A stretch of 32,000 nucleotides of DNA from Acholeplasma laidlawii PG-8A. GTDB taxonomy: Bacteria; Bacillota_I; Bacilli_A; Acholeplasmatales; Acholeplasmataceae. The notes beneath the pieces were generated by a model. The model did no database searches, was not told the origin of the DNA, and saw nothing but the letters and a program-made list of their open reading frames with translations. The stretch covers positions 1,290,001-1,322,000 of the forward strand of contig NC_010163.1 of assembly GCF_000018785.1 (NCBI RefSeq), written 5' to 3'. Positions 1 to 32,000 of this stretch are shown piece after piece (within the stretch, counting starts at the first letter, position 1; each line of letters opens with the position of its first letter). The position numbers and the translations under genes are program-made.

Positions 1-1086
1 AACTAAATCAGATGCATCGGGATATTTAAAACTCACATTTTCAAAAGTTAAACTTTCTACTTGTTCTTGTAAGTTTAACTTACCATCTGTAAGCTTAGTT
101 TTAGTTTGTAGCACTTCTAAAATACGGTTTGCTGATACTTGAGCACGTGGCATAATAACAAATATCATAACGAGCATCATAAATGCCATAATGACTTGCA
201 TTGCATATTGTGAGAAAATAATCATTGGCCCATATACTTCCATACGAGCTAATAATCCAACCATTGGATTTGTAAGATCTAGTGCGATATCACCAATTAA
301 TCCGCCACCAATCCAGTAGATCGCAAGCCCCACACCTGACATAACGAGTGTCATAGTAGGCATCATGAAACTCATGATTCTACCTGCAAACAAACTGTCA
401 TTCATTAAAGTATCACTAATACTGTTGATCTTATCTTTTTGAAACTTTTCAGCATTATAAGCTTTTATAACTCGTAAGCCTGATAAGTTTTCTCTTGAGT
501 GCTTATTGAGTTCATCTGTATTTTTTTGAATTTTTTTAAATCTTGGCATTGCAAGGAAGATGACCATTAATAAGACAACACTAATAACTAAAATAGCAAC
601 AACTGTTGATAATGTAAATTCCCATCTAGAGTCAGATATCTTATATATACTCCAAATCGCTAAAATAGGCGCTTTTAAGATGATTTGAGCACCAAGTGAG
701 ATAATCATCTGAACTTGGTTAATATCGTTTGTAGATCTTGTAATTAAACTAGGTGTTGAAAAGTTATTTATCTCTTCCATTGAAAACTCTGTTGTCTTTT
801 CAAAAATCTTAGAACGTAGTCTAGCACCAAATCTTGATGAGAGTCTAGCAAAGATTAAACCTACAACAACTGCAGATAATAAACTACCAAATGCAAGTCC
901 TAACATTTTTAATCCTTCTAATACAATATCCATAAGCACTGCATTTTCACCTAGTGCCATCCTTGAAATATTAAGCATGTATTGTGGTAGTTCTAATTCT
1001 AAATAGACTTGCCCCATAATAAGGACAAGTGAAAATAATATCCACAACCATTCTTTTAATGTAATATGTTTAAGTATTTTAATCAT
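1..1086 (-). CDS. ABC exporter, fused permease/ATP-binding subunit (N-terminal 362 codons; ORF continues past window start)
   Basis: Hand translation from the ATG at 1086 gives MIKILKHITLKEWLWILFSLVLIMGQVYLELELPQYMLNISR..., a hydrophobic multi-TM region. It ends at the window edge with ...VESLTFENVSFKYPDASDLV, the typical first strand of an ABC nucleotide-binding domain. The frame is open over all 362 codons. It starts 2 nt after the marR stop, so the two are probably an operon. It is absent from the ORF track only because it is truncated. Confidence 0.8.
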   Translation of the reverse strand, partial: MIKILKHITLKEWLWILFSLVLIMGQVYLELELPQYMLNISRMALGENAVLMDIVLEGLKMLGLAFGSLLSAVVVGLIFARLSSRFGARLRSKIFEKTTEFSMEEINNFSTPSLITRSTNDINQVQMIISLGAQIILKAPILAIWSIYKISDSRWEFTLSTVVAILVISVVLLMVIFLAMPRFKKIQKNTDELNKHSRENLSGLRVIKAYNAEKFQKDKINSISDTLMNDSLFAGRIMSFMMPTMTLVMSGVGLAIYWIGGGLIGDIALDLTNPMVGLLARMEVYGPMIIFSQYAMQVIMAFMMLVMIFVIMPRAQVSANRILEVLQTKTKLTDGKLNLQEQVESLTFENVSFKYPDASDLV

Positions 1087-1088
1087 TT

Positions 1089-1517
1089 TTAACCCTCTTC
1101 TTCTACGGTTATATTTTGCTTAATCTGGTCAATCACTCTAAAGAAGACTTCTAATTCTTCTTTAGAGATATTATCTTTAATTCTATTTTCCATTTCATCA
1201 AATTTTGATTTGATGTTTCGAATAATCTGGATTGATTTTTCGGTGGGTTTTATAATTTTCTTTCTTGAATCTTCTTTATCATCTATGCGAACAACCATAT
1301 CATTTTGCTCCATCGCTTTTAGCATTCTAGAGCATGTAGAACCCCTCATACTAAATGCTTGCTCTAAATCTTTAGAGTTTAAATCTTTATCTTTATGATG
1401 AATTAAGTACTTAACTATTGCAGCTTGCTGCATAGATAAGCTTTCTAGTTCAGATAATTTATGGGTATAACGAACCATTAGGTTCATCAAACTTTTAAGT
1501 TCAAGTCCAATATTCAA
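1089..1517 (-). CDS. MarR-family transcriptional regulator
   Basis: 142 aa. The winged-HTH pattern (LSMQQAAIVKYL...DLEQAFSMRGSTCSRMLKAMEQNDMVVRIDDKEDSRKKIIKPTEK) is typical of MarR. It lies directly upstream of the ABC exporter. Confidence 0.85.
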   Translation of the reverse strand: MNIGLELKSLMNLMVRYTHKLSELESLSMQQAAIVKYLIHHKDKDLNSKDLEQAFSMRGSTCSRMLKAMEQNDMVVRIDDKEDSRKKIIKPTEKSIQIIRNIKSKFDEMENRIKDNISKEELEVFFRVIDQIKQNITVEEEG

Positions 1518-1544
1518 GTCGGTACCTCCTTATTCATAATATAG

Positions 1545-1556
1545 TTAGCATGCTAA
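1545..1556. promoter_or_regulatory. Perfect 12-bp palindrome TTAGCATGCTAA in the marR upstream region; candidate MarR autoregulatory operator
   Basis: The palindrome is read directly, 28 nt upstream of the marR start. Assigning it to MarR is inference only. Confidence 0.3.
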
Positions 1557-1729
1557 TGATTATATAGTTTTTATAGATAATGTCAAATCATTTGTTTTTG
1601 TTTTTTTCATATTCGAAATATCTTTAATTTTTACATAATTAAAGCAATATAAAAATAAAAAACTTACCACATACGAACCGGTAAGTTTTTAAAATTATGT
1701 AATGGTTTCTATGAGAAAAAATTAACTAT

Positions 1730-2044
1730 TTATGAAAGTTCAATATTATAAGTTCCTAATTCCAAATGGAAGGTACCACCATGCCTGATTGAATACTTAC
1801 TTCTTACTAAGACCCTCACATGATTGGTAGTGTTAATCTTGACTTTTTCTGATTGTCTGATTACACCTTTAGGATCCGTGGATACACCCCAAGTTAAAAA
1901 ACAAGTCACTAATGTTTTGTCAGTTGTTCTACTCACGATTTCTCCATTGTTTATAACTCCAACATAGTGATCATCTAAATATATATAAACAGGAACTAGT
2001 GCATTCATAAATTTCTTATCCCTTTTAAATTCAATCTTCCCCAT
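1730..2044 (-). CDS. hypothetical protein (104 aa)
   Basis: Clean ORF with no recognisable motif. Confidence 0.5.
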   Translation of the reverse strand: MGKIEFKRDKKFMNALVPVYIYLDDHYVGVINNGEIVSRTTDKTLVTCFLTWGVSTDPKGVIRQSEKVKINTTNHVRVLVRSKYSIRHGGTFHLELGTYNIELS

Positions 2045-2242
2045 ATAATTATCTTCCTATCATATTGATGTAATCTATATTAATTTAATCATATCATTTT
2101 TTAATCATAAACAATTATCAAAACATAAATACCAAGATATATTCAAATGACCAAAGTGCTTTTTATGAGTTATGGTTGGAATAGATTCGTTTGGTATGTT
2201 ATAATACATAGTTATTTAAATATCTATATAAAAGGGGTTAAC

Positions 2243-4786
2243 ATGAAATATATTAAAGCCATAACCATGATGCTACTACTAATCTTCTTAGTATCATGTA
2301 CAACGACTGATGAAGTCACTTATGAAATACTGATTAATGAAGCTACACCAACCACTTACGAAGTTGGTGCTTCTATTACCTATACTGACTTTTTTATCAT
2401 CAAAGACAGTCTAGGAAATAGGATAACTATCGAAGAATCTATGTTAGATGTATCTTTAGTTGATATGTCTAAGGCAGGTAGTTATATCATTAAAATTTCT
2501 TTTGAAGGTTTGAAAAATGAAGTAACTATTACTGTAACAGCACCCGAGGAAGAAATTACTTATACACTAGCTATTAATGAATCACTTCCAACTACGTTAG
2601 AATTAAATGATTCAGACATTGATTTTAAAGCTTACTTTACAATTACTGATTCTAAAGGTAACTTCATTGAAGTATTAGAATCTATGATCGATAGTTCAAA
2701 CGTTAATCTAAATGAAGTGGGTACTTATAACTTAGTATTAAATTACCAAGGTTTAAGTAAAACTGTTGTTTTAGAGGTCGTTGATAACACACCTGTTATA
2801 ACATATACTGTTGTAGTAAATGATGCGCTACCTACTGAATTTACATTAGGTACCACAGATATTGATTTTAAAACTTACTTTATTATTGTAGATTCTAATG
2901 GAACAACGATTGAAGTTACTGATGATATGTTAGATTTATCACTCGTAGACTTTACTAAGGTGGGTACATTTAGTATTACATTTAACTTCAATGATATTGA
3001 GCATATTTTAGAGTTTGAAGTAATACCACCTGACTTTATGTATGCAAGTGATTTATTTATTAGTGAATACTCAGAAGGTAGTAACTATAATAAGTATATT
3101 GAAATCTTTAATGGTACAGGAAAACATATTAACTTATCAGAATATAGTGTAAAACTATTTAATAATGGTGCGAGTACGCCTCAATATGAGTTTGCACTAA
3201 GTGGTGTATTAAATGATGGAGAAACTTATATTATTTATAACGGTGCTGCAAATACCACCATTAAAAATAGTGGTGATGCGAGTCACCAAGTAATCTCATT
3301 TAACGGTAATGATCCGATCGCTTTATATAAAAATGATGTTTTAATTGATGTTGTAGGTATCATGGATACCCCTGTATCTGATGGATATAATGCAGGTGGC
3401 GTTGTTAATGCTACCAAAGATAATACGATTGTAAGAAAATCAGATGTTTTTGGACCAAATGCTACATGGACTGAAGATGAGTGGTTAGTCTTAGGTTTTG
3501 AAGTTTATACAAATCTAAAACTACATGAAATGGATTATTATCATCTACCAGAAGAAATTGCTAGAATACCAGATTTATATATCTCAGAATATTTTGAAGG
3601 TGATGGCATCTATGCCACTTCAAAATATATTGAGATTTATAACAGTTTAGGTTATGATGTAGATTTATCTAATTACCGTGTTGAACTTTACAGTAATGGT
3701 AGTTTAACACCTACCTATACTCAAAACTTAACTGGTACATTAAAGCATAAAGAAGTTTACGTCATTTATGCACCACTTAGTCTAGATGATATTAAATTAC
3801 TAGGCAACCTTTCTAGTGAAGTTGCAAACTTCACTGGACGTGATGCACTTACTTTAGTTAAGGATAACGTCATCATTGATGTCTTTGGAGTGATTGGTGA
3901 GACACCAAATGAAAATGGTTGGTTGATTGAAGGTACTAAAGGTAGTGTTAACTATACTGTCGTTAGAATACCTGAAGTGACCGGACCAATTGGTACTTGG
4001 GATATAAATGACTGGAAAGTCACTTACCAAAACGACTTATCTGATTTAGGTAAACATAACTTTACCTATGAAGATCAAGTGATTGAAGACTTTGACATTC
4101 TATTTAACTTAATTAAAGGTTTAGAACTTAACAGTAAAGGTACTGCAGCGAGTGCTTATAGTATCACAATTAAAGGTACAGTATTCATGGATGTTCAAAA
4201 TGAAACTACATTAGTATATATGACTGATGGTAAAAACTTCATTAAACTTCATGGTGCAAAGATTCATAACTACACATCGTTAAACACTGTTTATGAAGTG
4301 AAGGGTAACTATAAGTCACACCTTTACATCCCTACATTTGAAGTCATCAATCCTGGCACTGACATTACTGCAATATCTAGTGCAACACCCGTATCTAAAA
4401 TTACAGTTAAAGAGGTAAGTTTAAGTACTATCCTAAACTTAAAACTAGAAAACTTTGTAGAAAACATCAACAATGGTTATCTACAATCCATGCTTAAAGT
4501 TACAGGTTATCTACAATTAGATACCCATAACTCTACAAGATGGGATTACGCATTAACAGTTACTGAAACTTATACTAAAAATAATACACAATATATTAAT
4601 AATGGTCTATACTTTAAAAATGATATTGGTGAATTAGAAGATACGTTAATTGACTATGAAGTCAATCTAGAATATGAAAATGTCGAAGTGTCTGTATTTG
4701 GGGTTATCTATGACTGGAATCCAAACCGTAAAAACTGGAGACTTTATGTTTCTAACACCTTAACAGCAGATTTTTTACTAACTTAA
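2243..4786 (+). CDS. Surface lipoprotein with 3 tandem Ig-like repeats, 2 lamin-tail (LTD) domains and a C-terminal OB-like region
   Basis: The likely true start is the ATG at 2243, with AAAGGGG 6 nt upstream. This gives the signal peptide MKYIKAITMMLLLIFLVSC with a lipobox Cys at 2297. Three ~80-aa repeats begin at about 2312, 2552 and 2795 (xITYxxxxNExLPT...DFKxYFxIxDSxG...VGTY). Two copies of the LTD signature are present (DLFISEYSEGSNYNKYIEIFNGTG at 3051, DLYISEYFEGDG..KYIEIYNSLG at 3572). The track start at 2147 adds 32 unlikely residues. Confidence 0.8.
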   Translation: MKYIKAITMMLLLIFLVSCTTTDEVTYEILINEATPTTYEVGASITYTDFFIIKDSLGNRITIEESMLDVSLVDMSKAGSYIIKISFEGLKNEVTITVTAPEEEITYTLAINESLPTTLELNDSDIDFKAYFTITDSKGNFIEVLESMIDSSNVNLNEVGTYNLVLNYQGLSKTVVLEVVDNTPVITYTVVVNDALPTEFTLGTTDIDFKTYFIIVDSNGTTIEVTDDMLDLSLVDFTKVGTFSITFNFNDIEHILEFEVIPPDFMYASDLFISEYSEGSNYNKYIEIFNGTGKHINLSEYSVKLFNNGASTPQYEFALSGVLNDGETYIIYNGAANTTIKNSGDASHQVISFNGNDPIALYKNDVLIDVVGIMDTPVSDGYNAGGVVNATKDNTIVRKSDVFGPNATWTEDEWLVLGFEVYTNLKLHEMDYYHLPEEIARIPDLYISEYFEGDGIYATSKYIEIYNSLGYDVDLSNYRVELYSNGSLTPTYTQNLTGTLKHKEVYVIYAPLSLDDIKLLGNLSSEVANFTGRDALTLVKDNVIIDVFGVIGETPNENGWLIEGTKGSVNYTVVRIPEVTGPIGTWDINDWKVTYQNDLSDLGKHNFTYEDQVIEDFDILFNLIKGLELNSKGTAASAYSITIKGTVFMDVQNETTLVYMTDGKNFIKLHGAKIHNYTSLNTVYEVKGNYKSHLYIPTFEVINPGTDITAISSATPVSKITVKEVSLSTILNLKLENFVENINNGYLQSMLKVTGYLQLDTHNSTRWDYALTVTETYTKNNTQYINNGLYFKNDIGELEDTLIDYEVNLEYENVEVSVFGVIYDWNPNRKNWRLYVSNTLTADFLLT

Positions 4787-4801
4787 CTAAATCTATAAAT
4801 A

Positions 4802-4836
4802 AAACAGGTGGTGCAATTATCTTGCACCACCTGTTT
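4802..4836. terminator. Bidirectional rho-independent terminator between convergent genes
   Basis: Perfect 15-bp stem: AAACAGGTGGTGCAA (4802-4816) pairs with TTGCACCACCTGTTT (4822-4836), with a 5-nt loop. A and T runs lie on both sides. Confidence 0.8.
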
Positions 4837-4838
4837 TA

Positions 4839-5510
4839 CTACTCATATATCATATCATCTAAAAAGTAAGGTTCCATTTCACTTCTACCTACATCCGTTA
4901 AGGTATATATACCCCTAGAAACTCTTACAAACCACTTATAGTAATTCTTGGTTAATATATTAGGTACATCTTTTATGCCAGTATATAAGGTGATTTCTTT
5001 AGGGGACTTTTCACCAGATAGGTAAAGATACTTAGCGACTTCTATAACTCTTTCTTTATAGTGAGTCATAACCTTACCACTAGTTCCGCCTATATTAGAT
5101 TGACTTTTTCTTAATGAAAATTCTTTGATTAATTTTTCTTTTTGTTTCTTACTTGAATTGATACTTTTCTTTAAATCAAATCCAAAAGTCTCTATTATAA
5201 CTTCTGCATGCGTACCAACAGCAATCAGTCCGATTTCTAAACGTTTTAGTAAGTTCATGAAGTCTTTTGCAGAACCTCTTCTTGAACCAATTACCTTTTT
5301 TGGTAAGGCAACATAGACTTTATCTGCTATTCTTTGCCTGTCGATTGCTTGGTAAATTAGTTTTAATGAAATGGTTGTTTTAAGTTCAACAATCACTATA
5401 TAGTTATCTTTGATTGCAGTGATGTCTGTTTTAAGAATTTCTGCCTTTACTTCAAAGCCTTGACTTTCAAGTAGAGTTTTACAGGGTTCATATAGATCTG
5501 TTTCTTTCAT
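4839..5510 (-). CDS. PD-(D/E)xK-fold protein with C-terminal winged-helix-like region (resembles the DUF2161 family from memory)
   Basis: 223 aa. The N-terminus MKETDLYEPCKTLLESQGFEVKAEILKTDITAIKDNYIVIVELK shows a D...ExK arrangement. The C-terminal part (EITLYTGIKDVPNILTKNYYKWFVRVSRGIYTLT) looks wHTH-like. The family name is recalled, not searched. Confidence 0.5.
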   Translation of the reverse strand: MKETDLYEPCKTLLESQGFEVKAEILKTDITAIKDNYIVIVELKTTISLKLIYQAIDRQRIADKVYVALPKKVIGSRRGSAKDFMNLLKRLEIGLIAVGTHAEVIIETFGFDLKKSINSSKKQKEKLIKEFSLRKSQSNIGGTSGKVMTHYKERVIEVAKYLYLSGEKSPKEITLYTGIKDVPNILTKNYYKWFVRVSRGIYTLTDVGRSEMEPYFLDDMIYE

Positions 5511-5534
5511 TAAAATCCTCCATTAAACTTAACC

Positions 5535-6245
5535 TTAATCCTTATTGTAGGTCCAGCCAAAATCATTATGATAAATCATTAATTTAGACATGCCACCATC
5601 AACTCTAATATTTTCACCTGTGATGAAGCTTGCTTTAGTTGAACATAAAAAGGTAACAAGGTTTGCAACATCAGATGGTTTTCCAACATTGCCTACTGGA
5701 TGTTGAAGTGCATCTGGACCTTCATAAGCAGTTGATGTGGTGTTGATCCAACCAGGAGAAATACTATTTACTCTAACACGGCCTTGAAGCGTTATTGCAA
5801 GTGCATGAGTAAGGGCTTTAATACCACCTTTAGCAGCTGTGTAACTTTCTGTGTTTGGTTGGCTTTGATTATCTCTTGAAGAAGATATATTGATAATGAC
5901 TGCACCTTCATTAAATTCTTTATTAAACAGTTTAGTTAAGTAAAATGGTGCGAGTATTCCAATAGAAAGTGATTTTTGAAAACCCTCATAAGAAGCATCT
6001 TCTAACCCCAACATCGTTGGCGGTGCATTATTTATTAAAAAATCTATTTTTCCAAACTCTTTAAGTACTTTTTGTGTAAATTTTTCTAAAACTATTCTAT
6101 CTGATATATCTCCAACAAAGTATGGATTGTCTTTAATATCAATTACAGCAACTCTAGCACCTAATGATTCAAAACTATCAGCAATAGCTTTTCCTATACC
6201 ACTAGCGCCACCCGTTATCACAGCTACTTTATCTTTAAAACACAT
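5535..6245 (-). CDS. SDR-family oxidoreductase
   Basis: TGGASGIGKA dinucleotide-binding motif, an NNA motif, and the catalytic S...YTAAK (YxxxK) motif. Confidence 0.9.
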   Translation of the reverse strand: MCFKDKVAVITGGASGIGKAIADSFESLGARVAVIDIKDNPYFVGDISDRIVLEKFTQKVLKEFGKIDFLINNAPPTMLGLEDASYEGFQKSLSIGILAPFYLTKLFNKEFNEGAVIINISSSRDNQSQPNTESYTAAKGGIKALTHALAITLQGRVRVNSISPGWINTTSTAYEGPDALQHPVGNVGKPSDVANLVTFLCSTKASFITGENIRVDGGMSKLMIYHNDFGWTYNKD

Positions 6246-6260
6246 GATACTATCTCCTTA

Positions 6261-6716
6261 CTACTTATTTAATATGGTTTCTATTTCTGAAACATGAATC
6301 AATTTATCTTGATCATAATATAGATGCATCTGGAAGGGTTCTTCTTGATCTAACTTTTCTAGAAAATAATAATCACCTTCCCACATAGGTAACTGTCTTA
6401 ATTTATCTTTTTCTACCCATGTAAGATTCCCTTCTTCACTACTTTTAAGTACTCCTTTAAATTCTAGTGCCTTATAAAGTATCATATGTTCTTTATAGTC
6501 TTTAGAATGAAAATAGATGTTTCCCTTAAAGATTGGTTTAATAACTAAACCAGTCTCTTCAAAAGCCTCTCTTATTGCCGCTTCTATAGGTGATTCATCC
6601 GATTCAATTTTACCGCCAACACCCATGTATTTATTATAGTTCATATCCTTTTTCTGCTTATGAATTAATAAATACTTATGGTTTTGTTCAATATATATTA
6701 AAACCGTTCTTTTCAT
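6261..6716 (-). CDS. NUDIX hydrolase (MutT-like)
   Basis: Nudix box GVGGKIESDESPIEAAIREAFEETGL, matching Gx5Ex7REUxEExGU. Confidence 0.9.
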   Translation of the reverse strand: MKRTVLIYIEQNHKYLLIHKQKKDMNYNKYMGVGGKIESDESPIEAAIREAFEETGLVIKPIFKGNIYFHSKDYKEHMILYKALEFKGVLKSSEEGNLTWVEKDKLRQLPMWEGDYYFLEKLDQEEPFQMHLYYDQDKLIHVSEIETILNK

Positions 6717-6851
6717 GATTTTTATCCTTTAAATTATATGCACATTAATTATAGCACAATAAAAATCATGAAATAAACTTGATTAAGTACTGCTTATTGT
6801 TATATAAAAATAAAATGGCTATACAGTATTCTTGTAAAGCCATTTTATTAA

Positions 6852-7073
6852 TTACTTTAAAGGTTCATCTAAAAACTGTTTTAGATAAGCGATTAAATCA
6901 TCATCATTTGTAGTTGTATAGTATTCACCATCACTTTTAGTATATACATCTGTATACATACCGTTAACAAGTACTACTATAGCCTCTCCATAAGGTTCTG
7001 GGTGCTCATGTGTTGATACAACTAAATGTTTTGGCACTCTTATTAAAACTGAATCATCACTACTTAAATGCAT
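6852..7073 (-). CDS. hypothetical protein (73 aa)
   Basis: ORF only; no motif. Confidence 0.4.
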   Translation of the reverse strand: MHLSSDDSVLIRVPKHLVVSTHEHPEPYGEAIVVLVNGMYTDVYTKSDGEYYTTTNDDDLIAYLKQFLDEPLK

Positions 7074-7123
7074 ATTATATGCTCCCCTTTTTAATATTAA
7101 TTATTATCTATAGAACAATTAAT

Positions 7124-7462
7124 TTATTTTTTAATGCCCATACCATAACCACTTATTTGGATAATACCTTCTGCTGTAATATCATGATCTTGTTCCGAGC
7201 CAGCATTAACCCTGCTCCAATTAGAGGTTTTTAAAATGTACTTATCATTTTTATATAAAAGTTTGTATGCAAATCCACCACACATACCTGGTATTCCAAA
7301 CCAGCCACTATCAACTATATCCAAATCTAACGTCTTTATTAGATCTTTTACAGTGGGATATTCTATTTTATAATGTGTCATTGCCTCTTGCGCCTCATAA
7401 GCACGAACCTTATCATTAATCAGTTCATGAAAATAAGCGAGAATTTTATCTAAATCATCCAT
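7124..7462 (-). CDS. hypothetical protein (112 aa)
   Basis: ORF only; no motif. Confidence 0.5.
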   Translation of the reverse strand: MDDLDKILAYFHELINDKVRAYEAQEAMTHYKIEYPTVKDLIKTLDLDIVDSGWFGIPGMCGGFAYKLLYKNDKYILKTSNWSRVNAGSEQDHDITAEGIIQISGYGMGIKK

Positions 7463-7552
7463 TTATCTATCATTCTCCTTTTTATGGATTCATAATATTG
7501 CCTTATTATAGATGGTTTATCTAGTTAAATTATATCATCATTTTCATTTGTT

Positions 7553-7603
7553 TATAAAAAATACCCGAAGACGATATGTATATACATATCAATCGCCTTC
7601 GGG
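7553..7603 (-). terminator. groEL rho-independent terminator
   Basis: On the minus strand, CCCGAAGGCGAT pairs with ATCGTCTTCGGG (12 bp, one G-U pair). It is followed by TATTTTTTAT, 14 nt after the groEL stop. Confidence 0.8.
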
Positions 7604-7616
7604 CATCTTATATTTT

Positions 7617-9513
<1,897 letters not shown>

Positions 9514-9529
9514 AATATCACCTCCAATT

Positions 9530-9556
9530 CTGGCACACTGTAGTTTAGAGTGCCAA
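9530..9556 (-). promoter_or_regulatory. CIRCE-type (HrcA) operator upstream of groES
   Basis: The minus strand reads TTGGCACTC-N9-GTGTGCCAG, against the consensus TTAGCACTC-N9-GAGTGCTAA. It sits between the promoter -10 and the groES RBS. Confidence 0.8.
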
Positions 9557-9566
9557 TCTAGTTATT

Positions 9567-9594
9567 ATTATAACCAAAATAAAACGGTTGTCAA
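9567..9594 (-). promoter_or_regulatory. groESL sigma-A-type promoter
   Basis: TTGACA (9594-9589), 16-nt spacer, TATAAT (9572-9567), read on the minus strand. Confidence 0.6.
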
Positions 9595-9681
9595 GTATTC
9601 ACTTTAAAAAATGCAATTTTTATGCATGCTAATAAAAACAACTTTCATCTTTAACATTTACATGAATATTCTATAATAAAT

Positions 9682-9744
9682 AAAGCGCAATACATTGCAT
9701 AATATACGTTAAATATCGTATAAATGAGCAATGTATTGCGCTTT
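9682..9744 (-). terminator. 17-bp perfect inverted repeat downstream of the DUF1295-type gene; probable terminator
   Basis: AAAGCGCAATACATTGC (9682-9698) pairs with GCAATGTATTGCGCTTT (9728-9744). The 29-nt spacer contains its own small TATACG/CGTATA stem. A T-rich tract follows on the minus strand. Confidence 0.55.
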
Positions 9745-9758
9745 ATATTATGTAATAC

Positions 9759-10715
9759 TTATTTAATTTTATTATATCGTCTTAAAGGTACATACTTGGA
9801 AACTTTATGAATATAGTCCTTATACATTGGATATTTACTTAATGAAATATTTTCAGAAAATAAAGAACTACCCATAAATAATAATATAAGTACCATCGCA
9901 CCAACTAGTGTCCAGTTAAAGAATATATAACTAGCTACTCCTGCACTGATAGTAAACAGATATAAGACTATCCAAATAGCTTGTTCAGAAAAATAGTTGG
10001 GATGTCTAGAACGTTCCCAAAGACCTTGAGTATTAAACCCTAAATTATATGGTGCAGGTAGATCTTTTAAACTTTTCCCTTCCTTTAAAAGGCTATATTT
10101 TTTGGTTTGAAACGACATCTGCTGTCTATCTGCAATTGTCTCTAATATAATAAAGCCTAACAAGAGTGCTGCAATCAATCCATCAAATATGTTAAAAGCC
10201 ATAGCAGATTCCATAACCGCTAAAAGCGGTAATGTAATTGCAAGTACTAAGGCATTTTGAAATACTGAAATAAATACTAAATCAAATAAAGCCCACTTCC
10301 ACTTTTTATTAAGTTTAGGGTCTTTTCTTAAAACTATCCATCTATAGTCTTCTTCACCTGCCCAAAACTTAAAAGAATACGCGCCCTTTTTAGCAAAGTT
10401 TAAGGTAAGTCTAACACCCCATATTGTAATAAGTAGAGCCATTACAATTAACCTTGGGTGCATTGATCCTTTTACCGCTACTATCCATGCATATGCTATC
10501 GGTAAAATAGACCATAATTTATCCATTTGAGAATTATTTCCTGATAATTCTCCTACGATAAAACAATAAGCCATACTGATACCACACACAATTACCAGTA
10601 TATTTAGTGTCTCTTTTTGAAGGTTTGTTAAGTCAAATCCTCCAAATACAAAACCTAGTACAGACAATGTCAGTGCTAAAACAACCATAATGATTGTCAA
10701 CAATCTTCTCTTCAT
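9759..10715 (-). CDS. Polytopic membrane protein, DUF1295/steroid-5-alpha-reductase-like family
   Basis: 318 aa with multiple TM segments. The C-terminal RSRHPNYFSEQAIW motif is typical of this family. Confidence 0.7.
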   Translation of the reverse strand: MKRRLLTIIMVVLALTLSVLGFVFGGFDLTNLQKETLNILVIVCGISMAYCFIVGELSGNNSQMDKLWSILPIAYAWIVAVKGSMHPRLIVMALLITIWGVRLTLNFAKKGAYSFKFWAGEEDYRWIVLRKDPKLNKKWKWALFDLVFISVFQNALVLAITLPLLAVMESAMAFNIFDGLIAALLLGFIILETIADRQQMSFQTKKYSLLKEGKSLKDLPAPYNLGFNTQGLWERSRHPNYFSEQAIWIVLYLFTISAGVASYIFFNWTLVGAMVLILLFMGSSLFSENISLSKYPMYKDYIHKVSKYVPLRRYNKIK

Positions 10716-10765
10716 ACTTGTCCCCTTTTATTAAAATAGTATTTTGTATTTATTATACAATAAAT

Positions 10766-11488
10766 TTACTTTATAAAGTTTTTAGTACGTTCCATTTTTG
10801 GATTATCAAAAATTTCTGTTGGTGTACCTTCTTCAACAATCAATCCTTGATCCATAAATATGATTCTACTAGATACCTCTTTTGCAAATTGCATTTCATG
10901 TGTGACAATAATCATTGTCATACCTTCATTTACTAAATCTTTCATGACTTGTAATACTTCACCAGTTAATTCAGGATCTAGTGCAGAAGTGGGTTCATCA
11001 AATAGTATAATTTGTGGATTCATACATAATGCTCTGGCAATTGCCACTCTTTGCTTTTGTCCACCAGATAAGGTGTCTATCTTTTTATATGCAAATGATT
11101 TCATGCCTACTTTATCAAGTAATTTTAATGCTAATTCATTTGCATCTTCTTTCGTCATTTTAAGCAATTTGATGGGTGCAAGTGTACAGTTATCGATAAC
11201 ATTTTTATTATTAAATAAATTAAAAGACTGAAACACCATACCAATCTTCATTCTTAATTGATCCAAGTTTGTACTCGGATCCATGAGATCACTTTCATTA
11301 AATATAATTTGTCCACTATCAGCTTCATTTAATAAGTTTAAACATCTTAGTAGTGTAGTTTTTCCACTTCCAGATGAACCTATAATAGTGACAACATCAC
11401 CTTCATTAATTTTTAAATTAATATCTTTTAAAACATGGTGTGAACCAAAATGTTTAGATAAATTTTTAACCTCTAAGATATTACGCAT
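10766..11488 (-). CDS. Amino-acid ABC transporter ATP-binding protein
   Basis: Walker [10 protein letters not shown], signature [15 protein letters not shown], Walker [12 protein letters not shown]. Polar-amino-acid (GlnQ-like) type. It overlaps the upstream permease gene by 8 nt. Confidence 0.95.
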
Positions 11489-13019
11489 GTTTAACTTCCT
11501 TTCCTGCTTGTCTGTTTTCCAAGTAATTTACAGCAAGTGATGTAACCCCTGTTAAGACTAAGTAGATAATTGCTGTAATAACAAATGGTGTAACAGTATC
11601 ATAGGTTGCACCAACAACTTGACGTGTTGCATTAAATAAGTCAAGCACACCAATCACACTTAATACTGCAGTATCTTTTAAATTGACAATGAACTCATTG
11701 CCAATTGCTGGCAATGCATTTTTAATTGCTTGAGGATATACAATGTATAATAACGATTTTACTCTTGAAAACCCTAAAGATCTTGCTGCTTCCATTTGTC
11801 CTTTATCAATAGCATTCATACTACCACGCAGTATTTCTGCTATATAAGCAGCAGTATTTAAAACAACAATGATTAAACCAGCAGATAGTGGTGTCCACCA
11901 AGATAGATCAAAAATAAGTTTTACACCGTAATAAAAAATCATTGCTTGTACAATCATCGGTGTACCTCTAAATAAAACAATATAAATTGTAGCTATACCG
12001 CTTGTTAAACGCTTAAATAAAATTCTAATGAAGCCATCTCTTTTTTTATCTACTATTTGAGTTTTTAGCCAAACTAGTATAAGCGATAATATAAACCCAC
12101 CCAAAGTACCTATGATCGCTAATAGAAGTGTTACCCCAACACCTTGAATGAATAGTGATACATACTTACCTATTAAATCAAATATACTAAGTTCAGATTC
12201 GTTGTTTCTGATCACTGCTGCAGTCATCATTTCATTTCTAGTTTCAACACTAATTGTGCTTAATGCACTATTAATTTCATCAAGTAACTCAGTATCTGAT
12301 TTTCTAACACCTACAGAAACGGTAATATCTGATTCTTCTGATGTAAATCCAAATCCTTGTTCAAATTTAACAATTGTTAATGAAGGATTTGATTTTACAA
12401 CAGATTCTGCAACTGGTAGCTCTGCTACAAAAGCATCTGATACATTTGTCATAACAGATGCAACTAGATTGCTATAAGCATCTAGCGGTGTTTGATGTAC
12501 CACGTTTTCTATTTGTGGTATTAAATCATCATATAGTGTACCTCTTTGAGCAACAACCTTAGAACCGTTAAAGTCGGTTAATTTTGAAGCACTCGCATAA
12601 TTTGAATCCTTTTTAACGACCATGACTATCTCAGAACGGTAATATTCATCACTAAAATTAATCTGTAGCTTTCGCTCACTTGTTGGACTCATACCTGCGA
12701 TAATTACATCAATCTCGCCACTGTTTAAAGCAGGAATTAACCCATCCCATTCGATTGCTTTAATAACTAGATTACGATCCATAATATTAGCTAGTTCTTT
12801 TGACATTTGAACGTCATAACCATCTACATATGAACCTGGTTGATTACTAATCGGATAAGCGTAATCACTCACACTAGTTACAGTCCAATTAAATGGTGCA
12901 TATGCCGCTTCTAATCCAACGACTAAATCTTTTTTAGTTTCATTATTTGCTTGTGTCGTACAAGCAATTAATGTAGTACTCATTATTAACACTATGAGTA
13001 TTGTTACAAGTTTCTTCAT
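11481..13019 (-). CDS. Fused substrate-binding lipoprotein and permease of an amino-acid ABC importer (probably lysine, LysXY-like)
   Basis: Lipoprotein signal peptide ending in LIAC. A family-3 solute-binding domain is followed by a His/Glu/Gln/Arg-type permease domain (EAARSLG motif). The substrate guess rests only on the upstream riboswitch call. Confidence 0.88.
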
Positions 13020-13045
13020 ATTAAACCACCTTATTTATTTTGTAC

Positions 13046-13238
13046 AAAAAAAAACGCCAAGAAGCGTTTTATAATATCAATTATAATAGCTCCTCTACTT
13101 TCGTAGGAGTGTTATTGGTATTACCAACAACCCCATAAATAATGAATGTCTTCATTATTTATTCGGCGATTTTTGCCTTTGAAGTGGTTCATAGCCTACC
13201 GGCTCCCCACTCTACTCTTCTTAATCGCAACCTCTATT
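13046..13238 (-). promoter_or_regulatory. Lysine riboswitch (L-box) with intrinsic terminator
   Basis: The minus strand reads AAUAGAGGUUGCGAUUAAGAAGAGUAGAGUGG-GGAGCC...CCACUUCAAAGGCAAAAAUCGCCGAAU-[hairpin]-AUGGGG-[hairpin]-ACUCCUACGAAAGUAGAGGAGCUAUU. This is colinear with the conserved L-box blocks I recall: AGAGGxGC, GAGUAG, GGGGAG, GAAAGGC...GCCGAAG, UGGGG and GGAGAGC. P1 is AAUAG/CUAUU. The terminator AAAACGC-loop-GCGTTTTTTTTT lies at 13070-13046. Confidence 0.65.
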
Positions 13239-13257
13239 TATATTTATTTGTAAGGAC

Positions 13258-13286
13258 ATTATAATATAACATCCCTAATATATCAA
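13258..13286 (-). promoter_or_regulatory. Sigma-A-type promoter for the riboswitch and ABC operon
   Basis: TTGATA (13286-13281), 17-nt spacer, TATAAT (13263-13258). Confidence 0.6.
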
Positions 13287-13378
13287 CCTAAGATTTTAAA
13301 AAAATTATATAATGTGATAAATGTCATATATCAAATACTCTTATTTTTAATGCTTTAAGTACTTATTAGATCTTTTGA

Positions 13379-15499
13379 TCAAGATTTAACCATGTTTAAA
13401 GTTAATGCATTAAGTGCAACAATTACAGTTGAAAGTGACATCAATACACCACCAATTGCAGGTGATAAAATTATTCCAAACGGTGCTAAAATACCAGCTG
13501 CAATTGGAATTGCAATAAAGTTATAACCAGCACCCCAAATTAAATTTTCATTCATTTTTCTGTTTGTCTTAAAAGACAAATCAATAAATGATGCAATATC
13601 ACCTGGTTCTGAATTTGTTAAAATAACATCTGCAGAATCTATAGCAACTTGGGTACCAGCTCCAATTGCTACACCAACATCTGCAAGTGCTAAAGAAGGT
13701 GCATCATTAATACCGTCTCCCATCATTATGACAATTAAACCTTGTTTTTTAAATTTATCAACTAATTTATACTTATCTTCCGGTGACTGATTAGCGTAAT
13801 ATTCAATGTCTAGTTTATTAGCTACAATTTTTGCAGCATATTCATTGTCACCTGTTGCCATAATAGGTCTTATACCTTTATGTTTTAATTCTTTTATAAG
13901 TTTTTGACTTGAAGTCTTTAGACTATCACCTAATTTGACAACCCCAATTGCTTTATTATTCTTTAATAGAATACTTACTGTGTACCCAAAATCATTTTGA
14001 ATCGTGATTGGTTCTTTATATGCATTTACACTTATAAACTCATAAGTATCTAAACCAACACTACCTTCTAATCCTTTACCTGATATGTAATTGATCTTAT
14101 CGAATTTTAAAGCTTTAATATCCTTATTTTTAGCATATTCTATAATGGATTGTGCAATCGGATGGCTAGATGCTGATTCTATACCATATAAAATTGAAAT
14201 AACTTCTTCTTCAGTTAGTGAGTTATCTAATAGATCAATATGTTGTACTTTAAAAATACCTGTGGTTAGTGTCCCTGTTTTATCTAATATAACAATATCC
14301 GCTTTAGTAGTTAAATTATAAGTTTGTCTATCTTTTACTAAAACACCATTTACACTGCCAATGCTGGTGCTTCTAGATATTACTAGAGGTATTGCTAAAC
14401 CAAGCGCGTGTGGACATGCAATAATTAAAGTTGTAATTGAAAATAAAATAGCACTATTTAAATCCTCCATCAAATACCATACAACAAATGATACAAGTGC
14501 TGCAAATAACGCTAAATAAAATAGCCATCCTGCTACTTTTTTAGCATTATTTTCAGCTCTTGACGGTTTAGACTGTGCATCCATAATTAAGTTTTTAACT
14601 TGTGATAAATATGCATCTTTGCCTGTTTTTGTGACTTTAACTTCTAGTTTACTATATTCGTTTGTTGAGCCACCAATAACAAAGTCACCAACTTTTTTTA
14701 CTACAGGTACTGATTCTCCAGTTAATAAAGATTCGTTAACTCTAGATTCACCCTTTAAAATAATGCCATCTGCAGCAACATTTTCACCTGATTGAACAAT
14801 GATTACATCATTTATCTTTAACTGTGAAATTGGAACTTCTACCATTTCACCATGCTCTTTTAGTAGTAAAGCATTTTTAGGTAATAATTTTGCAAGTGAT
14901 TCTTGTGCATCACCTGCTTTCATTAAAGCAAGCATCTCTATCCAGTGACCGAGTAGCATAATAAGTAATAAAGAAGCAAACTCAAATAAAAAATCCATAT
15001 AGTGTTCACCTGTAACATATCTTATAACCACAGCAAATACACTATATAAAAAAGATACACTAATACCCATTGTAACAAGTGCCATCATACCTGGCTGCTT
15101 ATTTTTAAGTTCCGTTACTGCACCTTGTATAAATGGTTTACCACCATAAATGAAGAGTATTATAGAAATAAATAAGGCCAGTATATCTGAATATTTAAAC
15201 TCATAATAAAATGGAAATGGTAAGTGTATACCCATAAAAGGTGATAACCACATTACGATTAAACCAAGTGGTAAGGAAATTAAAAATATCTTCTTAAAGT
15301 TACCGTGATGGTGATGTTTGTGATGGTTATGATCGTCATGGTTATGATGATTATGGTCATCATGGTTATGATGATTCATGTGTTCATGATTATGATGATT
15401 ATGGTCGTCATGGTTATGATGATTCATGTGTTCGTGTTTATCATCCATTGCGTGTTCATGATTATGCTTAGACTTAGAATTAAATTGATTTTTTTTCAT
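13379..15499 (-). CDS. copB: Heavy-metal P1B-type ATPase with His-rich N-terminus and CPH motif (CopB-like copper exporter)
   Basis: DKTGTLT phosphorylation site, TGES, GDGINDAP, and a transmembrane CPH motif (IIACPHALGL). The N-terminal ~65 aa are almost entirely H/N/D/E/M. RBS AAGGAGTG. Confidence 0.88.
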   Translation of the reverse strand: MKKNQFNSKSKHNHEHAMDDKHEHMNHHNHDDHNHHNHEHMNHHNHDDHNHHNHDDHNHHKHHHHGNFKKIFLISLPLGLIVMWLSPFMGIHLPFPFYYEFKYSDILALFISIILFIYGGKPFIQGAVTELKNKQPGMMALVTMGISVSFLYSVFAVVIRYVTGEHYMDFLFEFASLLLIMLLGHWIEMLALMKAGDAQESLAKLLPKNALLLKEHGEMVEVPISQLKINDVIIVQSGENVAADGIILKGESRVNESLLTGESVPVVKKVGDFVIGGSTNEYSKLEVKVTKTGKDAYLSQVKNLIMDAQSKPSRAENNAKKVAGWLFYLALFAALVSFVVWYLMEDLNSAILFSITTLIIACPHALGLAIPLVISRSTSIGSVNGVLVKDRQTYNLTTKADIVILDKTGTLTTGIFKVQHIDLLDNSLTEEEVISILYGIESASSHPIAQSIIEYAKNKDIKALKFDKINYISGKGLEGSVGLDTYEFISVNAYKEPITIQNDFGYTVSILLKNNKAIGVVKLGDSLKTSSQKLIKELKHKGIRPIMATGDNEYAAKIVANKLDIEYYANQSPEDKYKLVDKFKKQGLIVIMMGDGINDAPSLALADVGVAIGAGTQVAIDSADVILTNSEPGDIASFIDLSFKTNRKMNENLIWGAGYNFIAIPIAAGILAPFGIILSPAIGGVLMSLSTVIVALNALTLNMVKS
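15305..15445 (-). repeat. Tandem in-frame DNA repeats (24/48-nt period) encoding the His-rich tail of the ATPase
   Basis: GGTCATCATGGTTATGATGATTCATGTGTTCATG at 15355 and GGTCGTCATGGTTATGATGATTCATGTGTTCGTG at 15403 are 48 nt apart. A third partial copy lies at about 15334. These encode the repeated HEHMNHHNHDDHNHHN units. Confidence 0.8.
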
Positions 15500-15516
15500 A
15501 TGTGCACTCCTTATTT

Positions 15517-15538
15517 AACCCCTATATGGGGGGGGTAT
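15517..15538. promoter_or_regulatory. GC-rich pseudo-palindrome TAACCCC-TATAT-GGGGGGGGTAT; candidate CsoR-type copper operator
   Basis: It lies immediately downstream of the -10 element and upstream of the copB-like RBS. The C4-N5-G4+ core flanked by TA resembles the CsoR operators I recall (TACCC...GGGGTA). It contains a G8 run. Confidence 0.45.
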
Positions 15539-15544
15539 GTTTAT

Positions 15545-15573
15545 ATCATATCTAAATTTTAATTACTTGTCAA
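15545..15573 (-). promoter_or_regulatory. Promoter of the copB-like gene
   Basis: TTGACA (15573-15568), 17-nt spacer, TATGAT (15550-15545). Confidence 0.55.
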
Positions 15574-15629
15574 TTAATATTACTTATAGTGTTTATTAAG
15601 TTTGATTTTAACATTTAGTTTGAGCAGGT

Positions 15630-15662
15630 TAAAAAAACCAGAAACTTTACATAGTTTCTGGT
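15630..15662 (-). terminator. Rho-independent terminator ending the helicase/nuclease locus
   Basis: On the minus strand, ACCAGAAACT-atgtaa-AGTTTCTGGT is followed by TTTTTTT. It lies about 155 nt after the stop at 15819. Confidence 0.7.
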
Positions 15663-15818
15663 ATAAATGTCAATATAAGAGGGTAGCAAAACTGGACATT
15701 CCAATACTTTTTATAGGGTATAGTTTAGTTTTTATCCTTAATTTTATTTTAATCACACTTTCTATAATAGACTGTGTTATTTTATCTAATTTTAATTTTT
15801 AAGAGGAGTATCTAATTT

Positions 15819-16412
15819 TTACTTAAAATCAAGCAAGTACGCAAAATCATCGATATCATATAATTTAATATTTAGCTTTTCTGCACCAATTTTAGCCTGT
15901 CTAGTAAATCCATGATTATTTGATATGACTACCCAATATTCATTACATTTATAAATTTTACCCCCTGAATGTACTTCTTTAACAGCATCATAACCAACTT
16001 TACCCTTATAGTGCTTAACCTGAATACCGATAACCTTGTTTTCGATCTTCGCGATTACATCAATACCAAAATCACCGGATTTCTTTGTCAATTCTGTCTT
16101 GTATCCGATCAGTTTTAAACTATCTGCAACAAACTTTTCAAATTGATATCCATCCATGGTTTTTATCTTTTTGAAGTTATACTTAATCCTTGTGCGTTCA
16201 ATCTTCTTATTTCTTTCATAAATTTTATATATTTTGTAACCTCTCATACCTAACGCTGCTATCGTTAGTATAATCCCTGGTATTAAATATAAAATTCCAT
16301 AATTCATAGCTGCAAGTATAATTGCTGCTAAACCAAAAGAACCAATAACTATATCCTTATTCTTTATTAAATATTTAATTTCAGCTTTTGAAAATAAATT
16401 GTCATTGCTCAT
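15819..16412 (-). CDS. Membrane-anchored (2 TM) Mrr_cat restriction-endonuclease-fold protein
   Basis: The probable start is the ATG at 16412, with GGAGG 6 nt upstream; the track start at 16454 is less likely. Two hydrophobic helices are present (IVIGSFGLAAIILAAMNYGILYL, IPGIILTIAALGM). The C-terminal domain GYQFEKFVADSLKLIGY...SGDFGIDVIAK...IGIQVKHY has the D...QxK core typical of Mrr-type REase domains. Confidence 0.75.
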   Translation of the reverse strand: MSNDNLFSKAEIKYLIKNKDIVIGSFGLAAIILAAMNYGILYLIPGIILTIAALGMRGYKIYKIYERNKKIERTRIKYNFKKIKTMDGYQFEKFVADSLKLIGYKTELTKKSGDFGIDVIAKIENKVIGIQVKHYKGKVGYDAVKEVHSGGKIYKCNEYWVVISNNHGFTRQAKIGAEKLNIKLYDIDDFAYLLDFK

Positions 16413-16487
16413 TTTTATCCTCCACAAGATTAAATGCATTTGATTATCAAACAAAATAAAACTTATTATTTAAGCATGCTAGAACAA

Positions 16488-19400
16488 TTATTTCAGTATG
16501 TTTATAATACTTTCTCTAACAAACATATATCTTCTTGAGTAGTCATTACCTATCTTTAGTAGTTTTATATTGTTATCCTTGCATATTTGCTCTTTTTTTG
16601 AATCACGCCACTTTGTTTCTTCACTCGAATCATGTTCAGGTCCATTAAGTTCTATTACTAGTACAGGTATTAAATTTCTACCACGTTTAATATAAAGCAC
16701 AAAATCAAACACCGCTTTTGTACCATAATCAAATAATACTGGATGTGTAAATTTATTAAGAACATTAGCCACTTTAACTTGTGTTTTAATTTCATACTGA
16801 TCAGCTGTTGTTAGATAGTGCTTAATTGTTTCGAAGAGTTCAGTTTCGGCTTTCGTATTATATTGTTGATAGTTATGGCTATTCACAGTCATAAGTTCGT
16901 TTTTTGGAGTTAACTCAAACTTCTCTCCATTATTAGCAACATAATCTACTAATTCCACCAAATCATTACTTTGCCCTAAAGATCTACTTCTAATTTCTTC
17001 TGCATCTCCAACAATAATGAGTTCTTTCTTAGGACGTGTGGTTGCTACATTAATTAGCTCAACATTATTCTTAATCCAATCAAAAGTACCTTGTTTAGTA
17101 CTAGGAGTTATTGCTGGACTAAAGTATATCGTATCCTTTTCATCACCTTGAAAAGTATGAATAGTTCCCACTTCTACATGTTTCAAATCATATTCATTTA
17201 ATATGTTTTTTATAAGCTCAGATTGATTAACAAATGGTGTAATTACACCAACATTAAAATTACCCCTTTTTTTAATATACTCTGCAATTTGGATTGCTTC
17301 CATTTCAGAAGTATTTTTTTGAGAATTTGTTTTATTAGTACTATTTCCAGCAACATCTGCTAAAAATAATGCCTTTGTATCGTTGATTGCTGTTTCTATT
17401 TTTAATTCATTTTTATAATACTTTTGATTACTAAAATTTATAATTGATTTGTGACTTCTATAATGATAGTTAAGTAGTACAAAGGGTGAAATATAATCAA
17501 CTAATTGCATGAGCCCTAGTATGGAATTGTTTAAGTAATTATATACATCTGGTATCTTATACTTAATCATTAGTTTTTTATTTAATGCATGAGAAAGTGT
17601 AATCACTGGTCTTAATTGATTTAAATCACCCACAAGCAATAATTTTTTTGCTCTAGAAATAGGAAATAGAGCATAGCCGATTGAACATTGTCCAGCCTCA
17701 TCTATAATCGACAAGTCAAATGAAGGCTCAGGATTTCCTAACCTTGCAGCAGATATATTTGTAGTCATTATAATTGGAAATATTTTGATTAAATCTTTTA
17801 AATTGTCTTGGTTGGTAATATATCTATTAAAGTCGGTTACTCTCTTTTGCTCGTTTTCATCTTTTATAATACTGATTAAATCATTGTATTTAGGTTCTTT
17901 AAATAGTTTAGAAAAACTATTTAAAGATGTATAATACAGCCACATTAAAAAGTCTCTATCAACTTTTTGGATGTGTTTTTGGATACTATCTACCTCAATA
18001 TCCGGTAAACTATCATAATCTTTCTTATATTTTTCATACTCTGCAGTTATTGTTGATACTCTTAAGTTACCCTTAAAAGCTTCTATCACAGAATCTAATG
18101 AATCCATCTGTTCTTTAAGTTGTAATTTGTATTCGTAATCTTTTATTAAATTATTTATAATTGAAAAATTAGATTGACTCAAATTCTTTTTAGAATTAAG
18201 CTGACTCTCGTTAGGTCTGTCAAACTGTTCCTTATAACCATCATATATCGCCTTAATACGCTCTATGGCTTCTAAGACTCTATCTCTGTTGCCTAACCTT
18301 AAAACAGGTAGAGGTATTGTTTTAGTACCATATTTGAGATTAATCAGTTTAGTATAGATATCATCTATGGGTTTATTATTATTTGATGATACTAATACAG
18401 TTTGTTCGTTAAATAAGGTAGATATTAATAAGTTAATAATACTATGTGTTTTTCCTGTACCAGGAGGGCCTTGTACATATGTTATTGGGTGTTTTAATGC
18501 ATTAGAGATAACTCTTAATTGACTTATATTTACCTTATTATCTAATGTCACTATTTGGTAATCATCTTTTTTTCCTAATCTGTGTTTACTCATATTGCCA
18601 AAAAAGGCTTGTAGCGGTGTATTACCTTCCTTTTTTGCCATAAGTATTGAAATATATTTGAATTGTTCTTGAACATTAATACTAAGTTGCCTAATTTGAT
18701 CCATTATATATGGAGTATCATCAAGTTTCTCACCTTTTCTTATGTTGTCCTGTAAAATGTTCTTTGCTTCATTAATATTTGTTGTATATAGTTCTGTGAA
18801 CACTTCAACTTCTATATCTAAGTAATTTCTTAGGTTATGAATGTTTATTTCTTTTTCATCCATAATAAATGAATAGTTAAAATGTACTTCATCTTCCATA
18901 ACCAGAGATTTTGAATAAGGATTGAAATTTAATTTCTTGTAGGCAATAACATATTTACCCCTAGGTGTAATAATGGACAAATCATTAATAATAAGATCAA
19001 TAATTGTGAGATTATTATTTTCCATTTGAGATGAAATTTTGCTTAACTGATCAGAAATTATGCCAATTTGTTGGTAGTTAAGTTTAACTGTTCCATTAGT
19101 TTTTAATATATTTTGATCAATACCATAAACTAGTACACTCTCTCTTTGGTATGGGGGTTGATCATATATTAAGCAGTCTTTATAGTATAGAAACATCTTT
19201 TCATCATATAGATCAAATTCCAACCATTTTAGCCTATCTAATTGGCCTTCTATTTTGTCAATCAAATCTTCCGGTACATCATAAGTTGTGCCCTCAACAA
19301 TATACGCAGCTTGAATTCGATCAAAAAGGATAGTTCTCTTATCTACCCCATTATTATCATTTTCCAATTTAGTTTGATTAAATGCATCAATATAAAGATA

Positions 19401-19532
19401 TTTGTTATCAACATCAATATCCCGAATGCAACACCAAAAGAACGTCTTTTTATCATCAGCGTTCGTGTAGTTAATTGCAACCCATTTGGACTCTTTAATT
19501 GATCTTGATAATGTTTTCCCTATATGTTCCAT
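16488..19532 (-). CDS. Large SF1 (Upf1/DNA2-like) helicase with an unassigned N-terminal ~340 aa and a C-terminal DUF2726/Vsr-like nuclease-fold domain
   Basis: Walker A GPPGTGKTH, Walker B IIDEAGQ, LLLVGDLNQLRPV, YRSH, GTIHTFQGDEKDTIYF, NVATTRPKKELIIVGD. The C-terminal AVFDFVLY...LVIELNGPEH...RDSKKEQICKDNNIKLLKI is of the DUF2726 or Vsr/DUF559 type. The likely start is the ATG at 19532, with GGGGA upstream; the track start is 19550. Confidence 0.88.
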   Translation of the reverse strand: MEHIGKTLSRSIKESKWVAINYTNADDKKTFFWCCIRDIDVDNKYLYIDAFNQTKLENDNNGVDKRTILFDRIQAAYIVEGTTYDVPEDLIDKIEGQLDRLKWLEFDLYDEKMFLYYKDCLIYDQPPYQRESVLVYGIDQNILKTNGTVKLNYQQIGIISDQLSKISSQMENNNLTIIDLIINDLSIITPRGKYVIAYKKLNFNPYSKSLVMEDEVHFNYSFIMDEKEINIHNLRNYLDIEVEVFTELYTTNINEAKNILQDNIRKGEKLDDTPYIMDQIRQLSINVQEQFKYISILMAKKEGNTPLQAFFGNMSKHRLGKKDDYQIVTLDNKVNISQLRVISNALKHPITYVQGPPGTGKTHSIINLLISTLFNEQTVLVSSNNNKPIDDIYTKLINLKYGTKTIPLPVLRLGNRDRVLEAIERIKAIYDGYKEQFDRPNESQLNSKKNLSQSNFSIINNLIKDYEYKLQLKEQMDSLDSVIEAFKGNLRVSTITAEYEKYKKDYDSLPDIEVDSIQKHIQKVDRDFLMWLYYTSLNSFSKLFKEPKYNDLISIIKDENEQKRVTDFNRYITNQDNLKDLIKIFPIIMTTNISAARLGNPEPSFDLSIIDEAGQCSIGYALFPISRAKKLLLVGDLNQLRPVITLSHALNKKLMIKYKIPDVYNYLNNSILGLMQLVDYISPFVLLNYHYRSHKSIINFSNQKYYKNELKIETAINDTKALFLADVAGNSTNKTNSQKNTSEMEAIQIAEYIKKRGNFNVGVITPFVNQSELIKNILNEYDLKHVEVGTIHTFQGDEKDTIYFSPAITPSTKQGTFDWIKNNVELINVATTRPKKELIIVGDAEEIRSRSLGQSNDLVELVDYVANNGEKFELTPKNELMTVNSHNYQQYNTKAETELFETIKHYLTTADQYEIKTQVKVANVLNKFTHPVLFDYGTKAVFDFVLYIKRGRNLIPVLVIELNGPEHDSSEETKWRDSKKEQICKDNNIKLLKIGNDYSRRYMFVRESIINILK

Positions 19533-19592
19533 ATGTATCCCCATCAACATATCTTTATAGAAATAGTTTATTTAATTTACTCTACTAGAGGT

Positions 19593-19621
19593 ATTATACC
19601 TTTTTTTATCAAAATTTGAAA
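19593..19621 (-). promoter_or_regulatory. Possible internal promoter ahead of the large helicase gene
   Basis: TTTCAA (19621-19616), 17-nt spacer, TATAAT (19598-19593) on the minus strand. The genome is AT-rich, so false positives are common. Confidence 0.35.
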
Positions 19622-19651
19622 ACCTAGCTTAGTTTATAATCAGGGTTCCTC

Positions 19652-20038
19652 TCATTTTGAATTATCTTCTTTACTGTAAATATCAAATGCTTCAACAATC
19701 TTTTCCTTAAATCTTTTTCTTCCAATTAATAATACATGCAATTTATTTGCTGAAATGGTGGCTGATTTTTGAAATTTGGCATTTGTAATAACAACTGCTG
19801 TATTACACTTGTAAATCCCTTTAGCAGTATAAATTTCTTAAACTGCCTTTAAGTTTACTTTTTGCTTTAAATATAATTTAGCTTGGATATAGATTTTATC
19901 TTTCCTTTTTTCTGCAAAGACATCTACCCCATAATCGTGACTTCCTTTTGTTATTTTGACCCTAAAACCTGATCTTTTATATGTTTCTGCAATGATTTTT
20001 TTAAAAACATGTGGTTTGAGTTGATCTATTAATGTCAA
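19652..20038 (-). pseudogene. Small stand-alone Mrr_cat restriction-endonuclease-fold gene interrupted by an in-frame TAA
   Basis: TTG start with a GAGGA RBS. 66 codons are followed by TAA (19840-19838). The same frame then continues for 61 more codons (EIYTAKGIYKCNTAVVITNAKFQKSATISANKLHVLLIG...) to the TGA at 19654-19652. The two halves together align colinearly with the Mrr_cat domain of the 15819-16412 paralogue, and the stop aligns with a Lys there. Confidence 0.7.
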
Positions 20039-20058
20039 AATTTCATCCTCTGTTGATT

Positions 20059-21888
20059 TTAAAATTTTGACTTTAATAACCTGCTAAGTTTGCTATCCAT
20101 ACAATAAATATATATACCCTTCATTCCTCTTTTCATTAGAACATTATATGTATTTCTTATGATCAAATCAATTTGATCTAAATCTTCAATTAAGGGTGAG
20201 CGTCTACCATGTCGTCTAAAATGACCAGCATTCATAGGATGCTTAGTATAATCAGTTTGAACTTGACCTTTTAAAGGGTTATATATTAAATCATCACCTA
20301 TAATTAATCCTATATAATCAAACTCTAATCCTTGAACTGTATCAATATGACCCACTCGATATTTTTGACTTTCATCTGCGCTAAATGTAGTGTCTTTATT
20401 CCATTGTAACGATAATCCATTTATTTTTATATCAAATAATGTTGAATCATCCTTTGAAACCCAATCAAAGACATCTCCTGCCAACATTCTACTATGAGGA
20501 GTTTCTTCAATCTTTTTCATAATTGCTTCATGCCAATCTTGAATATTATCAAAAACTTTGACTTCATATTCTAAGTCCTTGTTTACTATAACTTCCTCAT
20601 TATATAAAATACTTTCAACTGCATTAATATATTCATCATTGCCTGAACATCTAAACTGAGAACTAAGCCTTAAATTTTCATCATCATAAACGTGTGCACC
20701 AAGTTTTTTTGCAGTATGAGTAATACGCTCTATAGTAGCATAATCTCTTATATCAACTTGTTGTTTTTCATCAATAAAAAATATTGAAACTTTTGTGGAA
20801 TCAATAATTTCTTTAATTAAATCTTCTCCTAAAAGTATATTTCCAGATTTTGATCTTTTTGGTAACCTATGTGCTTCATCAACAACTAAACATTCATATT
20901 GATCCTTTGGTCGATCTCTTGATATTTTAATTGTTGAAAGAAAAAGCGTTTTTAAATGTGTATTTTCTCTGCCAGATAACTTTTTACTATAAACATTTCT
21001 AACAGCTGAGTTTTTAGTTACATAAAAAGCTAGTTTTTTGTTTTGAATAAATTCATTTAGTATTTTAACTGCAATAACACTTTTACCTGTTCCAGCACCA
21101 CCTCTAACAATAAAAACTTGTTTTTGGTTATTGCCTTCATTATCCCTAATCGCTTTAATGACATTTTGGTAGCAAATCTCTTGTTTATCCAATAGTGTAA
21201 ATACTTTATTATTGGATAGTTCGCTGGATAAACTATCCATAAGCATTTGTGCTGGAATTATTTTTGAATTTTCAATTTGATATAGTAATTGGTTATGATA
21301 TGCTTTAGAAACATGCATTTTTATAAAATTTGCAAGTCTTTGATTATCTTTTGCCGCAAATACTGGTGATTTTTCCAGAAATTCATTATAAAAATCATCT
21401 TTGATATCACTATCTTCATATAGATTATGCAAATAAGAACATGAAGAGACTTGTATATTTTCCTCAGTGATGTTTTGGTTATATGCTTCTAAATTTAGTT
21501 TGTATGTATATGCTTGGTATGAAGGGTGGAGTGCATCTTGACCATATCTTGTATCATCTGCATTGACTAGTCTACTTTTATTTGTTTTAGATACAGCACT
21601 CCACCGTTTCATTTCAACTATAATCAATGATTTTTCCAAACGATCATTTAACCCTGCGATTAAAAAGTCAATTCGATTATTAGTGATCGGAATTTTTAAT
21701 TCCATGCCAATTTCAATATCACCATCTAACCCTGCTAGTTCAAGAATATTTTTCATGTATACTGCAGCATCTTTCCATGCACTTTGTTCTGACTTACCAG
21801 CGTTAAGTTTACTGGAGATTTTTGTCATGATTTGATTATTCAAAACATCTTGATTAAATTGCTTAATCGACTCATTATATGCTAACAT
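20059..21888 (-). CDS. DUF2075-type P-loop NTPase/SF1-like helicase with N-terminal PD-(D/E)xK-like module
   Basis: The N-terminal NRIDFLIAG...LIIVEMKRW gives a D-x17-ExK arrangement. Walker A VRGGAGTGKSV, Walker B LVVDEAHRL, FRCSG, and HIDTVQGLEFDYIGLIIGDDL match the DUF2075 architecture as I recall it. The likely start is the ATG at 21888; the track start at 21903 is a TTG. Confidence 0.82.
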   Translation of the reverse strand: MLAYNESIKQFNQDVLNNQIMTKISSKLNAGKSEQSAWKDAAVYMKNILELAGLDGDIEIGMELKIPITNNRIDFLIAGLNDRLEKSLIIVEMKRWSAVSKTNKSRLVNADDTRYGQDALHPSYQAYTYKLNLEAYNQNITEENIQVSSCSYLHNLYEDSDIKDDFYNEFLEKSPVFAAKDNQRLANFIKMHVSKAYHNQLLYQIENSKIIPAQMLMDSLSSELSNNKVFTLLDKQEICYQNVIKAIRDNEGNNQKQVFIVRGGAGTGKSVIAVKILNEFIQNKKLAFYVTKNSAVRNVYSKKLSGRENTHLKTLFLSTIKISRDRPKDQYECLVVDEAHRLPKRSKSGNILLGEDLIKEIIDSTKVSIFFIDEKQQVDIRDYATIERITHTAKKLGAHVYDDENLRLSSQFRCSGNDEYINAVESILYNEEVIVNKDLEYEVKVFDNIQDWHEAIMKKIEETPHSRMLAGDVFDWVSKDDSTLFDIKINGLSLQWNKDTTFSADESQKYRVGHIDTVQGLEFDYIGLIIGDDLIYNPLKGQVQTDYTKHPMNAGHFRRHGRRSPLIEDLDQIDLIIRNTYNVLMKRGMKGIYIYCMDSKLSRLLKSKF

Positions 21889-21943
21889 CCCTTGTCCCCA
21901 CAATCTTGTTTATAACATATGCGATTTTAAATTCGTTAATGAT

Positions 21944-21971
21944 ATTGTATCATTTAAATGTATGATATGAA
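21944..21971 (-). promoter_or_regulatory. Possible extended -10 promoter for the DUF2075 gene
   Basis: TTCATA, 16-nt spacer, TGaTACAAT on the minus strand. Weak -35. Confidence 0.3.
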
Positions 21972-22115
21972 CTTTTTATGAAAAACATGCCTAAAAGTTA
22001 ACTGTAATAACATCTAAAGTAAGTTTTTTTATACAAACGACTTTTTTGTAAATCTATCATAATACCATGTAGCAGTCATTAATTATCTCTTTTATACCTC
22101 TTGGAGCCTAAAAAC

Positions 22116-22154
22116 AAAAAAACATCTATTCAGTTTATCTCCTGAATAGATGTT
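22116..22154 (-). terminator. Terminator hairpin, copy 1 of an identical 39-nt repeat
   Basis: AAAAAAACATCTATTCAGTTTATCTCCTGAATAGATGTT has a 12-bp perfect stem and a T7 run on the minus strand. It lies 33 nt after the stop at 22188 and is identical to 25935-25973. Confidence 0.75.
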
Positions 22155-22187
22155 ACCTTGATAGATCATTTCATACTTGCGTCTTGG

Positions 22188-22706
22188 TTATTTTATTAGT
22201 AATTCTAAATATTCTCTTAACTTTTCTTCCGGATGATAACAGACTTTATAATTATCTTCACAAACAAGTAACTCATTACAAAATAGACCCGCATGTCTTT
22301 GTTCAATAGAGTCTGGATGATATCCATCAGTGCCTAATATATGATCTACCATTTCTACTGCTTTATTTAATCTCGCAACTAAAGTTCTATGCTTAGTTTT
22401 GTTAAATGAAAATGATTCAGGTCGTCTATCAACATAGGCTCCTATTGCATCTAATGGTATACCAGCATCCATCATAGCGTTCATTACACCAACACTGATC
22501 ATGGGATAGAGTTCTTTAATGTGACTTTTCTTTAATCCATAGAATACAACTGTAAATCTTGATAGGTCATGCATTAATACGAGTAGATTCTTTCCACTTC
22601 GTTTTAAAAAGTGCGCATGCCAAGCATACATATCATTATCTGTGTCATGTTCTGTAATTTTCGGTTTAAAATAATCTAGCGTTGCTTTTGTACATTGTAT
22701 GTGCAC
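22188..22706 (-). CDS. hypothetical protein (172 aa)
   Basis: GTG start with an AAGGTGA RBS. It looks like a conserved soluble protein. No motif can be assigned with confidence. Confidence 0.6.
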   Translation of the reverse strand: MHIQCTKATLDYFKPKITEHDTDNDMYAWHAHFLKRSGKNLLVLMHDLSRFTVVFYGLKKSHIKELYPMISVGVMNAMMDAGIPLDAIGAYVDRRPESFSFNKTKHRTLVARLNKAVEMVDHILGTDGYHPDSIEQRHAGLFCNELLVCEDNYKVCYHPEEKLREYLELLIK

Positions 22707-23044
22707 AGGATATCACCTTAATTCAATTCATTATATCAAAATTATAGATTTCATTGGTAGTTGATAAAAGTTTAAACATAACAAAAATGGCATTCTTTTT
22801 TATTCGAAGTCTATAATTTAGTTCCACACCATCCACCAAAACATACATTCTACCATTAGTACATCACTAATTAAAAACATATACCTCTAATCTCAAATAG
22901 CACTATGAGTAAAAAACACCTACTTCTAAGTAGACGGACTAGGTATTGCAGCTAATGTGAAAATGAAAAGCGTTATACATATAACCTTTCCAAATGTAAT
23001 AACTGAGTTTAAAGTATCAATAACCCTCAATCAATTAACCAATT

Positions 23045-23091
23045 AAAAAAAGGCCTGATACATGGGACGAATGCTCATTCGCTTTTGTATC
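23045..23091 (-). terminator. Probable cadA terminator
   Basis: On the minus strand, GATACA...TGTATC encloses a CGAATG/CATTCG inner stem and is followed by AGGCCTTTTTTT. Confidence 0.45.
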
Positions 23092-23150
23092 AAACCATTT
23101 AGTGTTTATATGTGTGATGCTATCTATCCTTTTACAAATTGACACGCTAC

Positions 23151-25331
23151 CTATTTTTTTAGCACCCTCATTGCATTTAGGATTGCTATCAACGAGACAC
23201 CTACATCAGCAATAACGGCTTCCCACATTGTTGCTATTCCAAATGCACCAAGAACTAAGAAGAAAGCTTTAATACCTAATGCTAATATAATGTTTTGCCA
23301 TACAATTTTTCTTGTTCGCCTAGCAATTTTTACCGCAGTTACAATTTTTAATGGCTCATCTGTCATAATAACAATATCTGCTACATCAATTGCGGCATCT
23401 GCACCAAGTCCGCCCATTGCAATCCCGATATCAGCTCTTGCAAGTACTGGTGTATCATTTATACCATCTCCAACAAAGAAGAGCTTACCTCGTTTTGACT
23501 TACTGTTTAAAAGTTCTTCGACTTTATTTAATTTATCTTCAGGAAGTAATTCAGCGTGAATCTCATCTAATCCTAATGCTTTGCCAACACTAGTTGCAAC
23601 AGATTTTTTATCTCCCGTTAGCATTATGGTTTTCTTAACCCCTAATGCTTTCAATAGCTTTATTGCTTCTTTTGAATCTTTTTTTATTTGGTCAGATACA
23701 ACAATATTACCAACATATTTTTTATTAATAGCGATATACAAGATAGACCCTAATGCAGATGATGCTTCAAATGAAATATTTTCTCTTTCCATTAAACGAG
23801 CATTTCCTACTAATACTTCATCACTATTAACCTTAGCTTTTATACCATGACCTGAAACTTCTTTTATATCTGATACAATTTCTTGTTTAATGCTTTTGTT
23901 ATATTCTTTGACAACTGATAAAGCTATTGGATGATTTGAAAAACTTTCAACGTATGCAGTTTTTTCTAACAATTCATCCTTTGAAATATCAATAACCGGA
24001 TTAATTTGGGTCACTTTAAATGATCCTTCAGTTAATGTACCTGTTTTATCAAATACAGCAATCTCTATTTCATTTAGTGCTTCTAAATAGTTTCCACCTT
24101 TTACTAATATTCCATTTTTTGAAGCTGCACCTATCCCACCAAAGAATCCTAATGGTATAGATACAACTAGTGCACAAGGGCATGATATGACTAAGAATAT
24201 TAATGCTCTATATAACCATTCTTCAAATGTTCCAACTTGAAAAATTAGAGGAGGAATTATAGCAAGCAATACCGCTGACAATGTAACAATTGGTGTGTAG
24301 ACTCTTGCAAACTTTGTAATGAAGTTTTCAGTTGGAGCCTTTTTACTTGTAGCATTTTCAACTAACTCTAATACTTTAGCAACTGTAGATTCACTTGCTA
24401 GTTTTGTAACCTTAACTGTAAGTAAACCATTAATATTAATACAACCTGATAATATCTGTTCACCTACAGTCACATTCATAGGGACCGATTCACCTGTTAA
24501 TGCTTTTGTATCCAGTGATGAATCACCATCTATTATTATGCCATCTAAAGGAACTCTTTCACCTGGTTTAATAACAATAATATCATCCACATTTACTTCT
24601 TCAACTTTGATTTCTTGAACCTCATTACCTTTTTTTACATAAGCAACATCCGGTCGTATTGACATAAGTTTTTTAATCGATCTTCTTGATCGATTTACTG
24701 CTATATCCTGGAAGAGTTCTCCTACCTGATAAAATAGCATAACCGCAACAGCTTCAGGATATTCTCCGACAGTAAATGCTCCAATAGTCGCTATAGTCAT
24801 TAAGAAATTTTCATCAAACACTTTTCCCCTTAATATATTTCTAAAAGCTCGAAATACTACTTCTCCTCCTATTAACAGATAGCTTACTATAAACATCGGA
24901 AGATAAAAAATAGATGATTTATTAATAAATAGTACCCCAACAAAGATAAGTATACCTATGATGAGTTTTAACATTTCATGAAGACTTACTCCTTCTTCGT
25001 GGTCATGATCATGATCGTCATTTTTCGCTTTACTCAGTTCACGAATTTTAACACCTGGTTCGATCTTATCTATAATTTTTTGTGTTTTTTGTAAGACTTC
25101 ATTTTTATCAGCTAAGCTTGATAATGATAATATAAGTTTCCCTGATAAATAATCCACTCTCGCTTCTTCTATTCCATCTGTTTTATTCAATTGAATTTCA
25201 ATTTTTGCAGCACAATTAGCACAGTCCAAACCTTCAATTGAACACACAATATTTTCTTCAAATGTTAATTCACTCACTTCTACACCATCCTGTATTTCGC
25301 TTACTCTCGATTTTATCTGCACATTTTTCAC
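23151..25331 (-). CDS. cadA: Cd/Zn/Pb-type heavy-metal P1B ATPase (CadA-like); 5' end apparently frameshifted
   Basis: HMA motif GLDCANCAAKIE, transmembrane CPC (VISCPCALV), DKTGTLT, GDGINDTP. It is colinear with staphylococcal and listerial CadA as I recall them. The track start (GTG at 25331) has no Shine-Dalgarno sequence. Confidence 0.92.
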   Translation of the reverse strand: MKNVQIKSRVSEIQDGVEVSELTFEENIVCSIEGLDCANCAAKIEIQLNKTDGIEEARVDYLSGKLILSLSSLADKNEVLQKTQKIIDKIEPGVKIRELSKAKNDDHDHDHEEGVSLHEMLKLIIGILIFVGVLFINKSSIFYLPMFIVSYLLIGGEVVFRAFRNILRGKVFDENFLMTIATIGAFTVGEYPEAVAVMLFYQVGELFQDIAVNRSRRSIKKLMSIRPDVAYVKKGNEVQEIKVEEVNVDDIIVIKPGERVPLDGIIIDGDSSLDTKALTGESVPMNVTVGEQILSGCININGLLTVKVTKLASESTVAKVLELVENATSKKAPTENFITKFARVYTPIVTLSAVLLAIIPPLIFQVGTFEEWLYRALIFLVISCPCALVVSIPLGFFGGIGAASKNGILVKGGNYLEALNEIEIAVFDKTGTLTEGSFKVTQINPVIDISKDELLEKTAYVESFSNHPIALSVVKEYNKSIKQEIVSDIKEVSGHGIKAKVNSDEVLVGNARLMERENISFEASSALGSILYIAINKKYVGNIVVSDQIKKDSKEAIKLLKALGVKKTIMLTGDKKSVATSVGKALGLDEIHAELLPEDKLNKVEELLNSKSKRGKLFFVGDGINDTPVLARADIGIAMGGLGADAAIDVADIVIMTDEPLKIVTAVKIARRTRKIVWQNIILALGIKAFFLVLGAFGIATMWEAVIADVGVSLIAILNAMRVLKK

Positions 25332-25368
25332 AACTTATGTTTTTTAAATGATATCTATATTCTTTCAT
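25270..25368 (-). other. Out-of-frame 5' segment of cadA encoding an additional CxxC metal-binding motif
   Basis: The ATG at 25368 is preceded by AAAGAGTG, similar to the copB RBS AAGGAGTG. It opens MKEYRYHLKNISCEKCADKIES..., an HMA-type beta1-CxxC-alpha1 signature. This frame is offset by one nucleotide from the main ORF and hits a TGA at 25272-25270. Restoring one nucleotude near 25300-25305 would join it to ...VSEIQDGVEVSELTFEE of the main frame. Confidence 0.6.
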
Positions 25369-25383
25369 TTCTCGCACTCTTTT

Positions 25384-25746
25384 TTATTTATGTAAAAGGT
25401 GATCTAGTCCTTGGCTTATAAGTAACTTAATATGGTCATCATCCAATGAATAATAAACTGTTTTACCATCTTTTCTGTACTTTACTAACCTAGACTGTCT
25501 TAATACTCTTAATTGATGTGATACTGCAGATTGAGATGTATTAATTACATTTGCTAAATCACAAACGCATAACTCAGTTTCCATTAATGCACATATTATT
25601 TTAATACGTGTGGAATCACCGAAGGTCTTAAAAAAATCCGCTAAATTAAATATAAGTTCATCACTTGGTAAACTCTCTTTTGCTTTATTTACCGCTTCAG
25701 GATGTATAATATTTGAAGCACATACATCCATTTCTAAATTTTTCAT
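25384..25746 (-). CDS. cadC: ArsR/SmtB-family metalloregulator (CadC-like)
   Basis: wHTH region SAVSHQLRVLRQSRLVKYRKDGKTVYYSL, an alpha3 ELCVCDL Cys pair, and an N-terminal Cys (MDVCAS). It lies immediately upstream of cadA. Confidence 0.85.
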   Translation of the reverse strand: MKNLEMDVCASNIIHPEAVNKAKESLPSDELIFNLADFFKTFGDSTRIKIICALMETELCVCDLANVINTSQSAVSHQLRVLRQSRLVKYRKDGKTVYYSLDDDHIKLLISQGLDHLLHK

Positions 25747-25767
25747 ATTATTACCTCACACTTTCAT

Positions 25768-25783
25768 ATGAACATATGCTCAT
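25768..25783. promoter_or_regulatory. ArsR/SmtB-type operator (imperfect palindrome ATGAACATATGCTCAT)
   Basis: It has a TGAACA-N2-TGnTCA core, lies 6 nt downstream of the -10 element, and precedes the cadC RBS. Confidence 0.55.
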
Positions 25784-25789
25784 ACATTC

Positions 25790-25818
25790 ATTATACTTCT
25801 CTTTAAAATTACTGTCAA
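25790..25818 (-). promoter_or_regulatory. cadCA promoter
   Basis: TTGACA (25818-25813), 17-nt spacer, TATAAT (25795-25790). Confidence 0.6.
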
Positions 25819-25934
25819 CTGTTTTTTCCGTTTTAAAGTTAGTAAAAATAGCTATGTACTACAAAAATTCATGAATGGTACTCAGTATGGTTACACTATT
25901 TTTGTAAAGTAAAGAAAGTATGCCTTTCTACAAT

Positions 25935-25973
25935 AAAAAAACATCTATTCAGTTTATCTCCTGAATAGATGTT
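25935..25973 (-). terminator. Terminator hairpin, copy 2 of the identical 39-nt repeat
   Basis: Same 39 nt as 22116-22154. It lies 25 nt after the stop at 25999. Confidence 0.75.
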
Positions 25974-25998
25974 GGCTTTTATTTAATAGTTTTATTTG

Positions 25999-26493
25999 TT
26001 ACTGAGAAACTTGGTTACATATAAAAATTCTATTAGTTTCAGGAAGATATACTAAATAGAAGTATTTATGTCTATTACCACCTCCACCGACGCTATTTAA
26101 TAGTAAAAATTTATAATTTTCATTAAGATCCGGATAAAATTCAGAAGGAATATTTATTTTCCCCGATGAAATACCAAGACCTTCCATTGCATTAATAAAT
26201 GATGTTTCAAAATCATCTTTGCTAATATCATCCCCTATTGTAAACATTGTTTCTGTAAGTTCACTAGTTGTTGTAAAAACATAATAGTGAATGCTGCCAT
26301 CAATATGAACTTTTTTTGAATCATATTCCAGTTTAATACCATTAGGTAAATTAATATTCCACTCATTTTCTAATTGCGATACTTTATATGAAGCGGAATT
26401 AAAATATAGTAATCCTGCAATTATTAAACCACCTATGACTAAAAAACTACCAAGAATAATGACAATTTTTTTGGTTATATTCATATACATCAC
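25999..26493 (-). CDS. hypothetical membrane-anchored or secreted protein (164 aa)
   Basis: N-terminal hydrophobic segment IVIILGSFLVIGGLIIAGLLYF. No other motif. Confidence 0.6.
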   Translation of the reverse strand: MMYMNITKKIVIILGSFLVIGGLIIAGLLYFNSASYKVSQLENEWNINLPNGIKLEYDSKKVHIDGSIHYYVFTTTSELTETMFTIGDDISKDDFETSFINAMEGLGISSGKINIPSEFYPDLNENYKFLLLNSVGGGGNRHKYFYLVYLPETNRIFICNQVSQ

Positions 26494-26780
26494 CTCAAAA
26501 TTTCTTTTATATATATATTATGAAATAGCTGTTATATTGTTGGTAGAGATTTTAGTGGACAATAACACTTCTATTGACTCAATTTAAATATTATTCATCC
26601 AAACATTTAATCTCTTATTTTAATTCATTATACCATGTGTCCCTTAACTTCCACGCTATTCTCCTAAAAAAAATCTCTCCTGGGACACATTCGAAAGAGG
26701 TGCGGAGAGTTTTATTACCTAGATTATATATTTTTTGTAGATTTATGTCAATAAAGATTGTCTATGCAATGACTTTTTGA

Positions 26781-26812
26781 TGTGCGTTTACAATAGAATG
26801 TGTAAACGCACA
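26781..26812. repeat. 12-bp perfect inverted repeat TGTGCGTTTACA-N8-TGTAAACGCACA
   Basis: Read directly. No U-tract follows on either strand, so it is not a typical terminator. It lies 30 nt upstream of the orphan promoter. Confidence 0.6.
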
Positions 26813-26842
26813 AAATTAAAGGTCTCGATAAATTGATACATA

Positions 26843-26870
26843 TTGACATTTAAAAACATTAGTATATAAT
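26843..26870 (+). promoter_or_regulatory. Strong consensus promoter with no downstream protein gene
   Basis: TTGACA (26843-26848), 16-nt spacer, TATAAT (26865-26870) on the plus strand. Confidence 0.5.
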
Positions 26871-26876
26871 ATTTGT

Positions 26877-26959
26877 GAGTCCTAGCGACGGGTTGATAGT
26901 CTTGCTACTATCACATACAACTAAAGTCTTTCTCTATAAGAGAAGGACCTTTTTATTTT
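26877..26959 (+). ncRNA. Candidate ~80-nt small RNA (promoter-to-terminator unit)
   Basis: Downstream of the promoter there is an internal hairpin TGATAGT-cttgct-ACTATCA. A terminator follows: GTCTTTCTC-tataa-GAGAAGGAC plus CTTTTTATTTT (26926-26959). The class is unknown. Confidence 0.3.
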
Positions 26960-27804
26960 CCCCCTCCTTGCATTTATGTTTTAACACTACAATATTTATA
27001 GAAGAAGCTATGAACGAATTAAGTTTCGAGTCGTTCTTCTTTTTTTACTTATCACTTATACTAATCAACATATCATGATATTCATTCGGTGTACAGCTGA
27101 GTATATTTGATAATTGATCCAGACTTTCATGGCGATTTTTTTCTAATCTTCCAATTTTAAACAAAGTAACACTTATTACTTCTTATCGATTGTCGATATG
27201 TCATAACTTACTTATAAAATTAAAAAAATTAACAGTGTCTCTGTTTACAACTAAAGTAGTTGTTTTTCTGTTATTATACCTATAACTACTAGTTAGAGTC
27301 CGTTAATCGGTAATTGTAAGTAAATGAGGTTGTTTTCTATAACCCTATTTAAAAGAGGATGTATCAGAGATGTTACCTTTAATAAGTTCTTCTGCTAATA
27401 ACGAGTCATCATACCTCATGATATCTGAATATGCTTGTTGTTTGTAGATAAACGGATTAATGGACCCATACCAAATTACTTTATGTTTTTATATATATTT
27501 TCCCATAATAGTCTGTTTATGTGCACTGCTATGATTTTCTAGGACACATGGGTACCACCTTTCATAAATAAAATGCCTCCATATGCTAAAAGTTGAAATC
27601 GAACCTTTAAAAAAGGATATATTTCTGAGGTCTATACGTTTGTTTTTCTTAAAAATGAAATACCTCTAAGTAGAAACTGTTTGAGTGATAATATTTTTTT
27701 ATTATTTATCCTGTTTACTTTTAGATTACCAGTGTATGTCTCCTAGTATTCAAAAAAAGAACCAATCATTTCTAATTGATTCTACGTGTTTTGACTAATG
27801 ATAC

Positions 27805-28134
27805 TTACTCGGTCAACGATTGCTTGAAGATAATTCCTAGCAAATCACCTGGAACGTCTTGATTAATTTCTAGTCTTAACATCCCTTTGGGAGTTATTTT
27901 ATAACCAATCAATTCTTTTGTATACTCACTAATTAATTTAGCCTCTATATTAACGTAATCCTTAAAAGGTATGATTCGAATAAACTTATTTCCATAATAA
28001 AACGATGGTATGCTTGCCCAAATTCTTTCATCAATTTGTAAATTAGTCTCATAGATTATTTTTCTGATCTTCAAAAATAAGTCTTTAACACCGTTGTTAT
28101 ATTTACTTAATTTTACTTCAATTTCTTCATTCAT
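27805..28134 (-). CDS. Small conserved protein, DUF1801/YdhG-like (tentative)
   Basis: 109 aa. The pattern ...DERIWASIPSFYYGNKFIRIIPFKDYVNIEA...ITPKGMLRLEINQDVPGDLLGIIF resembles the YdhG-like family as I recall it. Confidence 0.5.
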   Translation of the reverse strand: MNEEIEVKLSKYNNGVKDLFLKIRKIIYETNLQIDERIWASIPSFYYGNKFIRIIPFKDYVNIEAKLISEYTKELIGYKITPKGMLRLEINQDVPGDLLGIIFKQSLTE

Positions 28135-28526
28135 ATCCGCTCCTAAAATGACATCTTACTATTTACTCATGTTTACTAATCTCTTAGAAAATAGCTGACT
28201 AGCTTATAGATTATTTTTAATACACAGATAAATCCTATCGATTAGACCTAATTTTCTCCATGTGCACTTCCAAAAGATTACATCATAGTCACTATATCAT
28301 AACTTCACTATATTGTTAAATTTTTATTTGGTTTTCATTTACACAAAATATTTTACACTGTGTTTCTAAGGTGATTTATGTACAAAATTTAAATGTTATT
28401 GACAGTTTATTATCATTAATAAATAATGACATAACCTCACTTAATCTTCCTATAGTTTACGAATAATATATTTGGCACACTTACTTCGTTAAACTTATAA
28501 AACTTGTACATTTTTAACATAAAAGA

Positions 28527-28565
28527 AATGCCATTCACACCTTGAATTAACGTGTGTATGGCATT
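28527..28565 (-). terminator. Probable terminator after the 325-aa membrane protein gene
   Basis: 14-bp stem with one mismatch: AATGCCATTCACAC pairs with GTGTGTATGGCATT. TTCTTTTAT follows on the minus strand. Confidence 0.5.
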
Positions 28566-28676
28566 ATGTCACTAAATGTATACTTGCTGTAGTGTTCTTG
28601 CTATAAGGTTTCTAGTTCTTTCCACTTCTTACAGCCTTTCACTACTGTTATTTAACCTATAATAAACGAAAGATTT

Positions 28677-29654
28677 TTAAAGTGACTTGTCCTTCATTTT
28701 ATCAATATCTTTCCCATAATAATGTTTTAAATTCATAATATCAAATTCAAAATGATTAACCCAATATCTAAACTGTATCACATATTTTTGTAGAACTGCA
28801 ATATCCTCATCAGTGGTTTGATCCATTATTGTTTTATCGAAATCCTTTTGTACAATACTTGACGAATAATCAAATATTTCTTTTTCAAAATCTTTGAACC
28901 ATTGATAAATCGAACTACTTTGTAAAGATAGAATCTTAGAGGTATTATCCAGAAAATCATTTAATGAATTATTAAATTCGCAAAACTCACTTACAAAATC
29001 CTTGTTATTCTTGATGTCTTCTTTCATCATGTATTCATTTATCTCGTTATAACTTTTCTTAAGTAGTTCAAATTGATACAAAATCTGATTGAATTCTGCC
29101 TTTTTATTTCGGAGTCTTCTTTTATGAGAAGCATTGATTCCACTGATTATGAGTGATATTAAAAAACCTGTTGATAAACTTATATATACATCATAATCAA
29201 AATCATAATTATTGTTTTTACTATCAACTGCTAGTGCTAGAAAAACAAACATTAAAATAAATGATAGAATTGTAATCCAGTTGTTAGAAAAGAAACGATT
29301 AAATTTCCATACTTTTTCAAAATTATCAGCTACATTCTTATATTTAGAATGATAGTCAGGTAAAATATCTAACCTCAAGTAAAAGGGATGTATACATTTA
29401 TCAAAAACTGTTCTTAACAAATCATAATGAGATTCAAAATAATTTTCTATATCTGGTAATCTATATTTGTTTTTAAAATAATTCCAAAAGTTTTTATCCA
29501 CTTTTTCATATTTATCATATAAGATACTCGTATAAACTGTGTAATCATCTACAAATTCATTTGATGGATTATTGGTTAAATTATCAAATAAATCAAAAAT
29601 AATTTGTAATTTTTCATTTAATTCTTCGATTTTGCTCATATAGTATGGTAACAA
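28677..29654 (-). CDS. hypothetical protein with two central TM helices (325 aa)
   Basis: The TM segments are WITILSFILMFVFLALAV and ISLSTGFLISLIISGINA. The track start is a TTG; the ATG at 29639 is an alternative. No terminator separates it from the YolD-like gene upstream. Confidence 0.6.
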   Translation of the reverse strand: MLPYYMSKIEELNEKLQIIFDLFDNLTNNPSNEFVDDYTVYTSILYDKYEKVDKNFWNYFKNKYRLPDIENYFESHYDLLRTVFDKCIHPFYLRLDILPDYHSKYKNVADNFEKVWKFNRFFSNNWITILSFILMFVFLALAVDSKNNNYDFDYDVYISLSTGFLISLIISGINASHKRRLRNKKAEFNQILYQFELLKKSYNEINEYMMKEDIKNNKDFVSEFCEFNNSLNDFLDNTSKILSLQSSSIYQWFKDFEKEIFDYSSSIVQKDFDKTIMDQTTDEDIAVLQKYVIQFRYWVNHFEFDIMNLKHYYGKDIDKMKDKSL

Positions 29655-29752
29655 TCCTTTCTACTAAATTGGTTCTTTTATAAGAAACATCATTTAAAAT
29701 GACATTAACACTTTCCTAGATTTATAACAGTATTTTTTATTTCATTGAATCG

Positions 29753-30076
29753 CTATTCTATTATTATATCAATAACATTATTTATTTCATACTTTATTTT
29801 GTCAATGAATAGTAGTCGATTAATCTCATCTAGTTTTGTTATAAAACCTTTGTATTCATAAACATATCCATCATCTAAATACATAATAGTTACTTGTTTA
29901 TTATCTTGGATTGCAGATTTCATGATTCTATCCATATCTTCAAGTTTATCTTCTTGGAGTTCTGGTTTTGGTTTTTTATTTAATCGATAACGAAGTTCTT
30001 GCATCATATCTACAAATCCTGCAAGACCATCAAATGGTGAGTATTTGATAATACCTCTATCCGTATAAGGTCTCAT
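29753..30076 (-). CDS. YolD-like protein (accessory partner of Y-family polymerases)
   Basis: 107 aa. It overlaps the polymerase gene stop by 4 nt. The pattern RG..KYSPF......L.E...E.......A.....V.I.Y...G......G.I..ID is typical of the YolD family. Confidence 0.75.
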   Translation of the reverse strand: MRPYTDRGIIKYSPFDGLAGFVDMMQELRYRLNKKPKPELQEDKLEDMDRIMKSAIQDNKQVTIMYLDDGYVYEYKGFITKLDEINRLLFIDKIKYEINNVIDIIIE

Positions 30077-31353
30077 GCTTTGTGACGCCCAATAAATGTA
30101 TTATGTTTAATAATCGTGGATTCTTTATTAAGTGCAGTTGCTCGGTTTACTGCATTCTTGCCAAACTTCTCTTTAATCTCATCCATAGCAGACATCAAAT
30201 TATATTCACGGTCGATGCTTTCTGCATCTTCAAAGATTGAATACTGATAAGTGGTAGATTCTGTTAAACCACCAAGAGAAACTTCTACTGTTCTTATTGG
30301 AAATCCATCATACTTATTTTTGAAGATATTTAGGCATGTTTCAAAGATTTGATCGACTGATGATGTTGGTTGGTCGAATGTGATTTGTTGATGTAATCCT
30401 CCACCAATATCAGCATTATAACCTATACCAAAATGAATGACTCTACATCTTTTTTTATTGAGTCTTAATCTTCTTGATACTTCATCAACCATCTCTTGGA
30501 TGATGGTTAATACTTCCTCACCATTATAATCATGAAACAGCACTTGACTCATCCCATAGGATTTGTTTTGATAGCGGAGTTTACCTTTATCTTGAATTAG
30601 TGCATTATCAATGCCATGTGCATGATACCAAAGTTGTTGACCCATCACACCAAATCTATCTTGTAGAGCATCAACATTATAAGCTGCAAGGTCTCCTATT
30701 GACCATATACCAAGTTTATTAAGATTAATTTCCATACGTGGTCCAATACCCCACATTTTAGATAGTGGTTCTACTGGCCATAATCTATCCGGTATATCTT
30801 TATAAGACCATTTTGCTATCGAATCCTTTTGTTTCTTGGAATCTATATCCATGGATAGTTTTGCCATAAGTATATTAGGTCCTATACCAACAGATACTGG
30901 TAAGTGCGGTTCATCAGTTATCTTTTTAATGATTTCTTTTGTTAGTTGAAGTTCTGTTTTATTGTAGAGTTTTAAATACCCTGTTAAATCTAAGAATGCT
31001 TCGTCTATGGAGTAAACATACAAATCATCTTCTGATACAAAAATCAAATAGATCTCAATAACCTTCATGGTGTACTCCATATAGGTTTTCATTCTTGACA
31101 TTGCATAAATGGTACCTTCTTTTAGATTATCTGGAATATCAAAGATTCTGATACGACCTGGAACTTCCATACTCTTTAAATACGGTGATACAGCCAGACA
31201 CAATGCATCTTTACCGCGAGAACGATCTGCAACCACTAGTGGTGTAGTAAAAGGGTCTAATCCCCTTAAAACGTATTCTACAGAAGCATAAAAAAACTTA
31301 AAGTCGATACATATAATATTTCTATGAACTTGTAAGTGTTGTAAATCTTCCAC
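30073..31353 (-). CDS. Y-family DNA polymerase (UmuC/UvrX/YqjW-like translesion polymerase)
   Basis: Catalytic motifs CIDFKFFYASVE and YSIDEAFLDLT, plus the GIGP...AKLSMD helix-hairpin-helix region. GTG start. Confidence 0.92.
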   Translation of the reverse strand: MEDLQHLQVHRNIICIDFKFFYASVEYVLRGLDPFTTPLVVADRSRGKDALCLAVSPYLKSMEVPGRIRIFDIPDNLKEGTIYAMSRMKTYMEYTMKVIEIYLIFVSEDDLYVYSIDEAFLDLTGYLKLYNKTELQLTKEIIKKITDEPHLPVSVGIGPNILMAKLSMDIDSKKQKDSIAKWSYKDIPDRLWPVEPLSKMWGIGPRMEINLNKLGIWSIGDLAAYNVDALQDRFGVMGQQLWYHAHGIDNALIQDKGKLRYQNKSYGMSQVLFHDYNGEEVLTIIQEMVDEVSRRLRLNKKRCRVIHFGIGYNADIGGGLHQQITFDQPTSSVDQIFETCLNIFKNKYDGFPIRTVEVSLGGLTESTTYQYSIFEDAESIDREYNLMSAMDEIKEKFGKNAVNRATALNKESTIIKHNTFIGRHKA

Positions 31354-31367
31354 ACATTCTTAAAACC

Positions 31368-32000
31368 TCAATTCTTGTTATTGTTATCAGTCATTAATTT
31401 AATTAGCTTTACATTCTTTAGAGTTTCTTCTATTGAATCCCAACAGTTTAACACCATATTTTCTTTACTCTTTTTTTCAAAGTTATATATTTTACTTAAG
31501 GCATTTATTTCTTGTTTAAATCTAATTCTTATAACATCTATAGAGGTAGTAAGAAATACTTCTTTCTGAATGGCAACTGGTTCTCCATCCATTATTCTTA
31601 TCTTCATCATTTTCATAATATTAGCTAGAATTGATGTATAGTCACTAAGGAAAACAATCGCTTGAATCAAATATTCAAAACTGACTTTGTTATCGTACTC
31701 GAAATTATGATCAACATGACTATAATTTTTATCACGCATATATTTAAAATGATTGATTTCAATAGAGTTTTTTTCCCTCCATTCCATAAACAAATCAAAA
31801 TGATTTTTGAGCTTATTCAGATCAATATTTGTTTGAAATATGGATATAAACTCTTTACCTTTGTCAGATACATCTTTGTAAAAGTGATTCACAAATCCAG
31901 TTATAGAACTATCACCTTTAATATCGAGTAAATTGTTCAACTCAATAAACATATATGATTCATAAATAAATGCTTTATGTCTTAATGGATATAACACATA
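31368..32000 (-). CDS. hypothetical protein, partial (open to window end); possible HEPN-type RxxxxxH motif
   Basis: The ORF is open to position 32000. YMRDKNYSHVD (31736-31716) fits the R[DN]KxxxHxD pattern of some Abi-type HEPN families. This evidence is weak. Confidence 0.55.
   Translation of the reverse strand, partial: YVLYPLRHKAFIYESYMFIELNNLLDIKGDSSITGFVNHFYKDVSDKGKEFISIFQTNIDLNKLKNHFDLFMEWREKNSIEINHFKYMRDKNYSHVDHNFEYDNKVSFEYLIQAIVFLSDYTSILANIMKMMKIRIMDGEPVAIQKEVFLTTSIDVIRIRFKQEINALSKIYNFEKKSKENMVLNCWDSIEETLKNVKLIKLMTDNNNKN

Follow-up and report, generated by a model that had tools for sequence, protein, structure and literature searches.

A strongly diverged WYL-type barrel at the N terminus of an Upf1-like helicase-nuclease family, described from Acholeplasma laidlawii

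WYL domains are known mainly as the ssDNA-sensing switches of transcription factors for defense and DNA-damage genes. Four conserved basic residues are the hallmark of the domain family, according to Makarova et al. (PMC4012209). In CapW and DriD, ssDNA is bound on top of the WYL barrel, and CapW makes its contacts via S144, R164, R168, and R184 (PMC11662680). Fusions of WYL domains to SF1 helicases were already listed in 2014 (PMC4012209), and the WYL domain of Pif1 serves as an accessory module that binds ssDNA and ties ATPase activity to unwinding (bioRxiv 10.1101/163188). An Upf1-like helicase fused to a Vsr-like nuclease is found in CnuH of the type III-B CoCoNuT systems, where an N-terminal domain binds nucleic acid (PMC11090510). 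Here, we consider a helicase-nuclease of A. laidlawii PG-8A and its relatives, which resemble each of these systems in part; in the literature on WYL with Mokosh, WYL with Upf1-like helicases, and DUF2726 with helicases, we found no description of the family.

The window, by which we mean the whole stretch of DNA analyzed, is 32,000 nt of the forward strand of NC_010163.1 (positions 1,290,001 to 1,322,000; assembly GCF_000018785.1). The list of open reading frames and their translations gives a minus-strand frame at 16488-19550, encoding 1020 aa. Because homologues, with their 1014 aa, begin in the alignment at the second Met of this frame (Met7), and because a Shine-Dalgarno-like GGGGA run precedes the ATG there, the start is probably at 19532 rather than at 19550. 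Residues are numbered here by the longer frame; for residues of the N-terminal region said to be in model numbering, 6 must be added to obtain the frame numbering. Upstream, a promoter-like site (TTTTCA-18-TATAAT) provides weak evidence, because such sites are no commoner here than in shuffled sequence.

Table 1. Features of the helicase-nuclease gene and its surroundings (positions in the window)
Feature	Residues	Position	Strand	Remarks
Whole helicase-nuclease gene		16488..19532	-	1014 aa, probable ATG 19532; longest ORF reaches 19550
Promoter-like site upstream of the gene		19593..19622	-	Consensus scan, weak evidence
Divergent WYL-type Sm/SH3 barrel	7-95	19266..19532	-	N-terminal helix and five strands
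Conserved ~230-aa alpha/beta module	96-325	18576..19265	-	No known structural relative
Linker into helicase core	326-346	18513..18575	-	Low confidence: pLDDT <50 at model residues 320-331 and 334-341
Upf1-like SF1B helicase core	347-875	16926..18512	-	Pfam AAA_11 2.3e-32, AAA_12 3.2e-25
DUF2726/Vsr-like PD-(D/E)xK nuclease domain	899-1015	16506..16856	-	Pfam DUF2726 8.7e-11

The C-terminal two-thirds of the protein are readily assigned. Pfam places AAA_11 at residues 340-650, AAA_12 at 687-850, and DUF2726 at 899-1015 of the translation. The two RecA domains have their motifs intact (Walker A GPPGTGKT at 361, Walker B DEA at 617, and motif III GDLNQL at 641), as expected of an Upf1-like SF1B helicase; a helical insertion of ~170 aa separates Walker A from Walker B, and the nearest solved sequences are those of Sen1, Upf1/Nam7, DNA2, and IGHMBP2. 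The DUF2726 match is well above its cut-off (42.1 bits versus 24.7). In relatives, the C-terminal domain also matches MTES_1575 and DUF559 and is therefore a Vsr-like PD-(D/E)xK nuclease. Its Asp of F-D-F, its Glu of I-E-L, and an E-H pair are conserved; the D/N of E-L-D/N-G varies (55 D, 37 N).

What lies ahead of the motor was the subject of a preliminary description, made from the DNA letters, which called the first ~340 aa unassigned and saw a WYL-like pattern in the first ~90 residues. Residues 1-347 indeed lack any Pfam match, even at E<=1, and the stretches quoted in support of the pattern (KWVAINYTNADDKKTFFW, YLYIDAFNQ, and KRTILFDRIQAAYIVEG) are present at residues 22-92 of the translation. 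Structure bears out the resemblance. An AF2 model of the N-terminal region, built from a 30-sequence alignment (pLDDT 82.7, pTM 0.79), opens with a helix, after which five bent strands form an Sm-like SH3 beta-barrel, the WYL fold. Foldseek against the PDB returned BrxR, DriD, PafBC, and CapW as the top matches (E ~1e-3, probability 1.00, ~91 columns). In a VIA structure search with the barrel, the best nine matches were all WYL proteins, 2-3 Z units over every other SH3/Sm fold, and residues 7-95 thus fall among WYL domains.

Standard sequence models do not see this domain. The Pfam WYL model (PF13280), to which the preliminary description had pointed as a check, did not detect it in the query protein at E<=10 and so did not reach its gathering threshold, nor did the same model match anywhere in the genome from which the window comes. 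When 29 short family fragments were scanned with Pfam at E<=10, WYL appeared in only 2 (E 0.077) and YolD in 1 (E 0.2). Sequence searches of the PDB, by phmmer with the N-terminal fragment and by hmmsearch with the family profile, found nothing. With a query profile of the N-terminal region from 108 members of the helicase-nuclease family and a comparison profile built from 35 regulators of the HTH-WYL-WCX type (all from same-phylum genomes), the sole hhalign match put family residues 6-84 onto WYL positions 130-201 of the regulators (P 3.3e-4, probability 38%). In this register, the family's L-Y-I falls over the W-Y-L strand and its I-L-F-D-R-I over the F-R-L-D-R-I strand. The score, 35.3, compares with 12.5 +/- 2.0 (maximum 18.2) for 60 column-shuffled controls, ~11 SD lower, and with 16.1 for a reversed control. 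By these profiles, the WYL-like pattern exceeds chance, with a signal that is modest but specific. Together, these results support residues 7-95 as a strongly diverged WYL-superfamily domain and a candidate ligand-binding barrel.

Whether such a barrel would bind what other WYL domains bind is less easily read from its residues. Conserved in the family are, in model numbering, K13, K16, W17, Y22, N24, T30, W33, D38, K44, N52, I73, A76, and T82, of which only K13, K16, and K44 stand at barrel positions that are at least 70% basic. Among the CapW positions that contact ssDNA, the Ser equivalent (Asn24, model numbering) and the nearby Lys44 are conserved, unlike the flanking arginines. On either side of the L-x-V (WYL) strand and within the last strand, I-x-F-D-x-I, the positions are variable and not basic, so that no row of conserved basic residues lines the ligand groove. 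As CapW-type flanking arginines are not conserved, the barrel's ligand, judged by sequence, could differ from ssDNA, or binding could be lost.

Between barrel and motor lies the module of residues 96-325, which contains a long beta-hairpin and a near-invariant P-L-x-A-F-F-G motif. The statement that the ~250 aa after the barrel match nothing has held up: for these ~230-250 aa, Pfam, Foldseek (against the PDB and BFVD), and VIA (against 48,161 PDB representatives) were all empty. Because the module is confidently modeled yet without a structural relative, we regard it, on the strength of the model, as a candidate new fold. It has no structural match to the BrxR, CapW, DriD, or PafBC chains; a diverged WCX domain is compatible with such an absence.

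For the N-terminal region, we weighed several other readings. All of its 340 residues might be a diverged form of a known accessory region, such as the Upf1 CH domain, the Upf1/DNA2 barrel with its stalk, or the DUF4011 region of Hhe-type helicases. A language-model search did put residues 98-335 nearest to DUF4011 or AAA_11 clusters (0.85-0.86, under the 0.9 at which the tool gives more than a lead), and DUF4011 helicases also combine a helicase with a Vsr-like nuclease. This reading is very improbable: hhalign against 30 DUF4011 regions gave P 0.17, Pfam DUF4011 is outside the 25 commonest families in 45 members, and neither model has an Upf1, DNA2, Sen1, or IGHMBP2 chain as a structural match. 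The lead to DUF4011 (PF13195) was rejected on the hhalign value and the lack of a Pfam match, and none of the Upf1 CH domain, the DNA2 barrel, and DUF4011, the known helicase accessory domains that might have overturned the WYL assignment, fits the region.

The barrel itself could be a generic Sm/SH3-like domain for oligomerization or protein docking, similar to WYL in structure only and binding neither nucleic acid nor another ligand. Such a domain would be at ease with the loss of the canonical basic contact residues and with the failure of Pfam WYL to find it, and Sm-like barrels commonly form rings, WYL regulators being dimeric (PMC4012209, PMC11662680). We think this unlikely, given the Z-score lead of WYL proteins over other SH3/Sm folds and a sequence profile in register with the WYL strands; K16, W17, Y22, N24, T30, W33, K44, and N52, conserved polar and aromatic residues of surface type, suggest a binding site and not packing alone. 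Less probable still is that the barrel senses a small nucleotide signal, for example a cyclic dinucleotide or some modified nucleotide produced in infection, and switches the helicase-nuclease allosterically. The original prediction for WYL domains was that they sense nucleotide derivatives (PMC4012209), one regulator of the WYL kind reportedly perceives c-di-GMP (PMC11880434), and the missing ssDNA-contact arginines would suit another ligand. Against this, no signal-generating enzyme is conserved beside the gene in 20 loci, and all structurally characterized WYL matches found bind ssDNA (PMC11662680). Judging by these analogies, binding of single-stranded nucleic acid, with the barrel loading or gating the helicase-nuclease, is most likely.

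The architecture is that of a whole family. Searched with the 347-aa N-terminal fragment, 1.84 billion cluster representatives yielded 274 clusters at E<=1e-3, 63 of them also passing E<=1e-30; with few exceptions, these are proteins of ~1000 aa in which the match lies at the N terminus and the domain order is the same. In a word-indexed search, AAA_11, AAA_12, and DUF2726 were present in all 30 of the relatives recovered. The distribution is patchy: the N-terminal profile matches 49 of 399 sampled genomes and 38 of the 218 genera of the class, almost always in open frames of 1000-1060 aa. Stand-alone WYL proteins were considered as the identity of the short genomic matches and rejected, as the three inspected are decayed gene remnants, one with 96 N-terminal and 78 C-terminal residues and two with the first ~60 residues. 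We recognized no additional domain in the longer members (P0087, P0050, P0071, and P0166) and no HTH or other domain in the short family matches with N-terminal extensions.

In the window, the gene belongs to a block bounded by two P-type ATPase genes. The block also holds a gene for a DUF2075/SLFN-type helicase, a DUF6933 gene, and two Mrr_cat genes, one of 211 aa lying 34 nt downstream, the other small and broken by a stop codon. In the 15 kb surrounding each of 20 family members, all taken from different genomes, we found no conserved neighbor. Besides the helicase, one small cluster recurs in at least three loci (3 loci), never adjoining the gene, and DUF2075 is nearby in 2 of the 19 other loci. 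Mrr_cat was rejected as a partner, since such neighbors are restricted to a genome of the same genus. McrB-like and McrC genes flank the helicase-nuclease in 1 of the 20 loci (L077) and are absent from the other 19, the window included. The idea, also put forward in the preliminary description, of a self-contained protein fits this lack of a conserved neighbor. Immediate neighbors elsewhere include McrB/McrC, a PLD-helicase-DUF3427 protein, an nSTAND NTPase, DUF6119, and a UvrD-type helicase with a serine recombinase; genes of the family are often among defense genes, and housekeeping neighbors, such as a penicillin-binding protein, are also seen. The patchy spread, the variable but defense-rich context, and the decayed copies fit a mobile single-gene enzyme with a putative role in defense.

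That leaves the question of how the family differs from the systems it resembles. In the HTH-WYL-WCX regulators (PafBC, DriD, BrxR, and CapW), the WYL domain stands between two others, whereas the helicase-nuclease has no HTH and no detectable WCX and carries its barrel at the N terminus of an enzyme. Its barrel begins at residue 7, leaving no room for an HTH ahead of it, and the hhalign match to the regulators spans only their WYL part. The barrel differs from theirs as well, in its unconserved ssDNA-contact arginines and its subthreshold Pfam score. The Pif1 of Thermotoga elfii is similar in that its SF1B 5'-3' helicase also bears a WYL barrel. There, the WYL domain is C-terminal, whereas here the barrel is N-terminal, a 230-aa orphan module precedes the motor, the motor is of the Upf1 clade, and a nuclease is attached.

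CnuH shares with the family a C-terminal Vsr-like PD-(D/E)xK nuclease and a large helical insertion that follows Walker A (PMC11090510). It differs at the N terminus, where it has a Sul7s-like wHTH and an OB fold in place of a WYL barrel and orphan module, and in its McrB/McrC homologue partners; CnuH of type III-B is encoded with these, and the helicase-nuclease of the window is not. The PADLOC models for MkoA and MkoC of Mokosh match the helicase core (E 2.8e-54 and 1.1e-52, respectively). Those matches span residues 307-914 only, and the nuclease here is DUF2726/Vsr-like, not PLD. Mokosh combines its MkoA-type helicase with a PLD nuclease, either as MkoB or fused in MkoC; Pfam detects no PLD domain in the present protein, and no PLD gene adjoins its gene in the window. 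The family thus differs from known helicase fusions by its cryptic N-terminal WYL barrel, its orphan 230-aa module, and its lack of McrBC dependence.

We favor, with a probability of roughly 0.6, a four-part, single-polypeptide enzyme of defense type, in which a WYL barrel that holds single-stranded nucleic acid is joined to a family-specific module, an Upf1-like helicase, and a DUF2726/Vsr-like nuclease. We imagine that the barrel would grip single-stranded nucleic acid over a few nucleotides, much as the WYL domains of DriD, CapW, PafBC, and bacterial Pif1 do, and that this binding would either load and anchor the translocase at its substrate or bring the enzyme out of an inactive state. Our results fit a loading aid and an allosteric gate alike; a role for the barrel as a sensor is something we infer. 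The middle module may connect RecA domain 1 with the barrel and so position the latter. The motor would move 5'-3' and deliver the nucleic acid to the Vsr-like nuclease for cleavage. One can envision a bolder version, possible but doubtful, in which residues 96-325 are a new fold that serves as a transducer between the WYL barrel and the Upf1-like motor, and phage-derived single-stranded nucleic acid on the barrel licenses a self-contained sense-and-cleave immune enzyme.

In this family, a single chain joins a WYL-type barrel missed by standard sequence models directly with an Upf1-like motor and a nuclease, and it has no partner gene. Counts of WYL domains made with Pfam, as the family shows, overlook whole families in lineages of Bacilli and Mollicutes. 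Should the barrel act as a gate, one protein would both sense and kill, and it would make a simple system in which to study how the binding of a WYL ligand is translated into enzyme activity.

The nuclease domain of the helicase carries the motif I-E-L-D/N-G-x-E-H. The window protein and its nearest relatives have Asn at the D/N position, where roughly half of the family members carry Asp (55 D and 37 N; n = 113). Since the Glu and the Glu-His on either side are conserved, the D/N position is probably not essential.

The helicase stop codon is followed after 34 nt by the start of a 211-aa Mrr_cat gene. Because the sole strong terminator-like hairpin lies 3′ of the latter, the two genes are probably cotranscribed in the window genome. 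This pairing is not kept beyond the genus. Upstream of the helicase, a second, small Mrr_cat gene is interrupted by an in-frame stop, and a same-genus genome has an intact 133-aa ORF in the same place, 79% identical to the window copy. The family gene itself has decayed in three genomes: only ~96 N-terminal and ~78 C-terminal residues remain of one copy, which has undergone a large internal deletion, and the two others are reduced to the first ~60 residues.

Coordinates of the features discussed (L, loci from other genomes)
Feature	Location	Strand	Remark
Nuclease domain	window 16506-16856	-	
211-aa Mrr_cat gene	window 15819-16454	-	downstream of helicase
Terminator-like hairpin	window 15637-15662	-	
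Small Mrr_cat gene	window 19652-20038	-	
Intact Mrr_cat counterpart	L066:9208-9609	-	
DUF2075/SLFN-type helicase	window 20059-21903	-	upstream of helicase
Homologue	L085:10324-12192	-	
Homologue	L074:3647-5521	-	
Family member downstream of McrB-like and McrC genes	L077:9236-12803	-	distant genome
Decayed copy	L116:4351-4898	-	
Decayed copy	L117:4025-4204	+	
Decayed copy	L118:527-697	-	

Of 19 other genomes, 2 have a homologue of the DUF2075/SLFN-type helicase (~36% identity to the window gene) within a few kilobases of their family member, a loose co-occurrence and not an operon. Outside the window, the A. laidlawii genome also encodes a 1240-aa protein that matches DUF4011 (E 1.4e-11; G000:C1:551766-552125). 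It is the product of a second, separate large helicase-type gene, and its N terminus is unrelated to that of the helicase studied here.

In one locus, McrB-like (AAA_5) and McrC genes are followed directly by the family member. This arrangement, absent from the other 19 loci compared, resembles CoCoNuT type III-B operons.
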